Of a stretch of 64,000 nucleotides of DNA, positions 1 to 64,000 are shown piece by piece. The stretch is from Ascoidea asiatica JCM 7603 (Eukaryota > Fungi > Ascomycota), in contig BCKQ01000003.1 of NCBI GenBank assembly GCA_001600695.1, positions 776,003-840,002 of the forward strand, given 5' to 3'. A model generated the notes under the pieces. That model worked only from the letters and a program-made list of their open reading frames with translations. It was not told where the DNA came from and searched no databases. Numbering within the stretch: position 1 is the stretch's first letter; each line of letters opens with the position of its first letter. The translations under genes were made by a program, and so were the position numbers.

Positions 1-123
1 ATAATTTTACGTTTTCCCAATGAAAATTTTCAGTAAGAGATAAATTTGATAAAAAGCACGTTTTTGTCGAGGTGGAGACCAGAAGTGCGGGTGTGCTGGT
101 ATTATTAGTATAAACTACGGTTT

Positions 124-180
124 TTATGGTTATTATGGTTATTATGGTTATATTAGATTAAATTAGATTAAATTAGATTA
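124..180. repeat. (TTATGGTTA)x3 followed by (ATTAGATTAA)x3, downstream of the reductase gene
   Basis: Direct inspection. Confidence 0.85.
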
Positions 181-263
181 TATATTGAATATTAGGGAAA
201 TGAATAAATAATTGATAAAATAATAAAAGAAATGATGAAAGAAGTGATGAAAGTGACAAGAAA

Positions 264-1589
264 TCATTTGGAAGGATTAATAACGATTTTACCCTTTGCA
301 GTATTACTAGAAAGTTTCTCAAAAGCTTTTTTATAATCATGTAAATCATAAACACTATCAATGAATATTTTAACTTTACCATTTTGTAACCAATCAATAC
401 ATTGAATCCAATCATCATTTGTAGGAGAATTACTTATGATTCTATAATTATAAGTTCCATTTTTACCATAAAATAATTTATAAGTTGAAAAAAATTGTCT
501 GAAAATACTTTTAAAAGATGAAAAAATTATAGACATTACTTTAATTTTTTTATAATTAAATTTATTATCACCAACAATTGTGATATAAATTGAACCTGAA
601 TTTTGTGGATTAATTAATAAATTATTTAAATAAGGTAATAAATCATTATTACCAACACAATCTAAAATTAAATCAAATTTTAATTTTAAATTTAAAATTG
701 GAATTGAAATATTTTTAAAATTTTTATAATTAATTGTATTTGAAATTTTTAAAAATTTATTTATAAAAATTTTAGATTCTTCTGAACATACAATTACTAT
801 ATTTTCAGGTTTTACTTTAATTATATTAATTAAAATTTGAATTGTACAAAGACCAACAGAAGTTGCACCACCAATAATTAAAATTTTTGAATTTTGATTT
901 AATTTTAAATTTTTATTTTTAAATAAAGCATTTTGACTTGTAGTTATTACAACACCAGAACTACCAATTTCATTAAATGAAATTTTTTTTTCATCAAAAT
1001 TTGTTAAAATTAATTTTGGATCATTATAATCAATTAAGAAATATTTTCTTAAAGCACCATTTGAAGTAAAAGGTACTAAATATATTGAAGTTATATTAAA
1101 ATTATTTTTAAATTTATTAATAAATTCTTTTGAAATATTTTTACCAAATTTTAAAATTTTACCAGAAAAATCTAAAGATATACCTTTTGGAGAATTACCT
1201 AAAATTAATGGACATGCAAGATTTGAAATAACTAAATCTGCTGGATTTAAACCAACAGAATATATTTCAATTAAAATTTTATTTTTAAAATTTATTGGTA
1301 ATGAACCATCATCATTTAAAATTATATCTTCATTAATTAATTCAAAACCTGAATTCCAATTTTTATAAATAACAATTTCATTTTTTAAAATTTTTTTTAT
1401 ATTTTTATTATCTTCTGAAGAAGAATTAACTAAAATTGGAATTGATTCAATAATTTTAGTATCTGAAGAAATTTCGGTTACATTTTTTTGAGCGGATGAA
1501 TTTCCATCTGTAGGAATAATCTTATTACCATCGGTGGTGGTATTGGTTGTACTTGTAGATGTAATTGGAATTATTACTTTGTTATCCAT
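264..1589 (-). CDS. MDR/enoyl-reductase-like NAD(P)H oxidoreductase (Yim1/Ast1 family)
   Basis: 441-aa ORF; GroES-like LNPAD and DFSGKI motifs, Rossmann ILIIGGATSVG, FDLILDCVG, C-terminal AKGKIVI. Confidence 0.85.
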   Translation of the reverse strand: MDNKVIIPITSTSTTNTTTDGNKIIPTDGNSSAQKNVTEISSDTKIIESIPILVNSSSEDNKNIKKILKNEIVIYKNWNSGFELINEDIILNDDGSLPINFKNKILIEIYSVGLNPADLVISNLACPLILGNSPKGISLDFSGKILKFGKNISKEFINKFKNNFNITSIYLVPFTSNGALRKYFLIDYNDPKLILTNFDEKKISFNEIGSSGVVITTSQNALFKNKNLKLNQNSKILIIGGATSVGLCTIQILINIIKVKPENIVIVCSEESKIFINKFLKISNTINYKNFKNISIPILNLKLKFDLILDCVGNNDLLPYLNNLLINPQNSGSIYITIVGDNKFNYKKIKVMSIIFSSFKSIFRQFFSTYKLFYGKNGTYNYRIISNSPTNDDWIQCIDWLQNGKVKIFIDSVYDLHDYKKAFEKLSSNTAKGKIVINPSK

Positions 1590-1828
1590 TTTGATCTAAT
1601 GAAAATAATTGGTTGATATTGATGACGATATTCTTAATGATTCTTATAAAATAAAATAAAATATTATAATTTAATTAATTAAAAAGTTTTGAAAATATTA
1701 ATTAATTATCAAATATAATTTCAAAAAATTATTGAATGTCAAACACCTGTCATTTTCAAAATTTTCTGAAAAAAAGATACTTGCAAGCTAGATCAAAAAG
1801 GTCTAAAATTGTTTCGAAAATAACTTCA

Positions 1829-1927
1829 GCCTGGCTAGCGTAATAGTTAACGCGTCTGACTTCTATAAGAATAATATTGTTCAATAAAGTCATCAGAAGA
1901 TTGTGGGTTTGACTCCCACGTCGGTTG
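1829..1927 (+). tRNA. tRNA-Arg(UCU) with 26-nt intron (1866-1891); atypical, possibly a pseudogene
   Basis: D stem GCGT/ACGC, anticodon arm TCTGA-CTTCTA^A-TCAGA, T arm GTGGG-TTTGACT-CCCAC, T7 terminator at 1932-1938; G18>A, C56>T and an imperfect acceptor stem. Confidence 0.8.
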
Positions 1928-2040
1928 CTTATTTTTTTGCTAGTTATTCTGGCTAACAGTCTTAATTGTTACTTAATTAGGTAAGTGTATTTCTTTGAGT
2001 TAAAAAAATAAAAGGTGAAAGTGAAACTAAAAAAAAGATT

Positions 2041-2139
2041 TCTCCCGGGGGTGAGTCGAACACCCGATCTCAAGATTACTTTGATTTCGCAAAGTGAAAC
2101 ATTACAGTCTCGCGCCTTAGCCAGCTTGGCCACCGAGAG
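2041..2139 (-). tRNA. tRNA-Tyr(GUA) with 25-nt intron (2077-2101)
   Basis: Reverse complement reads CTCTCGGTGGCCAAGCTGGCTAAGGCGCGAGACTGTAA[intron]ATCTTGAGATCGGGTGTTCGACTCACCCCCGGGAGA, close to yeast tRNA-Tyr; oligo-T terminator follows. Confidence 0.97.
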
Positions 2140-4223
2140 TTTGATGTTTTTATTTTTTTGAAACACAAAAAAATAACTATCTAAATTAAGTGTTTTTCAA
2201 CTGTACTATCATGTGACATTTATTTTGGCTTGTTTTGAGTCCTTGCCAAGTTATTTCCTCTTTTGTGGCGGGTGTTGAAAAGTGACTCTGTGAATTTATT
2301 ATTTAGTTATGGCAGGCGTCAGAGTTCAAATCACTTAACTAGATTCAAAAGCACACTGCCGTGCACATATAATTGCGTAATGCATGTGTGTGTTTGTCAC
2401 TGTGGAGGGATGTGTACGTTTTCTACATGCATAAATGAGGTTGTAGTGTCGTGCAACCAGGACCTGGCAAGCGTTTAAAATATATATTTTGTAACGTTTG
2501 TTTTAAAGATACTTCCGTGTGCACTTTGGCTGCTTTTATAAACTCTTATCAAAACCCCAATTGGTGAAAGAGTAAAATTTTATCTATAAAATTTTAATCT
2601 AGATCAGCATATTCTAATATTTATAATAGATAAAGCATATATATGTATTATTTGTATTAGTTAATCTTATTACTGCTGGAGGACGCAAATATAAAACGAG
2701 TAACGTAGGTTTGTTTTTTGCATCCTACTACATGCGTTGAATAACAATGAAAGGCAGTAAAGATGTCTTGTTAGCAGAATAGTGTAGATCCACAAGACTG
2801 GATTGGCTGCCAATCGAGTCCAGCTACTCGGGACTCGAACTGGTATCCCTTATTGAGTGTGATAGCTGATAGAGAATTTAATCTCCAGCGTTGAATTAAA
2901 TGGTAGCAGCAGCAGCAGTAGCAGTAAAGAGTACTGTTGTTGGTTGTACACCAGATTCACCACAAGAAGCTGTAAAAAATAATAAAAACAGACTAAACAA
3001 AATGAGGTTGGTTATTTTGTTTGTCTTTTAATTGCCTGTTCTTTACAGCTCTTAACTTCTTTAAAGAAGATGATTGGAATATTATTTCACTTGACTATTT
3101 GAATAATTATTGAAAATAATTTCTGGTTTTGCTGTAAAAGAGCCAATGTAAAAGCTTTTGCTTTTTAGATGTGAGATTACCTGCTTTATTTGACTCAAGA
3201 TTCGTAACAGACTTCACTTCTGATTCAGATTTGATCCAGATTTGATTCAAATTATGCATTATTTTACTATTTATCATCAAATTATATTTCATTTCAGATT
3301 ACTCGAGTAATCAAGATATTCATTAATTCATTAATTCATTAATTTCCCATCAATCAAGCTTGCAGAGTTTTTTCGCTCAATAAATATACAAGAAATATAC
3401 AAAATTCATAGGAGGTATACACAAAGTATACAAAAAGTATACCCTTTTTTGATTTTTCTTGATTTTTCTTGATTTTTTTATTACTTTCTTAATAATAAAA
3501 CAAATAAATATAATAAAACTTATCAATCAACAAATCAATAAATACCCTTACCACTGATTTTATCTCTTCTTCTTTATCTAATATTTTACTGTTTATATAA
3601 TTTTATCTTGACCTAAATTGACTTATTTTGACTTACATTGACTTATCTTCATTTCTTCATTTCTTTATTTCTTTTCTTCACTTTTTTTTTTTTTTTTTTC
3701 ATTTAATATATACTTAAATTTTTTCTCCCTTTGAAAAAAATTTATATAAAATCTATTCAATTTCTACAATTTTTTATCTTTTATTTATTTCTCTTTTTGT
3801 TTTTTATATATACATATAATATATTTATTCAATTCTTTTCTATTTAATTCTTCTCTTTTTCTTTCATACTCATAATACAATTCAATACAATTCAATATAA
3901 TTCAATATAATTCAATATAATTCAATATTTAATAATAATAATAATAATAATATATACTTATTAGAATATACTTAGATAAACTTTATAAATATATATACAA
4001 TATATATATATATATGTACAATATATATATATATATATATATATATTTACTATAAAATATAAATCATTTCCTTTAATATGCCAATTACTATTTATTTAAG
4101 CTAACTCATTTCAATTCAATTTAATTCAATTCAATTCAATTCAATTCAATTATATTCTATTCTATTCATTCATATAGATTCATTTCAATCAAATTAATAA
4201 CAATAAAAATAGTATAATAAGTA

Positions 4224-4460
4224 ATGGGTGGAACAAGATATCAAACATCTCAAGCATCTTCAAATTCTTATATGGATTTACCAACTTATAGAGTAGATTC
4301 TGTAATTTGTTGTAATTGTGAATCTGAAGCTCCACAAAAAATTTTTTGTCCATATTTATCTGATCCTTCAAGATATTATATTCATGAAAGATGTTATTAT
4401 TGTCAACATCCATGGTGTGATGATTGTGAAAAATTTTTTTCTTCTGCAAATTATCTTTAA
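4224..4460 (+). CDS. 78-aa Cys/His-rich microprotein (CCxC...CxxCxHxWCxxC), putative metal-binding or zinc ribbon
   Basis: Every codon except ATG/TGG ends in A/T while positions 1-2 are GC-containing, as in neighbouring true genes; 8 Cys in an ordered motif. Confidence 0.8.
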   Translation: MGGTRYQTSQASSNSYMDLPTYRVDSVICCNCESEAPQKIFCPYLSDPSRYYIHERCYYCQHPWCDDCEKFFSSANYL

Positions 4461-5943
4461 TCAACAAAAAAAATGAAATTGAAAGTGAAACTAAAAGTGA
4501 AATTGAAATTGAAAATGAAAATGAAAATGAAAATGAAAGTGACTCTTGCTTATTTGATTATCAAACAAAATGACGTTACTATTTTATAATTCTCTTAACT
4601 AAGGGGTTCTCAGTTTACCAGTTTATCAGTTTATCAGTTTCTAAGTTTTTCAGGTTAATTAAATTTTTTTTGCTCTTTAGTCCTTATTTTCTGTCGTCAA
4701 TTTCACTTTTACTTTTTTTTTTTAAATTTTATTTTTTAACAAATTTATATTCTCTAAATTGATATTTCAATTATTTATCAATTATCATTAATCATTTCTT
4801 ATTACTTAATTTTGATTCCTCATTTTTTATTATTTATTTAATTTTAATTTTAATTTATCTTTTATTAGCGTATTGTCATTTTTTCTTTAATTTTTTCTTA
4901 AATTTTTTCTTTCAACTTTTTTTCAATATTTTTTTTTATTTCAAGTTTTTATTATTATAAATTGGCATTAGATTATTTTTTTTAATATCTTAAAATCAAT
5001 TCAAAATATTCAAATATTTATAAATTCTTTTTTTTTTTTTTTAATTCATCTCATTTCATTTCTTTTCTTTTGTTATCTATCTCTATATATTTATCAATTT
5101 TAAAAGTTATCACAATTCAATCAATATATTATAAAGTTATTTTATCATTTTTATCATTTTTAACAAATTTATCAATTTTATTCATCCATTTTTGTCGTAT
5201 ATAGTTATTTTATAAATTTAATTAGTTAATAAATAATAATATCAAATAATAATAATAATGAAATAGGCTATGAGTAGTAAATCAATTTTTAATTTAAAAG
5301 AATGAATCTCATTTAATTATACAGACAAATATTTCTTTCTTATCATTTAATTTTGAAAGTTATTTTAATTTTTTTTCGGCGTTAATAAATAAATACATAC
5401 ATCTTTAATCAAAAAAAAAAAAAGAGTCAAATAAATTAAATTGATTAAATTTAAGATAAGAAATTGAAATTAAAATTAATAACCAATTGAAAATTAAAAA
5501 TTTTAATTATGACATATTTGAATAAAATTGAAATTGAACCGAAAGAGAATAAAGAGAATAAAGAGGAAAGTCATTTGAAATTTTCCGAATTGGATAAGAT
5601 TTAGGTTAAGTGATTTGATTCAATTTAAAATTTAATTGATTGACTTGATTGACTTGATTGAATATGATTGAATATGATTAAGCTGATTGAATATGAATGT
5701 ATGAATGTATATTGTATAAGATTGAATAATTTTCTCTGAATTTTTAAATTTTTATAATTGATAATTTTTTTAAAAATTAAGTTCTTTACGAAAATAAAAA
5801 ATAATTTAAGAACTTTTAGTTGGTAATTGAATGGTAATTAATGGTTATTATCGGAGATAATATGATTTTGTTTTGTTAATTAGGCTTACCGATTAAAGTA
5901 GAATTTATGCCCCACGAGAAATACTGTATGGAAGAAGAGAGAA

Positions 5944-5995
5944 TAATTGATAATTGGTAATTGATAATTGGTAATTGATAATTGGTAATTGGTAA
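5944..5995. repeat. (AATTGAT/AATTGGT)n tandem repeat
   Basis: Direct inspection. Confidence 0.8.
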
Positions 5996-6518
5996 CTGAA
6001 ATGATTGATGAGAATTGAGGTAAATTTATTAAAGGATGTTTTCAACGAAATAAACCTATTTTTTATTACATTTATTTATTATGTTTATTTATTTATTTAT
6101 TCGTTTATTCAGTAACTTACAAATACTGTCAACCACAACCCACCCACAGCTGTGGATTTATAAGAAACTGAGAGTAGACCCAGTGGAGTGGGTCCTGTGG
6201 CTGACAAGTGGCTTAACATCGGAGGGGGCGTATGGATGAGTCTAGTGCAGTATTTTGTTGCAGCTGTTTATTTTAATACGTCAGGCCTGCAACGCTGCTA
6301 CTTTTTGATCGGCGATCGGCCACTGCACACGGCAGTCATGTGACCCTGCACCTGATGTTTCCCCGAATCTCTCGATCTGAAACTGGATCTCGATTTGAAT
6401 TGCGACGAGTGTCAAAAGCGATAAGAACAAAGAAAGAGAGAAGAGAAAGAGAGAAGAAAGGAAAGAGAAAATAAAAGAAGGTGTAATGAAAGAAAAATGT
6501 ATCATAATCACAAAAGAG

Positions 6519-6535
6519 CAGCAGAGGATTACTAA
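6519..6535. promoter_or_regulatory. Adjacent Ace1/Cup2-like copper-response element (TCCTCTGCTG, minus strand) and Yap-type site TTACTAA
   Basis: Matches TC-Y4-GCTG and TTACTAA about 370 bp upstream of the Cu-ATPase ATG. Confidence 0.45.
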
Positions 6536-6899
6536 TTCACCATGACTTACTCCTCTTGAGATGTTTCTGCTACTGCTTTTTTATCTTCGTTAGTCTTCTT
6601 TTATCTTCTTCTATCTTCTCTCTGTTCTTTTAGCTTGCTTTTTGAGTGATAAGTGCTACTTCAAATTACTCTTCTCAGCCAGATTACAACACTCCAACTT
6701 GCAGATTCTACCTTTTTACAATGCTTTTTTCCTAAAATATGTAGCAAAAACATCGCATTTTTCAATATATAAGTTCTTCCACTTCTATTCTAAAATAATA
6801 ATATTTTCAATTCCAATCTCAATTCAATTCAATTCAACTCAATTCAATTCAATTCAATAATATATTATATTAAATTATATTTCAATAAATATAATAAAA

Positions 6900-9800
6900 A
6901 TGGAAAAATTAGAAATTAAATTATCAAATATTCATTGTCAAGATTGTGTTGATTCAATAAGAACTGCATTATCATCACTTTTAAATTTAATAAATAATAA
7001 TAATAATAATAATAATGATTTAAATATTAATATCAATATCTCAAATCATATTACAAATTCTATTAATAATCTTAATAATAATAATAATAATAAAATTTTA
7101 CCAAAGGTTTTATGGTCTTTATCTGATGAAAAATTAATTTTAATTTCAAATGATTCAAATTTTTTAAATTTATTTTCAAAAAATAATAATAATTTAGAAA
7201 AAAAAATTATTCATTTATTACAAAAAACTGGTTATATTGTTAATGATGTTGATTTATCTTTAATTATTAATAATAATAACATAAATAATAATAGTCAAGT
7301 TGATAATTCATATAACTTGGATAACTTAGATAATTCAGATAACTCTGATAATATTAATTATAATGAAAATAAAATTTTTTCATTTTTTAAAAATAAATTT
7401 TATACAAAAAATAATTATAAACATCATTTATCACATTGTAAAGTTTGTAAAGAAAAAGAAATTTTAAAAAAATCTTTAAAAATTTCAACTTCAAAAAAAT
7501 TAAAAAATAAATTAAAATTATCTAATTCTTCATCTTCTTTTGATTTAAATAACAGTAATTCAATTGATCAATTCAAAAATTCAGATTCAGATTTAGATTT
7601 AGATTTAGATTCAAATTCAAAACCTTCAATAAAAATTACTTCTCCAACTGAATTTAGAGCTTTATTTGGTATTGGTGGTATGACTTGTACAAATTGTTCA
7701 ACAAATGTTAAAAATACTATTCAAGATATTTTAAATAAATCTTCAAGAACTTCAGCTTCAAATTCAAATGATGAAAAAAATGATATTAATAATAATAACA
7801 ATAACAATAATAATGAAACTAATACTGCTCCTATTCCTGTTGATGATGAAATTGATCATGATAATGAACAAATTTTTGTTGATCTTATTTCAAATTTAGC
7901 TATAGTAATTTTACCAAATAAACAATTAGTTAATTCTATTATTAATTCGATTAAAGAAATTGGTTATGAATGTTCATTATTAGAAATTTTACCAATTGAA
8001 AAAACTAAAAAATTTAAAATTATTTCTTCAATTGGTGGTATAACTTGTGCTGCATGTGCTTCAACAATTTCTTCTGCTGTTGAAACTTTAGATTTTATTG
8101 AAGAAACTTCTGTTAATGTTGTTTCTAAAACTGCTGTTTTTATAATGAATTCAAATTCAAATATAAATATAAATATTTTAAAAGAAACTATAGAAGATTG
8201 TGGTTATGAATTTAATTTATTAGAAATTAAAGAAATTGATAAAATTATTAAAAAAATTCAATCAAGATCAATAAATTTAAAAATTATTGGAATGTTTTGT
8301 TCAAATTGTCCAGATTCAATTAATAATTTATTAAATAGTTTTGGTAAAGCTGTAATTGTTAATGATCCAATTACTTTATCTCATCCATTTGTAAAATTTA
8401 CTTATATACCATCTCCTTCAAAAAATTTAACAATTCGTCATATTTTAAAAAAATTAGATCAAATTTCTCCAGTTTTTAAAGTTGAAATTATTAAACCTGT
8501 TTCAATTGAAGATCATTTAAGAAAAATTTCAAAATTAGAAACAAAAAAAATTTTTTTAAGACTTTTTGCAACTGCTATAATTGTTATTCCAACTTTTATA
8601 TTTGGTGTTGTTGGAATGTCTTTAGTTAAAAAAAATTCTGCTTTTAAAATTTGGTTAGATACTCCAATTATTGCTGGTAGAACTTCAAGAAATGAATGGA
8701 TTTTATTTTTTTTATCAACTCCTGTTTATTTTTTTATTGATGATGTATTTCATAAAAAAGCTATAAAAGAAATTTATAATCTTTGGAAACCTCATGTACC
8801 TTGGTTTAGAAGATTTTTTAAATTTGGTTCAATGTCTTTATTAATGAGTTTAGGTACTTCAATTGCATATTTTGCAAGTATTGCAATGTTAGGTCTTGCA
8901 GCTTCTCAAAAAAAAGATAAAAATCAAATGGGTTATTCAACTACATATTTTGATACTGTTGTTTTTTTAACTTTTTTTCTTTTAATTGGTAAACTTTTAG
9001 AAAGTTTTTCAAAAACTAAAATGACTGAAGCAATTTCTGATTTAAGTTCTTTACAAGCTGATAGAGCTCATGTTATTGAAAATGTTCAATCTATTGATGA
9101 AGATTTTAGTGATGATATTGAAGTTAATTCAGATTTACTTGAACTTAATGATTATATTAGAATATATCCAGGTGAATCTCCTCCTTCTGATTGTATTATA
9201 ATGTTTGGTCATTCTCAATTTGATGAAAGTGCTTTAACTGGTGAATCTGATGCTGTTTCTCATGGTAAAGGTGAACAGATTTTTGCTGGTACTGTTAATG
9301 TTGGTTCTGAATCTATTGTTGCTAAAGTTTCTTCTACAAGTGGTACTTCTCTTTTAGATAATATTGTAAAAGCTGTTAGAGATGGTCAATTACGTAAAGC
9401 TCCAATTGAAAGAACTGCTGATAAATTAACAGGATATTTTGTACCTATAATTACACTTGTCGCTATTATTACTTGGATTCTTTGGTTATCTTTAGGATTT
9501 AGTGGATCTTTACCAAAATCATATTTGGATGTTGAAGCAGGTGGATGGACTGTTTGGTCTTTAGAATTTGCAATTGCAGTTTTTGTAATTGCATGTCCAT
9601 GTGGAATTGGTTTAGCAGCACCTACAGCAATATTTGTTGGATCTGGACTTGCAGCTAAAAATGGTATTTTAGCAAGAGGTGGTGGTGCAGCTTTTCAAGA
9701 AGGTTCTCAAGTTAATGTTGTCTGTTTTGATAAAACAGGTACTTTAACAAATGGTGGAGATCCAACAATAACAAATTTTTCTTTTATAAATACAAAATTA

Positions 9801-10970
9801 TTAAAGAAATTTTTTGATGAAGAAAATAATGATGGAATTGTAAAATCAATTAGATTAATTTCTTATCAATTAATGAAAGATTTAGAATTAGGTTCAAGAC
9901 ATCCACTTTCATTAGCTGTTAAAGAATTTGTTAAAGCTGCTTGTATTAAAGAAGAATTAACTTTGTCAACTGTTAAAGTACCTAAAGTAACTGAAATTGC
10001 AGGTAGAGGACTTAAAGGTGAAATAATTTTAGATAATGATGAAAGTATTGATTTTCCTTGGAAGAAATATAAGATATCTGAAGTAATTCTCGGTAATGAA
10101 AAACTTTTAATTGAAAATGAATCAGTTGATTTAACTCTGGAACAAAGAAAATTATTAAATAGTTGGAAAAATGATGGTAATAGTGTTATAATTGTTGCAG
10201 CAAATTTTTTTAAATTAAATCAAGATTTATCAGAAGTTGAATCTTCAGATTTAGATAAAAAATTTATTCCTATAATTATGGTTGCTTGTAGAGATACTAT
10301 TAGAGCAGAAGCTATTGATGTTATTAAATCACTTAAAAATATGAATATTGATTGTTGGATGATATCTGGTGATAATGAATTAACAGCCAAAGCAGTTGCA
10401 AGAGAAATTGGAATTGATGAGAATCATGTTGTTGCTGAAGTTTTACCAGATGAAAAAGCAGATAAAATTAAATGGTTACAAGATTCTGCAATGATTGATT
10501 CAAATAAAAAAGATAAAATTGCAGAGAAAGCAGTTGTAGCAATGATTGGGGATGGAATAAATGATGCACCAGCATTAAGTGCAGCAAACGTTGGAATTGC
10601 TTTATCATCTGGTTCAGATTTAGCTTTAACTTCTTCTGATTTTGTTTTATTATCAAAAACATATCCTTTACTTTCTCTTTTAACATTAATGAAACTTTCA
10701 AAAACAGTATTTGATAGAGTCAAATTCAATTTTGGTTGGGCTTTAATTTACAATTGTATTGGTATACCAATTGCTGCTGGTGTTATTTATCCTTATAAAA
10801 ATTCAAGATTGTCACCAGTTTGGGCAAGTGCAGCTATGGCTGCTTCCAGTGTCAGTGTTGTTTTAAGTAGTTTAGCATTAAAATTCTTTAGAGCTCCAAA
10901 GATTGCCAAAAAGGGTTTAGTAGCTGAAGTAAAAGAAGTTGGATTTGCTAAAGAGCATAATGTAGATTAA
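6900..10970 (+). CDS. CRP1: Copper-transporting P1B-type ATPase, Candida Crp1/Crd1-like copper-resistance type
   Basis: HMA motifs NIHCQDC, GMTCTNC, GITCAAC, GMFCSNC; LTGES, CPC, DKTGT, HP, GDGIND; Cu(I) signatures YN and MAASS. Confidence 0.88.
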   Translation: MEKLEIKLSNIHCQDCVDSIRTALSSLLNLINNNNNNNNDLNININISNHITNSINNLNNNNNNKILPKVLWSLSDEKLILISNDSNFLNLFSKNNNNLEKKIIHLLQKTGYIVNDVDLSLIINNNNINNNSQVDNSYNLDNLDNSDNSDNINYNENKIFSFFKNKFYTKNNYKHHLSHCKVCKEKEILKKSLKISTSKKLKNKLKLSNSSSSFDLNNSNSIDQFKNSDSDLDLDLDSNSKPSIKITSPTEFRALFGIGGMTCTNCSTNVKNTIQDILNKSSRTSASNSNDEKNDINNNNNNNNNETNTAPIPVDDEIDHDNEQIFVDLISNLAIVILPNKQLVNSIINSIKEIGYECSLLEILPIEKTKKFKIISSIGGITCAACASTISSAVETLDFIEETSVNVVSKTAVFIMNSNSNININILKETIEDCGYEFNLLEIKEIDKIIKKIQSRSINLKIIGMFCSNCPDSINNLLNSFGKAVIVNDPITLSHPFVKFTYIPSPSKNLTIRHILKKLDQISPVFKVEIIKPVSIEDHLRKISKLETKKIFLRLFATAIIVIPTFIFGVVGMSLVKKNSAFKIWLDTPIIAGRTSRNEWILFFLSTPVYFFIDDVFHKKAIKEIYNLWKPHVPWFRRFFKFGSMSLLMSLGTSIAYFASIAMLGLAASQKKDKNQMGYSTTYFDTVVFLTFFLLIGKLLESFSKTKMTEAISDLSSLQADRAHVIENVQSIDEDFSDDIEVNSDLLELNDYIRIYPGESPPSDCIIMFGHSQFDESALTGESDAVSHGKGEQIFAGTVNVGSESIVAKVSSTSGTSLLDNIVKAVRDGQLRKAPIERTADKLTGYFVPIITLVAIITWILWLSLGFSGSLPKSYLDVEAGGWTVWSLEFAIAVFVIACPCGIGLAAPTAIFVGSGLAAKNGILARGGGAAFQEGSQVNVVCFDKTGTLTNGGDPTITNFSFINTKLLKKFFDEENNDGIVKSIRLISYQLMKDLELGSRHPLSLAVKEFVKAACIKEELTLSTVKVPKVTEIAGRGLKGEIILDNDESIDFPWKKYKISEVILGNEKLLIENESVDLTLEQRKLLNSWKNDGNSVIIVAANFFKLNQDLSEVESSDLDKKFIPIIMVACRDTIRAEAIDVIKSLKNMNIDCWMISGDNELTAKAVAREIGIDENHVVAEVLPDEKADKIKWLQDSAMIDSNKKDKIAEKAVVAMIGDGINDAPALSAANVGIALSSGSDLALTSSDFVLLSKTYPLLSLLTLMKLSKTVFDRVKFNFGWALIYNCIGIPIAAGVIYPYKNSRLSPVWASAAMAASSVSVVLSSLALKFFRAPKIAKKGLVAEVKEVGFAKEHNVD

Positions 10971-11138
10971 TTTTAATTTTTTTTCTTTAAGTTTTATGTT
11001 TTTTTATTATAAAAACAAAATGTTGTTCTTTTCTGAATTTTAATCTTACTATTTTTTAACCATTCTTGTTTTTTGAATAATTTTAATAAATACCTAATTT
11101 CATTTCAAATGTATAAAAAATATGTTCAATCCAATTTA

Positions 11139-11309
11139 TTGGGCTAAAAAAAGCCCAAAAAAGCAGTCTTCGGAGTCTCCGAAGAAACTTTACTTTTTTG
11201 AATTGTTTTATATTTTAAAGGGGTAACCCGTGACTTTATTCACTTAATATTTTAGATATTTGATTTAAATCTCACTTCAACAGTTAATCACATTATTCAG
11301 GCCGGGTAA
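11139..11309. promoter_or_regulatory. Motif cluster: hairpin TTGGGCT-A6-AGCCCAA, palindrome TCTTCGGAG-T-CTCCGAAGA (CGG-N5-CCG) and Reb1-type CCGGGTAA
   Basis: Seen directly at 11139-11158, 11167-11185 and 11302-11309. Confidence 0.4.
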
Positions 11310-13298
11310 TATCTTTAGATTGTAATTGAATTTATGCTGTCATCAAAAAATCATAAGCTTTTTTTTCTGATTCTGTCTTTAAACTTTTTTTGAACCTCTT
11401 TTTTTTCTGTAATTTTGACAACAGCCATGAAATGCTTTCATTTTGTTTTTTGTTTTCAAGAAATGAGTTAAGGATTTCTGGTGTCTGTTAAAAAGAAGAT
11501 ATAAAAGTTATTTACCAATCAAAACCAGTTCAATGGTCTATTTCAAGATATTTTATCTTCAAATTCTTTAATAACAGCTTTGGTTTATTATTTTGTTCAA
11601 AGCTTCCTTTGTTAATGAATAATTGATTGAATAATAATGAAAATCAGTTAGTAGTCAAAAATCATAGTATGATAGTTGATTCTGTTTTTTTTTGCTATAT
11701 CAAAGATAACCTCTACAACGGGATTTTTTTTTTCTGTATTTTACTTTTGTTCTGAAGAATCTGAAACAAAAAATATCAACTTTTGAATTCATTTCACTTC
11801 CTTTTCTGTTAAATTTGCTTAAAATCACTAGCTCCGAGAAATTTTTGGAAGCCTTTTCTGAACATGATTTGCCACTAATTTTAGTTGAAAATCGTTTTTT
11901 CTGCATTTCAGATTTAAAATATTCTATAATTTGCTGTTTTTGATTGATATTGAGAAAATTGAAGTGATCTTTAAAATAAAAGAAAAATATGCTAAGCCCA
12001 ATTTGTATGATTACTCAAGTATGGTTAAATCATTAAATAATTCACTTTTAAATTTCTAATATGTTATTCTATGATAAATAGAAAGCTCAAATATCAAAAT
12101 AATATGTTGATCCAGTCCTACAGCCCTTTGCTTATTGTTATGAAATCTTGGTAACTTTAACATTATGGTTTACCAAAAGATTTATTTATTTTGTTAATAT
12201 ACCTATGAATGATCATTTAAATTAGATCATAATAGTCTAAAATTTTTTGAGTCATACAATTAACAAGAAAATTTAATGTATTAAAATTTCAATATGAAAA
12301 CCATTTAGCTATAAAATTTTGAGCTTAATCATTTCAAAAAACTGTTTCATGATTTAAATGATGAAATTTTAGCTTATCATTTAAGCTTCAAACTTTTTTA
12401 TTAAAAGTAATATTTTTAGAAGAAAATATGTTACAAAAAACTTTTTATATCAAATTTGATCTGGGAATATTAGTAGTCTCCATTATAACTAAAGGAATTA
12501 ATTATTTACATTTTTCCCAAAAGAAAAAAGATTATTATTTCTAATTTCAAAAACTTTATGAAACTTTTCTGTAGAATATCGCAGTTCTCTTTTGATACAC
12601 TCTTTTTTTGATTTTTCAAATCATTATTAATCCACTTCAAGCTGGATGATTAAATTAAAAAATATTAACCAAATACGAGTTTTTAATCTTGCAGTATGAG
12701 CTAATTGTAGATATTTAATATTCAATATTCTTTTTTTCTCTTAATATTTTCTTTTCTACCTAAGCTCAACAGTTGTATTCATATTATTAATAAAAAACGA
12801 GTTACATTAGTTTTTATATTTATTTTAAAGATGTTTCAATTCAAATATGGCCAGTTTTGAAATAATGTATTAAACGCCTCAAAAAACAGACAAAGATTAA
12901 TATGAATGAAACGGTTAATAGAAAAATATACCATAGAAACAATTATCAATTAAAGTTAATAAATAATAATTTGTAATAATGAAAAATAAAGATAAAAAAT
13001 ATCAATGTATTGCTCCATTGATAAAAAATATTTAACTAAAAACATTTGAAATCCATATGATTTTGTCGAATAAATTAACTCACGAATCAAGAATTTATTA
13101 ATAAAAGCCTGAATTTATAGTAGCTTTTGTAGCACCTCGTCCACACTTCATAATAATTGCTTAAAGTATTATTTTTAAGATCAATTTATTCAAAACTAAA
13201 AAATTATAAATTTAATATAATCAAAAATTTATGAGAGAAAAGTTTGGTAGTTATAAGTTGTTCCAATATGGTTGTCAAGGCTACACTTGCATAAGCCG

Positions 13299-13627
13299 CA
13301 CGTGACTGTAATAAGGGGGTTTAAATCTGTAGGGGGGCGCAAGGCCTGGAATGGTTACCGCAAATTGAAATTGATTGATTCTTTGGTTGAAAGCAGTATC
13401 GAAAAAAGTCCTTTTTGGGAATTCCGTAATCCCAAGGGAACCAGTGTCTGATCTACGGGATTATCACAATTTTTGCGGGGTACCAATAATAATTTAGCGC
13501 GGGGTTTAAATAGCGTGGGTATAATACTTTGGGAAACTGGTTTTGCGTACCGAAAATTTAATTTATTTGTTTTGCGTAGTTTATTGAGTTGCAATTTCTA
13601 AAGTCACGTTTCAAGTCATCTGACGTC
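13299..13627 (+). promoter_or_regulatory. GC-rich RSM10 promoter with Cbf1-type CACGTGAC, STRE-like AGGGG, Mig1-like AATTTTTGCGGGG and CRE-like TGACGTC
   Basis: Motifs at 13299, about 13315 and 13331, 13468-13480, and 13621. Confidence 0.45.
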
Positions 13628-13787
13628 GCAGCTCATTTTTTTCCAATCTAAGATTTCCTTTAGATAATTCGAATTTAGATATTTCAACTCTTAATAGTCT
13701 GATGATTTTGATGACATTGAGTCTGATGAATTTGATGAAAATATTGAATAATTAGAAAAAAAGGAAACCTTTGAGTGATAAATCGAA

Positions 13788-14570
13788 ATGTTTCAGCGTT
13801 TGGCTTTAGGAATTCCCAGTAAGGGATTAACATCGATTAGAATATTCTCTCAGACTAGTCGTTCTTTTTCAGCTAATACCTTTTGTTTCTCAGAGAGTTC
13901 AAATGAAATAAAAACTTCTACTCCTGATAGTTTAATTAGGTTATCAGAAGATTTGAAAAATTACAACCCACAAGTATTATCAACAGAAGAAGTAATAGAA
14001 GGACCTAATAGACCTATTCCTGTTAATGTTTTGGCAAATTATTATGAACCATTGCGTCGTAAGATTGTTCATAAAGAATTAGCTTGTAAAATTCAAATTA
14101 GAGCTTTTTCACCAGATTTATTAGAATTCTTTTCTTCTTTTATCATAAGATCTGCTTATTATTTAAATATTCCAGTTAGTGGTCCTAAACCTTTACCTAT
14201 CAGACATGAAAAATGGACTGTAATAAGAGCTCCTTTTGTTAATGCTAAATCAAAAGAAAATTTTGAAAGAAAAACTCACAAAAGATTAATTAAAGCATGG
14301 GATTCTACTCCTGAAGCTATAAATTTATGGATTACTTTTATAAACAAACACAGTTTAGAAGGGGTTGGTATTAAAGTTAATATGTATGTTAGAGAGTCCT
14401 TAGATTTAGACAAAGAAATGGATGAGTTCAACCTTGATGAGGCTCTTAAATCTTCTGATATTTTCAATCCAAAATCTTCAATTCCAACACAGGATCCAGT
14501 CTCTAAGAAAGTACAAGAGTTATTAAATAATCCTAGCTTCAAGAACCATTTAAGCTCAAAAAATAAATAA
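13788..14570 (+). CDS. RSM10: Mitochondrial small-subunit ribosomal protein uS10m
   Basis: S10 motif GPKPLP..KWTVIRAPFVNAKSKENFERKTHKRLI; Arg/Ser-rich presequence. Confidence 0.95.
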   Translation: MFQRLALGIPSKGLTSIRIFSQTSRSFSANTFCFSESSNEIKTSTPDSLIRLSEDLKNYNPQVLSTEEVIEGPNRPIPVNVLANYYEPLRRKIVHKELACKIQIRAFSPDLLEFFSSFIIRSAYYLNIPVSGPKPLPIRHEKWTVIRAPFVNAKSKENFERKTHKRLIKAWDSTPEAINLWITFINKHSLEGVGIKVNMYVRESLDLDKEMDEFNLDEALKSSDIFNPKSSIPTQDPVSKKVQELLNNPSFKNHLSSKNK

Positions 14571-15386
14571 ATAAACATAAATTAAATCTGTATATATTAT
14601 AATCTATTACATTTTTTTATTTTCTAAACTCTCAAATTGTAAGCTTTTCTAGAGGTATTTCTTAAGTCTTTATTACGTAAGTATATAGAATTTTATAAAA
14701 AAAAATATTAAAATTATGTTTGTTGATTGATAGGAATTCAAAATTAAATTGAAAAAAGTTTTATATTTTTCTAATGTGAAAAAAAAGATTAAAAAAAATA
14801 TGCAAACCAAAAAAGGAGTTTAAAAAAAATAATATATATACCTGAAACAAAACACGTTGTTTTCTTTTCCAAAGTAAAACAAATATACAATAAAATATGC
14901 CAGCTTTTACCATAGCATCAACAGAAACCAGAATGTAACAATTTAAATCTCATCATATCAAAAGAATATAATAAGTTTGAAATTTTTAGTGAATATGCAA
15001 AGAATCCATAATTACAATCAATAATGACCAGGAAAAGATGTTCCATTGAAAAAGCGAGGAATAACAATAGTTAGAAAAGAGTTAGGATAAATAGATAGAA
15101 TTAACAAATAAAAAAATTGTAATTAATAGAATTGATTCTTTTGCAAGTATCAAAAAACATTCATAACACATTAGCAGAAGCGAAAAAAAAAAAAAGAGAA
15201 GTAAAACAATTTTATAAAAAAGCATTAAAAGGTAAAAAAAAGCAAGAATCCGAGGAGCCAATTTAAATAAGTTAGGAAAATTAAAAAATGTTTATGGAAG
15301 TTCATAGGGTAAAGATTAAAATATAGGAAAGTTAATTATTGAAAAGCTAGTGGAAAAAGGAAGAATATTTTGATCTTATAAAAAGC

Positions 15387-18311
15387 TTAATCAAAATCAA
15401 GATCACCAAAGTCTAAATTTAAGCTAGGAGAATTGTTTGACAACCTTTGCAATTTAGAGAGCAAGTTTTCAGGCTCATTATTAATTTTTGAATCAACTTC
15501 AACTTCAATTGTATCACAATCAGTTAATCTATCAATTGCATTTAGATTTAATAGATTTGGTTGCGAATCAAAAAATGAAGCTCTTGAGGAATTGGAAGAA
15601 AATGTTGAAGTAGAAGAATTCATTAGAGGGGGTAATGAATCAGTACTTTCCAGAATATTTGCATTACCAAAAGCTTCATCGAAATCATTGAAAACAGATA
15701 ATATATTAGATGATGAATTTCTTTTATTTGAACTTGAATTCATAGATTTTATTCTTGAGGTAGAGTTCTTGCTACTATATGCTGTTTCTGTAAATGATCT
15801 GTATGAAAACGGTCTTTTGAATTTATCGATTGATTTATTTTTTTGACCAAAAGAAGTAAAATTATTATAGTTAAAAGATGGTGATAACTCAAAATCATTG
15901 AACACTGAGGCGGATTTGGGTCTTGGACTTGAATCAGAAGTAGAAAAGGAATGATAATGTCCATTTATAGCTTGAGAATTAGAAGGTAAATCAAAGTTAA
16001 GTTTCTTTGAATTGTTTGTAGATGAACTATTAATCCCACAAGTAAGTGCATTAAAAGTATTTGCTCTGGATAATAATTTCTTAGAATCTGATTTAAATTT
16101 ATTTAATTGTATTTCACAAGCTTGTTTATGATTATCATCATTCATTTCGACATAAGATTTTGGATAACATCTATTTTTTTGTAATTTGAAAAAATTTTTA
16201 TACCCACCTTCTAAAATTAAAATATTTGGAAACTTTAAAAAAGGATAATTGGATTCATTTATAATTCTATCACAATATCTTAAATGTTTTGCCATTCTTG
16301 GGCCTCTATAAGAAGAAAACTCACAATGAAAAATTAATAAATCATTTTGATCAAAATTACGCTGTATATTGTTATCATTTGCTTTAAAGAAATGTTTTTC
16401 AAGATCTTGTTGAGAATTTAAATTTATAGCAGAATCAATATGACCACCTTGAAATTCATATTCAAAACGACAATCAATAATATAACTATTATTGAAAAAG
16501 TTATTAAATTTTCCATCAATAATTTTACATAAATTTTGAACATTTATTCTAGGAAAAGAATCGTCTTGAATATAGAATAAATCTAGACCAGATTTTTTCA
16601 ATAAATCAGAAGATGATGATAAAGAGGGTTCTATTGAAGAACTGGATTCACTGATTGAGGACTGTATTGAATGTTGAACTATTCCAGTAGCAGTTTTTGG
16701 TCTTATACTAGGTTTTGATTTATTTAAGCATAAAGTTGTAGTTTTAGTTATTGAAGGAGTGTTAGAGTGACATTGTAAATCAATCTGCAATTTATTTGAA
16801 GTATAAAGAGATTGGGTTCTACGAAATTTTGATTTTGATGGTCTTCTTTGCAAAGGAGATGCAATTGATCTTTTAAAAGAAGGTGAATCAAGGAAACAAT
16901 CATTATTTCTATTATTATCATCATTGAAATTGTCATTAAGATTTGTCTCGAATAAAGAGACATTATTAGATAAATCATCATTTCTTAAAGAATTCAGATT
17001 AAAAATATTATCGCCAAGCTTGTCTTTAGTATTATTACTATCAACTTTATTCTTATTATTTGAATGTAATTTCAATGAAGTTAATAATTTATTTGAACCA
17101 GATTCAATATGATCATTAAAGTCTGCATTTAAATTATTTTGTTCAAACTGATGATTGACAAAATCAAACTCATCATCTTCATCTACTTCATTTTCATGGT
17201 TAATGACATTATTATTTTCAGCAGTGTCATCCTTATCTTCATCATCTTCTTCCTCATCATCTTCTTCATCACGATCTTCATTGTTTTCATTATCGAGAAT
17301 ATTATCAATAATATTGTCATCATCATCGACATCATCATTAAAGAAAAGATTAAAGTTATTATTTTCAATATTTTCTAAATCATTTGATAAATCAATTTTT
17401 TTAGAAATTGAGTTTGAATAACTATGATTTAAAAAAGGTTTTGAAAATAATGAATTACTTGATAATAGAGATAAAGCACTTGAATTGAATATTGAAGATT
17501 TGGATTTTCTATGTTTTGAAGATTTAGTATTATCATTTAAAGATAAAGAAGCATCATTGAATGATTTTGATTTTAACTTTGAGTTGAATATTGAAGATTT
17601 TGATAATGAATTTGATTTTGAATGATGAGATTTTATTGATCTTGATAAAGATTTTGATAAAGATTTATTTGAAAAATGTTTTGATTTTGAATCAAGATAA
17701 GTTGAATTTAAAGAATTTAAATGATTATTTGAATTATGATTATGATTATGATTATTGTGATAATTTTTTCTGATTACATTATGTTTTAAAGAGTTCAAGG
17801 ATGAATTTGAAGACTTTTTTGAGATTATGGAAGAAGCAGAAGAAGAACAATTTGAAGTTAAAGCTCCAGAACAAGAATATAAAGAAGATGCTGATGAACA
17901 AGCGGAATATGATGCATAAGAGGAAGAATTAGAAGATGATGAATAAGAAGGTGATGAAGATGTTGCTGAGGAAGCTGAAGTTGGAGGGAAAGTGAAATCA
18001 GTTGGCATTGTTATTGATGAAGAAGCAGAAGAAGGTAAGCTATAAACAGGTGAAGGTGAATAAGAAGAGGAAGAAAAAGAGAAATTGAAATCAATTGAAC
18101 CTCTTTTAGATAAATATTGGGTCAGATTTTGATTCTGAATTTGATCTGGAAATTTAGAGTAATAAGTGGTATCGAAGTTATTAGTATTGTTGATTTTATA
18201 AGTACTGGTATTAGAAATTGTATTAGTATTGGTATTAGTATTGGTAGTATTATTGGTATTATTAGTATTGGTATTATTAGTGGAATTATTGGTTATATTA
18301 TTGTAAATCAT
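15387..18311 (-). CDS. MIH1: Cdc25-type M-phase inducer phosphatase
   Basis: IIDCRFEYEFQGGHI, catalytic HCEFSSYRGP, ILEGGY; long S/N-rich N-terminus. Confidence 0.95.
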   Translation of the reverse strand: MIYNNITNNSTNNTNTNNTNNTTNTNTNTNTISNTSTYKINNTNNFDTTYYSKFPDQIQNQNLTQYLSKRGSIDFNFSFSSSSYSPSPVYSLPSSASSSITMPTDFTFPPTSASSATSSSPSYSSSSNSSSYASYSACSSASSLYSCSGALTSNCSSSASSIISKKSSNSSLNSLKHNVIRKNYHNNHNHNHNSNNHLNSLNSTYLDSKSKHFSNKSLSKSLSRSIKSHHSKSNSLSKSSIFNSKLKSKSFNDASLSLNDNTKSSKHRKSKSSIFNSSALSLLSSNSLFSKPFLNHSYSNSISKKIDLSNDLENIENNNFNLFFNDDVDDDDNIIDNILDNENNEDRDEEDDEEEDDEDKDDTAENNNVINHENEVDEDDEFDFVNHQFEQNNLNADFNDHIESGSNKLLTSLKLHSNNKNKVDSNNTKDKLGDNIFNLNSLRNDDLSNNVSLFETNLNDNFNDDNNRNNDCFLDSPSFKRSIASPLQRRPSKSKFRRTQSLYTSNKLQIDLQCHSNTPSITKTTTLCLNKSKPSIRPKTATGIVQHSIQSSISESSSSIEPSLSSSSDLLKKSGLDLFYIQDDSFPRINVQNLCKIIDGKFNNFFNNSYIIDCRFEYEFQGGHIDSAINLNSQQDLEKHFFKANDNNIQRNFDQNDLLIFHCEFSSYRGPRMAKHLRYCDRIINESNYPFLKFPNILILEGGYKNFFKLQKNRCYPKSYVEMNDDNHKQACEIQLNKFKSDSKKLLSRANTFNALTCGINSSSTNNSKKLNFDLPSNSQAINGHYHSFSTSDSSPRPKSASVFNDFELSPSFNYNNFTSFGQKNKSIDKFKRPFSYRSFTETAYSSKNSTSRIKSMNSSSNKRNSSSNILSVFNDFDEAFGNANILESTDSLPPLMNSSTSTFSSNSSRASFFDSQPNLLNLNAIDRLTDCDTIEVEVDSKINNEPENLLSKLQRLSNNSPSLNLDFGDLDFD

Positions 18312-19069
18312 TTTGGCATAAATAGAATATATTAGTATGTATTAAATTAAGTAATTTGAGATTATAAAGATTTTCAAATTAAAGATATTTTAAGATATTT
18401 AAAGGTAAATTTATAATGGAATATGAAATATGAACATGAGAATAAAATGAGCAGAGTATATTGAATTTTCTTAAGTTTATTGAAGTAATTAATTGAGTGG
18501 TTTGAATTTAAAATTTATAGAAAAAGGAAGAATAAAGATGATTTTTTATGAATAAATGATTGATCATAAAAATCATGAAAATCTTAAAGATTAAATTTCA
18601 GTTAAATTTGAATTAAGTTATATTAGACTGAATTGAAATGACTAGAATTTCTGTTCTCTCTTTTCTTTTCTTTGATTTTACTTAACTAGATCAGATTTAA
18701 GTTAATGAAATTGAAGATTTTGAATTTGAGATTTATTTTAATAGAAATAAATATTGAGGTTTATAAAAGTAAAATGATTGATAATAATAATGATAGTTTG
18801 AATTCAAAATCTTAACAAGAGAAGAATTGAGATTGAATCTTTTGATTAATATTTGCTTATATGTATATATATAATATATATGTATTTAATTATCTATTTA
18901 TCATATATTATATAAATTGTATTTATATAGATATTATTACGTGGTTATATATGAAAGATATTGTATGAGTTGTTGAAATTGAAGAAGAAAAAGAAAAAAC
19001 AGAAGAATAAGAAGAATTGGAATGAGAATTGATAAAATTTATATAAAGAAAAGGAAATATTAAATTATA

Positions 19070-19121
19070 TATATATTATATTATATTATATTATATTATA
19101 TTATATTATTATATTATATTA
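19070..19121. repeat. (ATATT)n microsatellite upstream of MIH1
   Basis: Direct inspection. Confidence 0.85.
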
Positions 19122-19823
19122 TCATTTATCTTTATTATTGTATTCTTGTACTATTGCATTATTGTAAGGTTATTGTAATTTTTTTTAGATTTTGGCTATT
19201 TTCAAGTGTTCAAATCTGGGTGAAATTGGCAGAAAACAGAATGGAAAACAGAATGAACGTAGAGCAGAAGCTGGCACTGGAGGTCGCTCCGGATAGTGGT
19301 GCACTTTACCACAACCACGACCACAACCACTGCCGCTGCTGCTACTACAACTAATTGCTACACTTCTCACTTGCAAGGACTGTTGTCGAAGTGCTGAAGT
19401 AGTGTTGTTGAAGTGCCCTAGAGCAGACCAGTAACAAATAAGTATTTGGTTTTGATCAGGATCTTGATTTGGATCTTGGAATTGTGATTTCGGTTTTGGT
19501 TTTTGGGTTTTTTATTTTATTAATTTTAATTATTTTTTAATCTTTTTTTATTTTTTCTTATTTTGATATTTTTATTTATTTTGATCTATTTAAAAATTAC
19601 TTAATGGAGAATATTGTAAATTCAGCTATTTAGCGTTAAAGTACCTTAAGTTACCACCGCTTCTGATTCTATTCCAATTTCAAGTTTCCAATTCAATCTC
19701 AATGCAAATTCTGAATTTAAATTTAAACAAAATCTCAATTTTTGTAAACACTCAGAAAAATGTTTGTTTTTCTATACAAAAATAATGATGCTTTGGGAAG
19801 TTTTTGAAAATTTTAAAATTTTT

Positions 19824-19881
19824 TGAAAGTGTTGAAAGTGTTGAAAGTTCTGAAAGTTATGAAAGTTATGAAAGTTATGAA
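19824..19881. repeat. 9-bp tandem repeat TGAAAGT(GT/TC/TA) x6
   Basis: Direct inspection. Confidence 0.85.
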
Positions 19882-22800
19882 ATTTTTTAAGCAGCAAAAG
19901 TTGAATTTTACCTGGATCTGCTGAAGCATAATTACGTGTCCCGAGAATTCTAATTCTCACGTAACCAACTCGAATCACCGGTGCCTGCTCTTTGTTGGTT
20001 AAAACCCACGCATTGCAAACCAAGCGCAAGAAATGCGCAACATCAACAAGAGCTTAACAAATGCCATACTATTTATTGTTTTCGAAGTGCGAAACAGAAA
20101 TAGCATCGCTAAACCTGAACCACAAAAATAAACACCGCAAAATAAAATTCACCAAACAAAAACCCGTTTGAACTTCTATTAATAATTGTCAATACACCCA
20201 ATACATAACTAGGCTATATCCTTATTAAATTAAGTCATAGTTCAAAGAAATTTTAAAAATATAATTAATATTTAAGATGGCTATATTGATTTGGTAAACC
20301 TTTTGTTTGGAATACAATACCTGATTCTTTATCACAATTATCTTAGCATCAATGTTCGACATAAATATTCACAATGAAATTGAAAATGAAACTCCTTATT
20401 CTTATTTGTTTGCGCAATATGAATATTTTCCCGAATATTATAATAGTACCATTTCCCATTTCCCATTCTAGCTGTTTTGATACCCTTAACAATATAACTT
20501 CATCCCTTCCCCGAATTTATACAAATATGTTGTTGTCCTTGTACCGAATATTAATTTTCGTGGAGCACGATGTTGGTTCTATGGTTATTACCTAATTTTA
20601 AACTGGAAACCTTCCCTGAAAATACGTGCAACTTGATTATCTTTACAATTACCATACTGAAGAGCCATACAGTAGTTATTTTCACGTGTTATAAAAATAC
20701 TTACCAATGAAAGTTAAAAAAACGTATCTAACCTTTTTTGAATCACTCATCCAACAGCTTGATCAAAAAACCTAATTAAACCTTGCAAACTCAAGGTCTG
20801 AATTACAGAATATACTTTCCCGCTTCCCATTTTTGATTGATTCCCCGTTTCCCGTTTTCAATTTCCCGTTCCCCGGTTTTTTTGTATTGTGAACTGTTTT
20901 GTGTAGCTCATAGTACTTGGCTTAAGTAACTTAACGAAAAAACAACGACTATTAATAAATAATAAGTAGAATGTTATTGTTATATTAAAAGAATGATATA
21001 ATAGTTCTTTAGAAGTAAAACTCATTAAATATAAATAAACCCAATCAATTATTAAATTTATTCATTAATTTTGAATTCATTTTGTGAAGTTAAAACTCTA
21101 AGTGCATTTCCTCTTTGTTTCACTTTTTTGTGAATTTTAAAAGGGAAAAGTTGCTGGCTGGCAACCTTTGTTGGCTTGAGAAATGATCCTTGTTAATTTA
21201 TGTTATTACTAGTCAAATATTCAATTTGTGAATTTGTATATCGGAATAATTAATATTACTAAAATTTTCCTACCTTCTGAAGAACCCATCCATATATTCA
21301 TGAAGAAAAAAAATCTTACGTTCTTATCAATATCAACTATTCTCCAAAATGATCATGATAATTATGTATTTATCTATCATTATTGTGAAGAATCTCTTCA
21401 CATTTTAGAAATTTCCGTTTTTGGTTTGATCTTAGGTTTTATTGAACTCCAAGATGGCTCTTGACATGTGTTTCCGTGGATATTTGAAATCTATTTTTGA
21501 AAAAACATAATTAATACTAGTTAAAGCCACGTGAAAGATATTACTTTCCAGATAGTTCTGATAATCTTGCACGTGGTGTAAAAAAATAACCACATATTAT
21601 AATTTCAAGCAGAAATATAAAAATCTTTAAAACAAAAAATATTCAATGTTTCTTTTTGAAAGAAATTTCAAAACAAACATTAAAAACAATAGCAGTTTGA
21701 AATCATAGAAAACTAGTAGTACTAATCAACTCCAAAGAAATAATTATACCAGTAGAAAAGAAATAAATTCATAATTGGAATTCATAGAATAGAGAAAGCT
21801 AAGATCCAAGAAAAGAATTGTTTTATCCCAGTCTGTCAAAATATTAATTTGCTTTTGTTTTTTGAATTTGAATATTCAAAGGTTATTTGATTTTCTTCAA
21901 ATACAGAAATATCTTTATCCATTTCTATATTCATTACTATATTCATATTCCTCTTTCATTTTATAATTTTTTTTGAATTTATGTCAAAAAATGTATGGTA
22001 ACAATTCTTTCAATTTTTGGGACTAAAACATTTTTCTTTAGGCAATATCAATACTCTTTCAACATCAATCGAAGCCCAATTCTTCTGAATTTTGAACTAA
22101 TCTCATTTCATATTGCATATACCTATATAAATTTATATCATCGAAATTAATCTTAATCATTTTTTGCAATCATCAGTTTCAAATAATAAACCAGCTCTGC
22201 AATAAAAAGCTTCGATTGCAAATTAAAATTTGAATACTTCAATATTCTTAATGATTTCAAAATTTGTTATTACTTTTTTAGGTTTTTTTTACCTTATAAA
22301 TGAATTTAGGATGAATTTATGATGAATTTAGATGATGAGTTTAGATTATGAGACCCCAAACTTAATAGTCTTAATAATCTTAATATTCAAGTCATGGAAT
22401 CTCATTGCCAAACCAGGCCCACGCAATATTGAAATAGCCCCGCGCATAACTGATTTTTTTTTAATATCTTAATTTTATAATGAATAGCGTTTCCAAATAT
22501 TTAAAAATGTATGGAAATTTCAATTGGTAAAAGACCCGAAAAACTCGAGAAAATAAAACTTGAAAACGGAAATAAAGTATAAATTTCAACAAAAACATAA
22601 AATTATCAAAAACCCATTAAATGTAAAAAAAATAATGAAACCTTCAAAAGTTTTTAATAAAAAAAAAAACTTTATCAATCAATGGATCCCGTTTAAGACT
22701 TCTTTTTTTTAAATCAAGAAATATCATCGATGGGTTATTAAGTCATCAACTACTTTAAAAGTAATAATTTTGACCAAAATAAATTGGAGAAAATTTATTT

Positions 22801-23180
22801 TCGAATCCTATCTTTTTGAAAGGCTTTATTTTTTTAAAAGATTTCCCACTTAAGGTTATTCCTAAACAAGTAATTGACTTTTTTAAAATATTTAATAAGC
22901 CTTTTACTTAAAAAAAAAAACATTTTGAAATAACCGATAAAATAACAAAATAGTTTAAAGCAGTTTGATCGACTTGATCCAATTTATTTATAAAACTGCG
23001 GCTAATTCAATGCTTTTTTTTTTTTTCTTTTCTTTTTTTTTTTCTCTAAATTTTAATTCAACTTAAAACTATGACTGATGAAAGTTTTAACAAAATGTTC
23101 AAAAAGGTTTTCAGCGAAAAAAAAGAAAACCTACCTTATTGAGATATCTCAACTTGATTTTCAAATTAGTCATACATTTC

Positions 23181-23293
23181 TTCAAATTGTTGGCAAAAAT
23201 ATTTAAAGATAATTCTAATCCGGAAGGCCTCAGAAGATAGTTCAAATTGTTAATAAAAGATAATTCTAATTGGGAAGGCATCTGAAGATAGTT
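23181..23293. repeat. Imperfect tandem duplication of about 52-60 bp
   Basis: TTCAAATTGTT..AAAGATAATTCTAAT(CC/TG)GGAAGGC(C/A)TC(A/T)GAAGATAGTT occurs twice. Confidence 0.8.
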
Positions 23294-25251
23294 TTTTTTA
23301 AGATTTTTCATTGATTTATTTTTTTATTTCAAATATTTCAAATATTTCAAAATAATGAAAAAAAAATATTCTTATTGTAATAATTTATGTAAGAATTAAT
23401 ATAATTGGCAAATAATTATAGCACAAGTACATATCATCCTTGAGTACGTACAATAAATAGTATTAAAGTACCTTAAAAATAAAGAACTTTTTTTTTTTTT
23501 TGTTTATTTCATCACGAAATTTAAGTTTTTTTTTTTTTTTTCTCGACACTGTAATTTTAAAGAAACAATGTATGAAGAATTGAGATCGATAACATGAAAG
23601 TTATAAATTCACATTCATCACCAATTCTACCGAAAATTAAAAAAATTCAAGGATACTGACAAAAAAATAAAAGTGAAAATACGAAAATGTGATTGGTGAA
23701 TAGATAATTTTTTAATTGGTGTAGGGTACACTGCATTCAAGACAGAAATGATTTTTCTGGGTCCGAAGAGATTTCATCATTACCATTACTGATACTATGC
23801 TTGCAAATTATCAACAATTGATTATTAATAACTACATTACCGCAGAATTATTGATATTAAATTTCAGTACTTTTTGCTGGAGAATTATCTCGAGTCAAAT
23901 TTCCAAATATTTACAAGTAGTTGATATTTTTCAATAAATCTTTAGTTTTACATTATTTTATATAGATTGAAAAAAAAAAAAAAAAAATCTCTTGGTACTG
24001 AAACTCGAATCTGAGGGTTTTATAATATTTTTGTAGCTACCAGAGATATGATCAAAGTAAGCATTTTGTCCATAGGCACCGGAGACGGATCCTGTCATCA
24101 AAAACCGCAAATACTTTGCAATGGAAAGCCCTAAAAATAGCTTTACGTAATCACAAGTGGAAAGTAATGTATTGAAACAGGGTAACCATTTTTCATTTAC
24201 TATAAAAGAAGAACGAATCTCTACTTTTTTATTAAATTTATTTCCCTTTTTTTTTCTTTGTCGACGTACTTCAGTAAGTAGCTAACCATATGGTTTAATG
24301 ATTAATAATAATCATAATAATGGAGGGATTTAATCAGTTTAAGGTGTCAGCATTACTAACAAATTCAATAGTAGGATCATTTCTATAGGTCACGTCTCTC
24401 TTTGATTCTTCAAAAGAGCCATCAAATCCAACTTGGATGATGAGATGAAAACCATTGTATCCATTGAATGAGAATTTCAATTAGTTTATCTGTGATCCTT
24501 TGTTGGTCTGGATATCTTGTTTCAATTTGCCTTTCGTTTGTAAAGTTATCCAATTTTTGTTGATATCTTAAGAAAGGAGCAATGATTTCAATCCTTTATT
24601 GCAAACTTTTTCGGAAGGAGTAATTATAGGATGGATAACAATGGCAGTCTGACAAGTTATTTTTTATATTTTATAGTTAAATAAATGCTTCTTTTTTTTA
24701 TATGCAAACTCTAATTTGTAAACTGATTCAAAACTAGTGGTCAAAAAAAAAAAAAGGTCAAGAAATATCTTTGGAATTCTTGTATTGATTCTGCTTATTG
24801 AAAACAAGTGTTGATTTATACTCGGTACTTTAACCATAAGTTCCACCAGTCTGGTTTCAAAGTCGGTCTTGAGTAAACGAATATTTCAATGTGCTTTATT
24901 TCATTCTCAGATTCTCATGCCTCAAAAGTTGCTTCTTCTGCAGCCATTATCACAAAACCCCACCCAGCACTTCAACACTTCAAATGTTCAAATATTAATA
25001 CTCTGAGGTTACAATTACACTTGGGGGAATTGTATCTAGATAGAAAAACATCCATCATGGCAACCTATTTAAGCGCCTTGTTTATACTATTAAATTCTTC
25101 AATTTTATCAGAAAAACGTTGTTATTGAATGATAATCTTTCTATTTTATTTTGTTTTATTACAATTTTAGTTTAAAATTATATTTCAATTCTTCAAATTT
25201 AATATATATTTAGAATTGCACAGGAAGTACAATTTTTTTTTTTTTTCAATT

Positions 25252-26130
25252 ATGGGGGTATTCAATTCATTTCTTATATTGTCTTTATTTTTGTTTCAGT
25301 TAATAAATTCAAAAGAAGTTTTTCCCTGTAATCCACTAACAGGTAAATCTTGTAAACCAAAAAATAAAGCTTTATCATCAACAATATATGAAACTTTTAG
25401 TAAAAAATCAAAAAATTTTGATGTTTTTGCTCCTTATGGTCCAATTAATTTCTCAAAAGATGGTTTAAAATTATCAATAACTAAAAATACTGATTGTCCA
25501 TCTGTGAAATCAAATTTTTATATAATGTATGGCAAAGTAGATGCTATTGTAAAAGCTGCACCTGGAAAAGGTATTATTTCAAGTATATATTTAATGAGTG
25601 ATTCTTTAGATGAAATTGATTATGAATGGATTGGTGCTGACTATGCTAAAAGTTCAGTTCAAACTAATTTTTTTTCAAAAGGTGATACAACAACTTATTC
25701 AAGAGGTGGTACTCATGAAGTACATAATGCTCTAAATACTTTTCATAGATATACTATTGATTGGAACGTTGATAAAATTGATTTTTACATTGATAATAAT
25801 TTGGTTAGAACTATTAAAAATAATACTTCTGATGGTTATCCTCAAACTCCAATGTATGTAATGATAAGTTTATGGATTGCTGGCGATCCACAAAGCAATC
25901 CAGGAACAATAATGTGGTCTGGTGGTCTAGCTGATTTTGTTGGTGCTCCTTATGATATGATTGTTAAACAAATTATAGTTACTGATTATTCTTCTGGTAA
26001 TCATTATGAATATAAAGATCAATCTGGCTCCTGGACTTCAATAAAAACTGAAAATGGAGAAATTAATAATAGAGTTAGAGTTGCGGAAAAAGAATTTAAT
26101 TCTTTCAATCATGGGCATCAATTAACTTAA
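25252..26130 (+). CDS. Secreted GH16 Crh-family chitin transglycosylase lacking the S/T-rich tail and GPI signal
   Basis: First ATG at 25252 gives a signal peptide; CNPL..C, catalytic DEIDYEW, QTNFFSKGDTTTYSRG, YPQTPM. Confidence 0.9.
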   Translation: MGVFNSFLILSLFLFQLINSKEVFPCNPLTGKSCKPKNKALSSTIYETFSKKSKNFDVFAPYGPINFSKDGLKLSITKNTDCPSVKSNFYIMYGKVDAIVKAAPGKGIISSIYLMSDSLDEIDYEWIGADYAKSSVQTNFFSKGDTTTYSRGGTHEVHNALNTFHRYTIDWNVDKIDFYIDNNLVRTIKNNTSDGYPQTPMYVMISLWIAGDPQSNPGTIMWSGGLADFVGAPYDMIVKQIIVTDYSSGNHYEYKDQSGSWTSIKTENGEINNRVRVAEKEFNSFNHGHQLT

Positions 26131-26316
26131 AAATGTTAGTTAACCTAATAATAATAATACAGTAATATTTTAATGTTTAATAAATTGATTGATTTGTGAA
26201 TTGCATACAAAATGAATTTGTTCGTTTAATTCAATAATTGAATTCCAAGTATTATTTTTCAAAATAGCCGGATTATTTTTCAGCTTATAAAAATTTCATC
26301 TAATGCTTCAAAGCGT

Positions 26317-27987
26317 TTATTTTTTGAATAAATATAAAATAAATTTTCCTTGTTTGATTAATTTCAATAATCGTAACTGAATTGTACCTGGGAGTGTTTT
26401 GTTAGCAATAATATCCAAATCAACAGCTTTCTCAAACTCTTCATCACTTTCATTAACTTGAAATCCAATTATATTATTATACGTTTCTTTATCTTCCTTT
26501 TCATTATCTGTTGAATCAATAAGATCTCCAATTATTCCATGTGAATTTGAATTACTATTTATAATTGGATAATTGGCATACATTTGCTTTGAAAAATTAC
26601 GAAATTGAGTAATTTGACGACTATTTGCCATTATAGAATAAGAAATTAATAAACTGAATAAAAAATTTGTTAAATTTTGATTTTTTGATAGTTTTTCAAA
26701 GAATTTGTTCTTAATTTTCATTCTAGATTCTAATTTACCGATATTTTTTCGATTAAATAAGGATGTTAATAATAAAGGTAATATATATGGATTTTTAATA
26801 AATTCAACCGTAAAAGCTCTAATAAAACCATTTAAGGCTGTTAAATTTTTATCAAATGAAGTTAAAAAACCAGCAACAATCGAAGGAACTAATGTTATAA
26901 TTGAATTGAATAATTTTATGTTTTTGGAAGAAAAATTCAATCGCAAAAGGATTTTTGAACCTAATTTTTTATAGATAACATAATAATATGATATTAAATA
27001 ATAAATCAATGCAACACCTAATTTTTTACAAAATTTATTTCTTATTATTCTTGTTAAGGAAAAAATGGATTTAAAATTTCCATTATTCTCTTCTGCATCA
27101 TTTTCAATCACTGGAGGGAGATAGTACTTTTTATAAAAAGTAAAATTTAAGTCTGAAACTAAAGAACTAGTCAATAAACTTCTATACAAATATGACTTTG
27201 GTAAAAAAATCTTATTTGGATAAATTAACATAGACAAAAAAGATGTTAAGAAAATAGATTTGTTTTTATTCGATCTTAATGACATTTTCCTTTTTTCAGA
27301 GGAAACATCATCTAACACAAATCTCATTAATGGATTAATTGAGAACATCATTGATAAAGAAACAGAGAAACGAAATAAAGCATATAAATGATTAACGATA
27401 AACCCATTTTTCTCATTATATAAAAGAGCAACTAATCGTATCAAATAATTGAAAATTTTGTTCAGTTTTGAAGTTTTTTGAAGTAATTTAAACTGCCCCC
27501 TTTTCAAATATATTAGTTTTTTAAAAACTTTTTGAAGTAAAACAAGTAATAATAAACCATTTGAAAAAATAAACAAAAACGTTTTAGTATAACCTTGAAT
27601 TGTTGAGAAAGCAATCTTCTTTAGTTCAGAGGAATTCGAGTCAATTTGGTTCAAGCAAATCGTTATTTCTTCATTCCATTTCTTTAAGCTATTTACATCC
27701 AAATGTTTGCATTTCAAATTAAATTTGGAGATAAGATGAAAAAAAAAGTCAGACAATCTAGAAAATTCATTTTTTGAAAAAAACAAATATAATAAATAAG
27801 AGACCTTGCGAATTTTATTATTATAATGAATATGGGAGTTGAATATTTTTTTTTCTTCTTTCTCTTCTTCTTGCTCCTTGTTTTCATTCAAAATTTTATC
27901 TTTGGGATGGTAAGTAGTAGAAGGTTCATTCATGTCCATCTTTAAAAAAGAATCACTTTGAATAACAGAATCTTCATTCAAATCCAT
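26317..27987 (-). CDS. Uncharacterised multi-pass membrane protein, possibly TMEM135-like
   Basis: 556-aa ORF with several hydrophobic segments flanked by Lys/Arg; no confidently recognised motif. Confidence 0.7.
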   Translation of the reverse strand: MDLNEDSVIQSDSFLKMDMNEPSTTYHPKDKILNENKEQEEEKEEKKIFNSHIHYNNKIRKVSYLLYLFFSKNEFSRLSDFFFHLISKFNLKCKHLDVNSLKKWNEEITICLNQIDSNSSELKKIAFSTIQGYTKTFLFIFSNGLLLLVLLQKVFKKLIYLKRGQFKLLQKTSKLNKIFNYLIRLVALLYNEKNGFIVNHLYALFRFSVSLSMMFSINPLMRFVLDDVSSEKRKMSLRSNKNKSIFLTSFLSMLIYPNKIFLPKSYLYRSLLTSSLVSDLNFTFYKKYYLPPVIENDAEENNGNFKSIFSLTRIIRNKFCKKLGVALIYYLISYYYVIYKKLGSKILLRLNFSSKNIKLFNSIITLVPSIVAGFLTSFDKNLTALNGFIRAFTVEFIKNPYILPLLLTSLFNRKNIGKLESRMKIKNKFFEKLSKNQNLTNFLFSLLISYSIMANSRQITQFRNFSKQMYANYPIINSNSNSHGIIGDLIDSTDNEKEDKETYNNIIGFQVNESDEEFEKAVDLDIIANKTLPGTIQLRLLKLIKQGKFILYLFKK

Positions 27988-29153
27988 ATCATATAATAGT
28001 GATTTTTATTTTTGAACCTTATGAACCCATGAAAACAGTATTCTCATTCCTTACTCCAAGTACTCTTAAATAGATATTTTTTTATGAACTGTTAAGGAAG
28101 CAAATAGTGGATCTGTTTTGAAGATAAAGATACCGTTTTCTGTATTCGGTAAGGTTAACCCACTTAAGTTTAGAAAAATACGTTAATAGCTCATGGATAC
28201 TAGAACAATAGCGCTTCATAAATTCGCATCGAAGGACAGCACTAGGTTCTCCATTCAATTTTATAAAGTATTTTTCCAACTCAGATATAAATTGATAATT
28301 TACTCCAAAACAAAAAAATTGAGAAAGATTTTAATGAAGTCCGAAAAAGTTATTTTTTGGAAGACTTTTCAAGAATGTCGTTTGATGTTGAAGAAGTTAC
28401 ATGATATTGTCAGTATTGTTCTAGCTTTTTTAACTCTCACATTTATCTATTCAATGAAAAAATGAACCTATGGTAAGGAATCTAATTTCTATCATTTTTA
28501 AATTATTTATTAATCAAGCTGTTGTTCGCAGTGGCTTTATCAAATGAAAAGCAGTTTATTTGGATTATCTTTTATCGCTAAAAAAATAAAACTCTCTAGG
28601 GACATTTTGATTATTACTAATTAGTTCAATTCGAAAACATAAATGAAACTTTTAAGACATTTCCCAGAAAAATTAAAAAACACTAAAAAAATTCTCCTTA
28701 TTCTAGAATCCATCAAAAATTGAAATAATTTTTTCAATAGTGATATTTTTCTTCTAGAATTTGGTTTTTTCAAAGAAAAATAGCTACAGAAATATATCAC
28801 ATCAGTAAAAGAGTAGCTTGTTGAACCTAATAATAAAACACCCACTCGTTGAATCAATTGATTAAAGATAAGAACATTGTACAACACTGACAAAAGAAAA
28901 AAAAGAAGTAAACTAAATACTAAAAAGTATATGCACGAAGATTATTTCTTCGTTAAAGATGCAAAAAAAAAATCTGACGAAAAATATTTTAGGGAAACAA
29001 TCAGGTAAACAGATAAAAAATTAAACAAACTATAAAATGTCCAGAGGATTCTTTTAGAAGATGTCCAACAGAAAGAAAAAAGTGGAGGAAAAGAAGGTAA
29101 AATTTAAGAAATTGAAACAGTAGCTGGAAATGAAGTAAATTGATTGTAATTAC

Positions 29154-31034
29154 TTATTTATATAAAAGTTTTTCCACGAAATGTAGACATTTAGTCAACC
29201 AAGTATCTTCTTTCTCTAAAGCTGAAAAATAAGCCTCTTCGATTTCTTCTTCTCGATCAATTTGTAACTTTCCAGTTATAATATCAGCTTCTCTCACTGA
29301 ATGAATTTTTGTTTTATACCAAATTTTATAGATAAAATAAAGGCCAAAAAATACAACAGGAGAAAAATAAGTAGTAAATAAACTCTGAATTGAAAATTTT
29401 CCAGGGAAAAAAATGTAACTACCATTGAAAATCAAGGCAATAATACAAATCGATAATCCTACCCAAGCAATATAAGGTTGTAAGTGAAATGGAGTTTGAT
29501 AATAGTTGTTTCTGTAACCTTGAACTTTCATACTTCTTCTAAAGCAAATATAAGAAACAAAAATTGTTCCATGGACACATAAAACAGAAGAACTAGTTAT
29601 AGATACAAACCAAAAATAAACTTCAGAGGAAGCAGTTGAACAACTAAGAAAGGCTAAACAACTAAAAGCAGCTGTAATTATAACACAGAAAATTGGACAC
29701 CCGTTTTTCAAACACATACAGAATAATCTGGGAATATAGCCAACTAATGAAAGTGAATATAAACATCTTGTACATGAGTAATAAGCAGCATTTCCACAAC
29801 TCCAAACAGAAGTTATTATTACAACGTTAACTAAATCACCAAGTCCTTTAACACCTACATTTTCTATTCCAATAACCCAGGGAGAAGCACCTGCTCCAAT
29901 TTTGGATGTCATGATAGCTTTCAGAAGTTTAGAATCGTTAGAAGCACAAATACAGTTCATGAAAAAGATTCCTCCAATATAAAATAAATAAATTCTGAAA
30001 AAAGCATTCCTTCCAGCAACTGGAATTGATTTTCTTGGTCTTTCAATTTCTCCAGCGATAATTAAGATAAATTCTGGTCCACCACATGCAAAAGCACAAT
30101 AGATGAAAACATTCCAAAACCCCAAAAATCTACCCAAAGAACCTGTTTCAAGATATTCTTTGAATAACCCTCCTTCCTTCCAATGTTGAAATCCATAAGC
30201 ATCATGCTTTGGATTAGCACCACACATACTTAGAAATGAAAATAAAATCAATCCCACAATTAAAAGGATTTTAAACATACAACTAAAGTATTCGATTTCT
30301 CCAAACCAGTTTACTGCAAAAATGTTACAAAACACATACAAACACAAACTTAAAAAAATAAAAGACCATTGTGGAATATTTGCCTGAGGCCAATATTGAA
30401 CTAAACCACCAATTGCAACTAATTCAACACAAACATACATACAAATTGAATAAGCATATATTATCCCAACCGAAAATCCAAGAGCAGGATCAACAAATCT
30501 TCCAGCAAAATGAAAAAAAGAACCTTTTATTGGCAACCAAGCTGCCATTTCAGTAGCACACTGCATAAGTGGCCACATATCTAAAAAGGCAAAAATTAAA
30601 AAAGCTAAGAACAAAGATAGTGAACCATATTTCATTAATGGAACACCAAGGCCAACGAATATTGAAGAACCTATACAAGAACCAATGGTCATTAAACTAA
30701 CGTGTCTGAGATTTAAACCTCTTTTAACCTCACCATATCTACTTGGATCATATCGTTCATCAAAACCAGGGAAATGAACAGTCTGTTTTAACATGGATTC
30801 ATCTCTGAAATATGGATCCTGGCTTTCATTCAGGCCATCTAAATTATATGCTTCTTCAACAGTTCCTGGATTTTTAGGATGGTTATTTAAATCTCTTTGA
30901 AAAAGATTTTCATTTTTAGATAAGCTATCCGAGTTACTATATTGATGAAAACGAATATTATCACTTAAAGACTCAGTTTGATTACGCGAAAGATCTAATT
31001 TATCACTCATTATAACTGATGAAGGGCTGACCAT
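29154..31034 (-). CDS. Amino-acid permease (YAT/APC family, Agp2-like), copy 1
   Basis: RGLNLRHVSLMTIGSCIGS, FGEIE, MCGANPKHDAYGF, GGPE, ASPWVIGI; multi-TM. Confidence 0.93.
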   Translation of the reverse strand: MVSPSSVIMSDKLDLSRNQTESLSDNIRFHQYSNSDSLSKNENLFQRDLNNHPKNPGTVEEAYNLDGLNESQDPYFRDESMLKQTVHFPGFDERYDPSRYGEVKRGLNLRHVSLMTIGSCIGSSIFVGLGVPLMKYGSLSLFLAFLIFAFLDMWPLMQCATEMAAWLPIKGSFFHFAGRFVDPALGFSVGIIYAYSICMYVCVELVAIGGLVQYWPQANIPQWSFIFLSLCLYVFCNIFAVNWFGEIEYFSCMFKILLIVGLILFSFLSMCGANPKHDAYGFQHWKEGGLFKEYLETGSLGRFLGFWNVFIYCAFACGGPEFILIIAGEIERPRKSIPVAGRNAFFRIYLFYIGGIFFMNCICASNDSKLLKAIMTSKIGAGASPWVIGIENVGVKGLGDLVNVVIITSVWSCGNAAYYSCTRCLYSLSLVGYIPRLFCMCLKNGCPIFCVIITAAFSCLAFLSCSTASSEVYFWFVSITSSSVLCVHGTIFVSYICFRRSMKVQGYRNNYYQTPFHLQPYIAWVGLSICIIALIFNGSYIFFPGKFSIQSLFTTYFSPVVFFGLYFIYKIWYKTKIHSVREADIITGKLQIDREEEIEEAYFSALEKEDTWLTKCLHFVEKLLYK

Positions 31035-32361
31035 TATCGGAGTTATAGTAGTAGAAAAAAAAGTCTAAACAAAAAGCAACAAGTAAAAGTGAAAAGTGAA
31101 ATATGAAATTGATAAAAAAAAAAAGCTTTATTATGAAGATGAAGCGTAGTTGATATTATTTTTAATCTAACAGAATTAGAAATTATAAATAATAAAACAA
31201 AATTATATTAGCTACTTTGAATAATAAAGAAAGAAAATAATCAGATAAAAAAAAAATCAATAACGATTAAGCTTTCAAAAAGTATGCCTAAAGAGAAGAT
31301 ATTTATTCAATAAAATCTTAGTTTGCTTGAAATCCTTGACAATGAAATTAAATTTTGCACAAAGTTATCCAATTTTTCTAAATAAATAAATTGAAAGTTG
31401 AGAGAGATTCAGGATGAAAAATTCCAACCTCAGAGTTTTTCAGTATGGTTATATAGTACTTGTGAATACTAGTAATAGAAAGTTACTTAATAATCCAAAG
31501 AAAGCATCTTCATAAATATTTTTTTAGAAAGTTATCTATGGTGTGAAAGCATAAGAAAATCAACATTTAGTTTATTGTTTGATATTCATAATTATTTTTC
31601 AAGTGATATTTTTAAGGAGTGAATAAGGGTTGTTAATCTGAAAATTCCCCCATAACATAAAGAATAAGTAATTCTAAGTATTACTTTGTTTCAAACCTGA
31701 TCTTAGAACCCGAATTTGAAATTAAATTTACTAATTTGTATCTAATTACCAAGATTACCAAAGGACCAAGGATTACTGACTGTGCTTTTTCCTGATCAAA
31801 TGAGAACAATTATTCATTAGCCAGAACCGATTATTTTCAAATCGAATTATTGTAATGGTTCAAGAAAAAATTTAGAGCGTGTTGAAAATTACAGTTGCAG
31901 GCCAGTATGAAAAGTACGGTTCTGGTAACATACTTACCACTATTTTGTTCCTCGGATCACTGTCCCAAATTTTTATAGTGTTTAGCTGAATAAAACAGCA
32001 AAATGCTGTATTCTTCTGCTTTATAGTTCCACGATCGGCATTTGACAATTTCCCATTTTGGAAACACCCGCTTACGTGTGCGTAAGTTGATAATTAACTT
32101 CTTACGGCAAGAAAAATAAAGGACGCATAAAACAATATTTTAGGATCTCTCCATCCCTTAATATTGTAGTATTTCAAGTTGTTGCTGATAAAAGATATAT
32201 TTTTGAAAGATTGATGTACTATTTAACACTTCAATTTTCAAAAACTTGAATTTTTATTAGGATATGCTAGATATTTCGAAATTGTTTTTATTGAAATTTT
32301 CAGATAAAGTTTTCCTCTTAGGTGTGTGAATATACAATATTTCTGCTTTTAAGAATCCCAA

Positions 32362-32430
32362 GGTGCGACATATATAATGTCTCTATCTCATTTAACCGGT
32401 GGTACGACATTTTAAATGTCTCTCTACCAC
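32362..32430. repeat. Two direct repeats 39 bp apart, each with palindromic core GACA-N7-TGTC
   Basis: GGTGCGACATATATAATGTCTCTATCTCA and GGTACGACATTTTAAATGTCTCTCTACCA. Confidence 0.75.
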
Positions 32431-33197
32431 AAACTTTAATCAATGATAAATATTAGCAATACATGATAAAAATTAAATAAGATTCGAAAATTCTGTTCAC
32501 CGGGTTAATTTTTGAGATTTTTAAAGATAATATTAAATCAGGTTGATTGGAAAAAAAATAATAAACTATTATCATTGAGTTTCGAATAAGTTTTCAGCAG
32601 TTTTAGGTGGAAAATCAATTTATAATTTACATACTCATTACTACTCAAACAATATTGAAAAATAATATTTTACTAAATATTTAATTTCAGTCAATTAATA
32701 GTTGAAATTTGTCAGGTTTTTTTTTCTAATCATTTCAAAACAATGTTTTTTTTTAGTTTAAAATAAAATTATATATTTTTGAATTATTTTCGCATAGAAT
32801 GTTAGAACAAAAATTGAAGAAAAGCTATTGCTAACTGGAATTTTTATAACTCAGAAACCCATATTCCAGAGAAATAAATTCTTCTGGAAACTATTCATAG
32901 CCTTTTCTTTCAAAAATTTTGATGATACTAAAAAACTATTTTTTATCAAGAATAATAAAATATTTATTTGTGACTTATTTTCAGAAATATAAAAATGATT
33001 CTCCGAACTTTGAAGGAAAATCTGCTAAGATCCAGCTAAAATAAACTTAAATGATCTATATTATAAAGAAAATTGAAAAATATAAAAAATTAGGGAGAAT
33101 TTAAATAAGGAAAAGTAAGGTAAAAATAAATAAATGCACAAATAAATAAAGGAAATTAGAACTGAAACTATAATTACTTGGATAAAATTAGGTATTT

Positions 33198-35048
33198 TCA
33201 TTTATACAAAAGTTTTTCAATAAGATGAAGAGATTTTGTAAACCAGGTACCATCCTTTTCTAAAGCTGAAAAATATGCTTCTTCTATTTCTTCTTCTCTA
33301 TCTATTTGGACTTTTCCCGTTATAATATCAGCTTCTCTAACAGTATGTATAGAAGTTTTCTTGAAAATTTTCCAAAAAAAATATAATAAGAGAAATGCAA
33401 CTGGTGAGAAATAAGTTATAAATAACGCTTTAACAGAAAATTTTCCAGGAAAAAATATATAGGAACCATTAAAAAAGAGAGTAAGAATGCAAATGAAAAG
33501 ACCTGAATAAGAAATATATGGCTGTAAATGGAATGGAGTTTGATAATAGTTGTTTCTGTAACCTTGGACCTTCATACTTCTTCTGAAGCAAATATAAGAA
33601 ACGAAAATGGTGCTATGAACACATAAAACACAAGAACTAGTTATTGTGACAAACCAACCATAAACCCTCGCTGATGAATTTGAACAACTTAAAAATGACA
33701 AACATGAAACTAGTCCAGTTAGTATAACACAAAATATTGGACACCCGTTGAATAAACACATTGAAAAAAATCTAGGAATATAACCAACTAAAGAAATTGA
33801 ATATAAACATCTAGTAGTAGAATAAAAGGCAGCATTTCCACAACTCCACACTGAAGTTATAATAATAGCATTGATTAAATCTCCGAGACCCTTAACACCT
33901 ACGTTTTCAATTCCAATAACCCAGGGAGAAGCACCTGCTCCAACATTCCCAGCTTTAACAGCTTTGATGAGGTTTTTATCATTAGAGGCACATATACAGT
34001 TCATGAAAAAGATTCCTCCAATATAAAATAAATAAATTCTGAAAAAAGCATTCCTTCCAGCAACCGGAATTGATTTTCTTGGTCTTTCAATTTCTCCAGC
34101 GATAATTAAAATAAATTCTGGTCCACCACAGGCGAAAGCACACCAAACAAATACATTCCAAAAACCTAGAAATCTTCCTAAGGAACCTGTTTTAAGATAT
34201 TCTTTAAATAACCCCCCTTCTTTCCAATGTTGAAATCCATAAGCATCATGTTTTGGATTAGCACCACACATACTTAGAAATGAAAATAAAATCAATCCCA
34301 CTATTAAAAGAATTTTGAACATGCAACCAAAATATTCAATTTCCCCAAACCAATTGACTGCAAAAATATTACAGATAATAAATAAGCACAAACTTAAAAA
34401 AATAAAAGACCAACGTGGAATATTTGCTTCAGGCCAATATTGAACTAAACTTCCAATTGCAACTAATTCAACACAAACATACATACAAATTGAATAAGCA
34501 TATATTATTCCAACAGCAAAACCAAGAGCCGGATCAACAAATCTTCCAGCAAAATGAAAAAAGGAACCTTTTATTGGTAACCAAGCTGCCATTTCAGTAG
34601 CACATTGCATAAGTGGCCAAATATCGAAAAATGCAAAGAAAACGAAAGCTATAAATAATGATAGTGAACCATATTCCATTAATGGAGTGGCTAAACCCAC
34701 AAAAATTGAAGAACCAATACAAGAACCTATAGTCATTAAACTAACATGTCTTACATTTAAACCTCTTCTTATTTCACCATATGTATTTGGATCATATCGT
34801 TCATCAAAACCAGGAAAATGTACAGTTTGACTTATTTCATCTTCGGGGGGAATATCTTGTTGGATTCCATTCGATTGTGACGAATCTCCAATATTATATT
34901 CTTCTTCATTAGATTCATATATTTTATTACTGGTTTCTTGAGTATAATTCATTGAAGGTAAATGTCCTTTTAAAGATTCTGCTTTGAAAGTGGTATATTG
35001 AGGTTCTACTTTAGTTTCTTGATCTATAATAGAAGCTAAGGCAACCAT
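33198..35048 (-). CDS. Amino-acid permease (Agp2-like), copy 2; tandem paralog of copy 1
   Basis: Same motifs; aligns to copy 1 at a constant 4044-bp offset through the transporter body. Confidence 0.93.
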   Translation of the reverse strand: MVALASIIDQETKVEPQYTTFKAESLKGHLPSMNYTQETSNKIYESNEEEYNIGDSSQSNGIQQDIPPEDEISQTVHFPGFDERYDPNTYGEIRRGLNVRHVSLMTIGSCIGSSIFVGLATPLMEYGSLSLFIAFVFFAFFDIWPLMQCATEMAAWLPIKGSFFHFAGRFVDPALGFAVGIIYAYSICMYVCVELVAIGSLVQYWPEANIPRWSFIFLSLCLFIICNIFAVNWFGEIEYFGCMFKILLIVGLILFSFLSMCGANPKHDAYGFQHWKEGGLFKEYLKTGSLGRFLGFWNVFVWCAFACGGPEFILIIAGEIERPRKSIPVAGRNAFFRIYLFYIGGIFFMNCICASNDKNLIKAVKAGNVGAGASPWVIGIENVGVKGLGDLINAIIITSVWSCGNAAFYSTTRCLYSISLVGYIPRFFSMCLFNGCPIFCVILTGLVSCLSFLSCSNSSARVYGWFVTITSSCVLCVHSTIFVSYICFRRSMKVQGYRNNYYQTPFHLQPYISYSGLFICILTLFFNGSYIFFPGKFSVKALFITYFSPVAFLLLYFFWKIFKKTSIHTVREADIITGKVQIDREEEIEEAYFSALEKDGTWFTKSLHLIEKLLYK

Positions 35049-38000
35049 ACTCTTGAAAGGTGAGAATTTGATATGAATATTATATAATTATATAATATTT
35101 TCAAAAACTTATGATGAAAAGGAAATTAATGTCTTGAATAAATTACTAGTTTTGTTACTTAGAAAATAAAAAGTACTGCTAATTTTTGAAGTAAATAATG
35201 ATATAAGGAAAGATGAAAATTATCAGTGAATCAAAAATAATTAAAGGATAATCAAAACTAAAAAACAACTCTTTTAAAACTGAAGGAATTTGAGAAAAGT
35301 AAAGAGAAATTTAAAAGGATGAAAAAAGTTTAATGATATTGAAACATATATAAAGAGGATGACCATATTAATGAAACAATATTAAAGGGCATTATTGTGG
35401 CACAAAACATATAGTTGAAATATTTTTTTAGACAAAGTTTGTCTGTCCCTTTTATTTCATGTCGTAGATAATAAAAGGTTCTCAATAATTGAAACTCATT
35501 GGTTTTGAAAACAATTAGTTAAAATAGTGGACAATGAATGAGCTTACAGCACCAATAATCATCTAGAGTAATACTCATAGTCAAAGAAAAACATTCATAT
35601 CATTGTTATCTCTTTAAGATGGGAGAAAATAACCCTTCAAAGATAACCAGGTTAGCCTTTGTCCTAATCCTAAAACCTTTTTTTGAAATCAGTAGTTATT
35701 ATTGTAATATAAATTTGAATTATGTTCCAGCTTAGGAAAACTTTGAGACACTCATTATTAATTGACCACTAATAAAAAGATTTTTTAATGATAATTGATG
35801 GTGACTCTGATGTTCATTCTTCGGAAATTACCAGCAAGCCTGATATCTCTTGATTCATTTCTTTTTATTCTTTAATGTAGTAATGATAATTAACCAAAAA
35901 CACAATAAAACAAAATTTTTAGCGTTGAATAGTTCAGTTAGCTAAAAAATGTTGGTGAATATTCACTAAATAATATTAAAAAATGAACCAATGTCCCATG
36001 CATAAGATGTCCCAATAAAATATTCCTAAGGTTCCAAATTGCGAGACTGAACCCGTAAATGAGTACGTGTGCTATTTATTAATAATACGAGAATGATGAG
36101 TGTTGGTTCCAAAGATAATATTTAGGCACATGATAGTTTGCTTATATAATCCACCCATACTGATGGTCTGTTGTAAACAGAAAGCTTCAGCCATGCTGTC
36201 CGACAGACTGCTCTTTTTTAGTTCTATTTTCGGCATCTTCGTATAATATCTGAGGACACTTCTACTTAAATGCTTTTGGCTGCACTGAGTCTCACAGATT
36301 TTAACAGCTTAAAAATATACCGATATGTACAGAGAACTATTTATTCACAGTATTGTGGATCAGTTCTAAACTTACGGATACATTAGCTAATTAATGTAAC
36401 TTTGAGAACGGACCACTCTGGGACATTCCTATCCAGGTAAGAGAGATTTATTTTTACTTATGTTACATGAATATCATCATTACTTTTATTAAAAAGTGTA
36501 ACTTAATGAAGCTCACTTTTACAAAATACACTTTTAAAAAAACCAAGAAATTTACTTTGAATTCTTTCTAAGCATATTACATCCAAATATTGTTATGCTT
36601 CGAAAAAATTGTAGACAAATATTATTTGCTCGTCTGAATGAATTGTTATGATTTAGATTTTTCAGGAAAAAAAAGTACTTCCTGTTTTTTTTAGGTATTT
36701 TTCTTCATATTGCACAGCGCTTTATAATAATGTCATGAGTCTAAAAGTGTGGTTGAAGACTAAATTTCAAAAATATTTCTGAAAGAAAAAGCAAAAAAAA
36801 TTTATAATATTTCTATGAAACTTAACATATTGGCTTAAAGTAATATTACTATACTGCAGAAAAACATAGTTTTGAAAAAGAATTTGTCTTACTTAGTTTC
36901 GGAATTCAATTGTTTTTATCTTACTGTGAAGTTCAATATTGATGAGTAAAACATGATAAACATTAATGGGTCAGAAATAAATGTACTTTAACTAATATGG
37001 GTTCAATATCACCATATTTTTTTCTCATAAGGCTTAGTGTAGGTCAAATGAAAATAATATTTTTCTCATCGAAGTAATGGTATTATCAAAACTACACACA
37101 ATTTAATGGTATTCGAAAAAACCAATAAATTTTGGGACACTTATGTTTTGTTGTAAATAAGCAAGGCTGAAGAAGTCAATTTGAAATATTTGCCTCGGAT
37201 TTTTTCAACTAGTTCTAAGACAATTTTTTAATCAAGTTATAAATAAATGTTACGCAAAAACAATTAATAATTCAAATACGTATTTTAGTGTACTGGTACT
37301 GAAGTACAACACTGGACCACAAAAGAATTGGGACACTATAAATTTTGGGTAAAATACTCTCTTAACCGAAGCTATATGTTCCAGATTATGCAGACTCATG
37401 CTAAAACCTTTTTGTGTTTTGACGTATATATCACGGTGAATAAATAGTTTTAACGTAACGTTACAGTTTTCATGTAAACCCAAGGTTAAATTCGAATTAG
37501 CATTTTTAGATCTAGAAAAATAATTATCTTCAGCTATTAATGTATGATTAAAATTCATTTTCACTAATTCTAGCTTCAAATTTTTAGAAAATTATAATTA
37601 AAACAATTAAATGTCGAAATCAAATTAAAATAATAAGATGATGTAGTAATAACTAAATGTAAGTAAGTAATCTCTATTTCAAAAATTTATAACCAGTAAA
37701 AATTTACTGAGTAAAATTGAAACTAAAAAGGTATAGTTTCGATTTACTCACAAACTAAAGATGATCAAAGTTTCTGTTAAATTAAAACTTATCAAAGAAA
37801 TTTATTTTAAACTAAGAACCCGAGATAAAAAAAAGTTTTGTTATGACATTTATTTTGTCCTCATTTTATAACTCCAAAAAAATTACCAATTGTTTTATCT
37901 GCTTTAAAAACGTTAAAGTGAATTTTGTTTGAATAAATTGTATGTTGGCTAGTTATATTCAAGTCCTTACAATTTTATTGTTAAGAAATATAGTATATTT

Positions 38001-38789
38001 TTAGTTGTGTATCACATTTGTTAATATTTTCCAATTAAAAAATAAAACGTATGTTGGTGAAATTAGTTATTCCAAAAGCTTCAATCAATAATTATTAGAA
38101 ATTCAAAATTAAAACCATTAATTATTCTGAAATATTTTTTTTTTCGATGATTAAACTTGATTTAAGTTGAGTAAACATAGTAATGTTATTATTTTAGATT
38201 GACAAACTAGTTTAACAGTTCTTGGAAGAAATCATTGAAGGCTTACTTTTCAAAAACAGTCCACTTTAAAGACTTTAGATTATTTTTCACAAAACTTATG
38301 AACAACAGCAAATTTTTAGTGTTTTGAATCGCAATAGATTTTTTTTCTTCATTTTCATCTTCTGATAATCTTGCTAATGGTATAAATCTGATAATTTTCA
38401 AAATTATGTTAAGTTTTTTAAAAGTTCCAATTGCTAATTTTTCAGAAAACAATAATTATTTTTGAGATTAATCAAACTACTACCATTAGTGGTGAATCTA
38501 TTCTACATTATCCTTATTTTGAAATATTTTGGATATCTTGAATTCAGTAATAAAGAATAAATTTGAATTTCTTAGCTACTGTACCTATACAAAAGCAGCA
38601 TGCGCCACGCAGCTCCAATTTCTATTTCCCGCTGTAGAGTATTGCATTAGCTTTACTGGATAAGCAGCTGCCTTGTTTCATATCCGGATTCTAGGCCAAA
38701 CAGGAAGCATAGTAGCATTTTTCTTGACTCATTTTGTTATTAGGACGTGGTGAATAAAGCTACTGCACCATTCTGTCCAAAACTGCTAC

Positions 38790-38938
38790 TCGGCCACACC
38801 AGCAACAGAGTGCGGCCGAAAATGCGGTCAAAACTGCAAAACCAAAAGCATCAGTAACAGCTGAGGCAAAGACGCTGGCCGCATCCGCCACATCAACTCT
38901 CACCAACCAAGAAAACCTCAGCAACTACACTCACCGCA
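38790..38938. promoter_or_regulatory. GC-rich upstream block with repeated TGCGG(C/T) motifs, Stp1/2-like or Zn-cluster
   Basis: TGCGGCC at 38811, TGCGGTC at 38823, GGCCGCA at 38877, ACCGCA at 38933, upstream of permease 3. Confidence 0.4.
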
Positions 38939-39747
38939 TAAAGTTGCAAATCTCTAACTTTTCACATTACGAATACAAGCTCAAGCCTATTTATTATTTG
39001 CTAACATTTTTTTTTCTTGCTCTTGGTGAGTTACAGTACTTAGTAAAAAGTATACCACTGAAAATTTTTGATATTTGTTCCAAGATTCAATATTCAATAC
39101 TCAATATTCATTATTCAGAATTAAATATTCATTTCTAAATCATAACTAAATCAAGAAGCTAGATATTTAATTCAAAGAAACAAAAAAAATTATGGTCTTT
39201 TAATTTCAACCAGCTTAAGTTTCTTAATAGTCTATTTTTTAAATTCGATTTTGTCTCAGTGTTAACTGATTGCATATGTATCAAAACACTAAATAAGTAT
39301 TCTCCAGGTCTTACATTAGGATTACATTGTTTTTGAATTATTAACTACTTTTCAAAACTTTCCATTATCATTCAATTATTACATTTTACTTCAATTAATA
39401 CTAATACAATTTGCTCCACTTGTACAAGTATTGTTTATTTTAATTTTTTTTTCTAGTTTTTAAAGTATATTTCTAATCCCTTGCTATCAATGATCATTTT
39501 GCTTTTATTTTCAACATAATAAAAGGACCCATAAATCCCTAATATTTACTTTCATTTATTTTTTTTCAAATTTCAAAAATATTTTTTTTTTCAAACAATA
39601 GCAACATAACTATCCATTAATTTATATACATTTCATACGCTCAACTTCATCCTTTACATATTTTTGTTTATTAATTGATTGTTATTATTATATTTTTATA
39701 ACTTCAAAAGATATTAAATCATTTGAAAAACAAAATTTGTTCTCATA

Positions 39748-41529
39748 ATGAGTGCTGCAGTAGAAAACTCAAACTCCAATTCTTCCTTGGAGAAAAAAGA
39801 TTTAGGTGCAGAAGAATTAAATATTGGAGCAGATACTTCTGATTCTGAAGAAGTTAAAAAAGTCCTTCAACTTCCTGGTTTCAAAGAAACTTTCAATCCA
39901 GAATTAGGAAATGGAACAAAAAGAAAATTAACCTACAGACAGATCATGTTAATGGTCATTGGTTCTTGTATAGGTTCTTCATTATTTGTTTCTTTATCTA
40001 CTCCTCTTGTCCTTTATGGTTCTTTGGCCTTATTTATAGCTTTTGTATTTTGGTCCGTTTTTGTTATTTGGCCTTTAATGCAAGCTGCTTGTGAAATGGC
40101 GGCTTGGTTACCAATTAAAGGGTCTTTTTTTCATTTTGCTGCTAGATTTGTTGATCCTGCTTTAGCTTTTCCCGTTGGTCTTATGTATGCGTATTCTATT
40201 TCCATTTATGTCTGTGTTGAAATGGTTGGTTTTGGTTCCCTTATTGATTATTGGGATGTTGATGTACCATTATGGTCTTTTATATTACTTGGAATTGGTT
40301 TAATTACCATTGTTAATGTATTAGCTGTTAACGTTTTTGGAGAAATTGAATTTTTCACTTCTATATTTAAAGTTTTATTAGTTCTTGGTTTAATGATATT
40401 TTCATTTTTAAGTATGTGTGGTGCTAATCCAAAACATGATGCTTATGGTTTTCAACACTGGAAAGAAGGTGGATTATGGAAACAAATTTATAAAACTGGT
40501 GATTCTGGTAGATTTCTTGCCTTCTTTAATGTTTTCGTATATAGTGCTTTTGCCTCAGGTGGCCCAGAAGCTATTTTAGTTTATGCAGGTGAGGTTAGAC
40601 GTCCAAGAAGAGCTATTCCTTTAGCTGGTAGATCTGCTTTTTTCAGAATTTATCTTTTTTACATTGGTGGTATTTTCTTTATGAATACAATTTGTGCCTC
40701 AAATAATAAAGCTTTATTATTAGCTAGAGCCACTGCAAAAGTTGGTGCTGGTGCTTCTCCCTGGGTTATTGGTATTAAATCAGTTGGTGTACATGGATTT
40801 GATTCCTTGATAAATGCAATTGTCATGATTTCTGTTTGGTCTTGTGGTAATGCTGCTACTTATTGTGCAAGTAGAACTGTTTATGCAATGTCTTTGGCTG
40901 GTTACTTTCCAAGATTTTTAACTAAATGTTTGAAAAATGGTTGTCCAATCTATGCTTTATTAGTCGCTGATTCTCTTTCACTTCTTTCATTTATGGCAAC
41001 AAGTAAAGATTCTCTTACTGTTTATACTTGGTTCGTTAATATCTGTGCATCATCTGTTTTATTGGTTCATGCAAGTATATTCTTAAGTCATATTCGTTTT
41101 AGAGCTGCTATGAAAGTTCAAGGTTTAACAAATCCTTATTATGTCACACCTTTCGGATTACAACCATATGCTTCTTATGTTGGTTTATTTTTCTGTTTGC
41201 TTTGTTCCTTTTTCAATGGTTATTGGATTTTTATTCACGGAAATTTCACTGTTGCTAGCTTATTTACATATTATTTCTCTCCTGTTTTTTTCGCACTCTG
41301 TTATGTTTTTTGGAAAGTATGGTTCAAGACCTCCATTATTCCACTTGCAGAAGTTGATTTGATTACAGGAAAGGCTGCAATTGACAAAGAAGAGAAACAA
41401 GATATAGAAGATGATGAAGCAGCAGAAGCAGCTAAGGGTGAGCCTAGTGGTTTTGTTAAGGCTATGAAAATGGTTCTTAAAGGTATTGCTGTATTTGTTT
41501 ATAGTTCAAATAAAGCTCCTCTCAAATGA
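39748..41529 (+). CDS. Amino-acid permease (Agp2-like), copy 3; divergently oriented and more diverged
   Basis: IGSCIGS, EMAAWLPIKGSFFHFA, MCGANPKHDAYGFQHWKEGG shared with copies 1 and 2. Confidence 0.93.
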   Translation: MSAAVENSNSNSSLEKKDLGAEELNIGADTSDSEEVKKVLQLPGFKETFNPELGNGTKRKLTYRQIMLMVIGSCIGSSLFVSLSTPLVLYGSLALFIAFVFWSVFVIWPLMQAACEMAAWLPIKGSFFHFAARFVDPALAFPVGLMYAYSISIYVCVEMVGFGSLIDYWDVDVPLWSFILLGIGLITIVNVLAVNVFGEIEFFTSIFKVLLVLGLMIFSFLSMCGANPKHDAYGFQHWKEGGLWKQIYKTGDSGRFLAFFNVFVYSAFASGGPEAILVYAGEVRRPRRAIPLAGRSAFFRIYLFYIGGIFFMNTICASNNKALLLARATAKVGAGASPWVIGIKSVGVHGFDSLINAIVMISVWSCGNAATYCASRTVYAMSLAGYFPRFLTKCLKNGCPIYALLVADSLSLLSFMATSKDSLTVYTWFVNICASSVLLVHASIFLSHIRFRAAMKVQGLTNPYYVTPFGLQPYASYVGLFFCLLCSFFNGYWIFIHGNFTVASLFTYYFSPVFFALCYVFWKVWFKTSIIPLAEVDLITGKAAIDKEEKQDIEDDEAAEAAKGEPSGFVKAMKMVLKGIAVFVYSSNKAPLK

Positions 41530-42015
41530 TTTTTTTTGGACAACTTTTTTTTACATATTTTCTTGCATTCTTCACTCCAGCTTTATTTCTTTATGTGCTT
41601 TTGTCATTCTTTCTTAATAATTTTAATATTTTTATATCCAGAGTTTATATTTTAATGTCATTTTTTTGAAAAAATTCTCTAAAGATTTTTTAATCGTAAA
41701 ATTTTTTATATTAATGCGAATTAATTTTTGGTAAGCATAATTTTTGGTTTAAGCTATTCTTTTGTTTATTTTGATATTATTATATCACGTCAAAATTTTT
41801 ACGTTTAATTTGTCAATAGAATAATGCAAAATCAAAAGTCATAATGCTGTAAAACAGATATTGTTGAAAGATCTAAACAAAGTTATCAGGACTCAATTGA
41901 AAATAGTCAAAAAAAAATTTATAATAAAAATTATAAAAAGTGTAAAACGCTCATAGTAAATATAAATTAAAAATCAATGTTTATTTTGTAAGAAGTGAAA
42001 GATGGTAAATTATTT

Positions 42016-43620
42016 TTAGAGATCAGTATTAAAACTTCTAATATATGGACTTGCAATACCTTCCTCATAAAGTTCATTGAAATATTTTTTCTTTTTACTT
42101 ATTATGGATGATCTATCTCCGCTTCTCGTAGGATTATTTAAATTATGATGATTTTGAGTCCCATCATTTCCCAAAACACTTATGGGATAGTTTCTAGTAT
42201 CTATCATTAATCTTTCGTTGGAATTATTTGACAAATTCATTGGGGAAGTTTTTTGCTTGTGATTGTTTAAATTTTGAGAAGATGGTTGTAAATGAGAATA
42301 TTTCTTTGGTGAAGTGGAGGGAGAATCATAATCATTTATAGGTGGTGCGTAATTTAATTTTTGCCTGGGGATCGCCTTCATTGGAATCCTGGCATTAGGG
42401 TTATTATTCATCATTTGAATCTGATTGCTATTTATACTGTTTAAAGTATCTCTTTGGGCAGCTAAGTATATTTGTTTTTGTTGCTCTTGTTGTTGTTGTT
42501 GCTGTGATTGCAATATAACTTTCAATCGTTTATCAACATTCTGTTTAACAACATGATCAAATTCATTTTGATACTGTTGTCTTGTCTCTTCTAGATGATT
42601 GTTCAAAGCTATATCCTTTTCCCGAAGCTCGAGTTCTTTGGCTTTTAAATCATTCTTAGATATTATTAAATTTTTCTCTATTTCTGCCAATCTTTTTTCT
42701 CTAATTTTCAACTCAATTTCTTTTCGAAATATCTTAATTGAAGTTTCTTCTATCAATAAATACGCAGGAGGTCTTTGATCTGGGTTTATATTTATACAGG
42801 CAGTTATTGTCATTTTTAATTTTGAAGAATATAAGGAAGGCAAAGCTGGGAAAACACCTTTTTTGATTTTAGTATGCAATTCCATATGTGACTTAGCTTC
42901 AAATGGGGGATGTAATGCACATAATTCATAAATTACACACCCCAATGACCAAATATCACACAAAGGTGTGTATGGTTGATTTGTTAAAACTTCTGGAGAC
43001 ATATAATACGGAGTTCCTACATAAGTCCTTGCCAATTCTGTTTCCCTAGTTAAAAGTTTAGCTAATCCAAAATCACCAAGTTTAACAATATTGTCTTTTA
43101 ATAAAAATACATTATCTGGTTTTATATCTCTATGTATTACGACATTATCATTATTTATAATTTCGGGTTGATTAACAGAAGAACTAGATTTGAAAATATT
43201 ATTTTTTATTGAAGGAGGATCAATTCCATAATGACATCGATATAAAGCCAGGATTAATTGGGTGAAAATAGACCAAACAAAATCTTCGGGCACATATTCT
43301 CCAGTAGATTTTGCATTTTTGATTATCTTTGATAAGTCTCCATTATCGCAGTACTCCATATAGAGATAAACCATCTGCGTTAAGGAATCATGTTCATGAT
43401 GAATATATTGAACTATGTTTGGATGAGTGACAGTCTTTAGAATTCTTATTTCAGCCACCAATTGTGATCTTTCTTTTGGGTCCATCTTATTATAAGCTAT
43501 TTCCTTTCGCACAAATATTTTACCATCACTTTTTCTTCGAACCTTTCTGACACTGCCGAAGGACCCTCGACCAATTAGTTCAAGTACCTCAAAATCGAAC
43601 ATAGGGTTCGGAGAAGCCAT
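42016..43620 (-). CDS. KIN3: NIMA-family Ser/Thr kinase
   Basis: GRGSFG, VRKEI, LYRCHYG insert, HRDIKPDN, DFG, YVGTPYYMSPE, followed by coiled coil. Confidence 0.95.
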   Translation of the reverse strand: MASPNPMFDFEVLELIGRGSFGSVRKVRRKSDGKIFVRKEIAYNKMDPKERSQLVAEIRILKTVTHPNIVQYIHHEHDSLTQMVYLYMEYCDNGDLSKIIKNAKSTGEYVPEDFVWSIFTQLILALYRCHYGIDPPSIKNNIFKSSSSVNQPEIINNDNVVIHRDIKPDNVFLLKDNIVKLGDFGLAKLLTRETELARTYVGTPYYMSPEVLTNQPYTPLCDIWSLGCVIYELCALHPPFEAKSHMELHTKIKKGVFPALPSLYSSKLKMTITACININPDQRPPAYLLIEETSIKIFRKEIELKIREKRLAEIEKNLIISKNDLKAKELELREKDIALNNHLEETRQQYQNEFDHVVKQNVDKRLKVILQSQQQQQQEQQKQIYLAAQRDTLNSINSNQIQMMNNNPNARIPMKAIPRQKLNYAPPINDYDSPSTSPKKYSHLQPSSQNLNNHKQKTSPMNLSNNSNERLMIDTRNYPISVLGNDGTQNHHNLNNPTRSGDRSSIISKKKKYFNELYEEGIASPYIRSFNTDL

Positions 43621-43969
43621 TGAGAAAGGTTTATTTATACTTTGTTATTATTTGGAAATGAGATGGTAAGAAAAAAGATGAAAAATTGAACAATATAATT
43701 TTTCAATTCTCATCACAAATATTTTTCAAAGGATAAATAATTTTCTTGTGATGTATTGGAGGAATTAGAGTTCTAGTAATAGAGGAGCCAGTCACAATTG
43801 TGAATCTTTTGAAAGATTCTACATTCAACCCTTGGATAATAATTAATTATTCAGGGAAATAGCATTAAAAAACATCAAAATTTAACAGAAAATACGCTAC
43901 GTTATCTATTGATAACGTTTCTGAGGTGAACATAAATTTGAACTTTTCATGGTACGTAAATATAAAGAC

Positions 43970-43996
43970 TTGTTTACAAACTTCCAAATACGGAAA
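43970..43996 (-). promoter_or_regulatory. Mcm1-Fkh2 composite (CLB2-cluster) element upstream of KIN3
   Basis: Minus strand TTTCCGTATTTGGAAGTTTGTAAACAA: CC-N6-GG, 6-nt spacer, GTAAACAA. Confidence 0.7.
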
Positions 43997-44172
43997 CAAG
44001 GCTTAAGAGATTGTCGCCAGTTGTATGGGAGTTCTATACGTTCTAAAACTAAAAGTTCAAGCTGAGAATTTAATCTTCAATTATTAGGGCATTACTTATT
44101 ACTGAAATAGATTTTTATTTTATTTTTGTTTCCTTTTTACATTAAATTAAAAAAATGGACTATAAAAAATGT

Positions 44173-47100
44173 TCAAAATATATCACCCACATCCTTCAAG
44201 TCTTGATTGGATCTTCTGACCCAGTAATTTCCATTATACTGCCAGTATTCGTCACCCGTAATCGGATGAATTTTTTTCTCAAACCACCGTGGTTCATATT
44301 CAATTCCCTTTACATCTCTCATTTTTTTTGCATCTCTCTGTTTTTCCTCAACCCTGTGCTTCTCATCAGAGGCATCATCATATCTACCTTCTTCCATAGC
44401 TCTTTGATCTGGTCTCAATCTAGTATCCGTTGGAGGCAAGAAGGGCTTTAAATGTGGTTGCAAGGCATTTAATGAAATTGCAAATTGTGTAAGATTAAAA
44501 GGAGACCTAGGTCTTGGATTGGCTTCCCATAATATTGTTTTTCTACCGTATTTATTTTCCCCTTGATTTATAATTTTTTTGCAAAATATTTTTGAATTCC
44601 AATGACCATAAACAACATAACAGGCCTTATTGTTTTTATTGTATACAGTTCCTTTGACTTCATAGGCTGCTGATGCTCTCCATCCTCTTTGTTTGAAAGT
44701 AAAAATGATTCGATCTCCAGTTGTGTGATTTTTAATTTCCATTTCACCATATTGATCAACAACAGGACGACCAATGAGAATACCAACAACTGAACTCGTA
44801 ACTTTTTTCCATGTGTATAATTCATCATCGGCAAGTTTCACTCCTTTGGAGTCAAATACACCTAAAACAGGTCTGATTCTCAAAAACCATTGTCCTAATG
44901 GATGAATGTCAAAGGTTCTACCGTTGAATTTTGATTTAACTGCACTTTCCCCTACATAATCCCATTTTGGAGATTCCGCAATAGCTGCAGACACAGGAGG
45001 ATGATGAGATACTTGTTCTACAAGAAATCTATATTTCTGATCTGTACGGCAATATTCATAAGTTTCACCAAGAAGTGGATTGAAAGGTTTTGCAACACGA
45101 TTAATAGTAGAACAATACTCAGAAGCTGCAAATGCAGCAACATAACACATTCTAAATGTTGAATCTTCTGCTTCCGCGGCTTTATCTAATAGATAACTAT
45201 ATTCCATATCTTCCGCCACACGTTGTAAAAGAGAAGTACATTCATTAAATGAAACAGGTAATGTCATTCTAGTCATATCTTTACCAATCAACGATTTAAG
45301 AATACCCCAGAGAGAAATTGCAGGTCTATCATCTTCTTCCATAGCCAATCTCTTACGTATTGGATCTTCATACCCCTTAAAGGATCCTTCTGATTTTAAC
45401 CTTTCCCATATTTGTTTATGAAGCTCATTAATTTTAGGTTTTTCTTCAATTGTTACTTCTTGAATTTCTTCATTTGAGTTTTCTTTTTCCACATTTGATA
45501 TACCTTCTTGATGGTAACCTGTAATAGTTTTTGTTTCAGAAGCTAAACTATCTTCCTTTATATTAATAATTGGTTTCTCAGTTAAAGGCAGAACATCCGG
45601 AACTGTTTTTAAAGAGGAAACTGGACCTTTTGAAGTTTCCAGATGTAATTTTTCATTTTCATCATCTTCATTTGCAGCATCAAAGAACATATCAGAATCA
45701 GAATCAGATTCCTCAACAAACTTACGAATTGCATTATCATCAATGCTTATTTTCTGGTTTATTGGTTCAAGAGTTGCACTTAAATTATCATTTTCAGTTT
45801 CTTCTAGATCTTCTTGCAAAGGAGGATTTTTTTCAAGAAATAATGATTTATTTTCCTTCTCCATATCATCCGACGACTTATCAATTGGTTTTCTTCTATT
45901 AATTTCATGCAACTGAGCATCAATTGAAGAACTCCTTAATCTTTCAACGGGAATAATAGGTTCAGAAACAACAATTTGATTATAATTTTTATCATAATCA
46001 TTCATAGTATTCGAAACAACCCTTGAAATTTCTTCACTTAAATTATCCAGGCTTGATAAACTATTTTTTCTTTCATTACTTATACTTTCTCTTCTAGAAG
46101 TTAAGGATTTAACCGAAGTTAAATGAAGTCTTTTTCTTTCTTCCAAAATAATTCTTTCTTTTAATACTTTTTTTAAATTTCTTCTTTCAAATTCAAGTTT
46201 TTCTAATTTCTCAACATTTTTCATATTTTCCTTTTCTACTTCTTTTATTGAATTTTCCCATAATTCATTTATTTTACGAGCCTTGTTTACAGTTTTAATT
46301 AATTTTGAAGTTGCTAAAACATTTAATTTATTATAATTGTCAAAATCAGTTGAAACATTGGAAAGGCAATTTAAAGCTTCTTTTATAGATTGATGAATAC
46401 TTTGTAATTTTTCATTTTCGTTATCAATATTATCAGTTTTACTATCAGAAGTTTCAGATGAAGAATCATACTTTTGAAGTGATTTTGGAAATATTTTAAT
46501 TGTTGCATTTAATAAATCAGTTAATAAAGTCATTTGGAATAAAATTGATTTTTGTAAAGGTTGAGTAGATCTTTCACATTTTGATACTACCAGATTCAAA
46601 TCCATTTCAGATTCTTCATCTTCATCATCAAATTCATCATCAATATCAAAATTTTCATCTTCAGAGTGTACAGCAGTACTTAAGCTTGAAACATTATCAG
46701 AATCTCTTGGGAAAGATTCTCCTGGACTTAATTTTGATGAATTTATATTACTTGAAGAAGTTTTTAAATTATCATTAATATTTATTGAATGAGTATTAGG
46801 AGAAGAAACTGAAGCTGAATCATTATTATTTTTATTTGTAGAACTAAATGATAATGAAGACATATGACTTGCATTTCTTAATTTATAAACTGAAGAAGTA
46901 AGAAAAGATTTACTTCTTTTATGAGAATTTTGAGATGAAATATTTTGATTTGTAGGAGATAAAGAATGACTAGAATGAGTATAAGATCTAGTTTTTGGAC
47001 TATTTTTAGGACTATTTTTATAATTATTAATTTTTGGACTTATTACAGAAGAATTATTTGATTCAGTTGAAGAAATTTGTTGTTGTATTTGTTGTTGTTG

Positions 47101-48669
47101 CTGTCTTAATTTTATATCTCTATCTTTTGCAAATCTAATTGCACCTTGAATAGCCCAACCCCATCTATTAACTTCTACAGGATGATTACCTTTTAAATGC
47201 CATCTAATATTATTTTTTGAAGCAATAATTTCAAATTTTATTTTTTCAGAAGAATCTAAATGTAAAGTACAATTTTTTAAATTTATTGAACCTCTACAAG
47301 AAGAATTTATATCATCTTGATTTTTATAATAAGATAAAATTCCATCAGAATCTAAAATAAACCAACGTAATTTATAACCACTTGCTAAATTTGTCCATTT
47401 TTTTAAATAACCTTTTAAAGTTGGAGATTTTTCCATATTATTTAAATTACCAATAATTGCATTTTGATTATTATTTGAGATATAATTATTATGATTTGTA
47501 GATGAATTTGAATTAAAATCTAAAGAAGAATTTAAATTTGGACTTGAAATTGAATTTTGAATTGAATCATTTTGATCAAAATTATCAATTGTTATATTTT
47601 TGATAGTTGCAGGAGAACTAAGAATATTATTATCAAAATTATTTTGTTGTTCAATTTTATTAATATTATTATTATTATCATTAAAATTATTATTGATGTT
47701 ATTATTATTGATGTTATTATTATTGATGTTATTATTATTGTTATTATTATTATCTAAAGATATTATTACACTTTGTCTTTGAGAAGCATCTTTTAATAAT
47801 TTTTTAATTTGATCATCTTTTTTTGAAGTTATTTCTATAGGTAATTTACCTCTTTTATCTCTTTTAAAAGGATCACCACCATGATTTAAAATCCATTTAA
47901 TCATTTGAATATCTTTTTTTTTAATAAATTCATGTAAAATAGTATCACCAGTTTTTGGATCAAGACCATTTAAATCTAATAATTCATTATTTCTATTTGA
48001 ATTTGAATTTAAAATTAAATTTAAATTATTAAAATCTCTATTTGTAAAAGCAGATCTTAATAATTTTGAAATTTTTTCAATATATTTTAATCTTTCATTA
48101 TTCATAAAATTATAAATTATTGGATTAATTTGAAAACTTAAATCTATTGGTTGTTTATTTGAATTATTATAAATTGTATCATCAATTTTTGGATTTGATA
48201 ATAATAAAGAAATAACTTCTAAATTTGAATTTAAAACAGCAATATGTAAAGGAGTATTACCATTTTCATCTTGAGAATTAATATTAATAATTTGATTATT
48301 ATTAATATTATCATTATTTGAATTTAAATCAATTAATTCTTTTATAAAATTAGTTGGACAAATTTGAATTGCATAATGTAAAATTAAAGATCTAATTTTT
48401 TTAATTCTTAAATCATTTGAATTTGATAAAAGTTTAATTTTTTCAATATCATTTGATTTTAAAGCTTCAAGTAATTTTAATTTATATAAAGGTACATTAA
48501 TTATATTTTTTTTAAAAAATTCATTATTTTTCTCTAAATTTTCTTTAGTTTTATTATTTTTAATATTTTTAATATTTTTTATCTTATTATTATCATTATC
48601 TTGATTAAGTTTATTATTTAATGATTTTTTAGAATTTATACTTGAATCTATAGATAATTTGTTATCCAT
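44173..48669 (-). CDS. SWH1: Oxysterol-binding protein with ankyrin, PH, FFAT and ORD domains (Osh1/Osh2)
   Basis: GNTPLHIA ankyrin, KGYLKKWTN..GYKLRWF PH, DMFFDAA FFAT, EQVSHHPP signature. Confidence 0.93.
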   Translation of the reverse strand: MDNKLSIDSSINSKKSLNNKLNQDNDNNKIKNIKNIKNNKTKENLEKNNEFFKKNIINVPLYKLKLLEALKSNDIEKIKLLSNSNDLRIKKIRSLILHYAIQICPTNFIKELIDLNSNNDNINNNQIININSQDENGNTPLHIAVLNSNLEVISLLLSNPKIDDTIYNNSNKQPIDLSFQINPIIYNFMNNERLKYIEKISKLLRSAFTNRDFNNLNLILNSNSNRNNELLDLNGLDPKTGDTILHEFIKKKDIQMIKWILNHGGDPFKRDKRGKLPIEITSKKDDQIKKLLKDASQRQSVIISLDNNNNNNNNINNNNINNNNINNNFNDNNNNINKIEQQNNFDNNILSSPATIKNITIDNFDQNDSIQNSISSPNLNSSLDFNSNSSTNHNNYISNNNQNAIIGNLNNMEKSPTLKGYLKKWTNLASGYKLRWFILDSDGILSYYKNQDDINSSCRGSINLKNCTLHLDSSEKIKFEIIASKNNIRWHLKGNHPVEVNRWGWAIQGAIRFAKDRDIKLRQQQQQIQQQISSTESNNSSVISPKINNYKNSPKNSPKTRSYTHSSHSLSPTNQNISSQNSHKRSKSFLTSSVYKLRNASHMSSLSFSSTNKNNNDSASVSSPNTHSININDNLKTSSSNINSSKLSPGESFPRDSDNVSSLSTAVHSEDENFDIDDEFDDEDEESEMDLNLVVSKCERSTQPLQKSILFQMTLLTDLLNATIKIFPKSLQKYDSSSETSDSKTDNIDNENEKLQSIHQSIKEALNCLSNVSTDFDNYNKLNVLATSKLIKTVNKARKINELWENSIKEVEKENMKNVEKLEKLEFERRNLKKVLKERIILEERKRLHLTSVKSLTSRRESISNERKNSLSSLDNLSEEISRVVSNTMNDYDKNYNQIVVSEPIIPVERLRSSSIDAQLHEINRRKPIDKSSDDMEKENKSLFLEKNPPLQEDLEETENDNLSATLEPINQKISIDDNAIRKFVEESDSDSDMFFDAANEDDENEKLHLETSKGPVSSLKTVPDVLPLTEKPIINIKEDSLASETKTITGYHQEGISNVEKENSNEEIQEVTIEEKPKINELHKQIWERLKSEGSFKGYEDPIRKRLAMEEDDRPAISLWGILKSLIGKDMTRMTLPVSFNECTSLLQRVAEDMEYSYLLDKAAEAEDSTFRMCYVAAFAASEYCSTINRVAKPFNPLLGETYEYCRTDQKYRFLVEQVSHHPPVSAAIAESPKWDYVGESAVKSKFNGRTFDIHPLGQWFLRIRPVLGVFDSKGVKLADDELYTWKKVTSSVVGILIGRPVVDQYGEMEIKNHTTGDRIIFTFKQRGWRASAAYEVKGTVYNKNNKACYVVYGHWNSKIFCKKIINQGENKYGRKTILWEANPRPRSPFNLTQFAISLNALQPHLKPFLPPTDTRLRPDQRAMEEGRYDDASDEKHRVEEKQRDAKKMRDVKGIEYEPRWFEKKIHPITGDEYWQYNGNYWVRRSNQDLKDVGDIF

Positions 48670-49147
48670 TTTACTATACTTTTAATTTAAGTATTTATTA
48701 TTATAATTGATATTATAATTATTATTAATATTGTTATTGTTATTGATTTATTTGTAATTGATTAAATTTGACAATAATGAGAAATGAGAAATGAGAAATG
48801 AATAAAGTTAAAGTGCAATTTGAAGTAATTGAGGTCAATTTATACAATAATTCCAAAGGCAGTCAGTTTATCAAGCAAGCAATATAATATTTCAATGATT
48901 GATTAATTGAATAGTTGAATAGCAGGTTAATTGATTGATAAATATAATATGAAGTAAGTAAATAATTCAAAAGAGATATAAAATCGAATATAATATAATA
49001 AAATAAAATATATCAGAGAAAAGTAATGGATAAAGACTCGATGTCAAAGCTATCAACCTTTCTATATTTCTTTCTATCTTTCTCTCATACTGAACAGAAG
49101 ACAGACAGATCGCTCGCTATCTGAGATAACCAGCAGAAGCTGTCTCG

Positions 49148-49197
49148 TTCTTCGCTTTCTTCGCTTTCTTCGCTTTCTTCGCTTTCTTCGCTTTCTT
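49148..49197. repeat. 9-bp tandem repeat (TTCTTCGCT)x5.5 in the OSH1 promoter
   Basis: Direct inspection; produces spurious repetitive ORFs. Confidence 0.9.
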
Positions 49198-49455
49198 TGT
49201 TTTCTCGTTCGTTTCGCAAGCAAAGAACAAAACAAAACAGAATTGTTGACACTCCGCCTTCCCCGGCAACACACGCACGCAGTACCGCAGTAGGGGCGAC
49301 GCAGTTTGAGCAGCGCAAAAATACAAGAAAAAGCAGTGGGACGACGGCATTAAAGTTCAGGGACAGTATGCGTGTTCTGTCCCGATATCTATTTTTCTAT
49401 AATATAAGGTTGAATTGTCATTACTGTTTTAATATCTAAATTCTAAACATTTAAT

Positions 49456-49510
49456 TATTCAAATATTCAAATATTCAAATATTCAAATATTCAAATATTC
49501 AAATATTCAA
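49456..49510. repeat. 8-bp tandem repeat (TATTCAAA)x~7 spanning the CDC15 stop codon
   Basis: Direct inspection; the stop at 49499-49501 lies inside the array. Confidence 0.9.
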
Positions 49511-52500
49511 GTGTCTATATATTTCACTCATCATCCAATAGAGTTCTTTTTCAGTTCCATTTCCTGTTGGTAGTGATGTTCGTAGTTCTTTTTTCAAAAA
49601 ACCACCAATATTCACACTATTCATCATTATTCGATTACTATCAATCATTCTTTTAAAGAAATTTAGCATAACGATTTTGTTCTCTATTCTACTACATTCT
49701 CCTCCTTGATCAAATAATCTCATTAACGTTCGTATAAATGTTATAGAACATCTCATTGTTTTATTAACATTCAATTCAAATCTATTCATTTTATTTTCTT
49801 TTATTCCTATTCCATTCTTACTCATCTTATCTATTATTTTAAATATTTTATTAATATATTCTTTATCTTTTTTATTTTTTTCCGATTTTAATCCTAAGTT
49901 TAATAATATCACTCCTATCCAATCCAATGCATTATAATTGAATAATATATTAACATAGATGAAATTATCTCCATTCAATTCTTCTACTTCTTCTTCTTCT
50001 TCTTCTTCAATATTTTCCATTAAAATTGACCAAATTCCATCAATACCACATAAAGGAATCTCTGGTATAATATCATAATCTTGTTCAAGAAATTTTATCA
50101 ATTCAAAAATACCTCCACTAATTAAAAACTGTTTTTTAAATCTATTCAAATCAATGAAAAATGTTTTTAGAAATTTTATAATTTCAACTTTAATTTTACT
50201 TGAAAACTTTATTGATAAAAATTTAAATAATATTGTAATTCCACCAAGATTTATAAACTCTTTTTCAAATTTATTTAAATTTTTATTAAAAATTAATGTT
50301 AAAATCTTTATTATATTAACAACTAAATCTTCATTTGTATTATTCACTATTGATAATTTTTCTAGTAGTCTTAAAAATTCATAATTTATTAACCTATTTC
50401 TATAAATTGATTTACTCGATTTACTAATTTTATTAATTAATTCTTCATTTTCTTTAAAAATGAAAAAAATCTTGAATAAATTATTATTTAATTCATTATA
50501 ATATTTATAATTAAAATTAAAATTAGTGTTTAATTGATCACTATTAACTAATCTAGAAAATTCTTCCATTAATTCATTTACTTTTATTTCATCATCTATT
50601 TTTAAATTCTTATTTATATTATTATTTATATTATTCAAATCTTTACTTAAATCTTTACTTATATCTTTACTTATATCTTTTTTTGAATCTAAATTTAATT
50701 CTGTATTTAAATCATTATTTTCCATTAAATCATCACTTAATATATCCATATTCATTTCATTTTTCAGAAATGTTAAATCATTTAAATCTTCATCACTTTT
50801 ATTAATTTCTTCTTCTAATAATCGAGTAAATTCAATATTATCTTTAAATTTATCTTTATCTTTTAATTGAAGTTTCAAATTCATATCTTTACTTAATTCA
50901 AAATCTTCCATAAAATCTTTTTCATTAACTTCATAATCATTTTCTTTATATTTTTCAATTGAATTAAGATTTAAATTACTTGAGGGATTTATTGGATTTA
51001 TTGGATTTATTGGATTTATTGGATTTAATGAAGTTTTTGAATTTATTGGATGAAATTTTGAATTTTTTCTTGAAAGTTTAATATTTGAATCATTATTCAA
51101 ATTTTCTAAATTTTCAAAATCATTATCCCAATTTTCTAATTCATTATTTAATTCTTTATATTTAAATATTTTATTAGCTTTTGTTGAATTCAACAGAATA
51201 TTATTATTTTTGATATTTATAAAATCTGAATTTGGTAATGAATTTCTATTAATATTATGTTTTTTCAAACCATTTTCAATTCCATTATTATTTGTTAACC
51301 ATTTATGATTTAATAATTCTTTTGCAGATATTCTTAATTTTGGATTTTTTTCAAAACATTTTAAAAGAAATTTTTTACAATTTAAAGAAATTTCAGAAGG
51401 TAAAGGAGGAAATTCATCAGTTACAATTGCATGTAAAGCAGTCATTGAGTTTAAATCATGATAAGGTGGATGTGTTGTTAATAATTCAATAATTGTAGCA
51501 CCTAAAGACCATATATCACAAGCAGTTGTGATTTTTTCTAAAGAAATAATTTCTGGAGCCATCCAATTTGGAGTTCCAACAACATTTTTATTTAAAAAAG
51601 TATTTGAATTAGAAAAATTTTTTGAACTTAAATTTATTGAAACACCAAAATCTGCTAATTTAACAACTTGATTATTATTTGTTAATAATAAATTTGCAGC
51701 TTTTATATCTCTATGAACAATATTATTTTGATGTAAATAATTTAAACCATTTAAAACTTGAATAATATAAAAAATTATTGAATTTTCAGTTAAATTTTTA
51801 TTATTTAATTTTTTATTTGATTTATATAAATTTCTTAAAGAACCATTAGAACAAAATTCTAAAAAAATATTTAAATTATTATTATATTTTACATAACCAT
51901 AATATTTTACAATATTTTTATGATTTAAAGATTTAAGTAAATTTATTTCAGACATTATTATTTCCAAAGTATTATTATCAGAATTAATATTTTCTTTATT
52001 TGATATACTATTTGATATACTATTTGATATACTATTTGAAATTTTATTTGAAATTTTATTTGTATTAGTTATATTAATTGAATCATTTATATTTTTTGTA
52101 TAATTTTGATTATAATCATCATCTATTGAAATTTGTTTAATTGCCACAATTTTATTATTTTTTTTATTTATAGCTTTATAAACAATTGCAAAAGCACCTT
52201 TACCTAAAGATTCTTTAATTTCATAATCTTCAAAATTTATTATTGAATTTGAATTTGAATTTGAATTTGAATTTGAATTTGAATTTGAATTTGAATTTGA
52301 AAAAGAGATTGAATTTAAATTTAAATTTGGACTTGAAAATGAAGATGATATTGAACTACGAGAATTTCTTGAATTTCTTGAATTATAAGTTTGATGAGAA
52401 TTATGAGAATTATGAGAATTATGAGAAATATGAGTATTATTTGAATTATTTGAAATTATGGTTGAATTAATTGAAGAATTTGAAGGAGTTGAAAGATTAG

Positions 52501-53092
52501 AAGAAGGATGTCTTTTAAAAGAAAAAGAAGAAGAAGAAGATAATAAATTTCTATTTTTATTTGAACTTTTACTTGATTTTGAATTTAAATTTGTACTTGA
52601 GTTTGAACTTGAACTGGAGTTTGAATTTGTATTTATATTTAAATTTTTAGTTCTATTTCTAGTTTTATGAACTTTTAAATTTGATAAATTTACTGCATTA
52701 ACTATATTATTTATATTATTATTTATATTATTATTTATGATTTCATTATTCAGTTTACTTAAATTATGATTAAGATAATTATTTGAAACATTTGATATAT
52801 TTGAGATATTTGAGATTGAATTTGAGAAAGAAAAAGAATTTGAATTTGAATTTGAATTTGAATTTGAAGAAGATCTTGAATTTGAATGTTTTGAAGATTT
52901 TCTTGAATGATGTCTTGAAGAAGATAAATTTGAAGGTATAATAAAATTCAATTTTGGTGAATTTGGATTAGAAACTGATTTTAGATTAATATTTGAATCT
53001 GGAATTGAATTTTGTAAATTATTTAAATTATTTAAATTATTTGAAGTTGGAGAAACTGTATCTGAAGAAGTGAGTGAAAGAATTGATTCCAT
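49499..53092 (-). CDS. CDC15: Mitotic exit network STE-family kinase (Cdc15/SepH-like)
   Basis: LGKGAFAIVY, MSEINLLKSLNHKNIVKY, HRDIKAAN, VVGTPNWMAPE, WDNDF motif, C-terminal ARM-like region; near KIN3 and SWH1 as in S. cerevisiae. Confidence 0.9.
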   Translation of the reverse strand: MESILSLTSSDTVSPTSNNLNNLNNLQNSIPDSNINLKSVSNPNSPKLNFIIPSNLSSSRHHSRKSSKHSNSRSSSNSNSNSNSNSFSFSNSISNISNISNVSNNYLNHNLSKLNNEIINNNINNNINNIVNAVNLSNLKVHKTRNRTKNLNINTNSNSSSSSNSSTNLNSKSSKSSNKNRNLLSSSSSFSFKRHPSSNLSTPSNSSINSTIISNNSNNTHISHNSHNSHNSHQTYNSRNSRNSRSSISSSFSSPNLNLNSISFSNSNSNSNSNSNSNSNSNSIINFEDYEIKESLGKGAFAIVYKAINKKNNKIVAIKQISIDDDYNQNYTKNINDSINITNTNKISNKISNSISNSISNSISNKENINSDNNTLEIIMSEINLLKSLNHKNIVKYYGYVKYNNNLNIFLEFCSNGSLRNLYKSNKKLNNKNLTENSIIFYIIQVLNGLNYLHQNNIVHRDIKAANLLLTNNNQVVKLADFGVSINLSSKNFSNSNTFLNKNVVGTPNWMAPEIISLEKITTACDIWSLGATIIELLTTHPPYHDLNSMTALHAIVTDEFPPLPSEISLNCKKFLLKCFEKNPKLRISAKELLNHKWLTNNNGIENGLKKHNINRNSLPNSDFINIKNNNILLNSTKANKIFKYKELNNELENWDNDFENLENLNNDSNIKLSRKNSKFHPINSKTSLNPINPINPINPINPSSNLNLNSIEKYKENDYEVNEKDFMEDFELSKDMNLKLQLKDKDKFKDNIEFTRLLEEEINKSDEDLNDLTFLKNEMNMDILSDDLMENNDLNTELNLDSKKDISKDISKDLSKDLNNINNNINKNLKIDDEIKVNELMEEFSRLVNSDQLNTNFNFNYKYYNELNNNLFKIFFIFKENEELINKISKSSKSIYRNRLINYEFLRLLEKLSIVNNTNEDLVVNIIKILTLIFNKNLNKFEKEFINLGGITILFKFLSIKFSSKIKVEIIKFLKTFFIDLNRFKKQFLISGGIFELIKFLEQDYDIIPEIPLCGIDGIWSILMENIEEEEEEEVEELNGDNFIYVNILFNYNALDWIGVILLNLGLKSEKNKKDKEYINKIFKIIDKMSKNGIGIKENKMNRFELNVNKTMRCSITFIRTLMRLFDQGGECSRIENKIVMLNFFKRMIDSNRIMMNSVNIGGFLKKELRTSLPTGNGTEKELYWMMSEIYRHLNI
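52244..52300. repeat. (GAATTT)n coding repeat giving a Ser-Asn tract in Cdc15
   Basis: Direct inspection. Confidence 0.9.
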
Positions 53093-53725
53093 TTGTTGAG
53101 CTATTATTTGTTTAATTTTGGATATTAGATAGAAATATTAAAGAAAGAATATTATAAATATCTTCATTGATATAATTGTCATTTTTAATAATATTATTAT
53201 TATTGTTATTGTTATTATTGTAGAATAGTAATCTCAAATAAAACTCAGTTCAAATTCAGTGATTTAATTCTGGTTTGTGTTTACATTTCATATATTTATT
53301 CTTCATTTATTTATTTATTTACTCTTTTATCTTTTATTTAGCTAATTAGTAAATTAATATGGCACGTGACTTGTCTTTTTTCAAAGGCCTCAGAGTTGAT
53401 TTAAACACTGGCGGTGGAATTAATGATGAATTAAATGATGGATTGAAGTCTACGAAGAAGAGTTGATAAGATAATGGACTTTGGAGTGGGATTAAAAAAG
53501 AATATTTATTAGAATCTAGTTAAAAGGCTTGAATGAAAAATTGAATGAAGAGTTAAATGAGAATTATATTTATATTGTACATACAAGTCTGGCATGTATA
53601 TGAATCAAAAAGAATACCAGCGATGAATAAATGAGCAAGTTATAAAAAAGAAGAAAAATAAAGAAAAAAAGTAAAAAAAAAAAAGAGAGAGAGAGAGTAA
53701 ACACCAATATATAGAATTGAAAGAT

Positions 53726-53977
53726 TCAGTTTTTTTGACTGTTTCTATGAATGAGATTATGATTATTTCTAGAAGGAGATTGTAATAATTCTAACATTCT
53801 TGATTGTTTTGATTTTTCATCTAAGATTTCATCATTTAAACCAGAATCATTATTCATTGTATTATTTACAGGACATTGAAATATTGAATTTAAAGAAACA
53901 ACACCAAATGCAATTAAAAAAGTTGTTGAGAATAATGAATTTGTCACTTTTTTGTAAGTTACTGCTCTTATAAACAT
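53726..53977 (-). CDS. COA2: Cytochrome c oxidase assembly factor 2
   Basis: RAVT..KVTNSLFSTTFLIAFG..SIFQCP resembles yeast Coa2 RAVT...NNLYFSTFLIAF...VLPCP. Confidence 0.85.
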   Translation of the reverse strand: MFIRAVTYKKVTNSLFSTTFLIAFGVVSLNSIFQCPVNNTMNNDSGLNDEILDEKSKQSRMLELLQSPSRNNHNLIHRNSQKN

Positions 53978-54841
53978 TTTTGAATGTTATTATAAAATTT
54001 TGAAAAAAGGTGAAATAAATAGCTATGATATAAAGTATATTTATAATATGTTTTGTTTTTTTTCTTTTCTTTTCTTTCTTTTCTTGGAGAAATATGATAT
54101 TAGTTATTAAAGAGAAAAGTTATAACTTTATTAAACCTTAACATCTTTCACGTCAATCACTTCGTCAATTATCTCGTCAATCACTTGAACAATCAACAAA
54201 AACACTTCAACTCCAGCTCCAGCTCCAATTCAAAGTCCTCTTTCAATCCCATTCAAAGCCTGAGAGTCTCAAAGTCTGATGATTTTTCACTTCCTTTTTT
54301 CTGCACAGAATCTGCACCTTTCCAGGCTGTTTCCTGTTTCTGTGCTCCAACATGACAATTGCACGCTGCTCATTGGCCAGAAGCGCAAACCTCTGCCTAA
54401 CCCCTTTTCTGTCTCCAAACCCCCCGGTGCGAACGTGTGTGTCCGTGGGTTTCTTTTCACTTTTCATGAAGCCCGCAAAAGCCCGAGAAATAAAAAAAAA
54501 AAGCAAAAAAAAAAAGAAAAAGACCGCTTTTGTGCTTATGTAATCCACACGCACTTTCAAAAGAAGTACATCCACAAAAATGGGTTCTTTCAAGAAGAAT
54601 ACCACAAATGTGGCTACACTCTATTTATGCATCTATCTGTATTTACCTACATGATCCGGTTCTCTGGGTAAGAAATGAATTTTGACGTGTTTTGGTTTGT
54701 TTATTTTAAATAAAAGACTTTGGTGGTTAATACAGATAAATTTATCAGATTTTATATTTATTTTATAGAAATAAAGGTTATTATTCAATTGAATTGAAAG
54801 AAATTCATCAAGTTTTATTTTACTTTATATCACTTTCATTA

Positions 54842-54967
54842 ATGAATAATCAAGCTCTGAAACTTTCAGATTTACAAGATATTGATTTTCAATCACAGGA
54901 TGTATTTGAAACTTCTTCCATAAGTAGTTCAAATTCAAATATTAATGATAATGAAACTAATTCATTA

Positions 54968-55013
<46 letters not shown>

Positions 55014-56290
55014 TATTAGAATTTGATCTTAATGATGATGAAAAATCTGATATAGATAATACTGATATACTCTCTAATTTAAATCATTCAAGATCAATTT
55101 TTGAAAATAAATTCTTATCAAATTCAAATACTGATTTTTCAAATTCATTAGATAATTTTAAAAATTTAAAAAAAAAAAAAATTAATTCATTTAATTTATA
55201 TAAAATTAATGAATCTTATAATGATAAATTAATTAGAATTCAAAATGAATTAAATGAATTAAAAGCTTTAAAAGAAATAAATTCAAATGTAATTAAAAAT
55301 AATAAAATTCAACCTATTGAAGATATAAATATAAATAAAGTAAATTTATTATATAAAATTTTAAATGAATTAAATAATTCAACAAATTTAAATTTAATAC
55401 AATCAAAAAATATTAATAATAATAATGATAATAAATTATCAATAGATATTCCAAAAGATGATAAATTAATTAAAAATATAAAAATTAATGAAATTAATAA
55501 ATCTACAAAAGATTCTATAATTCAATTAGAGAAAAAAATTTATAAATTAGAAAAATTAATTGGTTATAATGATAATTTAGATTTATTAAATTTAAATGTT
55601 GATTTTGAAAATTTAAATAATAATAATACTACCAATTCTTTTAAAAATATTGAATATATGATAAATCAATTAAATAGAAAATTTAAATTACTTTCAACAG
55701 ATAATGAAGAAAATAATAATTTTTCAAAAGAAATGATTTTAAATAATATTTTAAATAAAATTGATTTATCTTATCAAAATTTATCAAAAATTGGGAATTT
55801 CAGCAATAATAATAACAATAATCATAATAAATTTTCAATTTCTGATAACCTTAATAATATTAATAATAATGAACATTCTAATGAACATTCTAATGAAAAT
55901 AATAATGAAAATAACATTTCTATTTCAATAACTGAATCTCAAAAAATAAATGATTTATATTCTTTAATAAATACTGATATAATTTCAAAAAAAAATCAAA
56001 ATAATAATAATTTAAAAATAAATTTAAATTCTTTTATATTACCAATAATAAAAAGATTAAATTCTCTAAATTCATTATATAAAGATATGAATTTAAGTAT
56101 AAATTTAGGTAAAAATTTAAATGAAATTATTGATAATTTAAATAATGATTATATTAAATGGAATGAAATTTTAATAAAATCTGAAAATAAATTAATTAAA
56201 GAAGAAAATAATTTTAAAAAAAATAAAGATGAAATAAACTCTTGGATTAAAGAATTAGAATTGAAAATTGATAAATTAAGTGAACAATAA
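54842..56290 (+). CDS. JNM1: Dynactin subunit p50/dynamitin (Jnm1-like)
   Basis: First ATG at 54842; N-terminal DLQDIDFQSQDVFETS, ESYNDKLIRIQNELNEL, LEKKIYKLEKLIG, LPIIKRLNSLNSLY coiled coils. Confidence 0.8.
54968..55012. repeat. (AAT)n poly-Asn microsatellite in dynamitin
   Basis: Direct inspection. Confidence 0.9.
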
Positions 56291-56320
56291 TGAATAATAT
56301 TGAATAATATTGAATAATAT
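56291..56320. repeat. (TGAATAATAT)x3 in the 60-bp gap between the convergent JNM1 and SOL3 stops
   Basis: Direct inspection. Confidence 0.85.
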
Positions 56321-56350
56321 TTAGGTTATATATAAAAAAAAATAAAATAT

Positions 56351-57109
56351 TTAAAATTTAGATAATAAACTTGAAGGTAAATTTTTACTTGCTTCATCAT
56401 TAACAAACCAAGAAACTTTTGGATTTAATAATTCATTAACCAATTCAGTTGGATAACCAGATTTTTCATTACCAAATATTTTTTCAAAAATTGGTGCTTT
56501 ATTTGCACCTTCTGCAACAAATGATATATTTAAAGCTTTTTCTAAAAGTGGAAAAGTAAATGTAATTCTTCTTGGAGGAGGTTTTGGACTATTAATAATT
56601 GATGCAATTAATTTTTTTTTTTCATTTAATAATTCATGATTTGGAAATAATGAACATGTATGACCATCTGGTCCACATCCTAATAAAATTAAATCAAAAA
56701 TTTTATCTTTAGGTAATAAAGATTCATATTCTTTTGCAATATCTTCAATTCTTAAAGGATCATTAACTAAAGATTCATTAATTGTTATAACTTCAGGTCC
56801 TAAAAATTGTTTTTTAACTAATTCATTTAATATTAAATCATTTATTAATTTATAATTTGAATCTTCATCTTCTAAAGGTACTATTCTTTCATCTGCAAAA
56901 TAAATTATCCATTTTGACCAATTAATTTTTGAAGCAATTTCTTTATCATCAATAAGAGCTTTTTTTAAAGTCTTTGGTAATGAACCACCAGATACAGCAA
57001 CAATAAAATGTGATTTTCCTGAGTTTAATACTTCATCTTGAATTTGTAAAATATGTTTTCCGAGAGCAATTGAAGGATCAGAAGATGAATAAATCTTTGG
57101 AGTTGTCAT
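56351..57109 (-). CDS. SOL3: 6-phosphogluconolactonase
   Basis: VAVSGGSL, FADERIVP, DSNY, LLGCGPDGHTCSLFP, PKPPPRRITFT. Confidence 0.95.
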   Translation of the reverse strand: MTTPKIYSSSDPSIALGKHILQIQDEVLNSGKSHFIVAVSGGSLPKTLKKALIDDKEIASKINWSKWIIYFADERIVPLEDEDSNYKLINDLILNELVKKQFLGPEVITINESLVNDPLRIEDIAKEYESLLPKDKIFDLILLGCGPDGHTCSLFPNHELLNEKKKLIASIINSPKPPPRRITFTFPLLEKALNISFVAEGANKAPIFEKIFGNEKSGYPTELVNELLNPKVSWFVNDEASKNLPSSLLSKF

Positions 57110-57620
57110 TTTTTGATATGATTGAGTTGAATTACTTATAAATTTGATTGAGGAATTTATAATTGAATGAAATTGAATAAAATTGAAAGCAATTGAAAAT
57201 AATTTGAAATAGAATAGTTATATAAAAGTTGATTATTGTACTTTTTAATATCCTTTAAAAAGAATAAATTGATGGGGATTTGTCTCCCATGTAAAAGTAT
57301 CATAAAGAAAGAAGTGAACTTCGACTATTCAATAAAGTTACTTCAATCTCATTTATTACGTAATTGGCACCTACGGATAATTATCCGCGTTAAAATAAAA
57401 CCGCCGACGGAAATAAAAACGGATTTACTATTCCGTTATATTGACTAATCCTTACAACGGACTATGCTTTTACTCCGGATCGATTGTTTTTCAATCAAAA
57501 GAAGGTTCAAAAATATTGATACAAATGATACAAAGGTTTTATTCAACGACAAAGTATTGGTTTTTATTCAGTTTATTCAAAATTATTGTTTATTATAAAT
57601 ATTAGTTGCTATTACTTCTT

Positions 57621-59255
57621 TTATTCGCATCTCTCAATTTGGTTTTCCAATTCGAGAATCTTGACTTTATAATACTCGTTCATTGTTTTCAACGATTTCT
57701 TTAATTTTTTAATTTTTTGTTTCTTCTCAAACAATTTAATAGCTAGTATTTTATTGGTAACTTTTGAACCACCATTTTCATGATTCTTATCATTTTTATT
57801 GTCATGGTCATCCTTAAACAAAATTGGGGCTTTATTCAATTTTTGTTCTAAGATATTTTTATCTCTTTCAATTCGACTTAATTTAATCTTTAACTTATAA
57901 TTTTCTAGTATCTTATTTCTTAACTTTTTTTTGTAATTATTTATATTCAAGCTCATTTCATTGATTTCTTTTTTATATTCTGAGTTTAAAATCTTTTCTA
58001 ATTTGAGAGTAGGATTTTCGGTAAAGTTTTTGATTTCATTTCCATTTCCTACCATTCTTCCATTTGTACTTTCATTTTCATTTTCATTTTCATTTTCACT
58101 TTCACTTTCACTTTCCTCTTCACTCGAATTTCGATTTTGATTTTGATCTTTATTTTCTTTTTCATATGTCCCTTTGGAACCTTGAAAATCTAAATCACCT
58201 TCATCATTGAAAAAGATCATATTTCTTGTGATATTAATATTTGAATATTGAGATCTTTTTTTGAAAAATGTATTAAATTGAATTCGATCATTGATACTCA
58301 AGAATGAAACTAAAGTTATTGCCAATGTATTTTTTTTACAATGAAATGAAGCTTCAACAATAATTAAACATAATATATAAAGTTGAAAATAATTTTCTTC
58401 ATTTATAATTTTCATATTCTTTATTTTATTCAAATTCATTGTACTAGGTAAAGAGTTAGTTAATATTGGTAGTAATAACTTTTCAATATTTAATAATGAA
58501 ATATATTTACCAAGTTGAGTATTTATATTATTATTATTATTACTACTACTATCATCATCATTATAATAATTCTCACTTGTGATGGCAGGTGATACAGATA
58601 AAGATGTAAAAGAGTTATGTATTACTGATTCTAACGATTGTGATGATTTTGGTGAGTTTGATGATTTTGGTGATTTTGGTAATTTCGGTGATTTTTGTGA
58701 ATTGGATGATTTGGAAGAGATTGACTTTGAAGACATTGATTTTGAAGACATTGGTGCAGAAAGTCGACTTTTGATAGAATTTTTAAATTCGTTTTTATCA
58801 TAGATTAAATTATTATTAATATAGTAGAAATTATTTACTATATTGATTAACTTTTCAAAATATTTGATTTTTAAATTATAGTTTTTTTGATAATTTGAAA
58901 ACCGATTTAAGAAATTTTTAATTTTATCATCTATTATTAATATTAAAATTTGATTTAAGATCAATGGATCAGTTAATTTCAAATAAATATTCAAATAAAT
59001 TAATTCATCATCATAATTGTCATAATTATTATAAATTTCATAATTTGAATCAGAATCAGATGAATGATCTAAATTGAAATTATTTTTATCATAATTATCA
59101 TAATATTCATAATTAATATTAAATTTTTTCTCAAATTCTTTTTCGATTGGAGAATCTGGAAATTGAGATATCCAATTATAAGTTGCTTTAATGAATTCTT
59201 TATTAAATTTAAATGAAGGAGATGAATTAATATACGAAGGTGATAATGATGACAT
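57621..59255 (-). CDS. Hook/Girdin-like CH-domain protein with C-terminal coiled coil; putative dynein adaptor
   Basis: Ordered blocks NWISQF, YLKLTDPLILNQILILI, NYNLKIKYFEKLINIVNNFY, LYILCLIIVEASFHCKKNTLAITLVSFLS match recalled Hook-domain helices; heptad-rich C-terminus. Confidence 0.65.
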   Translation of the reverse strand: MSSLSPSYINSSPSFKFNKEFIKATYNWISQFPDSPIEKEFEKKFNINYEYYDNYDKNNFNLDHSSDSDSNYEIYNNYDNYDDELIYLNIYLKLTDPLILNQILILIIDDKIKNFLNRFSNYQKNYNLKIKYFEKLINIVNNFYYINNNLIYDKNEFKNSIKSRLSAPMSSKSMSSKSISSKSSNSQKSPKLPKSPKSSNSPKSSQSLESVIHNSFTSLSVSPAITSENYYNDDDSSSNNNNNINTQLGKYISLLNIEKLLLPILTNSLPSTMNLNKIKNMKIINEENYFQLYILCLIIVEASFHCKKNTLAITLVSFLSINDRIQFNTFFKKRSQYSNINITRNMIFFNDEGDLDFQGSKGTYEKENKDQNQNRNSSEEESESESENENENENESTNGRMVGNGNEIKNFTENPTLKLEKILNSEYKKEINEMSLNINNYKKKLRNKILENYKLKIKLSRIERDKNILEQKLNKAPILFKDDHDNKNDKNHENGGSKVTNKILAIKLFEKKQKIKKLKKSLKTMNEYYKVKILELENQIERCE

Positions 59256-59759
59256 TAAAGGAAGAATAAACTCAGATAGAGATGATAATTAAGCAAATTG
59301 TTTTTATTTCATTTAATTTTTTTTTTTTTTTATATATATGGATGAAAAATTCAATACTAAAATAGATTTTGAATGAATTTAAATAAATCAGTGAATAATC
59401 TCTATTCTTTTAAAAATATTCTAGCAATTTCAATTCAAATATAGCCATTTACAACCTCATCTTTTTCCTAACTTCTTTTGATATTTCAGAATTTCACATT
59501 AACAAACTTTAGCTAAATTCGTATATATTGTTTACATTTGCAAATGTACTTTGTGTAACGTTAACTGCTTTTCTTGTTCTCATACTGAAGCCACTCCATC
59601 TAAAAAATCATTAGCGCCAGAGCCCTCAAGACCTCCATTAAATTAATGCAAACTTCGATATTAACCTTTAGATAAAAATATTGAAATGATAAAATATTAA
59701 AATGATAAAATAGTATATAATTGGTGTTGATGGTTTCAATTGAACCCTTTTCAAGTAAA

Positions 59760-61697
59760 CTATGGATTAGCGCCGATAGAATTTTGATCTTGATTTTGAT
59801 CTCTTTTTTTAATGATAAATTTTGGTTTTGGTTTAACAACATTAGAATTTATATTAATAATGTTATTCATTGAGTTATTTTGAATGTTGATTGAATCGGA
59901 AGTTGGACGAAATGTATTTGAAAATGAATATGTTCTTGGAGTAGAAGTATTATTATAAGTATTATATTGATTATTAGAATTATTGAGATTATTAGGATTA
60001 TTGAAAGGATAAAATGAAGATGAATTTGTATTTGGAATAAAAGTAGAAGTTGAAATAGAATTTGATATTTGATTAATTTTTCTTTCTTGTTTTTTAATTG
60101 GAATTGAATTTTGAATTGAATTAATATTATTTTGCTTAATTTCATTATTTAAAATTATTTTTTTTCTGTTTCCTGATCTTTTTTTATTTGAGTTTGATAT
60201 TGAAGTAGTTGATAAATTTGATGATAGAGAAGAATTTGAATTTATTTTAGTTAATTCTTTTTGATCTTTTTTATTATTATTTAATTTATTTGATTTATTT
60301 GATTTATTTGATCTATTTAATTTAGATGATTTTATTGAATTATTTGATTTTTCAACAATTTTTTTATTACTTGAATCAATATTTGATAAAGAAAATTTTT
60401 CATTTAAAATTTTAGATTGTTGTTTTTGATTAAATTTTGATTTATTAGATTTATTTGAATCTTTTTTATTTTTATTATCTTTAATATCTTTGTTATCTTT
60501 ATTATCATTTTTAAATTTTTTATCTTTCTTATTTTTATTATTATTATCATTTTTATTATCATTTCCTTTTTTATTATTATTATCTTTTTGAGATTTTATT
60601 GATAATTTTTTTTCTTTAATTTTTTCTTTTAAAGCAGAATTTGAGATAATTGAAATATAATTATAATTATTATTAATAGTAAAGAAATCTTCATCATTTG
60701 GTATAATTTTTTCATCTAAATTGATATCAGTAGTGGTAGTAATTGATTGAAATTTTAAAAATTTTAAATAATATGGATCATTAAGTAAAGTATCATTTAA
60801 AGAATCTGATTTTTGAAATTGATTTATCAGATTAGTATTATTATTAAATTGATCATATTCAGTTAATGGCATTTTATAATAATTTGATAATTGAAAATTA
60901 ATATTATTAAAATTATAAATTTTTAAAATATTTTCATTATTATTAATATTATTTGAAATAAATTTTTTAAAATCTAAGATGAAAGAATTTAAAAGATTAA
61001 TATTTTTGAAAAGTATGAAAGAAGTTGAAGATGAATTTAAAAAAGATTGAGAATAATAATGAATTAAAATTGAATTATTATTAATATAATGATTGAATAA
61101 ATCTTTAAAAATTAAGAGAAAATTGGATTTATTTAAATTTATTGGTAAATTTCTAATTTTTAATTTTTTTGAATCTTTTTTTTTTAGTTTTTCAATAAAT
61201 TCGAATTCTTTCTTGTTTTTAAAATTTGATCTATTCTTTTTATTTGATTTTTTTTTAATTTTATTCTTGTTATTCATTGTTATTTGAGTTGCTTTAGATT
61301 TGATATCATTATCGTTATTATCATTACCATTTTCATTATCTTTATCTTTATCTTTTGCTTGAATTTGAATTTGATTTTGATTTTGATTTTGACTATTTTC
61401 TTGATTTAATTCATGATTTTTAAATTTATTTTTATTTTTATTTCTATTTCTTGAAGAATTTTTTCTGTTACTATTTGGTTTTTGTTTAATTTCTAAATCA
61501 GTAATTAAATTTAAGTTATTTTTTTTCAAATTTTCATTAATGTTATCATTATCTAAAGTTGATTTTAACTCTTTTAATTGTTTTGATCTATTTCTTTGTG
61601 AAGAATATCTTTGTTTCTTTGAATTTGAAATTGGTAAAACTGAAGAGAATGAAACATTTGAAGGGGAAGTAGATATTGAAGAATTAGGAGTCGACAT
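59760..61697 (-). CDS. UPF3: Nonsense-mediated decay factor Upf3 (diverged, with N/K-rich expansions)
   Basis: KLKIRNLPINLNKSNF, LSNYYKMP, DTLLNDPYYLKFL match the Smg4/UPF3 RRM-like domain; K-rich tail. Confidence 0.7.
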   Translation of the reverse strand: MSTPNSSISTSPSNVSFSSVLPISNSKKQRYSSQRNRSKQLKELKSTLDNDNINENLKKNNLNLITDLEIKQKPNSNRKNSSRNRNKNKNKFKNHELNQENSQNQNQNQIQIQAKDKDKDNENGNDNNDNDIKSKATQITMNNKNKIKKKSNKKNRSNFKNKKEFEFIEKLKKKDSKKLKIRNLPINLNKSNFLLIFKDLFNHYINNNSILIHYYSQSFLNSSSTSFILFKNINLLNSFILDFKKFISNNINNNENILKIYNFNNINFQLSNYYKMPLTEYDQFNNNTNLINQFQKSDSLNDTLLNDPYYLKFLKFQSITTTTDINLDEKIIPNDEDFFTINNNYNYISIISNSALKEKIKEKKLSIKSQKDNNNKKGNDNKNDNNNKNKKDKKFKNDNKDNKDIKDNKNKKDSNKSNKSKFNQKQQSKILNEKFSLSNIDSSNKKIVEKSNNSIKSSKLNRSNKSNKSNKLNNNKKDQKELTKINSNSSLSSNLSTTSISNSNKKRSGNRKKIILNNEIKQNNINSIQNSIPIKKQERKINQISNSISTSTFIPNTNSSSFYPFNNPNNLNNSNNQYNTYNNTSTPRTYSFSNTFRPTSDSINIQNNSMNNIININSNVVKPKPKFIIKKRDQNQDQNSIGANP

Positions 61698-62078
61698 TTG
61701 ATTTACCTGAAAAAAAGGTTGAATGCTGAGTCTTGTTTAAATCGATATTAAAATGAATTTAATGGAAATTAAAACTGGGAAACAAAAATAAAAAAGAATA
61801 TAATTAGATAATTCTCAATCACTTTTTATATTCAAAGTATCTCCATAGATTATGTTTGATTTGAATTATTTCAAGTCCTTAGTAAAAAAGTAGGTAAAGT
61901 TGTAACTATTGTAATATAATAAACATCATAAATATCCATTACCACAACAATCGCCAATAAGCATCATCTGCTTCAGGGAACAATTTGACCATCAAAACAA
62001 GACAAGGCAAGAAACAGCAAGAAGCAGTACACATATGTGTTATTACAGAGCCCTAATAATGTAGCCCTAATGTTACAT

Positions 62079-62149
62079 CACGTGGTTAATAACACGTGTA
62101 AGATTGAAACCATTAAATTGGATCCTTTAATTTTTTTAAAAATCACGTG
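62079..62149. promoter_or_regulatory. Three CACGTG E-boxes (Pho4/Cbf1/Tye7-type) in the UPF3-FLC divergent promoter
   Basis: CACGTG at 62079, 62093 and 62144. Confidence 0.55.
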
Positions 62150-62986
62150 GAAGAAAAAAAAATAAACGGGGCTGGTGCTGCTGGCTGGTGCAGCTGCTGG
62201 CGGTGCTGGCGATGCTCGACTCTTGACGCTGGTGTTTACTGGGCTTGCACTGCCAGTTTCTTAGTTAAGTTACTAGGAGAGCAGAAAAGAAAATAACGTT
62301 GGAAATAAATAATAATAGAATCTACCGGTACTGTAGAAAAGAATAATAGTATCGTTAATAGAAATTTGATACATATTTGAAATATATTATTTGAAATATC
62401 TTGATATATTGATATATTCAATAATAATTATCTTATTATCATACCCAGTAATTCCATTACATTATTGAAGATCAATAAAGAAAGAATACCCCATCACTTT
62501 GCTCAAAGACTTTTTTGTTGTAGCAGCTGAATCAATATTCCAATCATCTTTCAAATATTATATCAAATAACATTATATTTCATACCCTTTAATCAAAAAT
62601 AAACAATAGATAAAATCATATCGAATTCTATCAGATCAGTTCAGTTCAAATCAAATCAAATTCTATATATTATATATCTAATCAGATAATTGTACATTTC
62701 AAAATATATTATAGTAATTGCTTTTTTTCAATATTTTAATTACTGTTATCATACTTCTCGTTTAATATTAGACTGATATCTGTTTATATACAGAATATAC
62801 ACAACTTTTATTTATATTTTGAGAATTACCTTTTAATTATCTTTCATTTTATCTTCAATTATCAAAAACATTACCTTTACTTACAATTCTATTATTGCAT
62901 TTTATCAAATTCAAATATTATTACTAAGATTAAAAAAAAATTAAAGTAATATAATATATATTAAAAATTAAAAATTCTTTTCAAAA

Positions 62987-64000
62987 ATGAATCCAATAAA
63001 TTTCTTACTTATTTTTTTATCAATATTAAATATATCCTTAGCTAAAAGATCTTTATCTGCATCTTCTTTAGTAACATGTATGGATAATTCTCAATTATCT
63101 GCTTCTTATTTCGATGTTGTTTTTAATCCTGATGATCGTTCTCTAAATTATGATCTTGATTTAACAAGTGAAATTGATGGTTATGTAATTGCAAATATTC
63201 AAGTTTATGCTTATGGGTTTAAAATTATTCATGAAACTTTAGATATGTGTTCATTAAGTTTTAAACAATTTTGTCCACTTTATCCAGGTCCTGTTGATAT
63301 TGAATCAACTGAATATATAAGTTCTTCAATAACAAAACAAATTCCAGGAATTGCATATACTGTTCCTGATATTGATGCTTTTATAAGAATTGAAATTCAA
63401 AATACAAATAAAACTAAATTAGCTTGTATTCAAGCTGATTTCTCAAATGGTAAAACTGTCTCTCATATTGCTATAAAATGGGTAACTGCATTCATTGCAG
63501 GTTTAGGTTTATTAACTTCTGCTTTATTATCTTCTTTAGGTAATAATTCAAATGCTGCTTCTCATATTGCTGCAAATGCTGTTTCTTTATTTTCTTATTT
63601 TCAATCTGTTGTTATTGTAACAATGCAACATGTTGATAGAGTTCCTCCAATTGCTTCTGCTTGGTCTCAAAATTTAGCTTGGTCAATGGGTTTAATAAGA
63701 ACTGAATTTATGCAAAAAATTTTTAGATGGTATATACAATCAACTGGTGGTACTCCAACTTTATATTTTACTTCTGAAACTGTTTCAATTTTAGTTCAAA
63801 GAAGTTTAGATTTATTTAAAAGAACTTTTCCAAATACTACTTCTCTTATTAAAAGAGCTAAAACTTATGTTCTTTATGGTAATAAAAATTTATTAATATT
63901 TAGAGGTATTAAAAGAGTTGGTTATTTAGCTCATATTGAAGCAACTTCAATAGTTGTAACTGGTTTTACTTTTTTTATAATTTGTGCTTATGTTTTAGTT
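62987..64000 (+). CDS. FLC1: FLC-family TRP-like flavin carrier / Ca2+ channel, 5' part (runs off the window; absent from the ORF track)
   Basis: MNPINFLLIFLSILNISLAKRSLSASSLVTCMDNSQLSASYFDVVFNPDDRSL..VYAYG..IPGIAYTVPDID..VPPIASAWSQNLAWSMG; frame open to the window end. Confidence 0.92.
   Translation, partial: MNPINFLLIFLSILNISLAKRSLSASSLVTCMDNSQLSASYFDVVFNPDDRSLNYDLDLTSEIDGYVIANIQVYAYGFKIIHETLDMCSLSFKQFCPLYPGPVDIESTEYISSSITKQIPGIAYTVPDIDAFIRIEIQNTNKTKLACIQADFSNGKTVSHIAIKWVTAFIAGLGLLTSALLSSLGNNSNAASHIAANAVSLFSYFQSVVIVTMQHVDRVPPIASAWSQNLAWSMGLIRTEFMQKIFRWYIQSTGGTPTLYFTSETVSILVQRSLDLFKRTFPNTTSLIKRAKTYVLYGNKNLLIFRGIKRVGYLAHIEATSIVVTGFTFFIICAYVLV

What the first reader, a model, noticed from the sequence alone, without database searches (positions are those of the whole stretch)
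57621..59255. Hidden Hook-domain protein: candidate dynein-dynactin activating adaptor in a budding yeast
Seen: once the low-complexity inserts are ignored, four blocks fall in Hook-domain order. They are NWISQF (cf. TWVKTF), YLKLTDPLILNQILILII (cf. Girdin YVALVDGVFLNQVMLQIN), NYNLKIKYFEKLINIVNNFY (cf. Hook NWRLKISNLKKILKGILDY) and QLYILCLIIVEASFHCKKNTLAITLVSFLS (cf. [27 protein letters not shown]); reference sequences are recalled from memory. A coiled coil of about 130 aa follows. Established: Hook domains bind the dynein light intermediate chain, HookA/Hok1 drive early-endosome transport in Aspergillus and Ustilago, and S. cerevisiae has no recognised Hook. Inference: this is a retained but shortened adaptor that lacks the long coiled coil and the C-terminal FTS/FHIP cargo region. 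It could represent an undescribed dynein transport or positioning system in this yeast lineage.
Basis: partly seen in the sequence, partly recalled or inferred. Interest (0 to 1): 0.85.

Follow-up and report, generated by a model that had tools for sequence, protein, structure and literature searches.

The report
Short Hook-domain protein in a yeast
This AT-rich budding-yeast gene encodes a protein whose N-terminal part is predicted to fold like the Hook domain that links cargo adaptors to the dynein motor in animals and moulds, followed by only a short coiled coil, so it looks like a cut-down relative of Hook in a group of yeasts said to lack Hook, but its function is untested.

Summary
They are the conserved core of a small family. 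An exhaustive search found only three relatives: Ascoidea rubescens, Saccharomycopsis crataegensis and a third Saccharomycopsis-like yeast. Conserved neighbouring genes support orthology.

No HMM detects Hook. Pfam HOOK_N, HOOK and NuMA-Hook all gave nothing at E<=10, and a family profile against PDB sequences did not reach Hook. Structure does detect it. In an AF2 model of aa 1-350, Hook3 (Z 12.2 and 10.8), Hook1 (10.7) and NuMA (10.1) rank above about 45 ordinary CH domains (Z<=9.4). The Atlas's ESMFold model of the Ascoidea orthologue independently lands on a HOOK_N cluster (TM 0.67). One source already names that orthologue 'HOOK N-terminal domain-containing protein'.

Two low-complexity inserts (aa 43-80, 150-242) interrupt the domain. 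About 110-130 aa of coiled coil follows. The genome showed no HOOK coiled-coil region, FHIP or kinesin-3 signature.

Verdict: a probable short Hook-domain variant restricted to Ascoideales. Dynein LIC binding is inferred. A role as a canonical activating adaptor is unlikely.

The parts
57621..59255 (-). Whole ORF, 544 aa plus stop. Single-copy gene of the Ascoideales short Hook-like family.
59130..59213 (-). Core segment 1 (aa 15-42): first helix of the Hook/CH-like domain, containing NWISQF. pLDDT 81-89.
59016..59129 (-). Insert 1 (aa 43-80): N/Y/D-rich low-complexity loop, absent from the orthologues and disordered in the model.
58809..59015 (-). Core segment 2 (aa 81-149): helices 78-94, 97-107 and 126-149, containing reader blocks 2 and 3. 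Invariant N101, L104, D109, I112, K129, Y132, F133, E134, L136.
58530..58808 (-). Insert 2 (aa 150-242): S/K/P-rich low-complexity loop with three SPK motifs. It holds one short conserved motif (L219, V221; LSVS-like) shared with the orthologues.
58260..58529 (-). Core segment 3 (aa 243-332): last helices of the domain (286-305, 309-316, 321-331), containing reader block 4 and a short helix-8-like segment. This is the most conserved part of the family. It aligns to Hook3 up to chain residue 159.
58014..58259 (-). Disordered acidic N/E/S-rich linker (aa 333-414).
57624..58013 (-). C-terminal coiled-coil region (aa 415-544): helices 415-475 and 495-543, weakly conserved with the orthologues. It lacks the C-terminal tail seen in Saccharomycopsis.
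54794..56290 (+). Context: dynamitin (dynactin p50/Jnm1) gene, 1.3 kb from the target. It is also adjacent to the orthologue in A. rubescens.
59760..61697 (-). Context: 645-aa low-complexity ORF upstream. It sits where the neighbouring UPF3 gene sits in S. crataegensis.

Best explanation
The gene encodes a real, conserved, single-copy protein of the yeast order Ascoideales (Ascoidea and Saccharomycopsis). Its N-terminal 330 residues form a Hook-type calponin-homology-like domain, interrupted in this species by two disordered low-complexity loops. A disordered acidic linker and a short coiled coil follow; the coiled coil is inferred to act in dimerisation. It is most likely a remote, shortened relative of the fungal and animal Hook proteins that has lost the long HOOK coiled coil and the FTS/FHIP-binding end. 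Shown: the gene, the family, the synteny, the predicted fold and the absence of partner signatures. Inferred: the conserved hydrophobic alpha7-alpha8 face binds an amphipathic helix, most plausibly the tail of the dynein light intermediate chain. The dimer would then tether dynein to a still unknown partner, rather than act as a full dynein-dynactin activating adaptor.
For: The ORF is intact and single copy. Microsynteny supports orthology: dynamitin and SOL flank it in A. rubescens, and UPF3 in S. crataegensis. The AF2 model of aa 1-350 has pTM 0.57 and core pLDDT of 70-90. An exhaustive VIA search of 48,161 chains put Hook3 5j8e first (Z 10.8, 137/150 aligned) and NuMA Hook 6qja second (Z 10.1), followed almost only by CH domains. 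A second look gave Hook3 with the LIC peptide, 6b9h, Z 12.2, rmsd 3.0, 144/151 aligned to chain residue 159, and Hook1 1wix Z 10.7. Foldseek's two best hits are the same Hook entries, though weak. The Atlas shape search is headed by a HOOK/HOOK_N cluster. The Atlas's ESMFold model of the A. rubescens orthologue matches a HOOK_N cluster at TM 0.67 over 141 residues. Language-model features give HOOK_N for 21 of 30 nearest clusters, for both the target and the orthologue. UniRef names the orthologue as a HOOK N-terminal domain protein. Dynein heavy chain, dynamitin and Num1-like genes are present.
Against: No HMM-level support exists. Pfam HOOK_N, HOOK and HOOK_N_NuMA gave nothing at E<=10 on the target, its pieces, the three orthologues or the six-frame genome. 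The family profile does not reach any Hook chain in PDB sequences. The model is middling: only 2 of 5 AF2 models exceed mean pLDDT 50, from a 4-sequence alignment. Z values of 10-12 lie in the range where helical folds can match by arrangement alone. In the exhaustive search Hook3 led the best ordinary CH domain by only 1.4 Z; only the 6b9h entry from the second look leads it by about 3. Helix 8 is short, about 11 residues. The coiled coil is about 110-130 aa, against the several hundred residues of Hook3 recalled from memory. No FHIP or kinesin-3 signature was found. The LIC was not securely identified: the only lead is a 316-aa P-loop ORF at E 0.064. Expression could not be checked.
Confidence: 0.6

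Rival explanations
1. It is a generic CH-domain plus coiled-coil protein with no specific kinship to Hook. The CH-like domain would bind microtubules, actin or another partner, and the top rank of Hook would be within noise.
For: CH domains of Vav3, alpha-actinin, GAS2, utrophin and others score Z 8-9.4, close to Hook3 5j8e at 10.8. No Hook HMM hit was found.
Against: All four Hook-type entries (6b9h, 5j8e, 1wix, 6qja) rank above every ordinary CH domain, and they align 137-148 residues including the extra C-terminal helix. The Pfam CH model does not hit either. The feature-based and shape-based Atlas searches return HOOK_N rather than CH families. The known yeast CH plus coiled-coil proteins Nuf2 and EB1/Bim1 are encoded elsewhere.
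Confidence: 0.2
2. It is a true dynein-dynactin activating adaptor, a minimal Hook that drives processive transport or positioning of a cargo in this hyphal yeast lineage.
For: It has a Hook-type fold with a conserved alpha7-alpha8 face. It has a dimer-type coiled coil. Dynein, dynactin p50 and Num1-like genes are present. The gene lies next to dynamitin in two Ascoidea-lineage genomes. The candidate LIC tail carries IFNKIF, which has the same pattern as the FFxxLL of LIC helix 1 (PMC6336354).
Against: The coiled coil of about 110 helical residues in two segments is too short to run along the dynactin filament as known adaptors do (established knowledge, not tested here). No HOOK coiled-coil match was found, and no FHIP or kinesin-3 signature. 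The target lacks even the C-terminal tail conserved in Saccharomycopsis. Gene adjacency is weak evidence in yeasts and is not kept in S. crataegensis. S. cerevisiae dynein is processive without an adaptor (PMC10886578).
Confidence: 0.12
3. It is a lineage-specific helical protein with no real relation to CH or Hook. The fold assignment would be an artefact of shallow-alignment prediction by networks trained on the PDB.
For: Mean pLDDT is 56, and three of five AF2 models are poor. The Atlas ESMFold model of the orthologue has pLDDT 0.57. The recognition score of the feature search was low for the target. No sequence-level link was found.
Against: Two different predictors on two sequences about 40% identical converge on the same domain. 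Almost the whole list of 50 best structural matches is one superfamily. The confident parts of the model are exactly the conserved blocks.
Confidence: 0.08

Closest known systems
Hook proteins (human HOOK1-3, Aspergillus HookA, Ustilago Hok1; Pfam PF19047 HOOK_N plus PF05622 HOOK)
   Same: The N-terminal domain is predicted to have the Hook fold, including the helix after the CH core (Z 12.2 to 6b9h, 10.8 to 5j8e, 10.7 to 1wix). The domain sits at the N-terminus and is followed by coiled coil. The best-conserved stretch is the part that forms the LIC-binding face in Hook3.
   Different: There is no HMM match. Two long disordered inserts lie inside the domain. Helix 8 is short. The coiled coil is about 110-130 aa rather than several hundred, with no PF05622 match. 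There is no C-terminal FTS/FHIP-binding region, and no FHIP or kinesin-3 was detected in the genome. The family is restricted to Ascoideales as far as it could be searched.
NuMA N-terminal Hook domain (PF21670; PDB 6QJA)
   Same: It has a Hook-type fold (Z 10.1, 137 residues aligned) in a protein that is not an endosome adaptor. NuMA shows that a Hook domain can serve in dynein anchoring rather than vesicle transport.
   Different: There is no PF21670 match. NuMA is a very long coiled-coil protein with a CC1-box-like motif and cortical and microtubule-binding regions that are absent here.
Canonical calponin-homology domains (Vav, alpha-actinin, EB1, Ndc80/Nuf2)
   Same: It shares the core helical CH topology (Z 5.6-9.4).
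   Different: These score lower than Hook-type domains and align over fewer residues. EB1 and Nuf2 orthologues are encoded elsewhere in this genome.
A. rubescens ASCRUDRAFT_125885 (XP_020049257.1; UniRef100_A0A1D2VMW8, 'HOOK N-terminal domain-containing protein')
   Same: It is the orthologue: E 4.7e-23, 42% identity over matched stretches, the same blocks, and adjacent to dynamitin and SOL.
   Different: It is 424 aa and lacks the two long low-complexity inserts. It carries only an automatic database name and no study was found.

Membership tests
Hook family (PF19047 HOOK_N + PF05622 HOOK) | Significant match to the HOOK_N profile HMM | tested here: not met
   There was no hit at E<=10 for the target, its pieces, or the three orthologues whole and in pieces. 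The six-frame genome search was also empty, but its control was silent.
Hook family (PF19047 HOOK_N + PF05622 HOOK) | Hook-domain three-dimensional fold (CH-like core plus C-terminal helix 8) | tested here: met
   VIA gave 6b9h Z 12.2 (144/151, rmsd 3.0), 5j8e Z 10.8 and 1wix Z 10.7. The Atlas searches gave HOOK clusters. The model is of middling confidence.
Hook family (PF19047 HOOK_N + PF05622 HOOK) | Long central coiled coil (HOOK region) after the domain | tested here: not met
   There was no PF05622 match. Only helices 415-475 and 495-543 are predicted.
Hook family (PF19047 HOOK_N + PF05622 HOOK) | C-terminal FTS/FHIP-binding region with FHIP and FTS partners in the genome | tested here: inconclusive
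   There was no RAI16-like/FHIP match in six frames, but the control was silent. FTS was not searched, because it is an E2-like fold. The target ends before the tail conserved in Saccharomycopsis.
Hook family (PF19047 HOOK_N + PF05622 HOOK) | Binding of the dynein LIC C-terminal helix 1 by helices 7 and 8 | not testable with these tools
   No complex prediction was available. The LIC is only a lead (L001:1459-2409, DLIC E 0.064).
Hook family (PF19047 HOOK_N + PF05622 HOOK) | Co-occurrence with kinesin-3 (Bielska et al. 2014) | tested here: not met
   There was no Kinesin_assoc match. The genome has six kinesin motor genes, none with that kinesin-3 signature.
Dynein-dynactin activating adaptors (functional class) | LIC-binding module followed by a coiled coil long enough to span the dynactin filament, with a Spindly-type motif | tested here: inconclusive
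   A candidate LIC-binding module is present by fold. The coiled coil is only about 110-130 aa. No motif search with a validated pattern was possible.
NuMA-type Hook domain (PF21670) | Match to the HOOK_N_NuMA HMM | tested here: not met
   There was no match at E<=10. The fold-level match is Z 10.1.
CH-domain superfamily | CH fold | tested here: met
   Nearly all of the 50 best chains of the exhaustive structural search are CH or CH-like domains. The Pfam CH model itself did not hit.
Nuf2 / EB1 (yeast CH plus coiled-coil proteins) | Being the genome's orthologue of these families | tested here: not met
   Nuf2 is at C22:37472-37822 (E 2.8e-6). EB1 is at C1:601342-601548 (E 3.7e-11).

The most novel reading that the evidence does not exclude
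Ascoideales yeasts keep a minimal Hook: a dimeric Hook-domain protein that still grips the dynein light intermediate chain. It would recruit or tune dynein at a specific site, such as the nucleus, the spindle pole body, or an organelle in hyphae. This would happen without FTS/FHIP, kinesin-3 or a long dynactin-spanning coiled coil. It would be the first adaptor-type dynein regulator in budding yeasts and a natural minimal form of the Hook module.
Probability: 0.22. Interest if true: 0.75.

Novelty: new variant of a known kind. Interest (0 to 1): 0.55.

Why it matters
Budding yeasts are the main model for adaptor-independent dynein. The literature states that Hook and kinesin-3 were lost from Saccharomycotina (PMC3998801, based on three species). 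A conserved Hook-fold protein in the hyphal Ascoideales would show that the loss was not complete. A Hook domain can apparently persist after its usual partners (FHIP, kinesin-3, long coiled coil) are gone. This raises a directly testable question of what a bare Hook module does with yeast dynein. It also illustrates how AT-driven low-complexity inserts hide a domain from profile HMMs. The weight is limited. The evidence is predicted structure only, and the closest orthologue already bears an automatic Hook-domain name.

Tried and rejected
Word-indexed homology searches found nothing new.
- The full-length search and the aa 1-160 search both returned nothing.
- The family-profile search returned only S. 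crataegensis again.

Other sequence-level searches were empty.
- phmmer and profile searches of PDB sequences gave only noise, with Prp8 best at E 0.29.
- Pfam on sub-pieces was empty.

The single-sequence AF2 model of the full protein was too poor to use for the N-terminal part (pLDDT 43).

Foldseek alone was too weak (E 1.5), because the inserts break local alignment.

I considered and rejected these identities:
- Nuf2 and EB1/Bim1, whose separate orthologues are encoded elsewhere.
- A TDA11-like family, which gave no Pfam hit.
- Read-through introns as the source of the inserts. Ninety-three open codons at about 20% GC are very unlikely by chance (my estimate, not computed with a tool). The only intron in the family lies elsewhere, after codon 19 in Saccharomycopsis.

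The N-terminal exon of the third orthologue (P0002 cluster) was seen in L004, but it was not joined to the gene model.

No profile-profile test against Hook could be run, because no Hook sequence was available by reference.

Full report
**Observation**

The window region is about 20% G+C. ORF 57621-59255 on the minus strand is intact: ATG start, 544 aa, no CTG codons. The variant CUG reading of this yeast clade therefore does not affect it.

Between them lie an N/Y/D-rich stretch (aa 43-80) and an S/K/P-rich stretch (aa 150-242). An acidic N/E/S-rich linker (aa 333-414) and a K/L/N/E-rich helical end (aa 415-544) follow.

**Family and organism**

- Word-indexed homology searches were swamped by low complexity and returned nothing.
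- An exhaustive phmmer search with aa 1-350 against 1.84 billion representatives gave exactly three relatives:
  - P0001 (424 aa, E 4.7e-23)
  - P0002 (415 aa, E 4.9e-9)
  - P0003 (455 aa, E 3.7e-4)
- P0001 is Ascoidea rubescens ASCRUDRAFT_125885. One source (UniRef100_A0A1D2VMW8) names it 'HOOK N-terminal domain-containing protein'.
- P0003 is a Saccharomycopsis crataegensis hypothetical protein.
- P0002 is known only from Logan assemblies and a WGS record.
- The gene is single copy in the 20.3-Mb genome.

Microsynteny supports orthology.
- In A. rubescens the gene is immediately followed by dynamitin and 6-phosphogluconolactonase.
- In S. crataegensis it follows UPF3.
- In the window it lies between 6-phosphogluconolactonase/dynamitin and a 645-aa ORF at the UPF3 position.

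The window therefore comes from a yeast of the Ascoideales, nearest to Ascoidea.

The Saccharomycopsis genes carry an intron after codon 19. That intron explains the truncated P0002 model.

**Sequence-level tests of the Hook idea all fail**

- Pfam found no family at E<=10 in the target, in its pieces, or in the three orthologues whole or in pieces.
- Six-frame searches of the genome with HOOK_N, HOOK and HOOK_N_NuMA were empty. The HOOK_N and NuMA controls were silent, so those two say little.
- A profile of the family's N-terminal domains did not reach any Hook chain among PDB sequences.

**Structure-level tests support it**

- The single-sequence AF2 model was unusable for the N-terminal part. 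It did predict two confident C-terminal helices, 415-475 and 495-543.
- With the four-sequence alignment, AF2 gave pTM 0.57 for aa 1-350. pLDDT is 70-90 over aa 19-40, 81-149, 243-265 and 281-332, and both inserts are disordered. Only two of five models were reasonable.
- Foldseek's two best PDB hits were Hook3 (6b9h) and Hook1 (1wix), at weak E-values.
- The exhaustive aligner over 48,161 chains ranked Hook3's Hook domain first (5j8e, Z 10.8, 137 of 150 residues). The NuMA Hook domain came second (6qja, Z 10.1). An almost pure list of CH domains followed at Z 9.4 down to 5.
- The second look gave Z 12.2, rmsd 3.0 Å, 144 of 151 residues for Hook3 bound to the LIC peptide. That alignment runs to chain residue 159, that is, through helix 8. 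Hook1 scored Z 10.7.
- The Atlas shape search was headed by a HOOK plus HOOK_N cluster: 159 residues aligned, rmsd 3.7.
- Independently, the Atlas's ESMFold model of the A. rubescens orthologue matched a 159-aa HOOK_N cluster at TM 0.67 over 141 residues.
- Language-model features gave HOOK_N for 21 of the 30 nearest clusters, for both the target and the orthologue.

Caveats:
- Z values of 10-12 are within the range where helical folds can match by arrangement alone.
- The alignment behind the model is shallow.
- In the exhaustive search Hook3 led the best ordinary CH domain by only 1.4 Z. Only the 6b9h entry, found in the second look, leads it by about 3.

**Rest of the anatomy and the genome's partners**

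- The coiled coil is short and in two segments. It is only weakly conserved.
- The target ends before the C-terminal tail shared by the two Saccharomycopsis proteins.
- The genome has:
  - a dynein heavy chain, in a 4477-aa open frame
  - dynamitin
  - four Num1-type PH proteins
  - Nuf2
  - EB1
- It has six kinesin motors.
- It shows no Kinesin_assoc (kinesin-3) signature and no FHIP-type match.
- The only LIC lead is a 316-aa P-loop ORF near the heavy-chain gene (DLIC E 0.064). Neither Pfam nor PDB searches confirm it.
- Its polar tail holds one hydrophobic motif, IFNKIF. This has the two-plus-two hydrophobic pattern of LIC helix 1 (FFxxLL; PMC6336354). It is a lead, not a test.

**Interpretation**

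The best reading is a short Hook-domain variant. It has a Hook-type CH-like domain with lineage-specific loops, plus a coiled coil inferred to dimerise. It is probably descended from fungal Hook, with loss of the long coiled coil and cargo end.

Binding of the LIC tail by the conserved alpha7-alpha8 face is inferred. So is some dynein-linked tethering role.

A canonical activating adaptor is unlikely, for two reasons:
- The coiled coil is far shorter than in known adaptors.
- S. cerevisiae dynein moves processively without an adaptor (PMC10886578).

Adjacency to dynamitin is kept in the two Ascoidea-lineage genomes but not in S. crataegensis. It carries little weight.

**Comparison with the literature**

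Bielska et al. [quoted passage not shown] I found no paper on Hook in Ascoideales.

The domain call is therefore not wholly new, because an automatic name exists for the orthologue. It is undescribed, and it differs in architecture from known Hooks.

**Steps that could not be run**

- No profile-profile comparison with Hook was possible.
- No complex prediction was possible.

Noticed in passing
window 54794-56290 (+): This is the dynamitin (PF04912, E 2.8e-8) gene. The listed TTG start is probably an artefact of the ORF finder, and an ATG 16 codons in (about 54842) is the likelier start. In A. rubescens dynamitin sits directly downstream of the Hook-like gene, while here SOL lies between them and the Hook-like gene is inverted.
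   Followed up: partly
window 59760-61697 (-): This 645-aa N/K/S-rich ORF has no Pfam hit at E<=1. It sits where S. crataegensis has a UPF3 (PF03467) gene next to the orthologue, so it may be a strongly eroded Upf3.
   Followed up: partly
L001:1459-2409 (+) = G000:C9:419839-420789: This 316-aa ORF has an intact P-loop (GEEGCGKT) and is the only weak DLIC match (E 0.064). Fungal LICs are reported to have lost nucleotide binding, so its identity is open. Its polar tail has a single hydrophobic motif, IFNKIF, resembling LIC helix 1.
   Followed up: partly
L003:8058-8128 and L004 about 1000-1150: The Saccharomycopsis orthologues have a conserved short intron after codon 19, between W and the (L/I)CQF motif. 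It is absent here and in A. rubescens. The P0002 gene models miss the first exon for this reason.
   Followed up: partly
window 58530-58808 (-), aa 150-242: The serine-rich insert holds three SPK motifs, which are possible proline-directed kinase sites. It also holds a short motif (T/S-L-S-V-S) conserved in all four family members, which may be a regulated loop inside the domain.
   Followed up: no
G000:C6:1053918, C19:130569, C16:248302, C3:688174: Four genes carry a Num1/Mcp5-type PH domain, one of them in a 3458-aa open frame. That is more than the single Num1 I recall for S. cerevisiae.
   Followed up: no
L002:8961-9039: The annotated A. rubescens gene model has a 79-nt intron after codon 320, inside the coiled-coil region. 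If that intron is not real, the C-terminal part of P0001 used in the alignments is partly wrong.
   Followed up: no
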